Shown here piece after piece: positions 1 to 64,000 of a stretch of 64,000 nucleotides of DNA; position 1 is the first letter of the stretch, and each line of letters begins with the position of its first letter. The notes beneath the pieces were generated by a model. The model did no database searches. It was given only the letters and a program-made list of their open reading frames with translations, and had not been told where the DNA came from. The stretch is taken from positions 682,212-746,211 of the forward strand of contig CAVSDF010000010.1 in assembly GCA_963726715.1 (NCBI GenBank), in the 5' to 3' direction. A program made the translations under genes and the position numbers. The stretch is from Rhodothermales bacterium (GTDB lineage: Bacteria > Bacteroidota > Rhodothermia > Rhodothermales > BA12).

Positions 1-1452
1 AGGTGTCCGCCATCGGTCGAGCGCATCAGCACGGGCCACCCAGAGGCTCGCCCGGAGGGCGATGACAGCCTGGTCGACGGCGAGAACCGTCTGGTCGTTG
101 AGAACGGCGATGCCGTCGCCAGTTCCGTTGGTCCCGGCGCACGCCGCCGTCGCCACGGCACGCTGCCGGTCCGGGCCGCCTGGCGAGTCGCCGGCGAGGC
201 GAACGACGGCCGTGCCCCGTGCCGTGCCCGCGATGCCCACGGCTGCTCCGGGGCGAACCCCCACGGTATCTCCGTCGACGGAGTGCCACGTCTGCCCGTC
301 GTAGCACCAGAGGCCGGTGGCGGTGGCGGCGAAGCGCCCATCGTCCGAAAGCGCCAGCACGGGCGACGTCACCAGGGAGGGCAGCACCTGCGTCCACGCC
401 GTCGTGCCCGCCGGTCGGCGGTACAGCCCTTTCGCAGGGGAGGCGACGAACACCGTCCCCGAGGCAGAGACGGCCATCGAGGCGACGGGCACCCCGTTCA
501 GCCCATCGCGCCGCCACGTGCCCTGCCCGTCCCACGAGACGACGCCACCGGACATCCCCACCAGAAAACGCCCGTCGGGGGTGGCCACGACAGCACCGGC
601 CGCCTCCTCGGCTCCGACGACGGCAGGGTCCGCCAAGGCCCACGTGGTCCCTCCATCCACCGTCGCACGCACGCCCCCGCTCCATCCCGTGACGTAGACA
701 AAGATGTTGGAAGATCGGCGGCTCAGCACCACCCCCCTCCCGTTGGGGCCGGCGGCGCTTCCGGCGAAAGAGCCTGGCACGGTGATTCCCGGCTCCCAGG
801 TCCCAGCCGACGCATTCCAGCGGGAAAGCCGGTGTTCTTCGTACCTGCTGTCCATCTGGTACCTCGAATCCGTATTGCCCCAGACGTCTCCATCAGGCCC
901 GATGAAGGCACGTCGCCCGACCACTGTGGAGCCGGGCGTACCGGAGAGACTCGGCGAGGAAAGCACCCAGTTCGATACTCCGTCGGTGGACCAAAGAAGC
1001 ACACCCCAGTAGGTATTGTCAGGCGCCTGGAGAGACGATTGCGTGGCAAACCACCCCGCTGACGGATGACGGAGGGCCAGCGATGTGCGCAGCTCTGCCT
1101 CCGAAAGCGCGGCCCACGTCCGTCCTGCATCCTTGGAGGCCACGAACGAGAACGGGACGAAGCTCGGGTCGATCCGAGCCGACGCCACGACCGTTCCGCT
1201 GCTTCCCTTTGCGAGGTAGGGGAAGGGGTAGTCCCTCGTCGGAGCCATCACGCGCACCCACGTCTCGCCGTCATCGTCCGAGCGAAACACGTTTCCGTTC
1301 TGAGACAGGAGAACGCTCCCTCCGTCCAACGTCAGCACCGAGGTGGCACTTCCCCCCAGCGGCGATTCCATCGGCTGAAGCGTGACGTACTGCGCCGAGG
1401 CCGGGAGAACGGCGGCGAGCAGCAGGACACAGGCGAGAACGAGGCGGTACAT
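1..1452 (-). CDS. secreted BNR/Asp-box repeat beta-propeller protein (C-terminus runs off the window start)
   Basis: My own translation from the ATG at 1452 stays open to position 1 (484 codons). It is absent from the ORF track because it has no stop in the window. The N-terminus MYRLVLACVLLLAAVLPASAQ looks like a signal peptide. Asp-box-like motifs (SxDxGxTW) recur: SDDDGETW, SKDAGRTW, VDGGTTW. Confidence 0.6.
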   Translation of the reverse strand, partial: MYRLVLACVLLLAAVLPASAQYVTLQPMESPLGGSATSVLTLDGGSVLLSQNGNVFRSDDDGETWVRVMAPTRDYPFPYLAKGSSGTVVASARIDPSFVPFSFVASKDAGRTWAALSEAELRTSLALRHPSAGWFATQSSLQAPDNTYWGVLLWSTDGVSNWVLSSPSLSGTPGSTVVGRRAFIGPDGDVWGNTDSRYQMDSRYEEHRLSRWNASAGTWEPGITVPGSFAGSAAGPNGRGVVLSRRSSNIFVYVTGWSGGVRATVDGGTTWALADPAVVGAEEAAGAVVATPDGRFLVGMSGGVVSWDGQGTWRRDGLNGVPVASMAVSASGTVFVASPAKGLYRRPAGTTAWTQVLPSLVTSPVLALSDDGRFAATATGLWCYDGQTWHSVDGDTVGVRPGAAVGIAGTARGTAVVRLAGDSPGGPDRQRAVATAACAGTNGTGDGIAVLNDQTVLAVDQAVIALRASLWVARADALDRWRTP

Positions 1453-1537
1453 GGCATCGGGGGAAAGTCATGCGCACGTTACGACGAGCAGCCGCCACGA
1501 TCAAGCCCGGCAGGTGCCGAAACGGCGCGTCGCCTCG

Positions 1538-2822
1538 TCACCGCCCGACGAACAGCGCCCCTTCGATGGTCAGGCCGGGGCCGAAGGCCATCGCGATGCC
1601 GGCGGTTTCGCCCGGCTGCGCCCGCTTCGACAGCCGCGCGGTGGCGGTCGAGGACGCGCTGGAGGACGAAGAGGATCGTCGGCGAGGACATGTTGCCGTA
1701 GTCGCGGAGGACGGCGAGGCTGTCGTCGGTGGCGCCGTCGGGGAGGGCGAGGGCGGCGGCGGCGTGCTCGACGATGGCGCGGCCGCCGGGGTGGATCGCC
1801 CAGAACGTCAGGTCGCCGGGCGTGAGGCCACCGGCGGCGGTGAGGTCGCGGACGTACGTCGGCGCGTGGCGGGCGACGACGCGAGGCACGCGCGACGAGA
1901 GCGTCATGGCGAACCCGGTGTCGCCGATGTCCCACGTCATGTCGCCGAGCGAGTCGTCGTCGAGGAGGGCGTGCGTGGCGGTCAGTTCGAGCGTGCCCGG
2001 TGCGGCGCGGCCCGAGACGACGGCGGCGGCGCATCCGTCGGCGAAGAGGCTGTTGACGACGGCCTCCTCCAGCGTCCCCTCGCTCTGGAAGTGGAGCGTG
2101 CAGAGTTCGGCGCAGACGACGAGCACGACCGCGCCCGGATCCCCATGCACAAACCCCTCGGCGACGCGGAGGCCGTTGAAGGCGGCGTAGCAGCCCATGA
2201 AGCCGACGAGCGTGCGCTTGGTCGTCGGCGGCAGGCCGAGCGCGCGCACGAGCAGGATGTCGGGGCCGGGGGTGAAGAAGCCGGTGCAGGAGACGAAGAC
2301 GACGTGCGTCACCTCGCCCGGCGCGCGTCCGGCGGCGGCGAGGGCGCCCTCGGCGGCGGAGACGGCGAGCGGGACGACGGCCTCGCGGTAGCGGGCGTTG
2401 CGCGCGGCGGTCGTCGGCGCGGGCTGGAGCGACCAGTCGGGCGGGAAGAAGGTGAACTTCGAGGCGTCGTCGTGCGCGTAGTCGGCGACGACGCTGTGGC
2501 GGCGGTCGATGGACGAGCGGTCGTAGAGCGCCGGGATGCGGCTCCGGAGCGCCTCGGGAAGCGTCGTCACGCGCTGCATGAACGCCGCCGCCTCGGCCTG
2601 CGGGCGGACGTGCTCGGGAACGGCGGTGGCGATGGCTTCGAGGACGACGGGCACGGGCAGGGCGCAGAGCGCGGAGAGGCAGGCCGTTGCGAACAGCCCG
2701 CGCGCCCGGCCGGTTGCCCCGCCAACCGGCCGGGCGTTGTCACGATCTCCCGGACGACAGACAACGGACGGCCCCCATCCACGGCGGTTGCCGGATCCGG
2801 AATCGGCGATCCGGTTGTGCAT
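1538..2822 (-). pseudogene. type III polyketide synthase (chalcone/stilbene synthase family), frame-disrupted near the C-terminus
   Basis: ORF 1479..2822 carries a KS-like core: FVSCTGFFTPGPD with the active-site Cys context, then GCYAAFNGLR, FADGCAA, IHPGG and YGNMSSPTILFVL. The expected C-terminus GETAGIAMAFGPGLTIEGALFVGR* is in another frame and stops at 1538. The frame switch lies at about 1640-1655. Length 1285 nt is 1 mod 3. The start is uncertain: GTG at 2654 is possible instead of 2822. Confidence 0.8.
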
Positions 2823-3148
2823 TCGAACGGCGGGTCGGCGCCCGCGATCGCGCGGACGACGGCGTGCCTATCGGGATCTTGTGGGCCGTCGTGATGAGCG
2901 CGGACGCGCCGCAGGCGAGCGGCGAGTTGACGGCGCGGCCCCCGCGAAAGCGGGGACCCGGTGTGCAGAACGCGCGTCGCTAGCGGACATCGTCGCGCCA
3001 CCACCGGACGCCGCCGCCGTGCGCATCCCACGCCCATCGCACCCCGTGACGCCACGCCGTCACCCGCGCGGTCGTAGGCTTTGGCTCGACCGATGCCGGA
3101 CCGTAGGCACCTGCGCCGCGTTGCCCCGTCCGAACCTTCCTGCCCGCC

Positions 3149-5131
<1,983 letters not shown>

Positions 5132-5253
5132 GGGGCGCGGGTGGCTGCGCCGCACCGCCCCCCTCCCCTCCGTCCCTTCGGGACACCTCCCCCGCGGGGT
5201 CGCGGGGGAGGACCGCCGCGGAGGCCGTGCAGCGCGGAGCGGCAGGAGGGGGC

Positions 5254-5994
5254 TCACCCCCGCCGCACCGTCCACACGCGCGGGACGATGCGGGCGTCGG
5301 CGACGGCGGCGGCGAGGGCGTCGTTGCTCTCGAACGTCAACGCGGGCAGGTGGTAGGCTTCCGCCGAGACGTCGAACGAGGCCACGTCGTACGGCCACGG
5401 CTCGACACAGATCGACTCGTCGGCGCGGCGGAAGGCGAAGTAGCGGACGCCGCCGACGGTCTCGATCTCGATGCGGCGGTCGGCCATCAGGTCGAGGCGG
5501 CGCAGGCAGAGCGTGAGCGAGAGCGTATCAGCGAAGCGCAGGTACTCGTAGTGGGCCTTGACGTCCTGGGCGGACACGTCCAGCACGCGGCGGTATTTGG
5601 CGGCCTCGGCGGTCTGGCGGCGCAGCATCGCCTGCGTGTCGGCATCCTCAGAGGCGGCGTAGAGGGTGCGGAAGTGCTCGATGAGGAGCAGGCCCGCGAA
5701 CAGGCTCGCGTGGCGGACGCGCCCGAGGGCCATCTCGGACTGGCGGACGATGTCGGCGTCGGTCGTCTCCTCGAAGTGGCGCGGCGTGCCGAGAGCGGTG
5801 AGGTGGTCGCCCGGCTCCCACTCCTGCCAGCCGTTGTCGTGCTGCGCGGCGGCGTAGAGCACCTCGCCCCATCGGCCGGGGCTGCCTCCGGGTCGGTCGG
5901 GGGCGCGCCAGTGGCGCAGCAGCTCCATCGCCACGACACCGTGGGCGTTCTGGTAGACGAGTTCCCAGCCGTCTTCGCGGCGGTTGCAGATCAT
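5254..5994 (-). CDS. conserved hypothetical protein (possibly DUF3891-like)
   Basis: Intact ORF with coding-like composition. It converges on recQ. I prefer the ATG at 5994 (MICNRREDGWELVYQNAHG...); the ORF track's upstream start is at 6048. The family assignment is from memory only. Confidence 0.45.
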   Translation of the reverse strand: MICNRREDGWELVYQNAHGVVAMELLRHWRAPDRPGGSPGRWGEVLYAAAQHDNGWQEWEPGDHLTALGTPRHFEETTDADIVRQSEMALGRVRHASLFAGLLLIEHFRTLYAASEDADTQAMLRRQTAEAAKYRRVLDVSAQDVKAHYEYLRFADTLSLTLCLRRLDLMADRRIEIETVGGVRYFAFRRADESICVEPWPYDVASFDVSAEAYHLPALTFESNDALAAAVADARIVPRVWTVRRG

Positions 5995-6099
5995 CGGGGG
6001 CGTGGGGGTGGATCGGGGAGGAAACGTCAGCTCCGTACGCCGGAGCATGCCCCTGTGTCTCCCCCCACGGCGCCACCCGAACGCATCGTCCGCGCGCCG

Positions 6100-8122
6100 T
6101 CACCGCGGCGTTCGGAGGCGCGAGACGCCCTCCGCGTCGGGCGGGGCGGGGAGGCCGAGCCACGCGGCGACGGTCGGGGCGGCGTCGGTGATGCGGACCT
6201 GGCCGAGGGACGACGGCAGGCGCGGCGACGCCGGGGCGTCGAGGCAGAAGGCGGTCTGCATGTCGGGGGCCGTCGAGAGGTAGCCGTGGCCGGCGCCCGC
6301 GCGCGTCGAGGCGAGAGCCGCCGGGGCGGCCGTCGCGCGCGACCACGAGTAGCCCGCCGCGGTCTCGAAGTACACGTCGCCGCCCGCCGGACCGCCCGCG
6401 CCGAGGCTGTCCACCTCCGCCGATGCCCACGCGCCGGTGAGCGCCGCCTGCCCGTCGGGGCCGCGGACGGCGAGGAGGGCCGCCTTGACACGCGCCACGA
6501 CGGCGGCGCGCTCGGCCGGGGCCACGGTGCCGCCCGCGTGGTCGGTCGTGTTGACGACGACGAAGTAGCCGTTCGGCGAGTACGCCTGCGTCCGCGCGAG
6601 GTCGGGCGCGCCGGAGGGCGTGAGCGCGAGCAGGCCCGCCGCGGCGAGGGCGGCGTTCGGACGAAACTCGCGCCACGTCGGCCGCATCCCGTGATCGCCC
6701 GAGACCACGAGGAGCGTGCCGGGCGACTCGCGGGCGAGGCGGCGCAGGAGGGCCAGTTTGCGGTCGGCGAGGCCCCAGACGCGGGCGCGGATGTCGTTCA
6801 GGCGCGGCGCGAGGGCCGCGTCGTAGAGCGGCGATTCGGGGCGCTGCGTGCCGTAGTAGGCGTGATCGACCTCGTCGCCGAGGGCGAAATAGTCGAGCAT
6901 CAGGTCCGGTGCTTGCCGCCACGCCCACTCGCTGCCCTGCATCGAGGTCATCGCGGCGAGTTCGGCGGTTTCGGCGTAGCGGTACTCGGCCTCGCCATCT
7001 CCGCCATCGACCATCGCCGCGACCAAACCCGCGCTGGATGACGTAGCCAGCACCGTTGCCGCGCCACCCGGGCACCGCCGCGGCGTAGTCGTCGGCGACA
7101 TCGGCGCGGTTGGCCTCGACGACCTGCATCGCGACGGCGTAGAGGTTCAGGCGCGATGCGTCGGGCGCGATCTCGAACAGGCGGATGCGGAGCGTCACCC
7201 GGCTGCCGTCGGCGAGGCGGTGCGCGAGCGGGGCGGAGAAGTAGCGCGCGAGCGGACGGTCGGCGCCACCGTCCGCGACCGGACGGCCAGCGACAGGGAC
7301 CATGAGCGGCGCGCGGTCGGCGGCGTGGACATCGGCGCAGGTGGCTCCGGCGAGATCGCGCGAGAATCCGGCGCAGGCACGCGTGTAGGCGCCGCCCTCG
7401 CCGGTGAGGAGCGTGAAGACCGAGTCCTCGCCCGCCGCCCACGCCACCTCGCGCGGCGCCGGTGCCGACGCGGGCAGGCGGTCGAGGCCGCGCCACCGGG
7501 TCGCCGGGCGGACGCCGTCGCGCTCGGTGACGACGCGCTCGGGCGCAGCGGTGCGGTTGTAGCCGTTGACAATCCGCGCGTTCGGGCGCGCGAGCACCTC
7601 GGCAGCCTCGGCGCGGCGCGCGGCGCTGCGGGCGCTGTCGGCGCGCATCGCCGGCGGGTAGCCGGGCACGCCGGGCGCCTGCGTCACGTGGTGCCCGACG
7701 ACGACGCGGCCCGCGCGGGCGGCGGTGATCCAGATCGGCTCGGCGCTCAGGGCGTCGGACGAGTAGCCGGAGAGGGTCTCCGTGATGGCGTTCGCGTCGC
7801 GCGGCAGGTCCAGCACCTCGTTGGCCGAGACGCCGGAGACGTGGCCATAGGCGCCGGTCCAGAGCGCCGCGTGGCCGGGCGCGGTGACGGACGGGAAGTT
7901 GGGCCGGGCGCCGGGCATGGCGCAGACGGCCTCGCGGGCGAGCGCGCGGAACGTCGGGATGGCGCCGTCGGGGAGGGACTCGGTGAGCCGGTCGAGGTTG
8001 ATCGAGTCGAACGAGACGAGGATCGCGCGCGGACGCGGCGCGGGGACGGCGGCGGGTCGCGTGGCGGCGCAGCCGGTGAGGGCGAGCGCGGCGGCGAGGG
8101 GGGCGAAGGCGAGGAGGCGCAT
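6100..8122 (-). pseudogene. nucleotide pyrophosphatase/phosphodiesterase (alkaline phosphatase superfamily) lipoprotein, frame-disrupted
   Basis: The N-terminal half is in the frame of ORF 5648..8392: MRLLAFAPLAAALALTGC lipobox, then PNFPSVTAPGHAALWTGAYGHVSGV. The C-terminal half is ORF 6100..7101 (LLVVSGDHGM...). The switch is at about 7040-7100. Length 2023 nt is 1 mod 3. Confidence 0.75.
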
Positions 8123-8233
8123 CGGCAGAGGGATCGGACCGCCGCAAGATCGTCGATTCGCGCGCCCGGTCGGCACAGGTTGTTGAACGGTGACGCGGAG
8201 GCAACCGGGGATTCGGCGGAGGCCAGGCGTCCG

Positions 8234-8262
8234 GTGGAGGCGGGTCGGAGACCCGCCCCTAC
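8234..8262. repeat. GC-rich palindromic REP-like element (GGCGGGTC-N3-GACCCGCC-CCTAC)
   Basis: An inverted repeat read directly in the intergenic region between the phosphodiesterase and the TPR-like gene. It belongs to the same family as 13711, 15891 and 37262. Confidence 0.7.
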
Positions 8263-8424
8263 GTCGCCCCGCCACCGCACATCCCCCAACGCTCCCCGTG
8301 ACTGCCCGGATGGACGCGCTCCGCCGCCCAGACCCGCCGCCACAACCAACCATCAACAACCAACCCCATCCCCCATCCTCTCCCCGCGGCACGCGACGCC
8401 CCGCCCCGCGTACGTTCGTCCTGT

Positions 8425-10327
8425 ATGCCCTCTCCGCCCCCGATGCGCCGTTCCGTTCTGCCCGCGCTCGCGGCCCTGCTCCTGATCGCCGCCGCGGCCA
8501 CTCCCGCCAACGCCCAGCCGCCCGACCCGTCGCGGCGCCTGCCGCTCCCCGAGGCCGCCGACACGACCGACGCCGCGCGCTTCCGCGCCGCCGACGCCGC
8601 CCTCCGCGCCGGACAGGTCGAGGAGGCCACCGTCGTCTTGCAGGCGCTCTACCTGAGCCGCCCCGACGTGCCCGCCTACCGGATCAAGCTCGTCGAGGCG
8701 TACCGGCAGGGGGGGCGCTACGGGAGCGGCGTCAGCGTCCTCACCCGCCACCTCGCCGCGACGCCGGGCGACGCCGCCGCTGCCGCCGAACGCGCTGCGC
8801 TCCGGCTCCTCGATGGCGACTCGACCGCGGCGATGGCAGAGTGGACGCAGATCGCGGGCGACGGGCGCGACGCCGTCCGCCTGCGCCTCGTCGTCGATGC
8901 GATGGACGGCGCCGGACGCCCGGACGACGCCCTCGCGCTCCTCGACCGCGTCCGCGCCGGGGATGCCCTCGGCGACGTGCGCCCGCGCCTGCTCGTCGCC
9001 GCCGGGCGCATCGACGAGGCCGCCGACGCCTACCTCGGCCTCGTCGCCGACGACCCGCGGCAGGCGACGCTCGCGCGCGACCGCCTCGCCCCGCTCGTGG
9101 ACGTCGAGGGCGCCCTTCCCGGCCTCGTCGCCGCCGCCGCGCGCCGCGCCCGACGCCACCCGACGAACCGTCCGCTGCGCGAGATCTACGCGTGGCTGGC
9201 CCTCGAAAACGGCGACGCCGCCCGCGCGCTCGACGAGGCCCGCGCCGTCGACCGCTTCGACCGGCAGGAGGGGCGCGTGCTCCTCACCTTCGCCCGCACC
9301 GCCACCGACGCCGGGGCCTACGCGAGCGCCGAAGGCGCCTACGACGACGTCCTCCGCCGCTACGCCGACGCCCCGACCGCCGCCGACGCGCGCCTCGGCC
9401 TCGGCCTCCTCCACGAGCGCTGGGCCGACGCCGCGCGCGAGCGCACCTTCTCCGACTCGACCCACGGCGCCCGCGCCCTCGCCGCCCTGCGCGGATTCGT
9501 GGCGAGCGCCCCCGGCCACCCCGACGTGCCCGACGCCCGCGCCCGCATCGGGCGGATCCTCCTCGACATCGCCGGGCAGCCGACGCGGCGCCGTCGCCGC
9601 CCTCGACAGCGTCCTCGCCGAGCACCCCCGCACCGCCGCCGCCGACGCCGCGGCCCTCACGCGCGGGCGCGCCCTCGTGGCGAGTGGCGACCTCGACGCC
9701 GCCACGCGCGCCTTCGCGGGCATCGACGAGACGCTTCGCACCGGCGACATCGCCGACCGCGCGCGCTACGAACTCGCCCTCCTCGACCTCTACCGCGGCA
9801 ACCTCGACGCCGCCACCGACCGCGCCGACGTGCTCGCCGAAGACGCCTCCGCCGACGTGGCGAACGACGCCATCGAACTCAAACTCCTGCTCGTCGAGAA
9901 CCGCCGCGACTCGCTCGACGTCGGCCTCGCCCGCTACACCCGCGCCGCGCTCCTCGTGCGACAGCAGCGGCTGGGCGAGGCGCTCGACTCGCTCGGCGTG
10001 CTCATCAACGACCTCGCCGCGCGCAGCGCGCCGCTTCTCGACGACGCCCGGATGCTCCGCGCCGACGCCCTCCGCGAGGCCGGACGCGCCGCCGAGGCCG
10101 CCGACGCCCTCCGCGAGGTCGCCGAGAAACACCCCGACAGCTACGTCGCCGACCGCGCGCTCTCCGACCTCGCCGACGTCGAAGCCTACGCCCTCAACCG
10201 TCCGCTCGACGGCGCCGCGACGCTCGACCGCCTCGCCGGCCGCTACCCCGGCTCGCTCCTGATCCCCGACGCCCGCCGCCGCCAGCGCCAGTGGCGCCCG
10301 GTGCCGGTGGAGGCGCCTGTGAACTGA
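8425..10327 (+). pseudogene. secreted Ala-rich helical-repeat (TPR-like) protein, frame-disrupted
   Basis: The N-terminal part is ORF 8425.. (signal MRRSVLPALAALLLIAAAATPANA). The C-terminal part is in the frame of ORF 8813..10327 (...AVAALDSVLAEHPRTAAADAAALTRGRALVASGDLDAATRAF...). The junction is at about 9583 (cag ccg a cgc ggc). Length 1903 nt is 1 mod 3. Confidence 0.6.
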
Positions 10328-10347
10328 CGGCCCGAACCTGTTGCCGT

Positions 10348-11224
10348 TTACGAATCGCCCTTGTAGGGATGGGAGAGCGACACCGCTACACGGAGAGGCG
10401 AACGGAGACCGATGCCGCGGTAGGGTGGCGGAACGGGTGGGTACCGAAGGAGCATCAGGCTGTCTCGCAGCCGGTCGAACGTAGAGGCAGCGATCATCGG
10501 GCGTGATGGCAGTTCTCGAAACTGGTCGTCCCGCTCCTCGATGTAGCCCATCGAAATGCACTTGCGTAACGCGCCCATCATCGTCTACGGAGATTTCAGA
10601 GCCGAGCCAGTAGAGACGGCCTCCAAGCCCGTCCGCCGTCAGGATGTCAAACGAACAGGCGTAATCGTCGCCCGAATAACCGTCTCCCCGACAGGCGGAG
10701 CCCCATCGCCCGGACGGCCGCCCTGGTGTTGGCACGGCAAGGCTTCGCAGGCCCATTCCCTCGTCCCACGTGTTCAGTACGAGATCCCGGCTGGCGCCGA
10801 GGCGGCGAAGCGTGACCTCGAAATAGCCCCGGATGTACCCCGTCTCCTCGGCCCAATTAGCGCTTCGAATCTCGAAGTGAACAGCCTTTCCCGTTCGGTG
10901 ACGGAGCAGCGCGAGCGCCGGGTCGAACACAGGCATATAGGGATGGTACACCAACGGCATCGAGTGACTGCTAGGGGTCTCCCCGTAGAGGATCCGAGGG
11001 ATGGAGTCTCGCTCGGCAGCAGCACGTCCCTCCAACCGTCCGCGGCGAAACTCCTCGCTGTTGATGCCTGTCGGCCACCCGGTGATCTCCAGGCCCCTTG
11101 GCCGGAGTTCGAAGTATCGGCTATCGCTCAACCGCTTTTCTTCCCTTGCGTGGCGAAGGGTCTGCTCCCCGATTGAACCCACCACGAGGGCGATCAGCAG
11201 CAGCGGGGCGAGGAGACGGCGCAT
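10348..11224 (-). pseudogene. hypothetical signal-anchored protein in a lower-GC islet, frame-disrupted
   Basis: Starts MRRLLAPLLLIALVVGS (ATG at 11224, frame of ORF 9284..11692). The C-terminal 70 aa are in ORF 10348..10581 (..YIEERDDQFRELPSRPMIAASTFDRLRD..). The junction is at about 10545-10552. Length 877 nt is 1 mod 3. I recognise no family. Confidence 0.45.
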
Positions 11225-11403
11225 GGATCGGCGGGGGACGCACAGACGATACGACGCAGGCAGCGATGGACGCGAGTGAGGCAGTCCGTCCCTGAATCTG
11301 TCGAACGGCGAGCGCGGGCGCACCGGCCCCGCCGGGGCATTTCTGCGTCCGCGTGTTACTTCACAGACGCGGCGTGCGGCATTCCGGGAAATCCCCGCTC
11401 CCG

Positions 11404-11850
11404 ATGCGCCGCCCTGCCCTGCTCCTCGCTCCTCGCCGCGCCCCTGCTCGGCGGCTGCACGCTCACCTTCGGCCTCACCGGCGCGACCATCGACAACGTG
11501 TCGGCGAGGAGGCCGACGGTGGCGTACACGCTCGACGAGCCGCCGCCGCTCGACACGCCGGTCGAGAGTCGTGACGCGCGACGGGCGCGACTCGTACGGG
11601 CGGTGGGCGCGGGATGGAGGGCGCGGGCGCCGGATCGACTCGGAGCGTGGTCGTGCTCCAGCAGCCGCGGCGGCGGCCGCACCGAGCTTCACGAGGACCA
11701 GGTCGTGCGGATCCGCAGCCGCCCTCGCGCACGCACGCTTTCGGGCCGATGCTCCTCGCCGGCCTCGTCATCGACGGCCTCATCGTGCAAGCGGGTCTAT
11801 CCACGGGATCACACGTGCTGCGCTTGGGGGCTGCGGTGGTGGGTTACTGA
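11404..11850 (+). pseudogene. small putative lipoprotein with C-terminal TM helix (paralogue A), multiply frame-disrupted
   Basis: ATG plus MRRPALLL and the C-terminal FGPMLLAGLVIDGLIVQAGL...GY* share one frame. The lipobox and body (LLAAPLLGGCTLTFGLTGATIDNVSARRPTVAYTLDEPPPLDTPV) are in another frame. It is similar to paralogue B. Confidence 0.35.
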
Positions 11851-11891
11851 CGCCACCGGCACTCCCATCCACACGCCCGTCTCTCTGCCCG

Positions 11892-12296
11892 ATGCCCCGG
11901 CCCCGCCTTCCCTCACTCGTCCTCGTCCTCGTTTTCGGCGATGGTGCTCAGCGGCTGCACGTTCGTCTTCCCGATGCTGACCTCATCGGGCAACGCCTCG
12001 CAGGCGCGCATCGCCGATGCGCAACGCTACACGCTCGCCAGCACGCCACCCGACCGCGCGCCGGTGCTCGTCATCCTCGACGACGGCTCCGACGTGGCCG
12101 GCCTCTGGCGTGGCACCGGTCCGGACGGACGGCTCCAGATCGGGACGCCCGACAGCCTGCGCGCCGTCGATCCGGCGCGCGTCGTGCAGATTCGCGGCGC
12201 GGCGGGGAGAGGCAGCAGTGTACTGCGCCGCTTTCGCGGCAGGCCTCCTCGCCGACGCGATCATCATTGCTGACCCTCGTCCGGCCCGGCGGCTGA
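11892..12296 (+). pseudogene. small putative lipoprotein with C-terminal TM helix (paralogue B), multiply frame-disrupted
   Basis: MPRPRLPSLVLVLVFG is in one frame. An extra nucleotide follows, then MVLSGCTFVF..YTLASTPPDRAPVLVILDDGSDVAGLWRGTGPDGRLQIG..VVQIRG (ORF 11941..12273). A TM-like segment AAVYCAAFAAGLLADAIIIA is in a third frame. Confidence 0.4.
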
Positions 12297-12422
12297 GCCC
12301 CGGGTGCCGCCGGGGCACGATCCGTTCGCGCGCGGCGTTTCTCCAGCGTCGTCTTCCCCGCCCCCGATGCGCCGTTTCCTCGCCGTCCTCGCCGCTGTTC
12401 TCGCCGTCGCCCTCACGCGCTC

Positions 12423-13643
12423 GTGCCGGGCGTGCGGGCGCAGGACCTGCTCGTGGCGATGGACGCCGGGCAGACGAACCACCTGCGCGCCTACGGCGTC
12501 GTCTACTGGGCGCTGACGGCCGATCTCGAGGTCGAGTGGCTGCTCAACTACCGCGGCGGCGCGTTCCTCCTCCCGCTCGACGGCGAGGTCGAGGCCAAAC
12601 TCCGCGAGGCGGGCGTCTCCTACGAACGCCTGAGCGGCGCCGAGACGGCGGGCGTGCTCGGAAGCGTCGAGGACCCCGCCAACAACCAGGCGACGATCCG
12701 CCTCGAAAAAGCGCCGCGCGTCGCCGTCTACGCGCCGACGCAGAGCCTGCCGTGGGACGATGCCGTGCTCATGGCCCTCGAATACGCCAAAATCCCCTAC
12801 GAGAAGATCTACGACGACGACGTCCTCGACGGGCGCCTCGCCGACTTCGACTGGCTGCACCTGCACCACGAGGACTTCACCGGCCAGTTCGGCAAGTTCT
12901 ACCAGTTCCGCAACCAGCCGTGGTACAAGCAGCAGAAGTCGGAAGCGGAAGCCGACGCCGCCCGGCGCGGCTACGACAAGGTCAGCGGCCTGAAACTCTC
13001 CGTCGCCGCCGCGATCCGCGGATGGGTCGACAAGGGCGGATTCCTGTTCGCGATGTGCTCCGGCACCGACACCTTCGACATCGCCCTCGCCGCCCACGAC
13101 GCCGACATCGTCCCCGCCGAGTACGACGGCGACGGCGTCTCGCCGGGTGCCGCCGCGCCGCTCGACTACGCGCAGACGCTCGCCTTCACCGGCTTCACGC
13201 CCTCGCTCAACCCCTACGAGTACGAGCACAGCGACATCGACGCGGGCGCGCCGCCGCCCGAGATGCGCACCGCCGCCCTCGACTTCTTCACCCTCTACGA
13301 CTTCCGCGCCAAGACCGACCCCGTGCCGACGATGCTCACGCAGAACCACGTGGCGAGCGTGAAAGGCTTCCTCGGGCAGGCGACGATCTTCGCGCGCGAC
13401 CGCATCAAGCCATCCGTCACCATCCTCGCCGAGGCGCCGGGGCGGAACGCCGTCAAGTACCTCACCGGCACGCTCGGGCAGGGGACGTTCACGTTCTACG
13501 CGGGCCACGACCCGGAAGACTACCAGCATTTCGTCGGCGACCCCGCGACCGATCTCGACCTCTACCGCTCCTCGCCCGGCTACCGCCTCATCCTCAACAA
13601 CGTCCTCTTCCCCGCCGCCCGCAAGAAGCCGCAGAAGACGTGA
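12423..13643 (+). CDS. conserved secreted protein of unknown function; its probable signal peptide is out of frame upstream
   Basis: Intact 406-aa ORF with coding-like composition (QDLLVAMDAGQTNHLRAYGVVYW..., FLFAMCSGTDTFDIALA). A signal-peptide-like MRRFLAVLAAVLAVALTRS starts at ATG 12367 in a different frame, with the junction at about 12415-12425. I recall that homologues sometimes carry a legacy 'asparagine synthetase B' label, but this is unverified. Confidence 0.6.
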   Translation: MPGVRAQDLLVAMDAGQTNHLRAYGVVYWALTADLEVEWLLNYRGGAFLLPLDGEVEAKLREAGVSYERLSGAETAGVLGSVEDPANNQATIRLEKAPRVAVYAPTQSLPWDDAVLMALEYAKIPYEKIYDDDVLDGRLADFDWLHLHHEDFTGQFGKFYQFRNQPWYKQQKSEAEADAARRGYDKVSGLKLSVAAAIRGWVDKGGFLFAMCSGTDTFDIALAAHDADIVPAEYDGDGVSPGAAAPLDYAQTLAFTGFTPSLNPYEYEHSDIDAGAPPPEMRTAALDFFTLYDFRAKTDPVPTMLTQNHVASVKGFLGQATIFARDRIKPSVTILAEAPGRNAVKYLTGTLGQGTFTFYAGHDPEDYQHFVGDPATDLDLYRSSPGYRLILNNVLFPAARKKPQKT

Positions 13644-13710
13644 CGTGGGGGAGGATTGGGGATGGGAGATTGGAGGGGTGAATGTGCCCCTGGAGATGGT
13701 TTGGGGCGCA

Positions 13711-13737
13711 GCGGGCGGGTCGGGGACCCGCCCCTAC
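13711..13737. repeat. GC-rich palindromic REP-like element / bidirectional terminator-like hairpin
   Basis: GGGCGGGTC-GGG-GACCCGCCC-CTAC lies between convergent genes (12423..13643 on + and 13734..14219 on -). It overlaps the stop codon of the latter. Confidence 0.65.
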
Positions 13738-14219
13738 TTGCCGCCGGTGTCGGGCGTGATGGTGCCGCGGCGAGCGAAGGAGACCTGCTGATTTTCGTCG
13801 GTCGTGAAGCCGAGGAGGTCGTTGGAGATGGCGACCGAGCCGCTCCACCGCACCGCACGCGACGGGTAGACGAGGTCGAGGGCGATGGCGAAGCCGTCGA
13901 AGCTGCCCTTCACGGTGGCGTTTTCGAGCGCGCGGGGCGGCGTGATCGGACGGTTGTCGGTGCGGCGCGTGGTGAGGGTGCCGGTGAGGGCGCCATTCGC
14001 GCCGCTGAGCACGAGCACCTGCTCGAAGACGACGTACTGCGTCCCCGACTGCGTGGCGACGCCAAGCGAGTCGCGGCGGTCCCACGTGCCCTGCGGCTTC
14101 AGATCGGGAAACGGCGACCCGCCCCCGCCGCTGTCGCACCCGGCGACGAGGGCGCCCGCGGCAATCACGGAGGCGAGGGCAAGGGGCGCGGCGAGGCGTG
14201 CAGCAGAAATCAGGCGCAT
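13734..14219 (-). CDS. putative lipoprotein
   Basis: Internal ATG at 14219 of ORF 13734..14345 gives MRLISAARLAAPLALASVIAAGALVAGCDSGGGGS (a lipobox followed by a Gly/Ser linker). I recognise no family. Confidence 0.55.
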   Translation of the reverse strand: MRLISAARLAAPLALASVIAAGALVAGCDSGGGGSPFPDLKPQGTWDRRDSLGVATQSGTQYVVFEQVLVLSGANGALTGTLTTRRTDNRPITPPRALENATVKGSFDGFAIALDLVYPSRAVRWSGSVAISNDLLGFTTDENQQVSFARRGTITPDTGGK

Positions 14220-14422
14220 CAAAACGTCGAAAGGGGCGGAGTCCCGGCAGGAACGCGCGGACGGCGCAAGGTAGCGCCGGAGCGATACCGACACGGGCGG
14301 GGCACCTACACGGGCGGGGCCCGGCGCGACACGACGTGGGGGCACGATCTATCGTGCCCTTACCGCCACCGCCGCCCGGTACGGCCCCTGCGCCCCACCC
14401 TCCCCGCACGCTGCATCCACCC

Positions 14423-15860
14423 TCACATGCCCGGCCACGCATCCTCCATCACCAGCACGTCGGCCTCGGGCACGAAGACCGTCGCGGTTCGGGTGGCGCC
14501 GGTGTCGCGGCCGTTCTCCAGCTTCAGCACGCCGCGCGGGCACACCGTCGCGCAGACGCCGCAGCCGACGCACCCGGCGCGGACGACGTTCTGGCCGCGC
14601 TGCGCGTAGTGCCGCACGTCGATGCCCATCTCGCAGTGCGTCGAGCACTGGCCGCACGAAATGCACTGCCCGCCGTTCGTCGTGATGCGGAAACGCGAGA
14701 AGAAGCGCTGCTGCAGGCCGAGGATCGCCGCCATCGGGCAGCCGAAGCGGCACCACACGCGGGCCCCCATGAGCGGGTAGAAGCCGACACCGACGACGCC
14801 CGAGAACGCCGCGCCGATCCAGAATCCGTACCCCTTCGCCAGCACGTCGCCCGCCCCGCCCAGTTGCCCGGTGAGCGCGTGAATCCACAGCAGGACGGTC
14901 GTGACGATGATGAGCGCGAGCACGCTGTGGATCATCCAGCGCTCGATCTGCCACGCACGGACGCTGTTGTCGGAGAGGTGGCGGTACGGGTCGCCCGCGG
15001 TTTCGGCGAGGCCGCCGCAGCCGCACACCCACGCGCAGTACCAGCGCTTGCCGAAGAAGTACGTCAGAAGGGGCGTGGCGACGGTCAGCAGGACGACGCT
15101 CCAGAGCAGCGCCGCCCACCCGAGCGCCGCCCGCGCCCTGCAGATTGGCGACGGTCGAGGGCCAGAAGCCGTCGTAGTCGAGCGGCCACGTGTAGTGGAA
15201 GTAGAGTTCGGGCTTCGAGAGGCGGATGAACAGCGACGGCAGCGTCCACGCGAAGAAGACCTGGAAGAACCCGACCGAGACCGTCCGCGCGACGTGGTAC
15301 GGCGTCTTCCAGCGCCGCGCCGCGCGGGCGCCCATCACGACGACGGCGAACGTGTAGAAGCTGCCGTAGACGAACCACTGCGTGGCGTCCTGCCCGCGCA
15401 CGGCCTGCGCGAGCGGGTCGAAGGCGCGCACGAGGCCGTCGAGGAGGCCGGGGTACCAGTACGTGGCGACGTAGTAGGCGGTGAGGAGCGCGGCGAGCGC
15501 CCACGCGGTCACGCCGCGCCGGGTGCCGTCGCGGTGCCACGTCCCGGCGGCATCGCCCGCGCCGTCGTGGTGCGCCGCGTGGCCGTCGCCGTCGCGCCCG
15601 GCCGAGCCGACCCACCCGAGCCGCAGCGCCGCGCCGGCGACGAGGAGGCCGGTGCCGAGGGCGAACGTCCCCCACCCCGGCAGCCGAAGCCCGGCGGCGG
15701 CGGCGAGCCAGACGGCGAGCGAGGCGAGGAGCAGCGCCGTGCCGACGCGCGCGAGCGCCGTCGGCGTCGGGAGCGGAATCGTGAGCGCGAGCGACCGGTC
15801 GAGCGCGTCGAGCGTCGGCGTGCCGCGAGGGGCGTCGGGGAAGGCGAGTGTGGAGGGCAT
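14423..15860 (-). pseudogene. membrane polyferredoxin (4Fe-4S binding, NapH/MauN-like), frame-disrupted
   Basis: The C-terminal ORF 14423..15028 has FGKRWYCAWVCGCGG (continuing upstream in the same frame), RVWCRFGCP, and two CxxCxxCxxxC motifs (CISCGQCSTHC, CVGCGVCATVC). The N-terminal multi-TM part is in the frame of ORF 14349..15959, starting at ATG 15860. The junction is at about 15115-15140. Length 1438 nt is 1 mod 3. Confidence 0.75.
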
Positions 15861-15890
15861 GAGATCAAGTGGTAAACGTCGAAATGTCGC

Positions 15891-15914
15891 AGGGGCGGGT
15901 CTCGACCCGCCCCC
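15891..15914. repeat. GC-rich palindromic REP-like element
   Basis: GGGGCGGGTC-TC-GACCCGCCCC lies between the oxidoreductase stop and the polyferredoxin start. Confidence 0.65.
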
Positions 15915-15955
15915 CACCGCCGCCCCGCCTCCCCCCAGCGCCCCATCCCCAATCC

Positions 15956-17272
15956 TCAAACCCCCACGAACCGCCGCGCGTCGAACTCGGCATCAAACGC
16001 AATCTCCGCGAGCCGCGTCCGCACGTCGTCGGCGCGGCGTCCGTCGGCGATCCACGCGCGGACGGTCTCGCCGCGCAGGCGCGCGCCCATCACCGAGACG
16101 GCGACCACGCGCCCGTCCTCGCCTGCGACGACGCGCAGGAGAGCGCCGCGGCGGGCGTCGGCGAAGCGGTGCGTCGTCCATCCCGCCGCCGCCGCGTCGG
16201 TGTCGTAGGCGCCGTAGGCCTGCCACTCGGTGTCGAAGACCTTGGCGGAGTTGAAGGGCACGCCCGGCGCGTAAGCGCGCGGCGATCCGGCGAGGCCGTG
16301 GGCGGCGACGGCGCCCTGCGCCCGTGCGCTGTACCAGAGCTGCTCGATGCGACCGCCGCGTCCGTCGCCGGTGTCGGTCGCGGCGAGTTCGGCGCAGTCG
16401 CCCGCCGCATAAACGGCGCCCTCCGCACCACCCGACGCGAGCGCCGCATCGACGCGCACGCCGCGCCCCATCTCCAGGCCCGATCCATCGAGCCACGCCA
16501 CGTCCGGCGCCACGCCGACGGTCACGCCGACGACGCGGCAGTCCATCGTCCCGCCCTTCTTGAAGGTCACGCCCGCGACGCGGCCCGTCGCCGCATCCGC
16601 GTCGATCGACGCGACTTCCGTCTCGAACCGCACCTCGATGCCGCCCTGCCCGAGCGCCGCGAGGGCGCGGTCCGACTCCTCCGGCGCGAGCGCGCGGCCC
16701 ATCAGCCGGTCCTCGCGCACGACGAGCGTGACCCGGAGGCCGAGGTACGAGAGGCACTCGCAGAGTTCGATCCCCGAGAGACCGCCGCCGATGACGACCG
16801 CCCGCGCCGCCTCGCCCGCTTCCGCAGCCGCGTCCTTCGCCGCATCGGCCGCGCGGACGATGGGCGCGAGGTCGTGGACGCCCCAGAACTGCACGACGCC
16901 GGTGAGGTCTTCGCCGGGCACGCCGAGCCGCCGCGCCGCCGAGCCGGTGGCGACGAGCAAGCGGTCGAAATCGAGCGCCTCGCCCCGAGCGAGCGTCACG
17001 CGCCGGGCGCCGACGTCGAGCGACGTCGCACGGTCGGCGACGAGGTTCACGCCGAGCGAGCGCCAGACGGCGTCGCTGTGGAGGGCCGTCTCGCGCGGGC
17101 GGACGTGGCCCATGAGCGCGTACATCAGCGCCGGGCGGCTGTACGGCGGCAACCCCTCGCCGCAGAGCATCGTGACGGCCCCGGTGTGCCCGAGCCGCCG
17201 AAGCGTCTGCGCCGCCGTCGCCGCGGCCATTCCCCCTCCGACGAGGACGATGCGGGAAGAAGCGTCGGGCAC
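15956..17272 (-). CDS. FAD/NAD(P)-dependent pyridine nucleotide-disulfide oxidoreductase
   Basis: Intact 438-aa ORF. It has two Rossmann GxGxxG motifs (IVLVGGGMAAATAA and AVVIGGGLSGIE) and a YAAGDCA FAD-binding motif. It sits directly upstream of the polyferredoxin on the same strand. Confidence 0.85.
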   Translation of the reverse strand: MPDASSRIVLVGGGMAAATAAQTLRRLGHTGAVTMLCGEGLPPYSRPALMYALMGHVRPRETALHSDAVWRSLGVNLVADRATSLDVGARRVTLARGEALDFDRLLVATGSAARRLGVPGEDLTGVVQFWGVHDLAPIVRAADAAKDAAAEAGEAARAVVIGGGLSGIELCECLSYLGLRVTLVVREDRLMGRALAPEESDRALAALGQGGIEVRFETEVASIDADAATGRVAGVTFKKGGTMDCRVVGVTVGVAPDVAWLDGSGLEMGRGVRVDAALASGGAEGAVYAAGDCAELAATDTGDGRGGRIEQLWYSARAQGAVAAHGLAGSPRAYAPGVPFNSAKVFDTEWQAYGAYDTDAAAAGWTTHRFADARRGALLRVVAGEDGRVVAVSVMGARLRGETVRAWIADGRRADDVRTRLAEIAFDAEFDARRFVGV

Positions 17273-17454
17273 AGGAGCGAGGAAAGGTGTTTGACCAAAC
17301 TACTGCCCGCGCCTCGATCGTGCGCGTTTCGTGGGAGAGATATGCGGAATGGGACGAGGGGGAATTCGGAGGAGCGCGCGATGGCGCGTGGTGGGCCTGC
17401 GCCGGTTCCGACGTGCGGTGGCGGCGCGGTGATGCACGGCAACGGCGGCGCCCG

Positions 17455-17483
17455 GTAGAGACGCATCGGCGATGCGTCTCTAC
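17455..17483. repeat. perfect 14-bp-arm palindrome with GTAG/CTAC termini
   Basis: GTAGAGACGCATCG-G-CGATGCGTCTCTAC, read directly in the divergent intergenic region between the oxidoreductase operon and nadK. Confidence 0.8.
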
Positions 17484-17620
17484 GCCCCCGGCTGGTGATG
17501 CGGATACGACGCCCCCGGCTGGCCCGGCGGGCACGGGACCGCCCCCATGCGCCGCCCTGCGGATCGCCCGCCGCCCGCCGCCCCGCGTACCTTGCCGCCG
17601 CCCTCGCCCCCTGCCCTGCC

Positions 17621-18634
17621 ATGACCCTCGGCCTGACCGGCAACCCCGACAAAGACGCCCTCTGGACGCCTCTCGCGCGCCTCGTCGCGCAGTTGCGGGC
17701 CGACGGGGAGACGTTCGTCCTCGATCCGCGCCTCGCCGAGGGCCTCGCCGCGCGCGACCTCGTCGGTAGCGCCGGACCGCTCGACCCGTACGTCGCCGAT
17801 CTCCCGACCGCCGCTACGCGCCCCGTCGGCGATTCCGGGCGTCCGGATGTCGTCCTCTCGTTCGGCGGCGACGGGACGATGCTGCGCACCGCGCACGCGC
17901 TCGGGCGGGCCGAAACGCCCATCCTCGGCGTCAACATCGGGCGGTTGGGATTTCTCGCCGACATCGAGACCGGCGAACTCGACGCCGTCGTGGCGCGCCT
18001 GCGCGCGGGCGACTACCGCGTCGAGCCGCGCGCCGTCCTGGAAGCCGCCGTCGTCGACGCGACCGTCCTGCCCTCCCCGCGTGGCGAGCGCGGCCCAACG
18101 CTCCCCGACACGACCCTCGGCAAGCCCGCCGACGCGGCCACGTCAGCCCCCGGCGACGCGCCCATTCCGCCACGCATCTCGCCGTGGGCGCTCAACGAGT
18201 TCGCCATCGAACGCGCCGGACGTGCGGGCCTGCTCGCCATCCGCGTCCATGTCAGCGGCGTCTTCCTGAACACCTACTGGGGCGACGGCCTGATCGTCGC
18301 CACCCCGACCGGCTCGACGGCCTACTCGCTCTCCGTCGGCGGCCCGATCCTCGCGCCCGAGGCGGGCGTCGTCGTGCTCTCGCCGATCGCGCCCCACACC
18401 CTCACCGTCCGCCCGATCGTCCTCTCCGACGACGTGACCCTCGACATCGCCGTCCGCACCCGCGACGCCTTCGTCGTCGCCGCCGACGGGTCGACGACGC
18501 TCCTCGGCGGCTCCGCGCGTCTGCGCATCGCCCGCGCGGCGCACCGCGTCCACCTCGTCAAGCTGCCCGAGCGCCCCTTCTTCGCCACGCTTCGCAGCAA
18601 GCTTCTCTGGGGCCGCGGCGCCAAGGACGGCTGA
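17621..18634 (+). CDS. nadK: NAD kinase
   Basis: Motifs FGGDGTMLR, GVNIGRLGFL and ATPTGSTAYSLSVGGPI, starting at the in-frame ATG 17621 (MTLGLTGNP) of ORF 17495..18634. Confidence 0.9.
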   Translation: MTLGLTGNPDKDALWTPLARLVAQLRADGETFVLDPRLAEGLAARDLVGSAGPLDPYVADLPTAATRPVGDSGRPDVVLSFGGDGTMLRTAHALGRAETPILGVNIGRLGFLADIETGELDAVVARLRAGDYRVEPRAVLEAAVVDATVLPSPRGERGPTLPDTTLGKPADAATSAPGDAPIPPRISPWALNEFAIERAGRAGLLAIRVHVSGVFLNTYWGDGLIVATPTGSTAYSLSVGGPILAPEAGVVVLSPIAPHTLTVRPIVLSDDVTLDIAVRTRDAFVVAADGSTTLLGGSARLRIARAAHRVHLVKLPERPFFATLRSKLLWGRGAKDG

Positions 18635-18718
18635 GCACGCCGAACCGGGCCCCGGTCGCCGACGGGTCGAAGCCCACGTGAAGCCGCGACGGCGCGGCGC
18701 GCGGCGGGCGCGGCGCCG

Positions 18719-18725
18719 TATCTTG
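18719..18725 (+). promoter_or_regulatory. candidate -7-like promoter element TATCTTG upstream of tRNA-Phe
   Basis: A TAnnTTG-type motif lies 26 nt upstream of the tRNA 5' end. The same motif class recurs upstream of several start codons in this window (see findings). This is inference only. Confidence 0.3.
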
Positions 18726-18751
18726 CGCGTCCGGCCCGTCGTGGCCTGTGC

Positions 18752-18824
18752 GGCTCGGTAGCTCAGTTGGTAGAGCAATGGACTGAAAATCCATGTGTCG
18801 GCGGTTCAAGTCCGTCCCGAGCCA
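18752..18824 (+). tRNA. tRNA-Phe (anticodon GAA)
   Basis: Cloverleaf folded by hand: acceptor GGCTCGG/CCGAGCC, D-arm GCTCAGTTGGTAGAGC, anticodon stem-loop ATGGA-CTGAAAA-TCCAT, T-arm GGCGG-TTCAAGT-CCGTC, discriminator A. CCA is not encoded. Confidence 0.9.
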
Positions 18825-18827
18825 CTC

Positions 18828-18867
18828 AAAGGCGCCCTTCCTGATGTCAGGAAGGGCGCCTTTGATT
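18828..18867 (+). terminator. Rho-independent-type terminator after tRNA-Phe
   Basis: A 14-bp perfect stem, GGCGCCCTTCCTGA / TCAGGAAGGGCGCC, is followed by TTTGATT. Confidence 0.65.
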
Positions 18868-19203
18868 ATGAGGCCCGCGTCTTCCATTCATCCGCGTGAA
18901 GCGGACTGCACAAGACGGGTCAGGCCCAGTAGCACGCCCCCGCTCGATCGTCGCCGGGTCTGGCGAGGGGGCGTTCCGGGCGCCGACGTCCTCGCCGGGC
19001 GGCGTCCGGGCGGCGACCTCCTCCCACCGCGTCTGCGGGGGCGTTTCGAGCGACTCCACAGCGGGGCTGCGCCTCGGTTGCAGAACCGCCGCCCGTCCGC
19101 TGGAGGTACAGCCCGGGGATGGGGTGGTGCGTACCTTGGCTCCTGCCTCCGAGGAAACAGCGCTGCCTGCCGTACCCTGTAGGCGTCTTCCGACCGCGCC
19201 GCC

Positions 19204-20035
19204 ATGCCTCCTCGTCCGAATCCGACCGACATTCTGCGCCGCAACAACGTGCGGATCTTCGGGCGCGGCACCCAGCCGATGGTGTTCGCCCACGGCTTCG
19301 GCTGCGACCAGAACATGTGGCGCTTCCTCACGCCCGCCTTCGAGGACGCCTACCGCATCGTCCTCTTCGACTACGTCGGCTCGGGCAGGTCGGACCTCAG
19401 CGCCTACCACGCCGACCGCTACGCCGACCTCAACGGCTACGCCGAGGACGTGCTGGAGGTCTGCGCCGCGCTCGACCTCCACGACATCGTGTTCGTCGGC
19501 CACAGCGTGAGCAGCATGATCGGCGTGCTCGCGTCCATCAAGGAGCCCGAGCGGTTCGCGCGGCTCGTGCTCGTCGGCCCCTCGCCGCGCTACATCAACG
19601 AGGCGCCCGACTACGTCGGCGGCTTCGAGCGGGCCGACATCGAGGACTCTGCTGTCGACGATGGAGAAGAACTACATCGGCTGGGCCAACTTCCTCGCGC
19701 CCGCCATCATGAAGAACCCCGAGCATCCGGAGCTCGGAGAGGAGCTCACCGAGAGCTTCTGCTCGACCGACCCGACGATCGCCCGGCAGTTCGCCAAGGC
19801 CACGTTCTTCTCCGACAACCGCCGCGACCTCGCCAAGGTCACCGTGCCGTCGCTCATTCTGCAGTGCTCGGACGACCTCATCGCGCCCCTCGACGTCGGC
19901 CACTACCTCCACCGCGAGATGCCGCAGAGCACGCTCCGCATCCTCCGCGCCACCGGCCACTGCCCCCACATGAGCGCCCCCGCCGAGACGATCGACGCGA
20001 TTCAGCAGTACCTCAGCGGCGCGCTGACGAACTGA
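19204..20035 (+). pseudogene. RsbQ / D14 / KAI2-like alpha/beta hydrolase, frame-disrupted by one nucleotide
   Basis: The N-terminal part is ORF 19204.. (FAHGFGCDQNMW, nucleophile elbow GHSVSSMIG). The C-terminal part is ORF 19661..20035 ([40 protein letters not shown] with the catalytic His). The junction reads gag gac t ctg ctg at about 19648; removing one nucleotide gives ..[17 protein letters not shown]... Length 832 nt is 1 mod 3. Confidence 0.8.
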
Positions 20036-20132
20036 CGCGGCCCCGGAGCCGTCGCCACGCGTCTCCCGACCGCTGCGCCCCGCCACACGAGGCGTTCTTC
20101 GGCCCGCCCGGCCCCGCATCCCCTTCCCCGCC

Positions 20133-21323
20133 ATGGACGACCTGCTCGATGCGGCGCCGTGCGGCTACGTGGCCTTCACCGACGCGGGCACCGTCACGGC
20201 CGTCAATGCGACGCTCGCGGAGATGCTCGGCTACGACCGGGCGGAGATCGTCGGCGGGCATGTCGAGCGGCTGCTCACGGTGGCCGGGCGCATCTTCTAC
20301 CAGACGCACCTCTTCCCGCTGCTGACCCTTCATGGCAAGGCCGAGGAGATCTTCCTGACGCTCCGCCGCAAGGACGGCGAGGGCGTGCCGGTGCTGGCCA
20401 ACGCGGTCCGCTCGGCGGAGGGCGACGACGGCCGCAGCGCCTGCGTGGTGATTCCCGTCTACCAGCGGCGCAAGTACGAGGACGAGATCCTGGCCGCCAG
20501 GCGCGTCGCCGAGGAGGCGGTGCAGAGCAGCGCCGAACTCACGCGCACCCGCACCGAACTCGAGCGGAACGCCCGCGAGCTCGACCGCAAGGTGAGCCGC
20601 CTCGAACAGCGCAACACCGAACTCACGCGCTTCAGCGTCATCCTCTCGCACGACCTCCGCGAGCCGATCCGCAAGCTGTCGGTCTTCGCCGGTCTCCTCG
20701 GTGGCGAAGACCGCGCGGCCCTCACCCCGATGGGCCTCCGCGCCGTCGACGTCCTTCAGACCGAGTGCGCCCGCCTCGACGCCCTCGTGCGCGGCCTGCA
20801 GGAGTACGTGGCCCTCGACGCCTCGACGGAGCCGTTCGAGGCCGTCGATCTCGGCGACGCCGCGCGCGCCGCGCGCGAGACCGTCGCACGGCGCCGTGGC
20901 CTGCCGGAGTTCGACGTGTCCATCGGCCCGCTGCCGACGGTGCAGGGCGCGCGGCGGCAGATCGAGGCGCTCTTCGTCCACCTGCTCGACAACGCCGTCA
21001 CGTTCTCCGCGCCCGGGGTGGCGCCGCGCGTGGTGCTGCGCGGGCACGAGGTGCAGGAGAACAGCTTCCGCGCCACCGAAGGCCGCTACCGCTACGTCGA
21101 CCACGCCCGGGTGGTGGTCGAGGACAACGGGACCGGCTTCGACGCGCGCTACAGCGACTACATCTTCGAGGCCCTGCGCAAGCTCGACCCGGCCAGCCCG
21201 GGCCTCGGCCTCGGCCTCGCCGTCTGCCGGAAGGTGGCCGAGAACCACTTCGGCTCCATCAAGGCCGCACCGGTGGTCGGCGGCGGAAGCCGCTTCACGG
21301 TGCTGCTTCCGCTCCAGCCATAG
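20133..21323 (+). CDS. cytoplasmic PAS-domain sensor histidine kinase
   Basis: Intact 396-aa ORF. It has an N-terminal PAS-like domain, a coiled-coil linker, the H-box SHDLREPIRK, and an HATPase region (DNGTGFD, GLGLGLAVCRK). I see no TM segments. Confidence 0.85.
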   Translation: MDDLLDAAPCGYVAFTDAGTVTAVNATLAEMLGYDRAEIVGGHVERLLTVAGRIFYQTHLFPLLTLHGKAEEIFLTLRRKDGEGVPVLANAVRSAEGDDGRSACVVIPVYQRRKYEDEILAARRVAEEAVQSSAELTRTRTELERNARELDRKVSRLEQRNTELTRFSVILSHDLREPIRKLSVFAGLLGGEDRAALTPMGLRAVDVLQTECARLDALVRGLQEYVALDASTEPFEAVDLGDAARAARETVARRRGLPEFDVSIGPLPTVQGARRQIEALFVHLLDNAVTFSAPGVAPRVVLRGHEVQENSFRATEGRYRYVDHARVVVEDNGTGFDARYSDYIFEALRKLDPASPGLGLGLAVCRKVAENHFGSIKAAPVVGGGSRFTVLLPLQP

Positions 21324-21353
21324 CGCGTCGGCGGAGGCGTCCGCGCGCCCGTG

Positions 21354-21821
21354 CTACGTGATCGGCGGAAGGGCGGGCGGCGGCAGAGCCGTCGGCGGAA
21401 GGGCTGCGATGTGGAGGTAGAAGTCCGACAACGTCCGGCACGACTCGGTCAGTCCGCCGAAGCTCATCGGCTTGGTCACGAAGGCGCTCGCGCCGAGATC
21501 GTAGCTCCGCTCGACATCCTCGGGCGCCTGCGACGTCGTGAAGACGACCACCGGCACGCGGCGCAGCGCCGGATCGGCCTTGATCTCCGCCAGCGCCTGC
21601 AGGCCGCTCAGCCGGGGCATGTTGAGGTCGAGCAGGATCATGCCCGGGAAGGGGGCGTCGGCGTCGCTGCCGCTGCGACGCAGGTACGCCATCAACTCGG
21701 CGCCGTCGTGGACGAAGCGCAGATCGACATCGTCGATGGCATGACGGAGCGCCATCCCGGTGAGATGGCAGTCTTCGAGGTCGTCATCGGCCATGAGAAG
21801 GGTGACGGGGGACAGCGGCAT
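21354..21821 (-). CDS. stand-alone CheY-like response regulator receiver
   Basis: The ATG at 21821 gives MPLSPVTLLMADDDLEDCHL...ILLDLNMPRLSG...VVVFTTS...FVTKP. These are the receiver acidic pocket, the phospho-Asp and the conserved Thr/Lys. There is no output domain. It converges on the PAS kinase. Confidence 0.85.
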   Translation of the reverse strand: MPLSPVTLLMADDDLEDCHLTGMALRHAIDDVDLRFVHDGAELMAYLRRSGSDADAPFPGMILLDLNMPRLSGLQALAEIKADPALRRVPVVVFTTSQAPEDVERSYDLGASAFVTKPMSFGGLTESCRTLSDFYLHIAALPPTALPPPALPPIT

Positions 21822-22060
21822 ACGACATTGCTGGATGGAGGACGGCGGCCCTCCCGGGGCCCTGGCGCCGCGGGAGAGGAAGATCGCGGCGAGCGCTGCA
21901 CCCCGGCAGGCACCGGATCGGCGGAATGACTCTCGAAACGCGGCAAGGCGCCGGAAGGTCGCGAAGGCGACCTCTTGCAAGCGACCTGCTTCGCCGCCGG
22001 GCGCGCGGCCTCACGGCGATCCGCAGGCGGATGCCTGCCCGCGGACGAGGCGGCCAGCGG

Positions 22061-22137
22061 ACTCGTCCTCCTTCGGCGGCTCGGCGCCGAGGAGGTGGCG
22101 GGTGAAGCAGTTCCCAGCGGCGGCGGATCATGCAGGC
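22061..22137 (-). repeat. about 77-bp remnant copy of the S9 peptidase 3' end (direct-repeat partner of 28803..28878)
   Basis: Hand alignment to 28803..28878 gives about 5 mismatches plus 1 indel. The ORF track translations show SFGGSAPRRWRVK at both loci. It lies in non-coding DNA upstream of the first hybrid kinase. Confidence 0.8.
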
Positions 22138-22479
22138 CCCTGCCGCGCCGAGCGAGGCCGAGGGCTCCGAGGCCGCCGCGACGTGTCGGCCACTGCGCTG
22201 CTGCAACCGCTGAGCGCGCTTACACAGGTGCATGTCCAGCATGGACCCACGCGCTTCAGCCGCGGCGCACTGCGGGCCTGTCCCGAGGCTCACTCCCTCT
22301 CAACCGTACAAACTGCCCGGGCGAATACTCGGCGGAGTTCCGGGAGCGGCAGACAAGTTCACACCAGCGTTCGTTACGCAAGAGTAACTTTTTTCTACCG
22401 GCACCTAACTTCCCTAACGGTAAGCACCACCCGGCCGATACTCAAGCGGTCCCGTCCTCCCTCGAGCGGGCCCCTCTCC

Positions 22480-25400
22480 ATGATGCACAACCGGTTTCTC
22501 GGCCTCTCCGACGACGCTCTGACCTTTCGTTTCACGAGTGCCCTGTTCGTCGGGAGTGTCGATCGGGCATGGCGAGACCAGGCGCGTGCGGTCGTCGATG
22601 CTCTTGCCGAGACCGGCATCGAGGGCAGCCCCCAGGCCGCGCGGGCGACCGACGCCTCTCTGCCAACCGCCCTTCCGGACCTCGTCTGCGCAGTCGGCAC
22701 CGACGGCTGCATCCACGAGATGACCCGCGAGGCCGCGGCCCTCTTCGGCAACCTCCTCCCCGCCTCGCGCCCCGGCAGCCTGCTCGACCTCGTCCACAGG
22801 GACGACCGCGCCCGGATGCGCACCGCTCTCGCCGACGTCCGGCCAGAGACGCCCATCGCTCGGATCGAGACGCGGTTCGCGTCCGCCGACGCGCCCGAGC
22901 GCGTGCTGGAATGGACCCTCGCCTGGTCCGACGCTCGCTCCGGCCTCCCGCCCACGAACGCCGACCCGCACGCCAGCGCCTGCATCGTCGCCGGTGCCCG
23001 CGACGTGACCGATGTGCGCCGGGCAGCGCAGGACACGCCCGCTCGTCGCGAGCGCGCCGACGCCAGCGAGCGCCGGTTTCATGCCCTCGTCGAATCCTCG
23101 GCCCTCATCGTCTGGACGGCCGATGCCACCGGGTTCGTCACCGAGCAGAGCCAGGCGTGGGAGCGCTTCACCGGCCAGACGCCCGAGCAGAGCAGCGGCT
23201 GGGGATGGACGCACGCGATCCACCCGGACGACCTGCCGCGCATCGCGCCGCTCTGGAGAACCGCACTCGCGCACCAGACGTCCATCGACCTCGAGTACCG
23301 ACTGCGGCGCCTCGACGGTGTCTACCGCTGGTTCTCCATTCACTGCGTGCCCGTCTTCGACGCCGCCGGTGCGTTCGTGGAATGGGTCGGATCGAGCACC
23401 GACATCGAGGACCGGAAGCAGGCCGAGGCCGCCCGCCGCACCAGTGACCTCCACTACGCGACTCTGCTCGACCACCTTCCCACCGCCGCCTACACCTGCG
23501 ACGCCGAAGGCCACATCGCCTACTTCAACGAGCACGCAGCGACCCTCTGGGGACGTGCCCCGCGCCTCCACGACGACGCCGACCGGTTCTGCGGCTCCCT
23601 GCGCCTCTACACCGCCGAGGGCGCGCCGCTGCCGCACGCGGACAGCGTCATGGCCCGCTGCCTGCGCGATGGACACGAGTACGCCGGTGAGGAGAAGATC
23701 GTCGAGCGCCCCGACGGGACGCGGCGGACGGTTCTCGCCAGCGCCACGCCGCTGCGGGACGAGACCGGCGCCGTCACCGGCGCCGTCAACGTGCTCATGG
23801 ACATCACCGAGCGCACGGCCCACGGGCGGGCCCTGCGCCAGAGCGAAGAGCGGTACCATCTGGTCGGGCAGGCCACCCACGACGCCATCTGGGACTACGA
23901 CATCGCCGCGGACCGCGTTCGGTGGACTCCCGCCATCGCCGACCACTTCGGCTGGACCGAGGCCCTCGCCGGCACCACCTACCAGTGGTGGCTCGACCGC
24001 GTCCACCCCGACGACCGCGCGGCCGTGACGACATCGGTCGAGCGCGAAGCCGCTGGCGAAGGCTCTCACTGGAGCAACCAGTACCGCTTCCTGCGCGCCG
24101 ACGGCACCTACGCCGACGTGCTCGACCGCGGCTACCTCCTCACCGACGGCACCGGGACGCCCCTGCGCATGGCCGGCGCCATGTTCGACGCAACCGAGAT
24201 GCGTCGCACCGACAGAGCGCTCCGGCAGAGCGAGGAGCACCTCCGCATCGCCCTCGAATCGGCGAGCATGGGCGCCTGGAGCCGGGACGTCATCGGCGAC
24301 CTCATGGAGTTCTCCGATCCCGCCTGCGAAATCTTCGGCGTGCCCGTCGGCAGCCTCAACGGCCCCTCCGATCTGTACATGGCCCTCGTCCACCCCGACG
24401 ATCTGCGCCATATCTACGCGGGCCGTGCCCGCGCCCGGGAGAGCAACGGCGTCTTCGACGCCGAATACCGCATTGCGCGTCCAGATGGCGCCATTCGCTG
24501 GCTGCACTCGAGGGGTCACATGTACCAGAACGACGCCGGCGAACCCGTCCGCATGGCCGGGACCATCGCCGACGTGACCGAGCGCAAGGAGCGGGAGCTG
24601 CAGCGCCGCCTGCTCGAGGCCGCCGTCAAGGACGCGACCGAATCGGTGCTCATCACCGACACGGCGCTCGACGCGCCCGGTCCTCGCATCGTCTACGTCA
24701 ACGCCGCCTTCGAGCGCATGACCGGCTACGCCGCCGCGGACGTGATCGGCCAGACCCCGCGCATCCTCCAAGGCCCCCTCACCGACGCGGCCCTCATGAC
24801 CCGCCTGCGCGAGGACCTCGAACACGGACGCCCGTTCCAGGGGCAGACGGTCAACTACCGCAAGGACGGGACGCCCTTCGAGATCGAGTGGTCGATCAGC
24901 CCGGTCGCCAACGAGCACGGCGAGACGACGCACTTCGTGGCTGTGCAGCGCGACATCACCGCGCGCAAGCAGGCCGAGCGGGATCTGCGCGTGGCCAAGG
25001 AGCGGGCCGAGGAGATGTCGCGCCTCAAGGACTCGTTCCTCTCGAACATGAGCCACGAGATCCGCACGCCGCTCACGGGAATCCTGGGCTTCGCCGAGAT
25101 CCTCGCCGAGCACGTCGACGCGGACGGGCGCGAATTCCTCGATGTGATCCACGCCAACGGCCAGCGGCTCATGGACACCCTGGAGGCGATTCTCCACCTC
25201 GCACAACTCGAAAGCGACTCGGTGGAACTGACGCCGAGCCGCTTCGACGCTGCCGCTGAGGTCCGGCGCCTCGTGCGCACCTTCGAGGCGCGCGCGCACG
25301 CCAAGGGGCTGGAGCTCACCGTCTCCGCGCCTCCCGGCGAGGTGCCCGTGACCACCGACCGCTCGGCGCTCCTGCGCCTTCTCTCGAACCTGGTCTCCAA

Positions 25401-26187
25401 CGCCCTCAAGTTCACCCGAGAGGGCCGCATCGACGTTCGGGTGACGGCGACCGAGACGGGCGTCGAGGTGGCCGTGTCCGACACCGGCATCGGCATCGGC
25501 CCCGACTTCCTGCCCCACCTCTTCGACGACTTCGCGCAGGAATCGGGCGGCCTCTCGCGCATGTTCGAGGGCAACGGGATCGGCCTGGCCATCAACCGCC
25601 ACCTCGCCCGGCTCCTGAGCGCGGAGATCACGGTCGAGAGCGAACAAGGCCAGGGAAGCTCCTTCACGGTTCACCTCCCCGAAAGCCTGCCCACCTCCGA
25701 AGGTCCACCCGCGTGGAGCGCCCCCATGCCAGAGCCGTCCAACACCGCTGTCCCGGTCGCAAGCCTGCCCCTGCCGCTGAAACGGGTCCCTCGCATCCTC
25801 GTGATCGAGGACAACAAGGAGACGCAGATGCTGCTTCGCCTCTTCCTCGAGAACCAGTACGAGGTCGACATCGCGCCCTCGTACGATGCGGCGGTCTCGC
25901 AGGCGCAGGCGCACCGGTACGACGCGCTGATCGTCGACATCACGCTCGAAGGCTCCAAGACCGGCGTCGACGTCCTTGGAAAGCTGCGCTCGATGGAGAT
26001 CTACCGGCACGCCCCCGCCATCGCGTGCACCGCCTACGCACTGCCGACCGACCGCGAGCGGTTCCTCGGCCACGGCTTCGACGACTACATCAGCAAGCCC
26101 TTCCGGCGCAAGACGGTCGAAGACTCGCTCCTGCGTGCGCTGAGCGGCGACGGCTCCAGCGCGCCTCCCCAGGAGCCCGCCCCCTGA
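22480..26187 (+). CDS. multi-PAS hybrid sensor histidine kinase / response regulator
   Basis: In-frame ATG at 22480 (MMHNRFLGL); the 5' extension of ORF 21760.. is GC-driven and overlaps the regulator and the repeat. It has repeated PAS/PAC units (..YRWFSIHCVPVFD.., ..IRWLHSRGHMYQND.., ..TPFEIEWSISPV..), the H-box [12 protein letters not shown], HATPase motifs (DTGIGI, GNGIGLAI), and a C-terminal receiver (RILVIEDNKE...DALIVDITL...KP). Confidence 0.85.
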   Translation: MMHNRFLGLSDDALTFRFTSALFVGSVDRAWRDQARAVVDALAETGIEGSPQAARATDASLPTALPDLVCAVGTDGCIHEMTREAAALFGNLLPASRPGSLLDLVHRDDRARMRTALADVRPETPIARIETRFASADAPERVLEWTLAWSDARSGLPPTNADPHASACIVAGARDVTDVRRAAQDTPARRERADASERRFHALVESSALIVWTADATGFVTEQSQAWERFTGQTPEQSSGWGWTHAIHPDDLPRIAPLWRTALAHQTSIDLEYRLRRLDGVYRWFSIHCVPVFDAAGAFVEWVGSSTDIEDRKQAEAARRTSDLHYATLLDHLPTAAYTCDAEGHIAYFNEHAATLWGRAPRLHDDADRFCGSLRLYTAEGAPLPHADSVMARCLRDGHEYAGEEKIVERPDGTRRTVLASATPLRDETGAVTGAVNVLMDITERTAHGRALRQSEERYHLVGQATHDAIWDYDIAADRVRWTPAIADHFGWTEALAGTTYQWWLDRVHPDDRAAVTTSVEREAAGEGSHWSNQYRFLRADGTYADVLDRGYLLTDGTGTPLRMAGAMFDATEMRRTDRALRQSEEHLRIALESASMGAWSRDVIGDLMEFSDPACEIFGVPVGSLNGPSDLYMALVHPDDLRHIYAGRARARESNGVFDAEYRIARPDGAIRWLHSRGHMYQNDAGEPVRMAGTIADVTERKERELQRRLLEAAVKDATESVLITDTALDAPGPRIVYVNAAFERMTGYAAADVIGQTPRILQGPLTDAALMTRLREDLEHGRPFQGQTVNYRKDGTPFEIEWSISPVANEHGETTHFVAVQRDITARKQAERDLRVAKERAEEMSRLKDSFLSNMSHEIRTPLTGILGFAEILAEHVDADGREFLDVIHANGQRLMDTLEAILHLAQLESDSVELTPSRFDAAAEVRRLVRTFEARAHAKGLELTVSAPPGEVPVTTDRSALLRLLSNLVSNALKFTREGRIDVRVTATETGVEVAVSDTGIGIGPDFLPHLFDDFAQESGGLSRMFEGNGIGLAINRHLARLLSAEITVESEQGQGSSFTVHLPESLPTSEGPPAWSAPMPEPSNTAVPVASLPLPLKRVPRILVIEDNKETQMLLRLFLENQYEVDIAPSYDAAVSQAQAHRYDALIVDITLEGSKTGVDVLGKLRSMEIYRHAPAIACTAYALPTDRERFLGHGFDDYISKPFRRKTVEDSLLRALSGDGSSAPPQEPAP

Positions 26188-26282
26188 CCTCCTTTCCCGA
26201 ACCGAGCGCCCGGTGAGACGGCCCGGGAAACACCGACCGCACGCCGCCCGTGCCCGGTTGGCCTCTCCCTCTCCGATCGTTC

Positions 26283-28739
26283 ATGACGCACGCCCCCACC
26301 CCGGACCTCCTCGGGCTTCTCTTCGCCCGCTCCGCCGTCGAGATGGGGCTGGTCGACCTCGCCGGTGACGAGATCGTCCACGTCTGCTCCAACCGTGCGC
26401 CGCACGAGGCCGCGGTGGACATCGAGGGCCTCCGCGCGCCCGGCCCCGACGGCACTGGCGCGGCCGGGCGCGCGCTGTGGATCGCGGCCTGCCAGCGCTG
26501 CCTCGACACCGGCGCCGCCACCGAGTTCGAGTCCCGTCGCTCGGCCCCCGGCGAACCGGTCGTCGTGGCGCTGAGCGCCGCCGGCGTGTCGCCCGGCGGA
26601 CAGCCGCGCTTCGCCTACGTCACGGCCCTGTCCAGCCGCGCAGGCACCGACGCCGAACTGGCCGCGGCGCGCCGCGTGGCCGACGAGTCGCAGCGCATCG
26701 CCGAAGCCGCGCAGCACCGGGCCGAAGTGGCCCAGCGGACCGCCGAGGAAGCCCAGCGCATCGCCGAAGAAGCGCAGCGCGTCGCCGAAGACGCCGACCG
26801 CGCCAAGAGCGCCTTCGTGGCCAACATGAGCCACGAGATCCGGACGCCGATGAACGGTGTCATCGGCATGACCGAACTGCTGCTCCAGACCGATCTGACC
26901 GAAAAGCAGCGGCAGTTCGCCGACATCGTCCACCGCAGCAGCGAGACGCTCCTCTCGCTCATCAACGACATCCTCGATTTCTCGAAGATCGAAGCCGGTC
27001 TCTTCGAGCCCGAGAGCATCCCCTTCGACCTGCGCGCCTGCATCGAAGGCACGCTCGATGTCGTTGCGCTCAGCGCTGCCACGAAGAACATCGACCTCGT
27101 CTTCGAGGTCGATTTCGACGTGCCCCACCGCATCCTCGGAGACGAAGGCCGGGTGCGGCAGATCATCCTGAACCTGCTCAGCAATGCCATCAAGTTCACC
27201 GACAGAGGCGACATCCTCGTCACCGCCCGCGCCTCTCCGGTCGAAGACGACACCTTCGAGATTCAGGTGGCCGTGCGGGACACCGGCTCGGGGATCCCGA
27301 TGGATCAGCTCGACCATCTCTTCGAACGCTTCGTGCAGCTCGACACCTCGACCACGCGCAAGCACGGCGGCACCGGCCTCGGCCTGGCCATCTCGCGCCG
27401 CCTCGCCGAACTCATGGGCGGGCGGATGTGGTCCGAGAGCACGGTCGGCGAAGGCTCGACGTTCTCGTTCAGCTTCCTCGCCCGGTCCACCAACGCCGAT
27501 CTCCCCGATCACTACCGGGGCGACTGGCCGACGCTGATCGACCGGCGCATCCTGATCGTCGACGACAACGAGACGAACCGGCGCATCCTCCTCGCCCAGG
27601 TCAGCCACTGGGGAATGGCGCCGACGACGGCGGGATCGGCGAAGGAAGCCCTCGCGCTGCTCGACGCGGGCGCGGCGTTCGACCTCGCAATCCTCGACTA
27701 CAACATGCCCGAGATGGACGGCGTCGAACTGGCCCGACGCTTCAAGCGGCAGGACGGCGCCCCCGGCGTGCCGCTCGTGCTGCTCAGCTCGATCAGCGAC
27801 CACGTCCGCTTCGCCCCCGAGGACGAGCACCTGTTCGCCGTTCGCCTTACCAAGCCGGTGAAGATGGCGCTGCTCTTCCGCACGCTCCAGACGTCTCTGG
27901 TCTCAGCCGCCCCCCACCCGAGCGGCGCCGAGGCGGCGTCCTTCGACGCGGCCGAGATGCACGCGCTTCGGATTCTCGTCGCCGAGGACAACGAGATGAA
28001 CCAGATGGTCGCACTCGCTCTGCTGGAGCGCCTCGGCGCCTCCGCGGAGATCGCGCGCAACGGCGCCGTGGCCCTCGACCGCGTCGCCGAGGGCGCCTTC
28101 GACGTCGTCTTCATGGATGTCGAGATGCCGGAGATGGACGGCATCGAGTGCACGCGGCGCATCCGGCACGACCTGCCGACCGACCGGCAGCCCTGGATCA
28201 TCGGCCTCACCGCGAACGCCCTCGTTGGCGCGCGCGAGCGCGTGATCGCCGCCGGCATGGACGACTACCTCTCCAAGCCGATCACCCTGACGGCCCTCCA
28301 GGGCGCCCTCGACCACGCCACCGCTGCTCTCCGCGACCGGGCCGCCCACGCCGCGTCTGGCCCGGACGACGTGGCCCTGCTCAACGCCGATACCCTGCGC
28401 GGGCTGCTCGAGGACCTGGGGGCGCAGGAGATCCTCAACACCCTCCTGCTCCGCTTCCTCGACAGCGCACCCGGATACGTGGACCACTTCGAGCAGGGCC
28501 TGGAGAACGTCGGCACCGGCGAGGCCCGCCGGGCCGCGCACACGCTGAAGTCGATGGCCGCCATGATCGGCGCCGACCGGCTCTCCGCGCGCGCCGCCCA
28601 TGCAGAGGCGCACGCCCAGCAGGCCGACACACAGGCCATGCGCGAGGTGCTGCGCCATCTCCGCGCCGACCTCGAGCACGCCCGGCAGGCCATACGGACG
28701 GTCCTCGAAGACGGTCTCCCGCGGTCGATGGACCGGTAG
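26283..28739 (+). CDS. hybrid histidine kinase with two receiver domains and a C-terminal HPt domain
   Basis: ATG at 26283 ([10 protein letters not shown]). Motifs in order: H-box [12 protein letters not shown]; HATPase ([18 protein letters not shown]); REC1 ([27 protein letters not shown]); REC2 ([28 protein letters not shown]); HPt ([14 protein letters not shown]). Confidence 0.88.
26685..26810 (+). repeat. imperfect 21-bp (heptad) tandem repeat encoding a coiled-coil linker before the H-box
   Basis: About six consecutive heptads: ESQRIAE / AAQHRAE / VAQRTAE / EAQRIAE / EAQRVAE / DADRAK. The DNA shows recurring gcccagcgcatcgccgaaga units. Confidence 0.7.
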
Positions 28740-28776
28740 GCACGCCGGGCGGCTCGACGGCCGCCGCGACGCGGCA

Positions 28777-31125
28777 TCACCGCACCGGCGAGAGGCGGCC
28801 GAACTCGTACTCCTTCGGCGGCTCGGCGCCGAGGAGGTGGCGCGTGAAGTAGTCCCAGCGGCGGCGCATCATGTAGGTGCTCGCCGAGCCGTAGCCGTGG
28901 CGCGCGTTCGGGAAGAGGACGAGGTCGAAGTCCTTGTTGGCCTTGATGAGCGCCTCGGCGACGAGCATCGTGTTCGAGGGCGGCACGTTGTCGTCCATCA
29001 TGCCGTGGGCCAGCATCAGGTGGCCACGCAGGTTGGCGGCGTACGTCTGGTTGGCCTCCACGTCGTAGCTGTCGGTCGGGCCGGTGCGCGCGACGAGGCC
29101 CTGGTAGCGCTCGCCCCAGTCGTCCTCGTAGTTGCGCTGGTCGTGGTTGCCGGACTCGGCGATGCCGACGTCGAAGAAGCCGGGGTGCCGCAGGAGCGCC
29201 GCCGCCGCCGCAAATCCGCCGCCCGAGTGGCCCCAGATGCCGACGCGGCTCGTGTCGATGTACGGGTAGCGCGTCGCGAGTTCGCGGATGCCGGCGATCT
29301 GGTCCGGCAGCGTGTTGTCGCCCATCCGCCCGTAATACGCGTCGTGGAAGGCCTTCGAGCGGCCCGGCGTGCCCATCCCGTCGATGGCGACGACGACGAA
29401 GCCGAGTTCGGCGAGCGCCTGGTTGTCGCCGCGCGCCGCCGAGAAGCTGCGCGAGCCGACGCTGCCCGACTGCGGACCGGGGTAGATGTAGTCGATGACC
29501 GGGTAGCGGCGCGACGGGTCGAGGGCCGTCGGGGTGAACATGAGGCCGTAGATGTCGGTCACGCCGTCGCGGCCCTTCATCCGCACCGGGGTCGGCGGGC
29601 GCCAGCCGGTCGCGGTCAGGCGCGAGATGTCGGCCCGCTCGACCGTTTGCAGGAGGGCGCCGCGCAGGTCGCGCACGACGGTCACGGGCGCCGTGTCGGG
29701 CGTCGAGTAGGTGTCGAGGAAGGCGTTGGTGCCCTCGGGGGCGAGGGTGACGACGTGGTTGGCGTCCTCGGGCGTCAGGAGCGTCAGGCCGCGTCCGTCG
29801 AAGCCGACGCGGTAGAGGTGGCGGAAGTACGGGTCGCGCCCGGCCTCGCGCCCGACGCCCATGAAGTAGACGACGCGCGCGGCCTCATCGACCCGCACGA
29901 CCTCGTCGACGTTGCCGTCGCCGGTCGTGATGGCGTTCTTGACGCGGCCCGTCGCCAAATCCACGAGCGACAGGTGCACCCATCCGGCGCGCTGCGACCA
30001 CCAGATCATCTCGTTCGTGGCCCCGAGCACGCGCCAGAGGTCTTCGCTCAGCGAGGCGTCGCCGATCTGCGTGGCGGAGGTCTCCTCCAGCACGGTCCGC
30101 ACGGCGCCCGTCGCGGCGTCGGCGACGCGGACGGTCGCCGTCTTGTGGTCGCGGCCCGAGGAGACGAAGACGAGGCGCTGCCCGTCGGCGGTCCACTGGG
30201 CGTCGCAGAGCGTGCCGCCGGAGCAGGCGATGTGGTCGCTGACGGTCGAGCGGTGGAAGTCCGGCGCCATCTGCAGGCGCGTGACGCGCGGCGCGGCGCC
30301 TCCCATCCCCAGATCGACGATCACGCGCGAGATGCGGAAGACGGCGCTGTCGCCGGGCAGCGGGTAGGCCCACGTCTCGGCGCGGGGCGTGCCGACGTTG
30401 GTGCTGACGAGGTGCATCTTGCCGACGCCGCGGCCGTCGTGCTGGAAGGTGGCGATGCGGCGGCTGTCGGGGCTCCACGTGAGGATGGCGCGGTCGGAGT
30501 GCGTCCAGCCCGCGTTGTCGGTCGCGTAGCCGAAATCTTCGACGCCGTCGGTGGTGAGCGCGGTTTCGCGGCCCGTTGCCACGTCGCGCGCCCAGAGGTT
30601 GTGGTCGCGGATGAAGACGTCGGTCTTGCCGTCGGGCGAGCGGCTCGCGTTGCGCACCGGCGGGGCGGTCGCGGCAGTCGCAGCGGCGGGCGTGCACGTG
30701 TCGGCGCGGCAGGTCCAGCGGCGGCCACCGGCGGAGACGGTCACGGCGTCGCCGTCGAGCTCGATGGCGCCGAAGGGCAGGCGCTCGGCGTCGACCGGCG
30801 TGCCCGAGGCGGCAGACAGAGCGCGGGCGAGGCGGGCGTGGTCGAAGGCGGGTTCGCGCGTGCGCTTGGCGGGATCGACGACGTAGAACATCCCCGAGCG
30901 CGCATCGCCGCCGCGGTACCAGAAGCGCCCGCCGGACATCCACCCCGGTCGCACGCTCGTCCCGCTCACGAGCGGAAACGTCGACGGCGCCAGCATCCGC
31001 TCGGCGCGGGCGTAGTCGGCGGCGGTGAGCGCGGGCTGCGCGAGAACAGGAGCGGCGGCGAGGCCGAGCAGCAGGACGGCCGACGAGACGGCCCGGAGCC
31101 GCGGTGCGGCGCGAAGGAGGCGCAT
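28777..31125 (-). CDS. S9 family serine peptidase (dipeptidyl-peptidase IV / prolyl oligopeptidase-like)
   Basis: The ATG at 31125 gives 782 aa with the signal MRLLRAAPRLRAVSSAVLLLGLAAAPVLAQ, a beta-propeller N-domain, and a catalytic domain with GIWGHSGGGF (GxSxGG nucleophile), HGMMDDNV and FPNARHGY. ORF 28777..33060 extends upstream spuriously. Confidence 0.9.
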   Translation of the reverse strand: MRLLRAAPRLRAVSSAVLLLGLAAAPVLAQPALTAADYARAERMLAPSTFPLVSGTSVRPGWMSGGRFWYRGGDARSGMFYVVDPAKRTREPAFDHARLARALSAASGTPVDAERLPFGAIELDGDAVTVSAGGRRWTCRADTCTPAAATAATAPPVRNASRSPDGKTDVFIRDHNLWARDVATGRETALTTDGVEDFGYATDNAGWTHSDRAILTWSPDSRRIATFQHDGRGVGKMHLVSTNVGTPRAETWAYPLPGDSAVFRISRVIVDLGMGGAAPRVTRLQMAPDFHRSTVSDHIACSGGTLCDAQWTADGQRLVFVSSGRDHKTATVRVADAATGAVRTVLEETSATQIGDASLSEDLWRVLGATNEMIWWSQRAGWVHLSLVDLATGRVKNAITTGDGNVDEVVRVDEAARVVYFMGVGREAGRDPYFRHLYRVGFDGRGLTLLTPEDANHVVTLAPEGTNAFLDTYSTPDTAPVTVVRDLRGALLQTVERADISRLTATGWRPPTPVRMKGRDGVTDIYGLMFTPTALDPSRRYPVIDYIYPGPQSGSVGSRSFSAARGDNQALAELGFVVVAIDGMGTPGRSKAFHDAYYGRMGDNTLPDQIAGIRELATRYPYIDTSRVGIWGHSGGGFAAAAALLRHPGFFDVGIAESGNHDQRNYEDDWGERYQGLVARTGPTDSYDVEANQTYAANLRGHLMLAHGMMDDNVPPSNTMLVAEALIKANKDFDLVLFPNARHGYGSASTYMMRRRWDYFTRHLLGAEPPKEYEFGRLSPVR
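28803..28878 (-). repeat. direct-repeat partner (authentic 3' end of the S9 peptidase CDS)
   Basis: See 22061..22137. Confidence 0.8.
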
Positions 31126-31426
31126 GGGAGACGGGGTGTGGTGGAGAGCGTGGATGTCCCGATGGTACCACCGAAGCGCCCACGCGCCAAGCTCCGCCGC
31201 GCCGTGCGGCCCTCCGGTGTTTCGGGCAGGGCGTGGGGTGGGGCGTTCGTCGTGGGGTGGGGGGCGTGGGTCGATTGCAGGCGAGGCGGCTGCGCGGGGC
31301 GGGCCGGCCGCTTCCGTGGCCCGGCGCTGCCCTGACAGGATGCCCTCGAAGCGCCGCGCACCCGCACGCGGCGCCACCCCACGCGGCGGGATGTGAGGCG
31401 GGCGCAACGAGTCTGGCGAGGCCCCG

Positions 31427-31433
31427 TATCTTG
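31427..31433 (+). promoter_or_regulatory. candidate -7-like promoter element TATCTTG upstream of the SpoIIE-family gene
   Basis: The context CCGTATCTTG is identical to that upstream of tRNA-Phe. It lies 44 nt before GTG 31477. Inference only. Confidence 0.3.
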
Positions 31434-31476
31434 ATGCTCGCCCTTCGCAGCCGCCGCGCTGCGCCCTCCTGCCGCC

Positions 31477-34221
31477 GTGGGCCTCTCCGACCCCGACCCC
31501 TCCTCGCACGCACTTCGCTCGGTCGCCATCTGGCTGTCGATGGGCGTGGTCGGGCTGCTCGCGTGGCTCTGGCTGCTGCCGGGCAACCTCCCCGAGGACG
31601 CCTTCGCGTGGCAGAACGAGGCGACCGTCGAGGCGCAGGCGCGCGGCGTGCTCGATGCCCTCGGCGCGGCCCCGCTCGCCAGTACGAAGGCCAGCGTCGA
31701 CGCCGTCCGCGATCCCCTGCTGCTCGACTCGATGCAGGCGCGCTGGGGCCGCCACGCCACCGTCGAGCGCCTGAGCGCCGACGCCGACGCCGCGCCTGCG
31801 CACCTCTGGCGCGTCCGGTGGGCCACGCGCCCGGCCCTCCGCGCCGAGCGCACCCTCGACGCCGCGCCCCGCACCGTCTGGCTCGACCGCCGCGGCCGCA
31901 TCGCCGGGCTCGACCTCGTCGGCATCGCCCCCGACTCCATCCGCCGCGACACCCTCGCCCTCCGCGCCGCCCTCGGCTTTGCTCCCCTCGCGGCGCCCAC
32001 CGACGGCGGCACCGCCGCCCGCCTCGCCGCGCGCGGACCGCCGGGCACGACGCCGGGCGCCGCACTCGGACGGCTGCCCGCCGACTCCATCCTGCGCCCG
32101 GCGAGATTCGACCTTGCGGACGACGCCCCGCCCGTCCCCGAGACCGCACCTGCCGTCACGGCGCGGGCCGTCCCGGCGCCGGCCGCTGCGGAGGTGGCCG
32201 TGCGCTTCGACGCCGATGCGGCGGCGCGGATGGCCGTCTCGCACCTCGCCCGCAGCGCCTACGCCTCGCTCGACTTCGCCACCGACTCGGTGCGCCTCTC
32301 CGACCGCCCCGGCACCGGCGCTGCCCGCGTCTACCTGAGCAGCCGCGGCGGCGACGCGGTCTCGCAGTGGGCGCGCGTCGAGGTGACGCCGGGCGGCGCG
32401 CTCATCGGCCTCGCTGTCGCCGCGCGGCCCCACGACGGGCCCAAGACGGCCTTCACCGCCTCGGACATCCGCGGCTACGTGGCGATCGGATCGGTCGTGC
32501 TGCTCGCGCTCGTGCTCGTCGCCCTGTTCGTCCGGCGCCTCGCCGCGCGGCAGGTGGACGTGCGCGGGTCGATGCGCGACGGCCTGCTCGGCGCCCTCCT
32601 CGGCGGCGGATGGTTCTTCTGCACCGCCAGCCTGCCGATCCTCGACGCCTCGCCATCGACGTTCTCGGGCGTGCTCGTCGTGGCGATCAACGTGCTGCTC
32701 ACCTCGCTCGTCCTCGGCGTCGTCGTGATGTCGGCGTCGGGGGTGAGCGAGCGGCTGAGCCGTCCGCGCTTCCCGGAGAAGTTCACCGCCCTCGCGCTGC
32801 TCCGGCGCGGCGCCCTCCACGACGTGCGCGTGAGCCGGGCGCTCCTGCGCGGCACGTGCGCGGCGCTGCTGTTCCTCGGGATGTTCGCGGTGCTCTTGCA
32901 GGGCCTGCCAGACGTGCGCATCGGCGTGCCCTCGTCCGACGAACCGCGGTTCGCGCACGCGCTCTACGTGTCGGTGATCGGCGCGGCGACGACGCTGCCG
33001 CTCGTGCTGGGCTTCTTCGTCGTCCTCGGCGCCATCGTGCCCATCGCCGCGTCGGCGCACCGGCGCGAGGTGTGGCGCTGGCCTGCGTACATCGCCGCGA
33101 CGCTCGTCTCAGCGCTCGTGATGAGCAGCTTCTCCGAGCTGAGCGAGCCGTACGGCGCCCTCGCGGCGCTTGCCCTCGCGGCCACCGCCGTGTGGCTCTT
33201 CGCCCGCCACGACGCGCTCACCGCCGTCACCGCGCTCGCGGTCGTGCACATGCTCTGGCTGCTCCACGAGACGTGGGTCGTGCGCGGCATCCCGTCGTTC
33301 TTCGACGGGATGATCGGCTTCGGGATCGTCGGCGTCCTCCTGCTCGTCGGCGTCGCGGGCACGGTGTGGGCGCGCGAGGTGGCGAGCGAGGCGGCCCTCG
33401 TGCCCGAGTACCTGCGCGAGCGCGAACGCGAGGCGCGCGACCGCCGCGAACTCGAAATCGCCCGCAACGTGCAGACGCACTTCCTGCCCGCGCGGATGCC
33501 GCAGGTGCCGGGCGTCGAGTTCGGCGCGACGTGCGTGCCCGCGCAGGACGTCGGCGGCGACCTCTACGACTTCATCCCGCTCGACGACGGACGCATCGGC
33601 ATCGTCGTCGGCGACGTGTCGGGCAAGGGCATCCAGGCGGCGTTCGTGATGACGCTGGTGAAGGGGTTCCTGCAGGCGCTCGGGCGCGAGCACGCCTCGC
33701 CGAAGGCCCTTCTCGCCCGCCTGAACGGCCTCTTCCGGGCGAACGTGCCCCGCGGCGCCTTCATCACCCTCGTCTACGGCCTCCTCGATGCCGAGGCGGG
33801 CACCTTCACGTTCGGGCGCGCCGGGCACACGCCCCTCCTCGTGCGCAGCCGCGACGGCAAGACGCGCCTGATCCAGCCGCCCGGCCCGGCCATCGGCCTC
33901 GCCCCGGACGCCATCTTCGCCGGCGCGCTCGTCGAGGAGACGCTCGTCCTCGCCGACGGCGACACCCTCGTCTTCTACACCGACGGCTTCTCGGAGGCGA
34001 TGAACCCGCGCCACGACCTCTACGGCGACGACCGCCTCTGCGAGCAGGTCGCCGCCCTCGACACCGTCGCCTCTGCCGACGCCCTCATCGCCACCCTCGT
34101 CGCCGACGTGCGGCTGTTCGCGGGCGAGGCCGAGCAGCACGACGACATGACGATGGTCGTCGTGCGGTACCGCGCGGGCGCCGCGACGACGACCGCCACC
34201 GTCTCAGGCGCGGGGACCTGA
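31477..34221 (+). CDS. polytopic membrane sensor with C-terminal SpoIIE/PP2C (RsbU-like) phosphatase domain
   Basis: Intact 914-aa ORF. It has a large periplasmic-looking N-domain, about 10 hydrophobic segments, then a PP2C region: ARNVQTHFLP, GGDLYDF, VGDVSGKGIQAAFVM, YTDGFSEA, DDMTMVVV. Confidence 0.85.
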   Translation: MGLSDPDPSSHALRSVAIWLSMGVVGLLAWLWLLPGNLPEDAFAWQNEATVEAQARGVLDALGAAPLASTKASVDAVRDPLLLDSMQARWGRHATVERLSADADAAPAHLWRVRWATRPALRAERTLDAAPRTVWLDRRGRIAGLDLVGIAPDSIRRDTLALRAALGFAPLAAPTDGGTAARLAARGPPGTTPGAALGRLPADSILRPARFDLADDAPPVPETAPAVTARAVPAPAAAEVAVRFDADAAARMAVSHLARSAYASLDFATDSVRLSDRPGTGAARVYLSSRGGDAVSQWARVEVTPGGALIGLAVAARPHDGPKTAFTASDIRGYVAIGSVVLLALVLVALFVRRLAARQVDVRGSMRDGLLGALLGGGWFFCTASLPILDASPSTFSGVLVVAINVLLTSLVLGVVVMSASGVSERLSRPRFPEKFTALALLRRGALHDVRVSRALLRGTCAALLFLGMFAVLLQGLPDVRIGVPSSDEPRFAHALYVSVIGAATTLPLVLGFFVVLGAIVPIAASAHRREVWRWPAYIAATLVSALVMSSFSELSEPYGALAALALAATAVWLFARHDALTAVTALAVVHMLWLLHETWVVRGIPSFFDGMIGFGIVGVLLLVGVAGTVWAREVASEAALVPEYLREREREARDRRELEIARNVQTHFLPARMPQVPGVEFGATCVPAQDVGGDLYDFIPLDDGRIGIVVGDVSGKGIQAAFVMTLVKGFLQALGREHASPKALLARLNGLFRANVPRGAFITLVYGLLDAEAGTFTFGRAGHTPLLVRSRDGKTRLIQPPGPAIGLAPDAIFAGALVEETLVLADGDTLVFYTDGFSEAMNPRHDLYGDDRLCEQVAALDTVASADALIATLVADVRLFAGEAEQHDDMTMVVVRYRAGAATTTATVSGAGT

Positions 34222-34306
34222 CAGGTCTGGACGACAGACGGCAGACGATGGACGACCGGCGATGCCTGTGGGGCGGCGCGGTGCCCCCGCCCCGCGGCCC
34301 GGCGCG

Positions 34307-34313
34307 TATTTTG
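34307..34313 (+). promoter_or_regulatory. candidate -7-like promoter element TATTTTG upstream of the PNP gene
   Basis: GCGTATTTTGG lies 19 nt before ATG 34332. Inference only. Confidence 0.3.
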
Positions 34314-34331
34314 GCGCATTCCCCGCCTCCG

Positions 34332-35180
34332 ATGCCCGACGCCGCGCCCGCCTCCCCGTCCCCCGACCTCGCCGCCGCACTCGACGTGATCCGCGCGCGC
34401 GTGCCGTCCGAGATCGCCGCGCCGCAGGTGGCGCTCGTGCTCGGCTCGGGCCTCGGCGTGCTCGCGGGCGCCGCCGAAGACGCCGTGCGCATCCCGACGG
34501 GCGACATCCCCGGATATCCCGCCTCGACCGTCGCCGGGCACGCGGGCGAACTCGTCTTCGGACGGTTTGCGGGCCTGCCGGTCGTCTTCGTCAACGGGCG
34601 CGTGCACCTCTACGAAGGCCACGACGGCCGCGCGGTGACGTTTCCGGTGCGCCTCGCCCACGCCCTCGGCGCGCGCCGCCTGCTGCTCACGAACGCCGCC
34701 GGGGGCATCCGCCGGTCGTTCGAGCCGGGGACGCTGATGCTCCTCGACGACCACATCAACCTGTCGTTCACCTCGCCGCTCGCCGGTCCGGTCGACGATG
34801 GCGCGCCGCGCTTCCCCGACCTCAGCAGCCCCTACGACGCCGCGTGGCGCGCCCACGCCCGCGCCGCCGCCCTCGGCCTCGGCATCGCCCTCGAAGAAGG
34901 CACGTACGCGTGGGTGAGCGGCCCGAGCTACGAAACGAAGGCCGAAATCCGGATGCTCGCCCACCTCGGCGCCGACGCGGTCGGGATGAGCACCGTCCCC
35001 GAAACGCTCCAAGCCGTCGCCCTCGGGATGCGCGTGCTCGGCATCTCGACGATCACCAACAAGGCCGCCGGCCTCGGCCACGAGCGCCTCGAACACGAAG
35101 ACGTCCTCGCCGTCGGCCACCGGATGCGCGGCGACCTCGAACGCCTCGTCCGCGCCTGCCTCGATGGGGTTGACGGTTAG
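34332..35180 (+). CDS. purine nucleoside phosphorylase (trimeric PNP family)
   Basis: In-frame ATG at 34332 within the spurious 1358-aa ORF 31104..35180. Motifs: LVLGSGLG, VAGHAGELVFG, RVHLYEG, NAAGG, VSGPSYETKAEIRML and GADAVGMSTVPE. Confidence 0.9.
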   Translation: MPDAAPASPSPDLAAALDVIRARVPSEIAAPQVALVLGSGLGVLAGAAEDAVRIPTGDIPGYPASTVAGHAGELVFGRFAGLPVVFVNGRVHLYEGHDGRAVTFPVRLAHALGARRLLLTNAAGGIRRSFEPGTLMLLDDHINLSFTSPLAGPVDDGAPRFPDLSSPYDAAWRAHARAAALGLGIALEEGTYAWVSGPSYETKAEIRMLAHLGADAVGMSTVPETLQAVALGMRVLGISTITNKAAGLGHERLEHEDVLAVGHRMRGDLERLVRACLDGVDG

Positions 35181-35286
35181 TCGTTGGTTGTGGATCGTCG
35201 GCGCAGGCGTGGCGTGCGGCGGCTCGGGATGGCGGTGGGGACGCCTCTGATTGCACCGCGGGGCCCGGCCTTGCATCCGGTCTTTT

Positions 35287-35409
35287 GTAGGGGACGTGCT
35301 TGCACGTCCCTACGGTGGATTGCCGATGCGTGGCGTTGGGGATGTCGCCGGGTCGGGGCGGCCGGGATGCGCCGTGCAGGCCTGCGGGACGTGCAAGCAC
35401 GTCCCCTAC
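35287..35409. repeat. MITE-like element bounded by hairpin-forming inverted termini GTAGGGGACGTGC..GCACGTCCCCTAC
   Basis: The left terminus 35287-35313 (GTAGGGGACGTGCTTGCACGTCCCTAC) and right terminus 35384-35409 (GGGACGTGCAAGCACGTCCCCTAC) are each palindromic and mutually inverted. A related element lies at 59302..59485. Confidence 0.65.
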
Positions 35410-35426
35410 GAGCCAACCCGATCCGC

Positions 35427-35921
35427 TCAGTTCAGCAGCGCCCGCACCCGCGCCGCCGCCGCCGGAGGGGCGAGGGTGCGCGAGGCGACGATGAGGCCGA
35501 GGCTGCCGCCTGAGCGGTCGATGCGGACGACGGCGCTCGCGGCGGTGTCGTAGTGCTCGCAGGCGTCGACGAGCCACGTATCGAGGGCGTCTGGACCGGC
35601 CGCGCGGAGGGCAGGATGCGGGCGGGCGGCGAAGGGGCTGGCGGCGAGGCCGTGCGCGGGGACGTAGCCGAGGCGCGGCGGCAGCATCAGGAGGGGCGGC
35701 GTGTCGGCGACGACGGCCCACGGCACGCGCACGAGCCCCGCGCCGAGCGTCCGGCAGCCCTCGTGCGCGAGCGCGGCGACGACCGGCCACGCATCGGCGA
35801 GGAAGTCGGCGATGTCGTCGCTCACCGTCCCCGCGTGCGGCGCCGCAGTGAGCGCGCCGCCCTCGAACGGGATGCGGCGCGGCACGGGCGGAACGGGGGC
35901 GGAGCGGCGGAGCCAGAACAT
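35427..35921 (-). CDS. hypothetical protein
   Basis: I prefer the internal ATG at 35921 (MFWLRRSAPVPP...) of ORF 35427..36113. Composition is coding-like. I recognise no family. Confidence 0.4.
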   Translation of the reverse strand: MFWLRRSAPVPPVPRRIPFEGGALTAAPHAGTVSDDIADFLADAWPVVAALAHEGCRTLGAGLVRVPWAVVADTPPLLMLPPRLGYVPAHGLAASPFAARPHPALRAAGPDALDTWLVDACEHYDTAASAVVRIDRSGGSLGLIVASRTLAPPAAAARVRALLN

Positions 35922-36142
35922 CGGAGAAGGCAGATTGCGACGGCGGATGACGAGCGGCAGGTGTGACGAGACGGGTCGGATGCGGCGACGGGTGGCGGGC
36001 GGGCTTGCGCGCCGACGCGCGTGGGCGATCTTTGCGCGGAACGCGGGAGGCACTCGTCCACCCGTCGCGGCGTGTCCGGCACGCGCGGAGGACCGCCGGT
36101 TGCCCGCCCTCACTTCCTTCGTCCACGTTTCCCATCGTCCAA

Positions 36143-37096
36143 ATGCGCGTCGCGGCCATCGATGTCGGCACCAACACCGCCAAAATGGTCGTTGCTGAGC
36201 GGCGCGGCGACGCGCTGCGGCCGGTCTTCGAAGACCGCGTGTTCATCCGCCTCGGCGAGGGCGTCGATGCCGGGCGGCGTGTCTCCGAAGCGGCCCTCGT
36301 CCGCCTCTGCGACGCCCTCGTGCGGTTGCAGGACGGCGCCCGCGCCCACGGCGCCACGACGATCCTCGCGGGCGGAACGAGCGCCACGCGCGACGCCGCC
36401 AACCGCGACGAGATCATCGCCCGCGTCCGCGCCGCCACCGGCCTCGACTTCGCCGTCGTCTCGGGCCTCGACGAGGCCGCGCTCTCCTACCTCGGCGCCA
36501 CGAGCGCCCTGCCCGGCCTCACCGGTCCCTGCACCGTCATCGACATCGGCGGCGGCTCGACCGAACTCGTCGGCGGTACCCGCGCGCCCGATGCAGCGCC
36601 GGAGACGGGGACTGACGCCCTCGCATTCGACTACCGCGCGAGCCTCGACGTCGGGTCGGTGCGGCTGACGGAGCGCTTCTTCTCGTCGCAACCGCCCGCG
36701 CCGGGCGAGGCGGATGCGGCGGCGGAGATGGTGCGCTCGGCGCTCGGCGCGAGCGATGTTCCGCACGATCCAACGCGTCCGCTCGTCGGGGCCGCGGGCA
36801 CGACCGGCGCCCTCGCGCGCCTGCACGTCGGGTTTCGCAAGTGGAAAGACGTTCGCAACGTCGACCTTCGCCTGACCCGCGCCGAGGTCACCGCGTGGCG
36901 CGAGCGCCTTGCTCAGTTGACCTTCGACGAGACCCTCGCCCTCGCGCCCGACGTGATGCACGGGCGCGCCGACATTTTCCTCGCGGGCCTCGTCATCCTC
37001 GACGAAGCGATGGCCCACCTCGGCGTCTCCGACATCCAGATCTCGCCCCGCGGCCTCCGCCACGGCGTGGCGATGCGCGCGCTCGGGCTCGCGTGA
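36143..37096 (+). CDS. Ppx/GppA family exopolyphosphatase / guanosine pentaphosphate phosphohydrolase
   Basis: The ATG at 36143 gives MRVAAIDVGTNTAKMVV (ASKHA phosphate-1 motif), then DIGGGSTEL and a GSVRLTERF context. Length is 318 aa. Confidence 0.85.
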   Translation: MRVAAIDVGTNTAKMVVAERRGDALRPVFEDRVFIRLGEGVDAGRRVSEAALVRLCDALVRLQDGARAHGATTILAGGTSATRDAANRDEIIARVRAATGLDFAVVSGLDEAALSYLGATSALPGLTGPCTVIDIGGGSTELVGGTRAPDAAPETGTDALAFDYRASLDVGSVRLTERFFSSQPPAPGEADAAAEMVRSALGASDVPHDPTRPLVGAAGTTGALARLHVGFRKWKDVRNVDLRLTRAEVTAWRERLAQLTFDETLALAPDVMHGRADIFLAGLVILDEAMAHLGVSDIQISPRGLRHGVAMRALGLA

Positions 37097-37261
37097 GGCG
37101 CGCCCCGATGGGTCGGATGCACATTCGGGGCGCCAGTCCGACGTGGCACGGGTCCGGGCGTCGGCGATACGGGTCGTGAGGATGCGCCGGGACGGAGCGG
37201 GGATGACCTGCCAGGTCTCCGCACCTGACAGGTCCGGGGCGCAGACGATCCGGCGGGCGGA

Positions 37262-37289
37262 GGGGGGCGGGTCTGAGACCCGCCCCTAC
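37262..37289. repeat. GC-rich palindromic REP-like element
   Basis: GGGGCGGGTC-TGA-GACCCGCCCC-TAC lies just upstream of the VOC/hydrolase gene. Two ACCTG(A/C)CAGGT palindromes at 37206-37233 precede it. Confidence 0.7.
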
Positions 37290-37312
37290 ATTGCGTTTTT
37301 TCCGGTCGTCCC

Positions 37313-38494
37313 ATGGTTCTCGAACACGTCGGCATCGCCGCCGCCGACCTCGCCGCCACGCTCGGCACGTACCGACGACTGCTCGGGCTCGACGTCTACA
37401 AGACCGAGACGGTCGAGCGCGAGGGCGTGCGGACGCACTTCCTCGACACCGGCGCGCGCCTCGAACTCCTCGAAGCGCTCTCGCCCGAGTCGCCCGTCGC
37501 GCGGCACATCGAGCGGCGCGGCGCGGGCGTCCACCACCTCGCCTTCCGCGTGCCCGACGTCGATGCCGCCGCCGCGCGCCTGGCTGCCGCAGGCGTGCCG
37601 CTCCTCAGCGAGACGCCCAAGACCGGCGCCGACGGCAAGCGCATCGTCTTCCTCCACCCGAAAGCCACGCACGGCGTCCTCGTCGAACTCCTCTCCGACG
37701 ATCCCGACGCCCTCCCCACGCCCGAGTGGGCCGACACGCCCGCCGGACGCCTCGCCGCCTACCGCTTCGGCGCCCGCCACGACGCCGACGGCAACGCGCG
37801 CCCGGCGATCCTCGTCCTCCACGGCGCCGCCGGGTCGACGCGCCTCGAAACGCTGCTGCTCGCCCGCCTCCTCGAACCGACCGGCCACGTCGTCGCGCTC
37901 GACCTGCCCGGCCACGGTCAGAGTTCGAGCAAGTGGGCGATGGTGAGATCACGTTCGAGGGCACGATGGGCGCGGTCGTCGGGGCGATGGACGCGCTCGG
38001 CATCGCGCGGGCGCACGTCGCCGGGTACAGCTTCGGCGGCGCGGTCGGCGCTCTTCCTCGCGGCCCTGCACCCGGAGCGCGTCGGGCGCGTCGCCGTCCA
38101 TGCGACGAACCTCGTCTGGGACGATGCGACCGTCGCGGCGATGACGCGGCGCCTCAACCCCGCCGTCCTCGCGCGGCGCTTCCCCGACGTGTGGGCGCGC
38201 TTCGAGGCCGCCCACGGTGGGCGCTCATCGGACCTCTTCGCGCGCGTCGGCGCCTTCACCGCCACCATCCCCGCCTTCGCCGCCGACGCGCACGCCCTCG
38301 CCGCCCGCATCGCCGCCCCCGTGCTCGTGACGGCGGGCGACCGCGACGAACTGTTCTCCATCGACCGCACCCTCGCCCTCCGCGACGCCCTCCCGTCGGC
38401 CGCGCTCGGCATCCTCCCCGGCCACCGCCACGCCCTCACGCCCGAGGCGACGAGGGCCGTGGCGCCGCTCGTGGCGGCGCATCTGGCGGGGTGA
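37313..38494 (+). CDS. fusion of a VOC/glyoxalase-fold domain (methylmalonyl-CoA epimerase-like) and an alpha/beta hydrolase; a 41-codon internal segment is out of frame
   Basis: The N-terminal domain has MVLEHVGIAAADL..GAGVHHLAFRV..VFLHPKATHGVLVEL. The hydrolase part has ILVLHGAAGS..LDLPGHGQS. The expected segment FEQVGDGEITFEGTMGAVVGAMDALGIARAHVAGYSFGGAV, which includes the GxSxG elbow, reads only in another frame between about 37922 and 38047. The annotated frame stays open by chance. Confidence 0.75.
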   Translation: MVLEHVGIAAADLAATLGTYRRLLGLDVYKTETVEREGVRTHFLDTGARLELLEALSPESPVARHIERRGAGVHHLAFRVPDVDAAAARLAAAGVPLLSETPKTGADGKRIVFLHPKATHGVLVELLSDDPDALPTPEWADTPAGRLAAYRFGARHDADGNARPAILVLHGAAGSTRLETLLLARLLEPTGHVVALDLPGHGQSSSKWAMVRSRSRARWARSSGRWTRSASRGRTSPGTASAARSALFLAALHPERVGRVAVHATNLVWDDATVAAMTRRLNPAVLARRFPDVWARFEAAHGGRSSDLFARVGAFTATIPAFAADAHALAARIAAPVLVTAGDRDELFSIDRTLALRDALPSAALGILPGHRHALTPEATRAVAPLVAAHLAG

Positions 38495-38631
38495 GGTTGG
38501 GGAGGGTCGTTCGTCGTTTGTAGTTGGTGGTGGGCGGAGGAGGTGGCGAGCGGATGGCGGCGGGCCGATCTCAGCCGAGCCATGGAGCGCACGACGCACC
38601 ACCACCAACTCACCACCCACCACCACCAACC

Positions 38632-39999
38632 TCACTCCCCCCGCGGCAGCGCCATCGGCAGGTCGGCGACGACGTAGGCCATGATGGCCATCGCGGCGGC
38701 GCAGCGGGCGAGTTCGGTCGGATCGATCTTGTCCATCGTGTCCGCCTCGGTGTGGTGGTAGTGGAAGTAGCGCGTGCCGTCGACCGAGAGCGACATCTGC
38801 GGGACGCCGAAGGGCCGCATCGGCGAGATGTCGGCGCCGCCGCCGCCGCGCGTGATCGCGGCCGCGCCAATCGAGGCGAGGAGCGGGCCGACCTGCTCGA
38901 CGATGGCGAAGGCCTCGTGGCGCCCGGTGAAGCCGAAGCCGGTCGGCTGGAACGTGCCGCCGTCGGACTCGATGGCGAGGATGTGGCGCTCCATGTCGGC
39001 GCGGTAATCGCGCGCGTACGCGTTGCCGCCGCGCAGGCCGTTCTCCTCGTTCGTCCACCCGACGACGCGGATCGTGCGCCGCGGGCGCAGGCCGAGCGAC
39101 TTGAGCACGCGCACCGCCTCCCACGCCGCGACGACACCGCCGCCGTCGTCCATCGCGCCCTGCCCGACGTCCCACGAGTCGATGTGGCCGCCCATGACGA
39201 CGACCTCGTCGGGGAATTCCTGCCGCGGATCTCGGCCATCACGTTGCGCGAGACGCGGTCGGGGAGCGTGTGGGCTTCCATCTGCAGGCGCACGCGGAGC
39301 GTCTGCCCGCGCGCGGCCATCCGGCCCATCCGCATCGCGTCCTCGACGGTGATCGCGGCGGCGGGGATTTGCGGCACGCCATCGGCGTAGGCCATCCCGC
39401 CCGTGTGCGGCGTCGCCATCGTGCCCGACGCGACCGAGCGGACGAGGCTGGCGACGGCGCCGCAGCGCGCGGCGAGGACGGCGCCCTGCCCGCGGTACTT
39501 GACGGTCTGCCCGTACGTCGTGAAGGGCACGTTCCAGAGCACGATTTTGCCGGATGCGTCGGCGCAGCGCGCGTTCAGGCCGTCCTCGCCGTCCACGACC
39601 AGCACGTCGGCCTCGATTCCGCCGACGGGCGTGGCGATCGAGCCGCCGAGGCCGAGCATCGGCAGGCGGTCGGCGAAGGGCGCGGTGAGGTCGGCGCGCT
39701 CCTCGCCGCGAATCCAGACGGGCACGCGGACGGTGTCGGTGTGGACGCGGTCGAGACCGTCGCGGCGCATCTCGGCGGCCACCCAGTCGATGGCGCGCTC
39801 GAGGTTGTCGGAGCCGGAGATGCGCGGGCCGAAGGTGTCGGTGAGTTCGGCGAGGCGGTTCCAGGCGGCGCTGTCGGCGGTCGCGGCGGCGATGATGCGC
39901 GCGGCGGTGGCGGCGTAGTCGGCGGGCGCGGGCCGGCTGCGCGGCGGCAGGCGCGGCGGCGAGGACAGCGAGGAGGGCAGCGGAGGCGAGGCGGCGCAT
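38632..39999 (-). pseudogene. M28 family metallopeptidase (aminopeptidase), two compensating frame disruptions
   Basis: The signal peptide MRRLASAALLAVLAAAPAAAQP (ATG 39999) and the C-terminal half (EFPDEVVVMGGHIDSWDVGQGAMDDGGG, WTNEENGLRG, HYHHTEADT) are in the frame of ORF 38632... The roughly 235 aa between (..FGPRISGSDNLERAIDWVAAEMRRDG..) are in ORF 38610..40031. Junctions are at about 39918-39940 and 39218-39224. Confidence 0.8.
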
Positions 40000-40052
40000 C
40001 GGGCAGGGGCGTGTGGATGGGATGCGCGCAAGGTACGCGGGCGCCCCGCTCC

Positions 40053-41378
40053 CTACTTCTGCTTGAACACGATCGTCAGCGGCACGCCCTCGAAGCCGAA
40101 GGCCTCGCGGAACCGGTTGCTGAGGAAGCGGACGTAGCTCTCGTGGACGCCCTTCGGGTGGTTGGCGAAGAAGGCGATGACCGGCGGATTCGCGCGCACC
40201 TGCGTGCCGAACTTGAGCTTCACCGACGCCCCGCGCCACGGCGGCGGCGCGTGCGCGGCGGTCGCCTGTTCGAGGAACTCGTTGATCTTGGAGGTCGAAA
40301 TCCGCTTCCCACGCTCGTCGCCGATCTGCACGGCGGCCTCCAGCACCTTGCCGACGCGCTGCTTCGTGAGGGCGCTCACGAACACGACGGGCACGTACGA
40401 GAGCGTCTGCAGGCGGTCGTGGATGCGGCGCGTGTAGTCGCGCGCGGTGTTGGTCTCCTTCTCGACGAGGTCCCACTTGTTGACCACGATCAGCAGGCCC
40501 TTCTTCTGCGACTCGGCCTCCTTGAGCACGGCGATGTCCTGCGCTTGCAGGCCCTCGGTGGCATCGAGGAGGAGCGCGCAGACGTGGGCGGATTCGATCG
40601 CGCGCTGCGTGCGGAGCGTCGCGTAGAATTCGACGTTCTCGGCCACCTTCGAGCGCCGCCGCAGACCGGCGGTGTCGACGAGCACGAGGTCGCGCCCGAA
40701 GTGCTTGAACGGCGTGTCGAGCTGGTCGCGCGTGGTGCCGGGGATCTCGGTCACGATGGCGCGCTCCTCGCCGAGAAGCGCGTTCGTGAGCGACGATTTG
40801 CCGACGTTCGGGCGCCCGATGAAGGCGATCCGCAGGCGCTCGTCCTCCTCCGACTCGTCGGCGTGCGGAAGCGCGGCCACAAGGGCGTCGAGGAGTTCGC
40901 CGGTCCCCGAGCCGCTCAGCGACGAGATCGGATACAGGTGCTCGCCGAGGCCGAGGGCGTAAAACTCCGATGCGTCGAGGCGCCGCCCTTCGTTGTCGGA
41001 CTTGTTGACGGCGACGAAGACCGGCGTCGTGCCCTTGCGCAGGATCGCGGCCATCTCGCCGTCGAGGTCGGTGACGCCCGTCGTGACATCGACGACGAAG
41101 ACGACGGCGTCGGCCTCGGCGAGGGCGATCTCGACCTGTTCGCGGATGGCCGCTTCGAAGCGATCTGCGGAGCGGGGCACGTACCCGCCGGTGTCGACGA
41201 GCGCGAAGGCGGCGCCGTTCCAGAGGGCCTCGCCGTAGATGCGGTCGCGCGTGACGCCGGGTTCGTCGTAGACGATGGCGTCGCGGGTCTCGGTGAGGCG
41301 GTTGAAGAACGTCGATTTGCCCACGTTGGGGCGGCCGACAATGGCGACGAGAGGCACGGGAGCGTCTGGGATAGGCAA
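40053..41378 (-). CDS. der: ribosome-associated GTPase Der (EngA)
   Basis: Two GTPase domains ([20 protein letters not shown] and [20 protein letters not shown]) plus a KH-like C-terminus. There is no ATG near the N-terminus. TTG at 41378 or GTG at 41357 fits; the rest of ORF 40053..41594 upstream covers a repeat element. Confidence 0.9.
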
Positions 41379-41472
41379 ACCCGTTCGATGCCGACCGCCC
41401 CTCCGCCGTTCCGCCCGCTCGTGCAAGACGCCGCCAATACCGCCGCGCGTGCACCCCGCCGGCCGACAATCG

Positions 41473-41640
41473 CGATCCGAGCCAACGCCTCCCTTGAGGG
41501 CGGTGGCCCACCGCGGAGCGGCGCAGGCTCCGGGCCGGAGGGTGTGGGGCGGTCCTTGAGCCTCCGAGGTTGCTTCGCCGCCCCACACCCCCACCCCGCC
41601 TCGGCGGGGAGCCCCCTCAAGGGGGCGGTTTGGTCGTTCA
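41473..41640 (+). repeat. about 170-bp structured intergenic repeat, copy 1
   Basis: Hand alignment with 60797..60970. Shared blocks: CTCCCTT(C)GAGG, GGCCGGAGGGTGTGGGGCGG, CCGCCCCACACCCCCACCCCGCC, GGCGGGGAGCCCCTC and AGGGGGCGGT. It contains the inverted repeat GGGTGTGGGGCGG / CCGCCCCACACCC. Confidence 0.75.
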
Positions 41641-41674
41641 CAGGCGGAGAATCACCGGAGCCGTCCGCTTCACC

Positions 41675-42490
41675 TCACCCGCGCTCCTTCACCTCCAAGA
41701 ACAGCGCCCGGAAGAGCATGAAGGAGGCCTCGGCGACCTCGTTCGTGAACCAGTAATTGACGCCCGCGCCGACGGCGGCGCCCGCGATCGGAATGGCCTG
41801 GAAGACCTTGCGCGAGATGAGTGCCTTGGCGATCTCGCGGGGCATCTGGCGGCTCTGGTCGCGCAGCGTCCCCGACGTGCGCCCGCGGTACGGCACGTCG
41901 CGCGCGAAGGCAGCGGCGGCGACCGAGATTTCGCGCATCGCTTCGAGCTTCGACTCGCGCGAGCCGGCGGCGGCGACGTTGTAGATCGAGACGACGAGCG
42001 GGCGGTGGTCGGGCCCGTTCACCTCGAAGCCGTAGACGGCGCCGAGTTGCTGCACGAGCCGCAGGTTGACGGCGAAGAGGAGCGGGATGTCGGCGAGCAT
42101 CAGGAGCGCCCCGCCGAGGCCGGTGCCGCCTCCGGTGAGCGCGGCGGCGACGGCGTTCTCGTTGAAGAGCGTCCGCGCGTACGGGTCGAGGATGTCGAGC
42201 GGCGCGTTGCGCAGGTCGGCGATGGTCTCGGCTTCGACGCCTTTGGCGCGGAGGTCCTTGAGGATCTGCGAGGGGTCGTAGGTCCACGCCGTGGCGCTCG
42301 CCAGCGTTTCGAGGCCGCCCTCGACGGCATCGCCGGCCTTGTCCATCATCTCCGCCGGAACGACCTTTTCGAGCGCCCAGTCGACGGGCTTCATCGCCCA
42401 GTTGACGGCCTGCATGAGCACGCTCGGCTCGCGTCGCTGCCATGCGTCGAGGTCGCGCTGGACGGTGCGTTCGTGGTCGGTGAGCCGCAT
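41675..42490 (-). CDS. EcsC family protein
   Basis: ATG at 42490 (MRLTDHERTVQRDLDAWQRR...). Glycine-rich amphipathic segments (GGGTGLGGALLMLADIPLLF, AIPIAGAAVGAGVNYWF) are typical of EcsC-like proteins. The family call is from memory. Confidence 0.6.
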   Translation of the reverse strand: MRLTDHERTVQRDLDAWQRREPSVLMQAVNWAMKPVDWALEKVVPAEMMDKAGDAVEGGLETLASATAWTYDPSQILKDLRAKGVEAETIADLRNAPLDILDPYARTLFNENAVAAALTGGGTGLGGALLMLADIPLLFAVNLRLVQQLGAVYGFEVNGPDHRPLVVSIYNVAAAGSRESKLEAMREISVAAAAFARDVPYRGRTSGTLRDQSRQMPREIAKALISRKVFQAIPIAGAAVGAGVNYWFTNEVAEASFMLFRALFLEVKERG

Positions 42491-42735
42491 GCGGGGTGGG
42501 GAATCGGGGAGGACGGAGAGGAAGGCGAACACGGTGGGGCGCGGAGGCGAGGCAGGTACGCCCGGCGCTACGGGCCGGTCCCCGGCGCGGTTGCGGAGGG
42601 GGCGATGGCGTTCCCCATCCGGCCACAGCGGCAGGAGGGGGCCGCGCAACGCTTCCGCGACGACGCACACCGCCGCGGCACCTCGCCGCCCTCGCCGCCG
42701 TGTGCACAGGGACTTCCAACACGCCCGATTTCCCG

Positions 42736-43905
42736 ATGCTCGCCGCCCTCCTCGTCGACCTCGACGGCACGCTCGTCGCCACCAACGCCCTCCACGCCCG
42801 CGCCTTCGTCGATGCGTTTGCCGAAGCGGGGGTCGTCGTGCCCGTCTCGGCGGTGATGCCGCACATCGGGCTCGGCGCCGACCGGCTCGTCGGGGCGATT
42901 CTCGGGCCGGATACGCCGGACGGGCAGGCGGAGGCGCTCGCCGCGCGGCACACGGCGATCTACATCGACCGCTACGCCGCCCGCGCCACGCTCCGGGCCG
43001 GGGCGCTCGACCTGCTCGCCGCCGCCCGACGCGCGGGCCTCAACCTCGCCCTCGCCACGGCGTCCAAACAAGACGAACTCGACGCCGTCGCCCGCGCCGC
43101 CGGTCTCGATCTCGACGCCTTCGACGCCGTCCTCACCGCCGACGATGTCGAGAACGCCAAGCCGTCGCCCGATGTCATCGCTGCCGCCTGCAAGAAACTC
43201 GGGGTCGATGCGGCCGCGACGGCGCTCGTCGGCGACACGCCCTTCGACGCCCTCGCCGCGCGGCGCGGCGGGTCGGTGCTGCTCGGCGTCGAGAACGGCA
43301 CCCACACGCGAGAGGTGGTGCGATGTGCCGGTGCGCGCGGCGTGTGGAGCGGTCCCGGCGACCTCGCGCGCGCGTTCGAGCAGGCGATGCGGCTCGCCTC
43401 GCCCGGCCCGCACGTCCTCACCGCCGCCACGCTCGACGCGCTGATGGACGCCGCGCTCGACGTGGCCGAGGCGACGCTCGGCGACGGCGGCGTGCCCTTC
43501 GGCGCCGTCGTCGCCCGGCCCGACGGCACCGTCGTCGCCCGCGCGGGAAACCGGGGCCACACGACCGGCAGCCCCATCGCCCACGCCGAGAGCGAGGCGC
43601 TGCGCCAGGCGGGCGCGCGCCTGAGTGAGCACGACGACCTCGTGCTCGTCGCCACTGTCGAGCCGTGCGCGATGTGCTTCGGCGCCGCCCTCGCCGCCCG
43701 CATCGACACCGTCGCCTACGCCCTCGCCGCGCCCGAGAACGGCGCCACCGCCCGCCTCGACGGCCCGACGCGCGGCCCGGCGGTGCTGCCGCGCACGACG
43801 CACCGCGCCCACGGACGCGACCGCAGCCGCGACCTGTTCGTCCGCTACGCCGCCCTCCACCCCGGCAACGCCTTCGTCGCCCGCCTCCTCGCCGACACCG
43901 CGTGA
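42736..43905 (+). CDS. fusion of a HAD-superfamily hydrolase and a CMP/dCMP-type zinc deaminase domain
   Basis: ATG at 42736. HAD motifs: LLVDLDGTLV, ATAS and VGDTPFD. The C-terminal domain has HAESEAL and VEPCAMC, the Zn-binding H(C)AE..PCxxC signature. Confidence 0.75.
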   Translation: MLAALLVDLDGTLVATNALHARAFVDAFAEAGVVVPVSAVMPHIGLGADRLVGAILGPDTPDGQAEALAARHTAIYIDRYAARATLRAGALDLLAAARRAGLNLALATASKQDELDAVARAAGLDLDAFDAVLTADDVENAKPSPDVIAAACKKLGVDAAATALVGDTPFDALAARRGGSVLLGVENGTHTREVVRCAGARGVWSGPGDLARAFEQAMRLASPGPHVLTAATLDALMDAALDVAEATLGDGGVPFGAVVARPDGTVVARAGNRGHTTGSPIAHAESEALRQAGARLSEHDDLVLVATVEPCAMCFGAALAARIDTVAYALAAPENGATARLDGPTRGPAVLPRTTHRAHGRDRSRDLFVRYAALHPGNAFVARLLADTA

Positions 43906-43976
43906 TCCGTCTCGGTCCCCGGCCGAGGCCCGCGCCCGCGGCGTATCCTGCGGCAGTCTTCCCCTCCATCCTCCCG

Positions 43977-44495
43977 ATGCACGACCGCCCCGATCCGTCC
44001 GAATACGCTGCGTTCTACGGGCGCTATGTCGCACTCGTCCCCGCCGGTGACCTCCTCGACCTCTTCGACGCGCAGGCCGACGACCTCGCCGTGTGCGCCG
44101 TCGGGGTGCGCGAGGCGCGGGCGGCGCACCGGTACGCCGAGGGCAAGTGGACGGTGCGCGAAGTGTTCGGCCATGTCGCCGACACCGAGCGCGTGTTCGC
44201 CGACCGGATCCTGCGCATCGGACGCGGCGACGCGACGCCGCTGCCGGGCTTCGACGAGAACGCCTACGCGGCCCACGCCGGGTTCGAGGCGCGTCCGATG
44301 GCGAGCGTCGCGGACGAGTTCGCGGCTGTGCGGGCGTCCACGATTGCCCTGTTGCGCGGATTGCCGACCGAGGCGTGGACGCGCATCGGAACGGCGAGCG
44401 GCCACGGCGTGAGCGTTCGCGCGCTCGCCTGCATCGCCTACGGCCACGCGGCGCACCACCGCGCGATCCTCGCCGAGCGCTACGGGATCGTCTGA
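43977..44495 (+). CDS. DinB-family (DinB_2-like) metal-dependent protein
   Basis: ATG at 43977. A four-helix-bundle His pattern is present (EVFGHVADTERVF ... YGHAAHHRAIL). Confidence 0.7.
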   Translation: MHDRPDPSEYAAFYGRYVALVPAGDLLDLFDAQADDLAVCAVGVREARAAHRYAEGKWTVREVFGHVADTERVFADRILRIGRGDATPLPGFDENAYAAHAGFEARPMASVADEFAAVRASTIALLRGLPTEAWTRIGTASGHGVSVRALACIAYGHAAHHRAILAERYGIV

Positions 44496-45766
44496 ACCGC
44501 AGTCTGGTGGCGGGCGACGCCGACGGCGACGATGAGCGCGCCGACGGCCGAGACGGCGAACGGGAGCGCCGGGCCGCGCGACCAGACGGCGCCGGTGAGG
44601 GTCGAGGCGGCGAGGGCTCCGACGCTGCCGAGCGCGCCGAACAGCCCGAGTCCGCGCCCGCGCATCGCGTCCGGGAGGGCGTCGGAGAGCCACGCTTTGG
44701 CGACGCCTTCGGTGAGCGCGGCGTAGGCGCCGTAGAGCGCGAAGAGGGCCGCAAAGGCGCCGATGCCGTGCGCGAGCGCCATCCCGGCGTAGACGGCGGC
44801 GAAGAGCGCGAGGCCCGCCGCGAGCGTCACGCCGCGTCCGGCGCGGTCGGCGAGGGCGCCTGCCGGGTAGGCGAGGGCCGCGTAGACGAGGTTGTAGAGC
44901 ACGTACGCCCCGAGCGCCGCCGTCTCGCCAGAGACGGCCCACGGACCGAGCGCAACGCCCGCCCCGACGCCGTCGCGGACGCGCAGCAGCAGGAAGACGT
45001 CGGAGGCGTTGACGAGCGCGAAGGCGACGAGCCACCCGGCGCGGCGGCGGTACTCGGGCGGCGCCACGCGCCAGAACGCGCGCATCGACGTCGACGACGG
45101 CGCATCTCCCACGACGGGCGCGGGCGGACGGCGCTCGGCGACGAGCCGGGTGAGGGCGACGCCGATGAAGGCGGGAATGGCGGCGGCGAGGAAGAGGGCC
45201 TGGTAGGCGCCGGGGCGCGCGGCGAGCCACACGAGCGCAATCGTCGGGCCGACGGCGGCGCCGAGGGTGTCGAGGGCGCGGTGGAGGCCGAAGGCGCGGC
45301 CGCGCATCGCCGCCGGGACGCTCGCGGCGAGGAGGGCGTCGCGCGGGCCGGTGCGGATGCCCTTGCCGACGCGGTCGAGCACGCGCGCGCCGGTCACCAT
45401 CGCCCACGTCGGGACGAGGCCCGGCAGCGGCTTGGAGAGCGCCGAGAGCGCGTAGCCGAGCGTCACGAAGACGCGGCGGCGCCGGAAGCGGTCGCTCAGG
45501 CCGCCGAAGTAGCCCTTCGAGATCCCGGCCGTGATCTCGGCGAGGCCCTCGGTGAGGCCGATGAGCGCGAAGGGCGTGCCGAGGGCCGCGAGGAAGAGCG
45601 GCAGCACCGGGTAGAGCAGCTCGCTCGACACGTCGACGAAGAACGACACGAACCCGAGCGTCCAGACGGCGCGCGGCAGCCGCGTCGGCGCGTCGTCTCC
45701 AACCGAAACGTCTCCCCTTCGACCCTCATTCGCCGGGTCGTCCGTCGGCACCACGGGCGCGCTCAC
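44480..45766 (-). CDS. MFS transporter
   Basis: Intact 428-aa ORF with about 12 hydrophobic segments and MFS loop motifs (GGLSDRFRRRR, GKGIRTGPRDAL). Its GTG start overlaps the PBP1A stop (GTGA). Confidence 0.85.
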   Translation of the reverse strand: MSAPVVPTDDPANEGRRGDVSVGDDAPTRLPRAVWTLGFVSFFVDVSSELLYPVLPLFLAALGTPFALIGLTEGLAEITAGISKGYFGGLSDRFRRRRVFVTLGYALSALSKPLPGLVPTWAMVTGARVLDRVGKGIRTGPRDALLAASVPAAMRGRAFGLHRALDTLGAAVGPTIALVWLAARPGAYQALFLAAAIPAFIGVALTRLVAERRPPAPVVGDAPSSTSMRAFWRVAPPEYRRRAGWLVAFALVNASDVFLLLRVRDGVGAGVALGPWAVSGETAALGAYVLYNLVYAALAYPAGALADRAGRGVTLAAGLALFAAVYAGMALAHGIGAFAALFALYGAYAALTEGVAKAWLSDALPDAMRGRGLGLFGALGSVGALAASTLTGAVWSRGPALPFAVSAVGALIVAVGVARHQTAVQTIP

Positions 45767-48246
45767 CAGTCGACCCGGCCCTGCGCGGGCGCGGTGGTGT
45801 CGCGGGTGACGGGGCGCGGCGGACGGTTCTCGCGGTCGACCTGCCGGGCGTCGGGGAAGTCGGTCGCGGGCATGGCCTCGAGGAAGCGGTCGAGCGTCAC
45901 GTCGGGGAAGCGGACGTCGGCGTCGAGGGCGACACCGTCGCGCTGGCCCTTCGGCCCTTGGAGGCGGACGAGGAAGTCACGCGTCAGGAACATCGCGTTG
46001 TGGGCGCCCTGTCCCCACCACGTCGAGCGGAAGGCGATGCGGCGGTCGTTGAAGCCGACCCACGAGCCGACGACGAGGTTCGGGTGCATCACCATGAACC
46101 AGCCGTCGGCGTTGCCCTGCGTCGTGCCCGTCTTGGCGGCGAGGTCGAGCGTGCCGACGCCGGGCGCCGACTTCATCCGCACCGCCGTGCCGTACTCGAT
46201 GGCGCCGCGCATCATGTCGACGACCGTGAAGGCCGTCTCCTCCGAGAGGGCCTCCTTCGGCGCCGCCTCGCTCTGGTAGAGCACGTTGCCGTAGCGGTCC
46301 TCGATGCGCGTCACGAGCGTCGGCGCGTTGTAGAGGCCGCCGTTGGCGAGCGTCGCGTAGGCCGACGAGAGTTCGTAGAGGGTGACGTCGGAGGTGCCGA
46401 GCGCGAGCGACATGTAGCACTCGGGGCGCACGTCGGGGTGCTCCTTGAAGAGGTCGGTCTGGATGCCCATCCGCTGCGCGTAGAGGGCGACGGTGCGCGG
46501 GTTGACCTCCGTCATCAGGCGCCCGGTGACGTAGTTGTCGGACGTGGCGAGGGCACGGCGGAGCGTCTTGTTGCCCCCTCCGCCCATGTTCGACGGGCTC
46601 CAGACGACGCCCGCGCACGAGCCCGTCCCGCGCCACGTGAACGGCCCGCCGCCGATGCCCTGGTCGGGGCTGTATCCGTTGTCGATGGCGACGGTGTAGA
46701 CGAAGGGCTTGAAGGTCGAGCCGGGCTGGCGCTTGGCGCTGGCGATGTGGTCGTACCAGTCGGTCTTGATGTCGCGCCCGCCGACCCACACGCGCACGTG
46801 CCCGGTCTGCGGCTCGATGGCGACGAGGCCCGCCTCCAGCCGCGTCTTGCGGGCGCGGAGGCTGTCCTGGAAGGCGCGGTCGGCGCTCAGGCGTTCGAGC
46901 GCCTTGGCCTCCGTCATCCCGTCCTCGACAAGCCCGCGAAAGCTCTGCGTGCCGCGCATGTACTCGGAGACGAGCGCCGGATTCGACGTCCAGAAGTAGC
47001 CGAACGGCGTCACGCCGCCCGCCTGCATCGCCCGCAGGTAGGGCGCCGTGTCCTGCCCGAGCGAGAAGCCGCTCGCCTTGCCCCACTCGTGGTCGACGAC
47101 GGCCTGCAGGGCCACCATCTCGGTATCGACCGCGGCCTGCGCGAAGCGCTGCATCCGGCTGTCGAGCGTCGTGGTCACGATCAGACCGTCCTGGTAGATG
47201 TCGTGGTTGGTGCGCCGTCCCCACTCCTTGAGCCACGCCTGCACGGCCATCGCGTAGTACGGGGCGAGGGATTTGGTGATCTCCGACGAGCGGAAGCGCG
47301 TGGCGATGGGCTGCTCTTTCAGGCGGTCGAAGTCCTCGCGGGAGAGCTTGCCCTCCTGCATCATCAGCGAGAGGACGATGTTGCGGCGCCGCTGCGAGCG
47401 CTCGGGGTTGCGGATCGGGTTGAAGCGGCTGACCGCTTGCAGCATCCCGACGAGCGTCGCCGATTCGCTCACGTCGAGGTCGGCGGCGGATTTCGAGAAG
47501 AAGGTCTGCGCGGCAGTTTCGATGCCGAAGGCGTTGCCGCCGAACTCGACCGTGTTGAGGTACATCTCGATGACCTCGCGCTTGGTGTAGCGCCGTTCGA
47601 TCTGCACGGCCGTCATCATCTCGCGGATCTTGCGCGTCGGCGAGCGCGAGAACTGCCCGTCGGCGCCGCGCTCGATGTTGTAGAGGTTGCGCGCGAGCTG
47701 CATCGTGATCGTCGATCCGCCCTGCGGGTTGCCGCTGATGATGTGCACCGGAGCCGCCAGAATCCGCTGCATGTCGATGCCCCAGTGGTCGTAGAACCGC
47801 TTGTCCTCGGTCGAGACGAGCGCATCGACGACCGACGTGGCGATGGAGTCATACGGCGCCCAGAGGCGGTTCTCGCCCGCGTAGTAGCGCGCGAGTTCGG
47901 CGCCATCGGACGTGTAGGCCGTCGTCGCGCGCGAGAGGTCGGGCCGCTCGATGGCGCTCAGCGGCGGGAGGGTGAACGCGAACGCCACGAGCGCCGCGAT
48001 GCCGACGGCGATGAGGAGGCCGAGGCCGAGCACGACGCGCGTGAGCATCCGCACGGCATCCTCCTTCTTGGTCCGCGTCGGCGCCCCACCACCGCCCCCG
48101 GCCCCGTCGCCACCGGATGCGCGCGACGTGTCGCCACGGGCGCTGCCGGGCGCGCGGTCGGTCGTACCGGCGCGGGCGGCGGCGCGGCGCGCGGCGGGGT
48201 TGCCGAAGTAGCGCTCGACTTCTTCGTCGCTGTAAGGCTGGGACAT
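45763..48246 (-). CDS. mrcA: bifunctional penicillin-binding protein 1A (glycosyltransferase/transpeptidase)
   Basis: The ATG at 48246 (MSQPYSDEEV) gives 827 aa. GT51 motifs: STEDKRFYDHWGID, GGSTITMQLARN, RKIREM. Transpeptidase motifs: SAKRQPGSTFKPF (SxxK), SDN, KTGTT. ORF 45763..49692 extends upstream spuriously. Confidence 0.9.
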   Translation of the reverse strand: MSQPYSDEEVERYFGNPAARRAAARAGTTDRAPGSARGDTSRASGGDGAGGGGGAPTRTKKEDAVRMLTRVVLGLGLLIAVGIAALVAFAFTLPPLSAIERPDLSRATTAYTSDGAELARYYAGENRLWAPYDSIATSVVDALVSTEDKRFYDHWGIDMQRILAAPVHIISGNPQGGSTITMQLARNLYNIERGADGQFSRSPTRKIREMMTAVQIERRYTKREVIEMYLNTVEFGGNAFGIETAAQTFFSKSAADLDVSESATLVGMLQAVSRFNPIRNPERSQRRRNIVLSLMMQEGKLSREDFDRLKEQPIATRFRSSEITKSLAPYYAMAVQAWLKEWGRRTNHDIYQDGLIVTTTLDSRMQRFAQAAVDTEMVALQAVVDHEWGKASGFSLGQDTAPYLRAMQAGGVTPFGYFWTSNPALVSEYMRGTQSFRGLVEDGMTEAKALERLSADRAFQDSLRARKTRLEAGLVAIEPQTGHVRVWVGGRDIKTDWYDHIASAKRQPGSTFKPFVYTVAIDNGYSPDQGIGGGPFTWRGTGSCAGVVWSPSNMGGGGNKTLRRALATSDNYVTGRLMTEVNPRTVALYAQRMGIQTDLFKEHPDVRPECYMSLALGTSDVTLYELSSAYATLANGGLYNAPTLVTRIEDRYGNVLYQSEAAPKEALSEETAFTVVDMMRGAIEYGTAVRMKSAPGVGTLDLAAKTGTTQGNADGWFMVMHPNLVVGSWVGFNDRRIAFRSTWWGQGAHNAMFLTRDFLVRLQGPKGQRDGVALDADVRFPDVTLDRFLEAMPATDFPDARQVDRENRPPRPVTRDTTAPAQGRVDW

Positions 48247-48386
48247 CGGGTGGGGAGGGGAAATCGGTCGGAGCGGAGCGGAGGCCAGGAAACGCACGTC
48301 CGGCCGGGTGCGGTATGCGCGGCGCCGCCGGGGGTTCGGACGGGACGACGGACGGCGGACGGCGGACGACCGCCACGACCCACCCA

Positions 48387-49160
48387 TCACCCCCACGCCT
48401 CGCGCGCGACGACGTCCGCGCCCGCATCGGTCCACCGGGCGAGCGTCAGGCCGTCGGCGTCGGCGGTGACGAGGCCGTGGCCGCCGTACCACGCGCCCGC
48501 GTTGGCGTAGAGGCCGCCGGGCATTCGCCGGAGGTCGGCGCGGTGCGTGTGGCCGTAGACGACGCCGTCGACCGGATCGCGGCGGTCGGCGAGGCGCGCG
48601 GTGGCGTCGGCGATGACGAACGATTCGTCGCCCGGACGCGACGTGTCGTGGCGCATCGCGTCGGCGACGCGGCGCGCGAGGGCGAGGCCCGCGTCGGCGG
48701 GCAGGAGCGTCTGGTAGAGCGCGACCGGCACGCGGTGGCGCAGGATCGGGCGGAGATGGCGGTACAGGCCGCTCGGCGCGAGGCCGTCGCCGTGGAACGC
48801 GTAGACGCGCCGCGCGGGCGAGGCGCCACCGCCGCCTGAGACCGTCTCGACGCATCCGTCGAAGACGACCTCGGCGCCGAGTTCGTCGCGCAGGTAGGAG
48901 CGGTGCCACGGGTCGTGGTTTCCGGCGTGGACGACGAGGCGCCGTCCGGCGTCGGTCCACGCGGCGAGGGCGCCGAAGAGCCGCGCGGGCGGGCGGGGGA
49001 CGTAGTGGCGGTGCTCGATCCACGCGTCGAAGAGGTCGCCGACGATGGAGAGCGCGGCAGCGTCCGCGTGGGCGTCGAGCAGGCGAACGAGCGCGGCGCC
49101 GTCGGCGCGGGCGTCGCCGCCGGGGCGCCCGAGGTGGAGGTCGGAGACGAAGAGGTGCAT
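48387..49160 (-). CDS. LpxH-like UDP-2,3-diacylglucosamine diphosphatase (calcineurin-type metallophosphoesterase)
   Basis: MHLFVSDLHLG, GDLFDAWIE, AGNHD, HGD and GHTHR motifs, in the LpxH-like order. Confidence 0.7.
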   Translation of the reverse strand: MHLFVSDLHLGRPGGDARADGAALVRLLDAHADAAALSIVGDLFDAWIEHRHYVPRPPARLFGALAAWTDAGRRLVVHAGNHDPWHRSYLRDELGAEVVFDGCVETVSGGGGASPARRVYAFHGDGLAPSGLYRHLRPILRHRVPVALYQTLLPADAGLALARRVADAMRHDTSRPGDESFVIADATARLADRRDPVDGVVYGHTHRADLRRMPGGLYANAGAWYGGHGLVTADADGLTLARWTDAGADVVAREAWG

Positions 49161-49269
49161 GGGCGGCAAGATCGCGCATCGCGCGGCCCGCCGATCCGCA
49201 TTCGCCTCCTCCGTCGTCCCCTACTTTGGCGCTGTCATTTCCCGACGGGCCTGCCCGTCCCCCGCCTCC

Positions 49270-49777
49270 GTGAACACGATCCTCACCCCCGAACAGGACG
49301 CCCGCTACGCCGACCCGGCCCTCATCCAGCGCGTCATGCGCGATGCGAAGACGGTCGCCGTCGTCGGCCTCTCGAAAGACCCGCAGAAGGCCAGCCATTT
49401 CGTGGCGACGTACCTGCAGGCGCACGGCTACCGCGTCGTCCCCGTCAACCCGACGCTGAGCGGCACGCTTCTCGGCGAGACCGTCTACCCGACGCTCGAC
49501 GCCATCCCGAGCGACGTGAAGATCGACCTCGTCGACGTCTTCCGCGGCGCGAACCACACGCCCGAGATCGCCCGGCAGGCCGTGGCCATCGGCGCCCGCG
49601 CGCTCTGGCTCCAGCTCCGCATCGTCAGCGACGAGGCGGCGCGAGATCGCCGAATCCGCCGGTCTCGACGTGGTCATGGACCGCTGCATCAAGATGGAGC
49701 ACGGGCGCTACGCGGGCAGCCTGCACTGGGTGGGGATGAACACCGGCCTCCTCACGGCGCGACGGGCCCGGCGCTGA
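49270..49777 (+). pseudogene. CoA-binding domain protein (YccU/YneT-like), frame-disrupted
   Basis: GTG at 49270 (VNTILTPEQ...). AKTVAVVGLSKDPQKASHFV, GYRVVPVNP and IDLVDVFR are typical. The C-terminus EIAESAGLDVVMDRCIKMEHGRY...* reads in another frame after about 49642 (gcg gcg c gag atc), with the stop at 49775-49777. Length 508 nt is 1 mod 3. Confidence 0.75.
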
Positions 49778-49945
49778 GCGCGCGTGGGCTTGTCGCCTGT
49801 ATTGCGGACATCGGGAATTGCCCGCGCAGCCCGGACCAACCAACCTTCGTTTTTGCCTATTCCCCCTTCCACTTGACACTCTTCACCCGCCGTCGCATAC
49901 TGCATTACACGCGGATTTGGTCCGTTTAATAACTCGTTACGCTCC

Positions 49946-50444
49946 TTGATGTACCGTCGGCTCACCCTCCACACTGACCACAATCGATACGAAGTTGAAC
50001 AGCGCCTGCTTGCTTCCGTGGATGCCTCGGATGGGCTTTGGGCTGAACTGGCGTCCGAGTTCGCAGGCAAGGCCCCACGCTATGCCGCCACTTCGGTGAC
50101 GTACTACACGTTCGAGCTTGAGCCTATTGTCGAAGGACGGCGTGAGGGAGCGCCCGCGTTCATTCGAGGGGAGTACGCGTCCGACTGACACCGGCACAGC
50201 CGTACATCTGCGGGTGCTACTGAAACCAGTTTACACCGTGATGAGCCTCTGTGTGCTGCTAGTCGCCGGGGCGTGGCTTGTCCTTTCACTTCGTGCTGGA
50301 GACATCTCGTGGCTCTTGGCGGTGCCTCTGCTGGGCGTCTTCCTTGCAATTGTCGTTCCTCGGTCGATCCTATCGGGGGAATCCGATTCGGCATCAGCAT
50401 TCGTCTGCAAAGCATTGAGGTTCGACCCCAGCAGAGCTGTGTAA
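49946..50444 (+). pseudogene. orphan protein in a lower-GC islet: soluble N-domain plus two TM helices, possibly one gene split by a 1-nt frame change
   Basis: ORF 49946..50188 ends ..GEYASD-TGA. The next frame continues DTGTAVHLRVLLKPVYTVMSLCVLLVAGAWLVL..LLAVPLLGVFLAIVV.. to 50444. The junction reads gac t gac acc at 50186. They could equally be two separate small genes. Confidence 0.35.
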
Positions 50445-50451
50445 CCCATCA

Positions 50452-51232
<781 letters not shown>

Positions 51233-51263
51233 TGCGGTCGGGGATGCGGTGGAGTGGCGAAGG

Positions 51264-52668
51264 TCAGCGCGTGGCCGCAGGCGCGGATGCGGCGGCGATG
51301 GGCGGCGCGGCGCTTCCGAGCAGGCGGCGGGCGTCGAGCAGGACGCGCTCGACGGGCGTGGCGACGTACTTCGCCACGATCTTGCCGTCGGCGCCGACGA
51401 GGTAGTACGTGTCGGGCACGCGCACGTTGTAGGCCTCGGCAAGCACGCCCTCGCTGCGCGCGATGACCGTCGAGGCAGGCGCCCGGACGTCGCGGAGGAG
51501 GCGGTGCATGGCCGCCGAGTCGGGCGCAACGACGACCGGGATCATCGGCATCATCGGCCCGAGGAGGTCACGCGCGGCGGCGACGCGGGCGGTGAGCGAG
51601 GCGACGAGATCGGCGTCGGGGCCGTGGAAGGCGAGCAGGTACGGCCGCCCGGCGAGCGTGGCCGTGGCGACGGTCGGTGCCGCCGAGGGTGCGCGTGGCG
51701 AAGGCGGGGGCGGGCTTGCCGGGGAGGAGCGTGCGGGCTTCGTAGGCGGCGCGCTCGGCCCACCGTGCCCACGGCGTGCCCGCGTGGTCGCGGCGGAGGC
51801 GGTCGGCGGCGGCGGCGGCGTCCTCGCCGCGCGCGCTGTCGAGGTAGGCCGTCACGAGCGACGCCTGGATCTGCGCCTTCGTGTCGGCGCGGGGCGCGGC
51901 GGCGGCCATCGTTTCGAGGAGCGTCACGGCGGCGGGGAGGCCGCGCAGGCGGGCCTCGGCGCGGCGCGCGGCCTCGGCGGTCTCGGCGTACCCGGCCTCC
52001 GTCGGCGCGACGGCGCGGGCGTGGGCGACGGCCAGGCTGTCGTTCTGCCCGACGAGGAGCGCGACGGCTTCGGCGCTCGCCATCTCCGACGCGACCGTGC
52101 CCGCGTACGTCTCGCGCAGGCTCCACAGGACCGTCGCCGTTTGGAGGGCGGCCATCCGGAAGCGGTCCTCGGCGCCCGTCCCGGCGGCGATGGCCGCGCG
52201 GACAGCGCTCGCCCGTGCCGCGCGGGCGTTGCGGTAGCCCGTCCATGCGTCGTTCTCGCGCGAGCGGATGCGCAGGTAGCGCTGGCCGAGCGGCATCCGG
52301 ACGTCGAGGCGCGCGCTGTCGCCGTCGACGACGACGAGATCGGCGATGCGGAGCACTTGTCCGTTGCGCTCGACGAGGAGCGGATAGACGCCGCGCGCAG
52401 GCGCTGTCACCTGCATCGAGTACGCGCCGCTCGCGTCGGCCATCGCGTACCCGAGCGTGTCGATGCCGTCGGCGTCCTCATGCCCGACGATGAGTTCGTA
52501 CGGCCCGGCGAGCGAGTCGGGGGCGGTGATGGTGCCCGAGAGGCGGCTCGTGACGCGCACCGGCGCATCGTCGGCCCCGCTGCGGCACCCGCCGACGCTG
52601 GCGGCAACGAGGGCGCTGAGGACGAGCGCGCGGACGGCGCGAAGGGCAGCAGAGGGACGGACGAGCAT
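51264..52668 (-). pseudogene. thioredoxin-fold (TlpA/AhpC-TSA-like) lipoprotein with a long N-terminal domain, frame-disrupted
   Basis: The ATG at 52668 gives MLVRPSAALRAVRALVLSALVAASVGGC (lipobox). The body is ORF 51568..52794. The C-terminal Trx-like part (..LLPGKPAPAF.. then VATATLAGRPYLLAFHG..YNVRVPDTYYLVGADGKIV) continues in ORF 51264..51554. The junction is at about 51668-51676. Length 1405 nt is 1 mod 3. No CxxC motif is seen. Confidence 0.6.
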
Positions 52669-52861
52669 CGGCGGAGCGCGGCGGAACGCAGACGGCCGCA
52701 GGGCACGTCCGGTCCGGGTGGGAGGGGCGCCGAAGATAGCCCCGCCGCGCATCCTGCCCCCGGACGCTGCCGCCCGGCGACGCCGTCTCCGCACCGAATT
52801 GCCCCGAGCACGGCTTCAACGGACGCCCGGCGCTCCGCCCGCCGCGACGCTCAGGCCACGC

Positions 52862-53105
52862 TCACGGAGTCGATCCGTCGGGGCGCGCGGTGTCGGCGTT
52901 GAAGCCCTTTCCCTCGGCATCGGCGTCGCGGGCGGCGTCCTTGTCGATCGTGATGCGCCCGGCGTCCTCCGCCTGATCCGGCCCGCCGACGGGGTCCTGC
53001 CCCATCCCCGACTCGCGCTCGGGCGGGGAGATGTGCTCGGGCGGGTCGAGGTTGACGGGGAGGGGGAACGGCGTCGTTCTCGGTCGAGGGGGTCAGGCGG
53101 TCCAT
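52862..53105 (-). pseudogene. small acidic hypothetical protein, possibly frame-disrupted
   Basis: ATG at 53105 gives MDRLTPSTENDAVPPP. A frame change in a C-run at about 53055-53065 follows, then VNLDPPEHISPPERESGMGQDPVGGPDQAEDAGRITIDKDAARDADAEGKGFNADTARPDGSTP*. This is a weak call. Confidence 0.3.
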
Positions 53106-53286
53106 CGGGATCGGGGGTGTGAATCGGGTTCTCCGTCCGCACGCCCGGCGCCCGGCGCGGTGCCCCGAGGCGCCGTAACGAAGCCGTCGGTGTTGCGCGG
53201 ACGGTGGGGAGAGCCTACACTTCCACACCCTCTGCACGCTGCCGTCCGCCCGCGGCAGTTCGTTCCTCGGCATCACCTTCATAGCT

Positions 53287-53663
53287 ATGCTCGTCTCTCC
53301 CATTCCGGCGCTGTCATCACCAAGATTCCGCACGTCGCCAATTTCCGTGCGTGGCGCAAGGGTCTCACAGACGCACAGTACGAGGCGATTGCAGACGAAC
53401 TCGACCGGCGCATCGACGGGAACGAGGTGCACACGTCGAGTTGGATGCCGGGCTCGGACTGGACCGGCACCGTCTTCTACCCGATTTACGAGGACGCCTG
53501 CCACCGCGATCAATCCGCAGCAGCGCGCTTCTTCGGCCTGATTCTCTGGGACGTCATGATGCGCCGTCCGGAGACATGGGCGTTCGGGCGCTACGAGGCG
53601 AACGGGGCATCCATCGAAGGGCTCACATATTTTCGCGTTGACCGCCCGGCGGCCTCGGCCTGA
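53287..53663 (+). CDS. hypothetical protein in a lower-GC islet (start uncertain)
   Basis: The coding-like part of ORF 53031..53663 reads ITKIPHVANFRAWRKGLTDAQYEAIADELDRRIDGNEVHTSSWMPGSDWTGTVFYPIYEDACHRDQSAAARFFGLILWDV... The nearest ATG (53287) is in another frame, so either a non-canonical start or another 1-nt frame problem applies. Confidence 0.4.
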
Positions 53664-53727
53664 CGCGACCGCCGCCCGCGCGGCGCCCGACGCACCGGAG
53701 TTCTCATAACACCCATACGCCTCCTCG

Positions 53728-54873
53728 TCACCACGCCCGGTACTCGCCGACCGCAGGGGCCGGGCGGGAGATGAGGGCGATGTACTCGCGGCCCTTCTGC
53801 GAGAGCTGGTAGTCGTCGCCGCGGCGCGTGAGGTAGCCGTTGACGGGCGCGCTCTGGTAGCGGACGAGCGGCGAGACCTGCATCACGAACGGCGTGCCCG
53901 TGCCGACATCGCGGGCGCTGACGCGGAGCGGGAAGCCGGCGCCGGTGAAGGAGATCTCGTACGACGGCGGCGGCGCCGCACCGCGCCGCGCCTCGGGCAT
54001 CAGCCACGGGTAGCGCTGCACGAGGTCGAGCACCGCGCCGCCCGGCACGGCGACGGAGAACGCCACCGCCTGATGGTCGGCGAGGTACTCGCCGAGGTCG
54101 AGGCGAGGGTCGGAGGCGAGGGCGCGGTAGAGGCCGACGATGTCGAAGGCGGCGAGGTTTTGCCCGTTCCAGCGCCCGTGCTCGTTGACGCTGCGCGGGC
54201 GGTACATCCCGAACCACTCGTCGAAGCCTTCGCTCAGGAGGACGTTGAACTCGACGTGTACATGCGCCCGCCGCCGGTCGATGCCGGTGCCGGTGTAGCC
54301 GAGGCGTCCGATGGGCGCGCCGCGCCGCAGGTACTGGCTCGGGTAGACGAAGGGCGCGTCGAGGTGGGCGTAGAGCGCGTAGTACAGGCTCCCCTGCCAC
54401 CGGTGCTCGACGACGACGTAACGCCCATAGTTCGAGGCCCGCGCGTCGCTGTTGACGAACACGACCCGCCCATCGTCGACGCTGACGACGGTGTCGAGCG
54501 GTTCGCCGCGGTCGTCGCGGTAGAGCGGGCGCACGTCCATCCCCTCGTGAAAGCGCGTGTGGACGAGGCCCGACGAGGTGCGGACCGCGTTGCGCACGAA
54601 CCCGTACGCGCCGCCCTGCCACGGCTCTTCGCGGAGGCCGTCGTCGGGTTTGTCGGTCGGCACGAAATAGCCCGCCGGATTGCCGAAGAGCGCGCGGTTC
54701 GACGTCGGCAGAAGGAGCCCGAGGCGCTGCACCGGCTGCGCGCGGCTGCAACTCACCACGACGCAGGCCAGCAGGCACCCGGCCACGCCCCGCAGCGCGC
54801 GCGTCAGGCGCGGCCCGAGACGTCGCCCGCCGCGCACCGGGCGCCCTCCAATCAAACAGCGTACGTTTTCCAT
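53728..54873 (-). CDS. M23 family metallopeptidase
   Basis: ATG at 54873 (MENVRCLIGG...) with an N-terminal hydrophobic anchor. Motifs: HEGMDV (HxxxD), NYGRYVVVEH and AHVHVEF (HxH). Confidence 0.8.
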   Translation of the reverse strand: MENVRCLIGGRPVRGGRRLGPRLTRALRGVAGCLLACVVVSCSRAQPVQRLGLLLPTSNRALFGNPAGYFVPTDKPDDGLREEPWQGGAYGFVRNAVRTSSGLVHTRFHEGMDVRPLYRDDRGEPLDTVVSVDDGRVVFVNSDARASNYGRYVVVEHRWQGSLYYALYAHLDAPFVYPSQYLRRGAPIGRLGYTGTGIDRRRAHVHVEFNVLLSEGFDEWFGMYRPRSVNEHGRWNGQNLAAFDIVGLYRALASDPRLDLGEYLADHQAVAFSVAVPGGAVLDLVQRYPWLMPEARRGAAPPPSYEISFTGAGFPLRVSARDVGTGTPFVMQVSPLVRYQSAPVNGYLTRRGDDYQLSQKGREYIALISRPAPAVGEYRAW

Positions 54874-54884
54874 CACCCCTCTCG

Positions 54885-55316
54885 TCACCGCTCGACCGTG
54901 GCTTCGCGCAGGCGGTAGTACATCCCCATCGGGTCGTCGGCGAGCAGTTCGAGCGTGCCGACGAGCGTGACCGGGTCGTAGGAGAAGTCGGCGGAACGGG
55001 TCGCGCGGACCTCGATCATCGACTCTGGCCCGCCGGGCATGCAGTAGAAGCAGTTGGCGACCGGGGCGGCGCTGAGCACGAAGTGCTGCTGGGCGCCGCT
55101 GCCTTCGCTCAGCGGAAGCATGAAGCCCTGCACGCGCACGCGCTGGCCGTTGAGGCGCTGCACGGTCGGCTCGAAGCGCGGCTCGAAGCGGGCGCCGTCG
55201 CGCACGAGACGGACCTGCGCGAGCGTCTCCCACGAGACCATCGACTGGGCGGTGGCGGGCGCCGCGGCGGCCAGGACGGCGGCGCCGAGGGCGAGGGAGG
55301 TGAGCGAGCGGAGCAT
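54885..55316 (-). CDS. DUF3299-like periplasmic protein
   Basis: ATG at 55316 with the signal MLRSLTSLALGAAVLAAAAPATAQS. The pattern VRVQGFMLPL...HFVLSAAPVANCFYCMPGGPESMIEV matches my recollection of DUF3299. Confidence 0.6.
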   Translation of the reverse strand: MLRSLTSLALGAAVLAAAAPATAQSMVSWETLAQVRLVRDGARFEPRFEPTVQRLNGQRVRVQGFMLPLSEGSGAQQHFVLSAAPVANCFYCMPGGPESMIEVRATRSADFSYDPVTLVGTLELLADDPMGMYYRLREATVER

Positions 55317-56011
55317 GGGAGTCGGGTGGGTCTGCGAGGACAGCAACGCCGTCTGAACGCCCCTTCGTACCTCGCCCGTTCCCCCACCGCCCGTTCGGCG
55401 GCGCAGCGTTGGCGATTGTGGCGCCGTTCGTACGTACGCGTTAGTGTGCCTCGTCGAAGCGCACACGTCACCTGGCCTCCGCCCTGCCGCGCTACCCTGT
55501 CAGGGTCCCTGATGCTGAGGACCCGTTTATCGAGTTCGTCATCCCCGCGAACCGAGGGTCCGCGGAGCGGAACGTGGGGACCCCATGTGCAGAACGCTGC
55601 GTGTGACCCGCTCTGGATTCCCGCTTTCGCGGGAAAGACGGATCTGGGAAGGCGTTGGCGCTACTTCACAAGCAGTTTCTGAGCGCTCTCGAACAGCGGC
55701 GCGTTGCGAGCGAAGCGTGGCAATCTGGGCGTCACGAGCGCTGCCAGGTCACGCACAGACTGACCGGACTGCCACGTCGCTTCGCGCCTGGCAAGGACAC
55801 GCGGAGGGATTCGAGTCAGAAGCGACCGGCCCCGGCGTTGAAGGGGCCAGCGGACGACCGCAGGGCGGACCCTGTCGCGCCGGGGGACCTGACAGGGGGG
55901 CGGCCCTCCTCGCCATTCACAATCCACAGCCGCGCGGGATCGCGGGTGCGGGGGGCGGCGTGAGACGCGGTTTCCGGCGGATTCGCCCGACTCTATCCCC
56001 CTGCGTCTCCT

Positions 56012-57148
56012 ATGCTGATCGACACGCCCGCCGAGCTTTCCGATGTCGTCGACCGCCTGCGCGGCGAGGCCCGCGTGGCCGTCGATACCGAGTTCTTCTG
56101 GGAGCGGACGTTCTACCCGCGACTGGGACTCGTGCAACTCGGCACGGCGGCAGGCGAGACGTTCCTCGTCGATCCCCTCGCGCTCGACCTCGCGCCGCTC
56201 GGGCGCCTGATGGCCGACCCGAACGTGCAGAAGGTGCTCCACGACGCCGGGCAGGACCTCACGATCCTCCGCCGCGCCACCGGAGTCGTCGCCGAGAACA
56301 TCCTCGACACGCGCCTCGCCTCCGGGTTCGCGGGCCTCTCGTCGACGCTCTCGCTGCGCCGCGTGCTCGTCGAGACCGTCGGCGTGTCGCTCGCCAAGAC
56401 CGAGAGCCGGTCCGACTGGCTGCGCCGCCCGCTCTCCGACGCGCAGATCGCCTACGCCCACGACGACGTCCGCTACCTCGTGCCCGCCGCCGAGGAACTG
56501 CTGCGCCGCATCGAGGCCGCCGGGCGCCTCGCGTGGCTGTCGGAGGAACTGGCGGTGCTCGACGTTCCCGACACGACCGGCGAGTCGGACCCCGAAACCG
56601 CGTACGCGCGCCTCAAAGGCCAGGGCCGGTTGCATCCGAAGGAGCGCGCCGTCCTGAAGCGCCTCGCCGCGTGGCGCGAGCACGAGGCGCGGACGCGCGA
56701 CCAGCCGCGCGGGCACGTCGTGAGCGACGATGCGCTCGTCGCGGTGGCGCAGCGCAAGGTGCAGGACGCCTCCGGCGCCGAGCGCGCGGGCGTGCCGAAG
56801 CGCCACATCGCCGCCGTGATCGAGGCGGTGAAGGCCGGACTGAACGACGAGCCGATCCGCGTCGCCGAGCCGCCGCCCGAAGACGAGACGCTCGGCGCGC
56901 GCGTCGACCTGCTCTTCGCCTTCGTCAAGGGCCGCGGCGTCGCCGACGGCGTCGACCCGGCGCTCGTCGCCAACCGCGCCGACATCGTCGCCCTCGCCGC
57001 CGACCGCGCGCCCTCGGCCGAGACGCACGAGATTCTCGCCGGATGGCGCGGCGTCTTCGTCGGCGCCGACCTCGTGCGCCTGCTCCGCGGCGAGATCCGC
57101 CTCCGCCTCGACCCCGAACGCGGCCTGCCGGTCGTCGAGGAGGCGTGA
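56012..57148 (+). CDS. rnd: ribonuclease D
   Basis: Intact 378-aa ORF. DEDD 3'-5' exonuclease motifs are present (VAVDTEF, KVLHDAGQDL, YAHDDVRYL), followed by HRDC-like regions (RAVLKRLAAWRE). Confidence 0.85.
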   Translation: MLIDTPAELSDVVDRLRGEARVAVDTEFFWERTFYPRLGLVQLGTAAGETFLVDPLALDLAPLGRLMADPNVQKVLHDAGQDLTILRRATGVVAENILDTRLASGFAGLSSTLSLRRVLVETVGVSLAKTESRSDWLRRPLSDAQIAYAHDDVRYLVPAAEELLRRIEAAGRLAWLSEELAVLDVPDTTGESDPETAYARLKGQGRLHPKERAVLKRLAAWREHEARTRDQPRGHVVSDDALVAVAQRKVQDASGAERAGVPKRHIAAVIEAVKAGLNDEPIRVAEPPPEDETLGARVDLLFAFVKGRGVADGVDPALVANRADIVALAADRAPSAETHEILAGWRGVFVGADLVRLLRGEIRLRLDPERGLPVVEEA

Positions 57149-57226
57149 GGCGGCGTGGCAATCAACAGAGCAGACGTGTCACGCTCTCCCGAGGACCAAC
57201 CGGAAGAAGCATGCTGTTAGGTCACT

Positions 57227-57637
57227 TCATCCTCTGCAGTGGAGTGATTTGTGGTCCACATACCATGCAGTCGCCCATACGAACAGGGACATGATCACAG
57301 AGATAATGCAGCACAGGACCCACACGAAGGCATACCCGATACCGATACCGATACTCGGATCGTAGTCCAAGAAAACGGGGATGACGACCATCATGTAGAT
57401 GGTCGTTGCGACGCCCACCGTCCAGGCGAGCCTCACGGGCATTTTGCGCGCGAAGTATGCCTCGCAAAATCCGATGGCACCCCAGACAATGAGTACAGGA
57501 ATAGTCGCCAACCCTCCCAGCCCGCTGTCCTCCGTGCCCGACGACGGAACGGCACCAAACCGATGTGGCCATTCGCCGACGACGATGAGAACGACGACGG
57601 CGATACCGAGAGCGATGTGAAGCGAGCGAGTGAGCAT
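57227..57637 (-). CDS. orphan small integral membrane protein (about 4 TM) in a lower-GC islet
   Basis: Intact 136-aa ORF with four hydrophobic stretches. Its A/T content is clearly higher than the flanking DNA. I recognise no family. Confidence 0.5.
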   Translation of the reverse strand: MLTRSLHIALGIAVVVLIVVGEWPHRFGAVPSSGTEDSGLGGLATIPVLIVWGAIGFCEAYFARKMPVRLAWTVGVATTIYMMVVIPVFLDYDPSIGIGIGYAFVWVLCCIISVIMSLFVWATAWYVDHKSLHCRG

Positions 57638-57730
57638 CAGTGCAGAAGCGGTCGGATGAGTTCTGAAGTTCGTTGAAGGCAGCCCCCCCTTCGCCGGCGC
57701 CCTTGGCCGAGCGTCCTGACCTATTGGCTG

Positions 57731-58534
57731 TCAGCGGGCGACCGGCGCGTCCACGCGAGATGCATCGCCGAACGCGCCCGTGCGCAGGAAGGCGGCGGTG
57801 AGGCGCTGGACCTCGCGCGAGCGCATCAGCCACGTGTGCGTGCCGCGGACGACGCGGTGCGCCCGGACGCCGTCGAGGCGCGTTTCGGTGACCCAGACCT
57901 TGCCGTCGGCGTCGCCCGCGAGGATGGCGACCTCGACGCTGTCGGGCGGCGCGGGCAGGGCGGCGACGGTGCCGCCGCGGGCGGTCGTGCGGAGCTGGCG
58001 CATCGGCGTCTGCCAGCGCCCGAGCGTCGCGGCGTAGCGGTCGGCGGCGTGCGATCCCTGGTTCGGCGGGGCGATGAGGACGACGCGTCCGACGTTCGCG
58101 GGCGGGTCGTGGGCGAGCATCCAGCGGATGGCGATCGCGCCGAGGCTGTGGCCGACGAGGTGGACGCGCGGCGCCGCCTGCCGGTCCGTCTCGGCGCGCA
58201 CCGCCCGCGCCACGTCGGCCCCGGCGCTCTCGATCGTCGCCCCGCGCGTCGAGCGGTAGCCGACGGTGAGCGTCCGGAATCCCGCCTGCCGCAGCGCCCG
58301 CGCGAGCGGTGCCATCGACGCGCGCGTGCGGCCCATCCCGTGGACGAGCACGACGAGATCGGCACCGTCGGGCGGTGGCGGGGGCGTGCGGACGGGGGCG
58401 ACGGCGGCGGCGATGCACCCGGCGGTGGCGGCGGCGAGGAGGACGACGGCGAGCGCGGCGGATCGTGACGTGAGGCATTCTGGCGGCGGGGGAGTCGGTG
58501 CGGTTCCAACGGCCCCGGCCCTGCGCGGGTGCAT
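57731..58534 (-). CDS. alpha/beta hydrolase (lipase/esterase-like), probable lipoprotein
   Basis: ATG at 58534. AVVLLAAATAGC is a lipobox. Motifs: LVVLVHGMG, nucleophile elbow VGHSLGA, LIAPPNQGS. Confidence 0.75.
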   Translation of the reverse strand: MHPRRAGAVGTAPTPPPPECLTSRSAALAVVLLAAATAGCIAAAVAPVRTPPPPPDGADLVVLVHGMGRTRASMAPLARALRQAGFRTLTVGYRSTRGATIESAGADVARAVRAETDRQAAPRVHLVGHSLGAIAIRWMLAHDPPANVGRVVLIAPPNQGSHAADRYAATLGRWQTPMRQLRTTARGGTVAALPAPPDSVEVAILAGDADGKVWVTETRLDGVRAHRVVRGTHTWLMRSREVQRLTAAFLRTGAFGDASRVDAPVAR

Positions 58535-58744
58535 CGGCGGCGGCGGTGGATGCGCCACGCGCGGTGCCCGTTGCGACGGGGATGCGCGGGCGGGCGATGC
58601 GGCGGTCTGGAAGCCTGTCAGGTGCGGGGGCCTGACAGCTTGGCCTCCTTCTCTCTCCGCACTCCGCACCCGCCACCCGGTGCGCCCGCACGTCTCCCGC
58701 TGCTCCCCGCTGCCGTCCTACCTTCCTCCATCCCGCCCCGCCCG

Positions 58745-59248
58745 ATGCCCCCTGCCCCGTTCCGCGCCGAAATCACCCGCACCGACGATGCGTTCATGCA
58801 GATGCACGCCGTCGTCGTGCCGCCCGACGTGGCGGCGGCGGTGCTCGGCGCCGGGTCGCGGCGCGTGCTCGTGACCATCGCGGGCGAGACGCTGCGGCGC
58901 GCCCTGCAAACGCGGATCGACGAGGACGGCGGGCGCAGCCACCTCGTGATGATCAGCGCCGCCGTGCTGCACGACTTCGGGTTGCGGGAGGGCGTCTTCC
59001 TGACGCTATCCGTCGCACCCGATCCCGACCCCGACCGCATCGACATCCCCGACGAACTCCTCGTCGCGCTCGACCTCGACCCCGAGGCCTCCGCGCGCTT
59101 CGAGACCTTCACGCCCGGTCGTCAGCGCTCGATGGCGCACTACGTCTCGTCGGCCAAGCGCCCCGAGACGCGGGAGAAACGTGCCCTCGACCTCGCCACC
59201 AAACTCCGCACGTACACCCTCTACGGCGACACCCGCACGGGCGGCTGA
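58745..59248 (+). CDS. DUF1905 / YdeI (OmpD-associated) family protein
   Basis: ATG at 58745. The N-terminal DUF1905-like domain has (AVVVPPDVAAAVLGAGSRRVLVTIAGE). The C-terminal YdeI-like motif is FETFTPGRQRSMAHYVSSAKRPETREKR. Confidence 0.65.
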   Translation: MPPAPFRAEITRTDDAFMQMHAVVVPPDVAAAVLGAGSRRVLVTIAGETLRRALQTRIDEDGGRSHLVMISAAVLHDFGLREGVFLTLSVAPDPDPDRIDIPDELLVALDLDPEASARFETFTPGRQRSMAHYVSSAKRPETREKRALDLATKLRTYTLYGDTRTGG

Positions 59249-59301
59249 GAGGGCATCGGCGCCCCGGTCGAGCATCTGCCGGTTGGGCACCCGTCGGACT
59301 C

Positions 59302-59485
59302 GTAGGGGAGGTGCTCGCACGTCCCGGCCCGGCCTCCGATACCCGTCGCAGCGAATGCCTCGCCGCAACGGATCGGCAACGGACACCCCATCGTGGCCGG
59401 TCCACCGGGGACGGCGGGACGGGTGGCGGGGCGCACGCCCGGTTCGTCAGCGCAACGGGACGGGACGTGCGAGCACGTCCCCTAC
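59302..59485. repeat. MITE-like element with hairpin termini GTAGGGGAGGTGC..GCACGTCCCCTAC (related to 35287..35409)
   Basis: The left terminus is 59302-59325 and the right terminus 59458-59485. Part of the interior resembles the reverse complement of the 35.3-kb copy (TTGCCGAT-CGT-GCG block). The right terminus overlaps the exbD stop codon. Confidence 0.6.
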
Positions 59486-59927
59486 TGCTCCTCTGCCTCG
59501 ACGCCGAGCACGGCGCGGCCGCCGACCTGCCGGACGGCGGAGAGGATGCGGACGACGTTGCCGTGGCGCGCGGCGGTGTCGGCGCGGACGACGACGGGGA
59601 CGGGCGCGCGCAGCGAGTCGGCGACGAGCGAGTCGCCGGAGAGGGCGCTCTGGCGGGCGAGGAGCGGGCCGAGGCGGAAGACGAGCGAGTCGAACGGCAC
59701 CTCGGCATCCTCGATGTAGAGGCGGCGCGCGCCGTCGAGCGAGACGGTGATCGCCTCGGGGGCGCCTCGTCGGGCGTCGCGGCGTCGGGCACGGCGACCG
59801 GCAGCGAGCGCGAGACGAGCGCGGGCGTCGCCACCATGAAGACGAGCAGGAGCACGAAGACGACGTCGGTGAGCGGCGTGATGTTGATCTCGCTCAGCTC
59901 GCGGTCCTCAAACGAAGTTCGGCGCAT
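59482..59927 (-). pseudogene. exbD: biopolymer transport protein ExbD/TolR, frame-disrupted
   Basis: The N-terminus is in ORF 59109..59927 (ELSEINITPLTDVVFVLLLVFMV). The C-terminus is in ORF 59482..59700 (..VVVRADTAARHGNVVRILSAVRQVG..). The junction lies in a G/C homopolymer at about 59757-59761. Length 446 nt is 2 mod 3. Confidence 0.8.
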
Positions 59928-60633
59928 GGGGGGCAGGCGAGGCGGTGGGAGCGGCAGACATCGCCGCCGCCGACGGGCGCGCGGACGGCATCCGGGCGTC
60001 GAGTTCGGCGCAGAGGACCGCGATGCCCTGCTCGCCGATCATCCGCTCGCGGCGCAAACGGCGCGAGAGCAGGTTGTAGAAGACGACCGCCGGCACGGCG
60101 ACGATGAGGCCCGCCGCCGTCGCCACGAGCGACTCTGCGATGCCCGCCATCACCGGCGCGAGGCCGCCCGCGCCCGCCACGCTGCCGTCGGCGCCGAGGG
60201 CATCGAAGGCGCGGATGACGCCGACGACGGTGCCGAAGAGGCCGATGAACGGGGCGACGCTCGCGAGCGTGGCGAACCAGCCGAGGCCGCGCTCCTGCCG
60301 CATCGTTTCGCGGTCGAGCCGGGCGAGCGACGCCTCCCGGAGTCCGGCCCCGGCGGCGCCGCGCCATTCGAGGACGCTCCGGAAGACGCGCGCGAGCGGC
60401 ACCACCGACGCGTCGGCGCCCGAGGCGGCGTCGAGGGCCGCGCGGAAGTCGCCGCGCGAGGCCGCCTCCTGCACCCGGTCGGCCAGCCGCTCCGACGCCT
60501 TCCCGCCGACGCCGCGGAGTTCGTAGAGCTTGACGAGGGCGAGGGCGAGCGAGGCGACCGAGAGCGCGAGCAGCAGCCACGTGGCGACGCCGCCCTGCTC
60601 GATGAGGCCGAGGAACGAGGTGGAAGGAAGCAT
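59908..60633 (-). CDS. exbB: MotA/TolQ/ExbB proton-channel protein
   Basis: ATG at 60633. It has three TM segments and the motifs LASVAPFIGLFGTVVGVIRAF and GIAESLVATAAGLIVAVPAVVFYN. It overlaps exbD by 20 nt. Confidence 0.85.
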   Translation of the reverse strand: MLPSTSFLGLIEQGGVATWLLLALSVASLALALVKLYELRGVGGKASERLADRVQEAASRGDFRAALDAASGADASVVPLARVFRSVLEWRGAAGAGLREASLARLDRETMRQERGLGWFATLASVAPFIGLFGTVVGVIRAFDALGADGSVAGAGGLAPVMAGIAESLVATAAGLIVAVPAVVFYNLLSRRLRRERMIGEQGIAVLCAELDARMPSARPSAAAMSAAPTASPAPHAPNFV

Positions 60634-60796
60634 CGGCAGAAACGAGGGATCGGAAGGTCGGATCGGAGAGGCGGCAGCGCCCCGCGGCCAAGATCGGGAC
60701 GCTGCCCCGCCCAACGCACCCGCCCCCGGCGAATCGTGCGCGCGAACCCGGCATCTCTACCGATTCCGTCGTCGGGCGACGGGCGCGAGCTTGCCG

Positions 60797-60970
60797 CGAT
60801 GCGACCAACCCAATCCCTCCCTTCGAGGAACCGAAGGTCCGCGCAGCGGAAGGTGGCCTGAAAGGCCGGAGGGTGTGGGGCGGCCCAACCATCTGTGGCC
60901 TCTGAACCGCCCCACACCCCCACCCCGCCGATGGCGGGGAGCCCCTCGCAGGGGGCGGTGGGTTCGTCCG
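60797..60970 (+). repeat. about 170-bp structured intergenic repeat, copy 2
   Basis: See 41473..41640. It has the same orientation and the same position: between the stop of one minus-strand gene and the start of the next. Confidence 0.75.
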
Positions 60971-61048
60971 CATCTCCCGCTCCCGTCCCCCTGCTTCACT
61001 GCCCTCAATCCCCACGCGCCACCCCACCAACTCACCATCCCACTCCCA

Positions 61049-61672
61049 TCACCGCCCCGCCGCCAGCACGCCGACGTTGTAGAGGCTGTGCGTGGCCGCC
61101 CAGGCATCCGGATCGGAGAGGCGGAGCCAGCGCGCGAACTGCGACGGCGTCCAGAAATTGATGTGCTCGGGGTCGGGCGAGACGCCCATCGCCATCCCCA
61201 TCGCCAGAAGCGTGCGGAAGACCGGCTCGCGCGGGACGGTCACGACGACGCCGACGCGGGCCACGCGCCGCAGTTCGGCGAGGGCGCGGTCGGGCGCGGC
61301 GAGGTGTTCGAGCACCTCGGTGCAGACGACGACATCGACGGAGGCGTCCTCGAACGGAAGCGCGTCGAGGCTCGCCACGCCGTACGCGACAGACGAGCGG
61401 CTGCGCGCGGCCGCGAACGCGATGGCCGCCGGATCGACATCGACGGCGCGGATCGAGACGCCGGGCATCCGCGCCGCGAGCGCCTCGGCGACGAACCCTT
61501 CGCCGCAGCCCGCATCGAGCACCGACGAGGGATCGAAGGCCGCCACGCGCCGGGCGATGAGATCGAAGAAGCGCCGCTGATGAGTGCGCGAGACGAGGCC
61601 GCGGCGCGCGTACTTGGCGAGGTTCGGCGAGTCGTGCGCCGCGGCCTCTCCACCCGAAACCGACGCGCTCAC
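61049..61672 (-). CDS. class I SAM-dependent methyltransferase
   Basis: VLDAGCGEGF (motif I) and VVVCTEVLEHL. The GTG start at 61672 overlaps the stop of the upstream L,D-transpeptidase (GTGA). Confidence 0.8.
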   Translation of the reverse strand: MSASVSGGEAAAHDSPNLAKYARRGLVSRTHQRRFFDLIARRVAAFDPSSVLDAGCGEGFVAEALAARMPGVSIRAVDVDPAAIAFAAARSRSSVAYGVASLDALPFEDASVDVVVCTEVLEHLAAPDRALAELRRVARVGVVVTVPREPVFRTLLAMGMAMGVSPDPEHINFWTPSQFARWLRLSDPDAWAATHSLYNVGVLAAGR

Positions 61673-62463
61673 GGGTCGATGACGACGGGCGTGCCGACGG
61701 TCACGTAGCCCCACATCGCGTCCATGTGCGCGTCGCGGACGGCCACGCAGCCCTGCGTCCAGTTGACGCCGGCGCCCGTTCCGCTGCCGTGGATCTCGAT
61801 CATCCCGCCCATCGCCGTGTTCATCGGCGGCTCGGTGAAGGTGCGCTCGGCCTCGGCGATGGCCTCGTAGTCGCGCGCCGAGATGAGGCCGCGGTCGAGG
61901 GCGCGGCGGGCGTGGACGGTCGAGGGATAGCTGAGCACGAAGGCGCGGTAGAACTGCGAGCGCGGGTGCAGGCGGGCGACGTAGAAGACGCCCTCGGGCG
62001 TGCGCCAGTGGTCGGGGTCGGCCATCGAGCCGCGCTGCTCCTTGTCGGACGTCATGTTGTAGCCAAAATCGGCGGGGACGCTCACGCGGGACGTTGTGCC
62101 CTCATAAAGGGTGATCGTACGGCGGCTTTTGGAGACGTAGATCCAGACGTTCGAGAGCGGCGCGCCGCGCAGGAATCCCTCGCGCCCATCGTCGGTGCGG
62201 ACGTGCGTCCAGCCACCCTCCTGCCCGATCCGGTGGAGCGAGGCGCGGCGGACGAGGCGGGCGATCGGGCGGAGAGAGTCGGCGGTGCGGAAGAGCGTCG
62301 CCTCGTCGGCCGAGAGGTAGTAGAGGTCGGCGTCGGGGTCGGCGGCGAGCAGGCGGCGCACGGGCGCATCGCCGTCGGCGGCCTGCGCAGACGCGGGGCG
62401 CGGCGCGGCGGCGGACGCGGCGAGGACGGTCAGGAGAGCGGCGAGGCGAAACAGGCGCGGCAT
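61669..62463 (-). CDS. L,D-transpeptidase (YkuD-fold) with N-terminal SH3-like domain
   Basis: Intact 264-aa ORF with a signal peptide (MPRLFRLAALLTVLAASAAAPRPASA). The catalytic region is IEIHGSGTGAGVNWTQGCVAV (H..GC). Confidence 0.8.
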   Translation of the reverse strand: MPRLFRLAALLTVLAASAAAPRPASAQAADGDAPVRRLLAADPDADLYYLSADEATLFRTADSLRPIARLVRRASLHRIGQEGGWTHVRTDDGREGFLRGAPLSNVWIYVSKSRRTITLYEGTTSRVSVPADFGYNMTSDKEQRGSMADPDHWRTPEGVFYVARLHPRSQFYRAFVLSYPSTVHARRALDRGLISARDYEAIAEAERTFTEPPMNTAMGGMIEIHGSGTGAGVNWTQGCVAVRDAHMDAMWGYVTVGTPVVIDP

Positions 62464-62811
62464 CGGGGCAGGCGGATCGGGCGCGGAAAACAGCGCGGTG
62501 CAGGCGCGGAGGGTGTCGGCGAGACACGTCCGTTACAACGCCACGGAGTCAAGGTTCGTGCCGGGAGTGCGGTGGGACTCGGCGGAGGGCGGACGTTTGG
62601 AGGACACGCTGCCAGGGTGCGGAGGCCGCAGAGATGCTGCGTGCTCCGCTGCGGCGGGTCGCACCTCCGGTGGCAGCACGAGGCGGGAGCGGGGCCGCGG
62701 GGCCGTGGACCAGGCGACGCCCCGGCGATCGCTCCTGATGCGCAGGGCTGTGTCGTGCCACCACAAGGCCTTGTCCCACCCAACGAGGCGCGAGGCGGCG
62801 GTTCGCCTGCC

Positions 62812-63401
62812 TCAGCGGATGGTGGCCTGACCCGTGATGCGCGTCATCGTGTAGGTGTCGAGGCGCTCGTCGGCGGAGAGGTTCTCGCCCTCGAACTGCT
62901 CCGTCGGACTGGTGAAGCGGACGTGGCCCGGCGCCGTGACGCGGCGCGCGGCTTCGTCCCAGATCACGCGCTCGGCGCTCAGCGTCTTTCCCCGCTCGCC
63001 TCGATCCGCACGCCCCCGTCGGCGACGAAGCGCCGCCGCGATTCGAGGTAGGCGACGCGCGGCGCGGTGAGCGTGGCGAGCGGCTGCCCGGCCTCGTCGA
63101 AGAGTTGGACGGTGACGAGCGGCGCGCCCGTGTCCGCCGGACCGTCTCCCGCCCTGCCCGTCCCGGCGCCGGTGAGGAGCGTGTAGGTGCTGTCGCCCTC
63201 GTAGGCGGCAAGGTGCGCGGCCTCGATGCGCGCGCGCGTGCGCCCGCCTTCCTGCACGGCAAAGCGCACGTTCCACGCCTCCCGCACGGGCGGCTTCTCG
63301 GTGGACACAGACGACGCCTCCCGCTCGGTCGCACGGGAGCACGCGGTTAGCCCGGTGAGGGCCGCAGCGGCGAACAGGACGAGACAGGCGCAGCGGAGCA
63401 T
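62812..63401 (-). pseudogene. lptC: LptC-like LPS export periplasmic lipoprotein, frame-disrupted
   Basis: ATG at 63401 (MLRCACLVLFAAAALTGLTAC lipobox) in ORF 62979..63431. The C-terminus (GKTLSAERVIWDEAARRVTAPGHVRFTSPTEQFEGENLSADERLDTYTMTRITG) is in the frame of ORF 62812..63993. The junction is at about 62984-62995. Length 590 nt is 2 mod 3. The family call comes from the pattern of the C-terminal beta-jellyroll repeats. Confidence 0.55.
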
Positions 63402-63535
63402 CGGCGGCGTTGGGGACACAGCGACATCCACGCCCCACCCGGCGCCTCGGGTCCGGCTCCTCCGGTCCGGCAGACGCGCGCGCCCGAACGACGGCGCGCG
63501 CCGCGGGTATCGCCGTCATTCCCATCTCCGCCGCC

Positions 63536-64000
63536 GTGCCTCCTCCTTCCGATCCCAGCCCGTGGGCGCCCCGCCCGTCCGGCACACCCGCTCCCGATGC
63601 CGCGCCCGTCAGCCCGTGGGCGCCCCCCGCCGACGGCTCCGCTGCGCCCGCGCCCGAGACGTCCGCGCCCCGCGCATCCGCATCCCCCACGTCCTCGCCC
63701 GAGACGCCGACGGCCGGCGCGCCTGCATCGGAGACGCGGCGGCGGCGGTGGCCCCTCGTGGTGGCCCTGCTGATCGGCGTGCTCGGGATCGGCGTGACGA
63801 CGGTGTGGGAGGGGCTGCGGGCGATGATTCCGCGCATCACCGAGGAAGACGTGCGCGTCGCCGTCACGACAACGGTCGAGCGCGAGGCGCCCGCGTCGTT
63901 CCTCGTCACCGGCACCCTCGACGCCACCGCGACGGCGCGCGTCGCCAACCGGCAGACGTTCCTGCCCGGCCTCCTCGACCTCGACCTCGGCACGTCGGAG
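63536..64000 (+). CDS. hypothetical membrane-anchored protein with a Pro/Ala/Ser-rich N-terminus (3' end runs off the window)
   Basis: My own translation from GTG 63536 stays open to 64000 (155 codons); it is not in the ORF track. After a low-complexity region comes RRRRWPLVVALLIGVLGIGVTTVW (TM), then ..EEDVRVAVTTTVEREAPASFLVTGTLDATATARV... The family is unknown. Confidence 0.4.
   Translation, partial: MPPPSDPSPWAPRPSGTPAPDAAPVSPWAPPADGSAAPAPETSAPRASASPTSSPETPTAGAPASETRRRRWPLVVALLIGVLGIGVTTVWEGLRAMIPRITEEDVRVAVTTTVEREAPASFLVTGTLDATATARVANRQTFLPGLLDLDLGTSE

Follow-up and report, generated by a model that had tools for sequence, protein, structure and literature searches.

A decayed copy of part of an S9 peptidase gene beside two hybrid histidine kinases may be a scar of local illegitimate recombination

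In the window (the whole 64,000-nt stretch of DNA that was analysed), two hybrid histidine kinase genes lie between two same-orientation copies of the 3' region of an S9 peptidase gene. This arrangement raises the question of whether the kinases came in as a module at the peptidase 3' end, as the original prediction proposed, or whether the repeat arose in another way. The features that bear on this question are, in window coordinates:

19140-21962, no strand: three-gene block kept in relatives (alpha/beta hydrolase, HK0, regulator, and 138 bp of the regulator upstream region)
19204-20017, plus strand: alpha/beta hydrolase, frameshifted here, part of the conserved block
20133-21323, plus strand: HK0, PAS histidine kinase, part of the conserved block
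21354-21824, minus strand: REC-only regulator (RR), part of the conserved block
21963-22046, no strand: 84-bp stretch separating the left copy from the block that relatives share; holds a possible in-frame stop at 22011-22013, minus strand
22047-22150 (core 22061-22137), minus strand: left copy, a pseudogenised S9 3'-region fragment, from the blastn self-match and codon comparison
22151-22479, plus strand: unique 329-bp region upstream of HK1, not S9-like; its left edge coincides with the left copy's inner breakpoint
22480-26187, plus strand: HK1, multi-PAS hybrid histidine kinase of 1235 aa (PAS x4, HisKA, HATPase_c, REC; Pfam)
26283-28739, plus strand: HK2, hybrid kinase of 818 aa (HisKA, HATPase_c, REC, REC, Hpt; Pfam); ATG at 26283, ORF opens at 26250
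28740-28776, no strand: 37-bp spacer between the convergent HK2 and S9 stops, from the ORF coordinates
28792-28891, minus strand: right copy, authentic S9 coding 3' region (codons for ..GSASTYMMRRRWDYFTRHLLGAEPPKEYEFGRL), ending 15 nt short of the stop codon 28777-28779
28777-31122, minus strand: S9 / DPP-IV family serine peptidase of 781 aa, intact (Pfam DPPIV_N 4.7e-52, Peptidase_S9 4.1e-50)

The repeat pair is the top internal match of the whole window. Window-versus-self blastn aligns 22047-22150 with 28792-28891 at 85.6% identity over 104 columns with 2 gaps (E=1e-25), and the pair is also recovered by MAFFT alignment and an internal repeat search (family D6). The runner-up non-self match (E=3e-14) is a REP-like element unrelated to the pair. 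The core, 22061-22137 against 28803-28878, has 5 mismatches and one 1-nt indel, and the longest identical run is 33 nt (22068-22100 = 28810-28842). The copies are spaced 6742 bp apart, with the join at 22150|22151. The two checks named in the original prediction, formal alignment and self-blastn, thus both align the segments and reproduce its direct repeat of about 77 bp, and the weaker outward similarity that it reported is present as GAGGCGGCC at 22047-22055.

Both edges of the repeat are abrupt. Specifically, no significant similarity was found inward of 22150/28891, nor, locally, outward of 22047/28792. Global alignment of the outer flanks of about 97 nt gives a marginal signal (p=0.006-0.025), the parts past the stop codon give p=0.3-0.7 in local tests, and across the S9 tail and stop codon similarity fails to reach significance (p=0.06-0.13). 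The stretch 21963-22046 resembles neither the S9 tail nor the spacer nor the end of HK2 at a significant level (p=0.06-0.7 beyond the repeat), a 27-nt extra stretch in the left-copy tail (22020-22045) occurs once in the window, and DNA folding of 21940-22060 is unremarkable (z=-1.2). Because similarity is not demonstrable through the S9 stop into the native downstream flank, the left copy may be an internal piece of about 100 bp and not a retained gene end. Divergence within the repeat is uneven, with 7/18 differences in the linker portion versus 6/84 in the core (Fisher p=0.0015).

The right copy encodes ..YMMRRRWDYFTRHLLGAEPPKEYEFGRL.. of the S9 peptidase, and the length and motif of the S9 tail agree with those of 23 orthologues, which confirms that it is the genuine C-terminal coding end. 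S9 orthologues in 80 loci are 55-73% identical, and one relative (P0121) reaches 94%. The repeat block is the most conserved motif of the S9 family; unrelated orthologues are 71-88% identical there at the DNA level.

The REC-only regulator and HK1 diverge from a 655-bp intergenic region; the left copy is located there and covers only about 33 of the 781 S9 codons (roughly codons 744-776). Its minus-strand reading, with the 1-nt insertion taken out, is CMIRRRWDCFTRHLLGAEPPKEDES(A)GRL. Its reading frame is broken by a +1 shift, 3 nt have been inserted, and five residues that are invariant in the 23 orthologues have changed (Y>C, M>I, Y>C, Y>D, F>S). Four of its six substitutions are A/T>G/C, and none goes in the opposite direction. 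Pfam gives no match on the ORF enclosing the left copy, no S9 homology was found upstream of it, and no further S9-like sequence was found elsewhere in the window. It therefore combines homology to a functional gene, a broken frame and lost conserved residues, as a gene-fragment pseudogene does, and its earlier description as a non-functional remnant holds. We read the left copy as a dead duplicate of about 100 bp of the resident S9 gene, functionless and neutrally decaying.

Synonymous sites point to the source of the left copy. Left and right copies differ synonymously at 1 of 23 shared same-residue codons, whereas the figures for 69 orthologues have a median of 44% and go no lower than 5%; the probability of at most 1/23 is 3e-5 at a rate of 0.44 and 0.025 at 0.22. 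None of 80 orthologues is as close to the left copy as the S9 of the window itself. The 1/23 difference indicates that the left copy derives from this genome's own S9 lineage and not from an old paralogue. A diverged donor or paralogue as its source was rejected on the same synonymous-site identity.

The bracketed 6.64 kb consists of two ORFs, whose domains are only PAS, HisKA, HATPase, REC and Hpt, and of 329 + 37 bp of non-coding DNA. The content described earlier, namely a lower-GC stretch, a multi-PAS kinase and a REC-REC-Hpt kinase, is present. The lower-GC stretch (about 22290-22470, GC 0.60-0.64) lies within 22151-22479, but it contains no sigma-70-type promoter or terminator consensus, so its label "promoter-like" reflects composition only. 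A GTTAC-N6-GTAAC palindrome followed by T6 lies upstream of HK1 at 22373-22394, and the HK2/S9 spacer 28740-28776 holds no terminator-like site. Pfam finds no integrase/recombinase or transposase domain between the copies, and the ends of 22151-28791 carry no terminal inverted repeats beyond chance (score 19 versus a shuffle mean of 18.8). GC3 is 0.87 for HK1 (enclosing ORF 21745-26187) and 0.91 for HK2, like the genome and the rest of the window.

Foreign composition of HK1 and HK2 was rejected because their GC3 equals that of the genome. A tRNA-linked island was rejected because the 3' end of tRNA-Phe (18752-18825) is repeated nowhere in the window. A transposon or IS was rejected because there is no transposase and no inverted repeat, and because the duplication is about 100 bp, versus 2-14 bp for a target duplication.

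Among 5.8 billion proteins, HK2 has no homologue above 50% identity other than itself. The exact HK1 protein is a singleton 90% cluster, and the 90% clusters of HK0, NAD kinase and SpoIIE are likewise singletons. The kinase block looks lineage-specific, although relatives that have 88-94% identical RR and S9 were sampled in at least eight metagenomes.

Comparison with relatives places the left copy at a rearrangement junction. In the nearest relatives (amino-acid identity 88% for RR and 94% for S9), homology to the three-gene block ends sharply at 21962, only 85 bp from the left copy. Beyond this point they have rhomboid and gcvT, with the rhomboid stop codon 45 bp from the same boundary; the fragment, the kinases and S9 are absent there, and the left copy is absent from their otherwise conserved regulator upstream region. 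The junction varies even among near-identical relatives, with rhomboid in one (L083) and a REP-like element in another (L087), and the hydrolase-kinase-regulator block has a different neighbourhood in each of four genomes. In a more distant genome (L002), S9 directly adjoins the hydrolase-kinase block. S9 is not a neighbour of the regulator homologues at 60-67% identity (L091-L096). The idea that the regulator would sit directly beside S9 where the kinases are absent fails in its simple form, because the regulator of the relatives is flanked by rhomboid and gcvT. JGI metagenome contigs were scanned twice, once for the 33-mer core and once for an S9 27-mer specific to the lineage, without a match; PLSDB plasmids gave none either, exact look-ups of HK2 and S9 likewise yielded no contig, and a comparison of the S9 C-terminus with 1.84 billion representatives gave nothing above 78%.

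One relative, L081, bears on the right-hand side of the locus. S9 positions 28888-28994, which adjoin the repeat, are only 83% identical to L081, compared with 92-95% upstream (P=6e-6); 83% is the level of a generic orthologue. The discordant segment is exactly the piece joined inverted at the end of a 2.2-kb metagenome contig, so it may come from another gene or from a chimera, and the recombination could lie in either lineage. The inverted junction (28883) falls no more than about 8 nt from the fragment's inner edge (28878-28891), both at a CGCCGAG motif, so the S9 linker just past the catalytic His might be a recurrent breakpoint.

From the repeat, its origin in the resident S9, the pseudogene state, the sharp breakpoints, the lack of mobile-element features and the synteny break, we infer the order and nature of the events. 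The reading that we rank first, and hold about as probable as everything else together, is a local illegitimate-recombination scar, left either by a 6.74-kb tandem duplication that collapsed or by a patch captured during repair. We think that the scar reflects homology-independent recombination within the chromosome and is not the footprint of a mobile cassette. Specifically, the 6.74-kb segment 22151-28891, which begins about 330 bp ahead of HK1 and ends in the linker immediately after the S9 catalytic His, would have been duplicated in tandem. This would have created a new join between the S9 linker and the HK1 upstream region, located at a short microhomology of the GCCGAG type. A later deletion of the redundant upstream copy would have spared only its last 100 bp or so. 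In an equivalent single step, a patch of about 100 bp from the nearby S9 could have been captured during break repair in the regulator-kinase intergenic region. To our knowledge, templated capture of such patches at breaks is poorly documented in bacteria. In both versions, the two kinases would have been beside S9 beforehand and would not have been "inserted" by the event.

The locus has the layout of a collapsed duplication, in that the unit closed off by the right copy begins directly beside the left copy, and synonymous sites are nearly identical; rival routes also give this layout. Genomes with an intermediate (two kinase blocks) or the ancestral state were not found, so the order of events was not observed.

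Some observations speak against the local scar. A collapsed duplication could have left similarity running outward through the S9 tail and the spacer into the end of HK2, but the flanks give a marginal signal only. The kinases are seemingly absent from the nearest sampled relatives, which a recent arrival of the kinases fits at least as well. The excess divergence of the linker is unexpected if the copies were identical at birth, unless the inner breakpoint lies at about 22137.

The reading ranked second, possible but clearly less probable than the local scar, keeps the proposal that a two-kinase module was inserted or recombined at the S9 3' end, in a more specific form. HK1-HK2 of a related bacterium, together with its convergent S9 3' part, would have recombined into a recipient in which S9 lay beside the regulator, by a homologous crossover inside S9 at one end and an illegitimate join in the S9 linker at the other. 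The last 100 bp or more of the resident S9 would thereby have been orphaned, and S9 rebuilt with the incoming 3' end. The topology fits, since a complete gene, cargo and a same-orientation orphan of its 3' region are all present; orphaned 3' ends in Rhs and T6SS loci are a precedent (PMC5361080). No close homologue of the kinases was found despite repeated sampling of relatives whose RR and S9 are 88-94% identical, the 83% segment at 28888-28994 has the look of a recombinant S9 3' end, and S9 adjoins the hydrolase-kinase block in L002. However, a donor as diverged as this segment predicts a synonymous difference of about 20-40%, far from the observed 1/23 (P=0.025 or less), and the segment itself may belong to another gene or a chimera. 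An orphan should retain tail, stop codon and flank, but neither these nor the synonymous differences are evident. In addition, the relatives have rhomboid and gcvT, not S9, beside the regulator, and the codon composition of the cargo is native. A broader proposal, that the locus records an integrase-free natural capture of the two-kinase module by one-sided homologous recombination at the S9 3' end, with the S9 linker as a recurrent breakpoint, is put forward tentatively and as rather doubtful.

The remaining readings are less probable. The alternative offered in the original prediction is loss of a second peptidase paralogue by deletion; taken here as a whole S9 gene that once stood between the regulator and HK1 and of which only the terminal 100 bp or so survive, it is improbable. 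The direct orientation and sharp inner breakpoint of the fragment would fit, as would its distance from the regulator, which is about that expected for an upstream gene end given the position of the rhomboid stop in relatives. However, the synonymous near-identity means that such a copy, if it existed, had been duplicated from the same gene only very recently and was not a diverged paralogue, which disfavours slow whittling down. It needs a whole-gene duplication across the kinase block and at least one precise deletion, and neither another S9-like residue in the window nor a relative with a second S9 was found. An integrase island whose attL and attR are the two copies, which brought a replacement S9 end and later lost its integrase, is very unlikely. 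Direct repeats from the 3' region of the target gene do flank accessory DNA (the 104-bp repeat, with its 33-bp identical core), but the bracketed DNA holds no recombinase and no non-kinase ORF, and its non-coding 329 and 37 bp leave no room for one. Its composition is native, phage and conjugation genes are lacking, and tRNA-Phe has no att-like repeat. As regards an empty target site, the relatives show no kinases, and the L081 contig breaks off at the inverted junction, short of the S9 3' flank. Least probable of all, and hardly credible, is that the similarity is chance or GC-rich convergence, or that selection maintains the left copy as a regulatory site or small ORF. The conservation of the block across the family, to 71-88% DNA identity in unrelated orthologues, speaks for convergence; against it stand the E-value of 1e-25, without a comparable match in the window, and the closeness of the left copy to the window's own S9. 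A functional element is opposed by its absence upstream of the relatives' regulator and by a substitution pattern of relaxed constraint. Moreover, apart from the tRNA no Rfam family is matched, and neither repeat copy has a sigma-70-type promoter or intrinsic terminator match.

For annotation, neither att site nor small ORF is the right label for the left copy, which should be entered as a pseudogene remnant; its importance beyond annotation is small. The label "mobile cassette" for the two hybrid kinases is unwarranted on present evidence. The left copy marks a rearrangement-prone junction in a poorly sampled lineage, and recombination of the two copies through their 33-bp identical core could remove the kinase block again. 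Should the import route be proven, the locus would be a tidy natural case in which one-sided homology brought in genes at a site other than a toxin locus; 3'-end displacement of this kind has so far been described mainly for polymorphic-toxin loci.

In Acinetobacter baylyi, cat amplification shows that bacterial tandem duplications arise via illegitimate recombination at 0-5 bp of identity (PMC9997567); work by Reams and Neidle on duplication join points is cited there. The S9 locus resembles a collapsed duplication of this type in that the repeat spacing equals the unit, the join is a novel end-start join with GCCGAG microhomology at most, and mobile-element genes are lacking. It differs in that only about 100 bp of the first copy is left, so a second, illegitimate deletion must be assumed. 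Moreover, the A. baylyi duplications were seen in the laboratory under selection and are not old scars, whereas here no intermediate is observed.

In Rhs and T6SS effector-immunity loci, displacement of 3' ends with orphan 3' fragments is attributed to homology-facilitated illegitimate recombination (PMC5361080, which cites Jackson et al. 2009, PMC2935791, on orphan 3' displacement). Those loci share with the present one a full gene, acquired cargo and then a same-orientation orphan 3' copy, a layout that one-sided homology with an illegitimate join gives. Here, however, the gene is a housekeeping-type peptidase and not a polymorphic toxin, the cargo is two opposite-strand signalling kinases, and there is a single orphan and not an array. 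In addition, displaced toxin tips are unrelated, but the two 3' regions here hardly differ at synonymous sites.

The elements e14 and phage 21 insert at the 3' end of E. coli icd and supply a substitute end, and the displaced end becomes a pseudogene fragment. Similarly, a duplicated gene 3' end brackets accessory DNA here, the gene is intact and the displaced piece decays. Unlike e14 and phage 21, the S9 locus has no integrase, excisionase or phage genes, its composition is native, and the stop codon is not demonstrably in the repeat. Ordinary intergenic gene-fragment pseudogenes share with the left copy a frameshift, lost conserved residues, lack of a start codon and drift to the genome base composition. 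There is no essential difference from them, and they describe the present state of the left copy whatever its origin.

The layout of the region was established from ORF calls and Pfam domains, as follows.

18752–18825, + strand: tRNA-Phe
19204–20017, + strand: alpha/beta hydrolase, frameshifted in the window
20133–21323, + strand: HK0, a PAS-HisKA-HATPase kinase (Pfam)
21354–21824, − strand: RR, a REC-only regulator (Pfam)
21825–22479: 655-bp divergent intergenic region, containing the left copy of the repeat
22480–26187, + strand: HK1, a hybrid kinase with four PAS, HisKA, HATPase and REC domains (Pfam)
26283–28739, + strand: HK2, a hybrid kinase with HisKA, HATPase, REC, REC and Hpt domains (Pfam)
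28740–28776: 37-bp spacer between HK2 and S9
28777–31122, − strand: S9/DPP-IV peptidase (S9), convergent with HK2 (Pfam)
from 31540, + strand: SpoIIE-type phosphatase, divergent from S9

The closest S9 orthologues among 185,579 species genomes searched are from Gemmatimonadaceae MAGs (up to 73%), and we read the source of the window as a member of this family. Several other features accompany these genes. A 40-nt near-perfect palindrome, probably the terminator of tRNA-Phe(GAA), lies directly 3' of it (18826–18865). The hydrolase gene carries a 1-nt insertion near 19647 relative to two related contigs (L085 and L091) and thus reads in two frames (19216–19644 and 19649–20017), so that it is either a pseudogene or has been missequenced. 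Just ahead of the HisKA domain of HK2 (26658–26800), a 21-nt unit encoding 7 residues (..AEEAQRI..) is repeated five times in tandem and resembles a coiled-coil linker built of heptads. Upstream of HK1, the lower-GC stretch holds a GTTAC-N6-GTAAC palindrome and then six T (22373–22394), which could act as an operator or a weak terminator; a consensus promoter is not detected nearby.

The window contains a direct repeat that links the RR-HK1 intergenic region to the 3' end of S9. Specifically, blastn of the window against itself aligns 22047–22150 with 28792–28891 in the same orientation at 85.6% identity (104 alignment columns, 2 gaps; E=1e-25), and this pair is the top non-self match within the 64 kb. 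MAFFT alignment of padded segments and a repeat search of the window recover the same pair. The copies are identical over at most 33 consecutive nt (22068–22100 = 28810–28842). The original prediction of such a repeat, with about 5 mismatches and 1 indel, is borne out by all three methods and by the count over its ~77 bp (5 mismatches, one 1-nt indel), and the self-comparison is one of the checks that it had proposed.

Only the right copy retains an intact S9 reading. On the minus strand and in the S9 register, it reads ..GSASTY MMRRRWDYFTRHLLGAEPPKEYEFGRL SPVR*, which includes the C-terminal motif best conserved across the family and a tail equal in length to that of 23 orthologues. In the same register, the left copy reads ..GAAGAC MIRRRWD(+1 nt)CFTRHLLGAEPPKEDES(+A)GRL..., with a frameshifting 1-nt insertion, a 3-nt insertion and, in its 28-codon core, five amino-acid changes (Y>C, M>I, Y>C, Y>D, F>S), all at residues that are invariant or nearly so among orthologues. 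A/T>G/C changes account for 4/6 of its substitutions and the reverse for 0 (Fisher p=0.009), which is how DNA free of constraint is expected to drift when genomic GC is 72%. The ORF overlapping the left copy has no Pfam match, and tblastn with the whole S9 protein detects no further S9-like sequence in the window. Judged by its sequence, the left copy is a pseudogene fragment, in agreement with the predicted non-functional remnant.

Because this block is highly conserved even in distant orthologues, which are already 71–88% DNA-identical to the right copy, DNA identity alone is weak evidence of origin. Among the 23 codons still encoding the same residue, the two copies differ synonymously at one, while the same codons in 69 orthologues differ at a median of 44% (minimum 5%); P(≤1/23) is 3e-5 at a rate of 0.44 and 0.025 at 0.22. 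The 33-nt identical core occurs in 0/80 orthologue loci. The low synonymous change and the absence of the core from these loci argue that the left copy derives from the S9 lineage of the window itself or a very close relative, and from no old paralogue.

At the inner end, similarity stops in a variable linker directly after the catalytic-His motif (ARHGYG). This end is a breakpoint, because slow decay would have left those strongly conserved codons recognisable. At the outer end, similarity stops at the GRL codons, 15 nt short of the S9 stop. A candidate outward continuation consists of a 27-nt insertion, a 6-nt deletion and then TCGCCG..TGAGGCCGCG. Gap-tolerant global alignment of the ~97-nt outer flanks is marginal (p=0.006–0.025); in local tests, neither the tail plus stop (p=0.06–0.13) nor the DNA past the stop compared with the spacer and HK2 end (p=0.3–0.7) shows significant similarity. 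We take the repeat to span about 100 bp and to end sharply on both sides.

A close relative was found through both S9 and RR searches, in ENA soil-type metagenomes; nothing closer came from two scans of JGI data, from a search of a library of representatives or from cluster look-ups. Its S9 fragments (P0121, 94% amino-acid identity, and P0241) lie on contigs L081 and L082 (90–92% DNA identity), and L082 conserves the S9-SpoIIE neighbourhood. Its RR (P0244, 88% identity) lies on nine contigs from at least 8 samples. The RR contigs L083–L090 match the window at 85–93% identity across a hydrolase-HK0-RR block, reaching 19140 on the left (L085) and 21962 on the right (L083–L086 and L089), with no similarity to the window outside these limits. 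Upstream of RR, Pfam identifies a rhomboid protease and gcvT on these contigs, except that L087 has a REP-like element in their place. Thus, in the only close relatives available, the regulator does not adjoin S9 where the kinases are absent, as the original prediction had proposed to check. On the opposite side, L085 has an FAD oxidoreductase where the window has tRNA-Phe. In the more distant L091 (83% DNA identity), a KamA-like and a BON-domain-like gene flank these three genes (translations judged by eye). S9 adjoins the block only in L002 (12175–14405), as S9>hydrolase>HK0 on the same strand without RR. The left copy lies 85 bp from a synteny breakpoint that varies even among near-identical strains.

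The block itself, hydrolase plus PAS kinase with or without the REC regulator, is conserved at 83–93% DNA identity in four genomes, each time with different neighbours (tRNA-Phe/S9 fragment; FAD oxidoreductase/rhomboid-gcvT; KamA-like/BON-like; S9/TPR), with conservation beginning only at ~19140, past tRNA-Phe and its palindrome. We take the hydrolase-PAS pairing to be reminiscent of RsbQ-RsbP. In L085 (875–2230), a ~760-bp deletion (window equivalent 20014–20774) has joined the hydrolase and the HATPase portion of HK0 into one 451-aa ORF (Abhydrolase + HATPase_c); L086, from the same population, lacks this deletion. A ~105-nt element (CCGCCCCACACCCCCACCCCGCC...GGGGGCGG) that looks REP- or MITE-like occurs twice in the window (41533–41637 and 60864–60967) and at L087 41–154, exactly on the block boundary where strains differ. 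A short palindrome, GGGCGGGTC-N-GAGACCCGCCCCTAC, has at least 3 copies (8236–8267, 13711–13742, 37263–37294; other strand, 15891–15921), which probably form a family of REP-type or terminator hairpins.

The S9 3' segment of L081 is discordant. Between 31230 and 29153, L081 is 92–97% identical to the window S9; it then switches to the equivalent of 28883–28994, inverted, at only 83% (L081 2130–2244), where the two are no closer than either is to generic orthologues. At the upstream rate, P of at least 18 mismatches in 107 nt is 6e-6. The junction lies at a CGCCGAG microhomology, ~8 nt or less from the inner edge of the left copy. Either the S9 3' end is recombinant in one of the two lineages, or the inverted piece is from a second S9-like gene, a real inversion or a chimera.

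The DNA between the copies comprises the two kinases only, with GC3 of 0.87 (HK1) and 0.91 (HK2) within the 0.83–0.96 of window genes, and its ends carry no inverted repeats beyond chance. No HK2 homologue above 50% identity, other than HK2 itself, is present among 5.8 billion proteins; those of its best matches that carry a name come from other phyla (Chloroflexota, Actinomycetota, Candidatus Entotheonella), its codon composition being nevertheless native. Synonymous near-identity, native composition, the lack of an element gene and the two sharp ends together favour a local scar, to which we give about an even chance. The 6.74-kb unit 22151–28891 would have been duplicated in tandem and most of the first copy then deleted; in a variant, a break between RR and HK1 would have been repaired with a ~100-bp patch copied out of S9. 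All routes considered require illegitimate joins, and in all of them the order of events is reconstructed, with close relatives represented by short metagenome contigs only.

The original prediction read the repeat and the dead remnant correctly; the insertion of a two-kinase cassette that it proposed is possible but unproven and ranks below the local scar. HK1-HK2 would have come in together with a neighbouring S9 3' end, by homology on one side and an illegitimate join within the S9 linker on the other, and the resident 3' end would have been displaced. Two observations favour this less likely import, namely that relatives seem to lack the kinases and that the S9 3' segment is discordant, but the homeologous copies, retained stop codon and flank that it predicts are not seen. 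Loss of a second full-length S9 needs more events and is improbable. An integrase-mediated island is very improbable, since Pfam detects no recombinase or transposase domain between the copies, its defining feature; nor is there an att-like copy of the tRNA-Phe end. Chance similarity or a functional left copy is the least credible reading, and a small share of the probability is given to none of these routes.

Both leading routes resemble known systems. Orphaned 3' ends occur in Rhs and T6SS loci (PMC5361080), to which an S9 3' end displaced by import would be analogous. For the favoured local scar, there is good documentation of tandem duplications whose joins share 0–5 bp of identity (PMC9997567). 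We read the repeat as a routine rearrangement scar.
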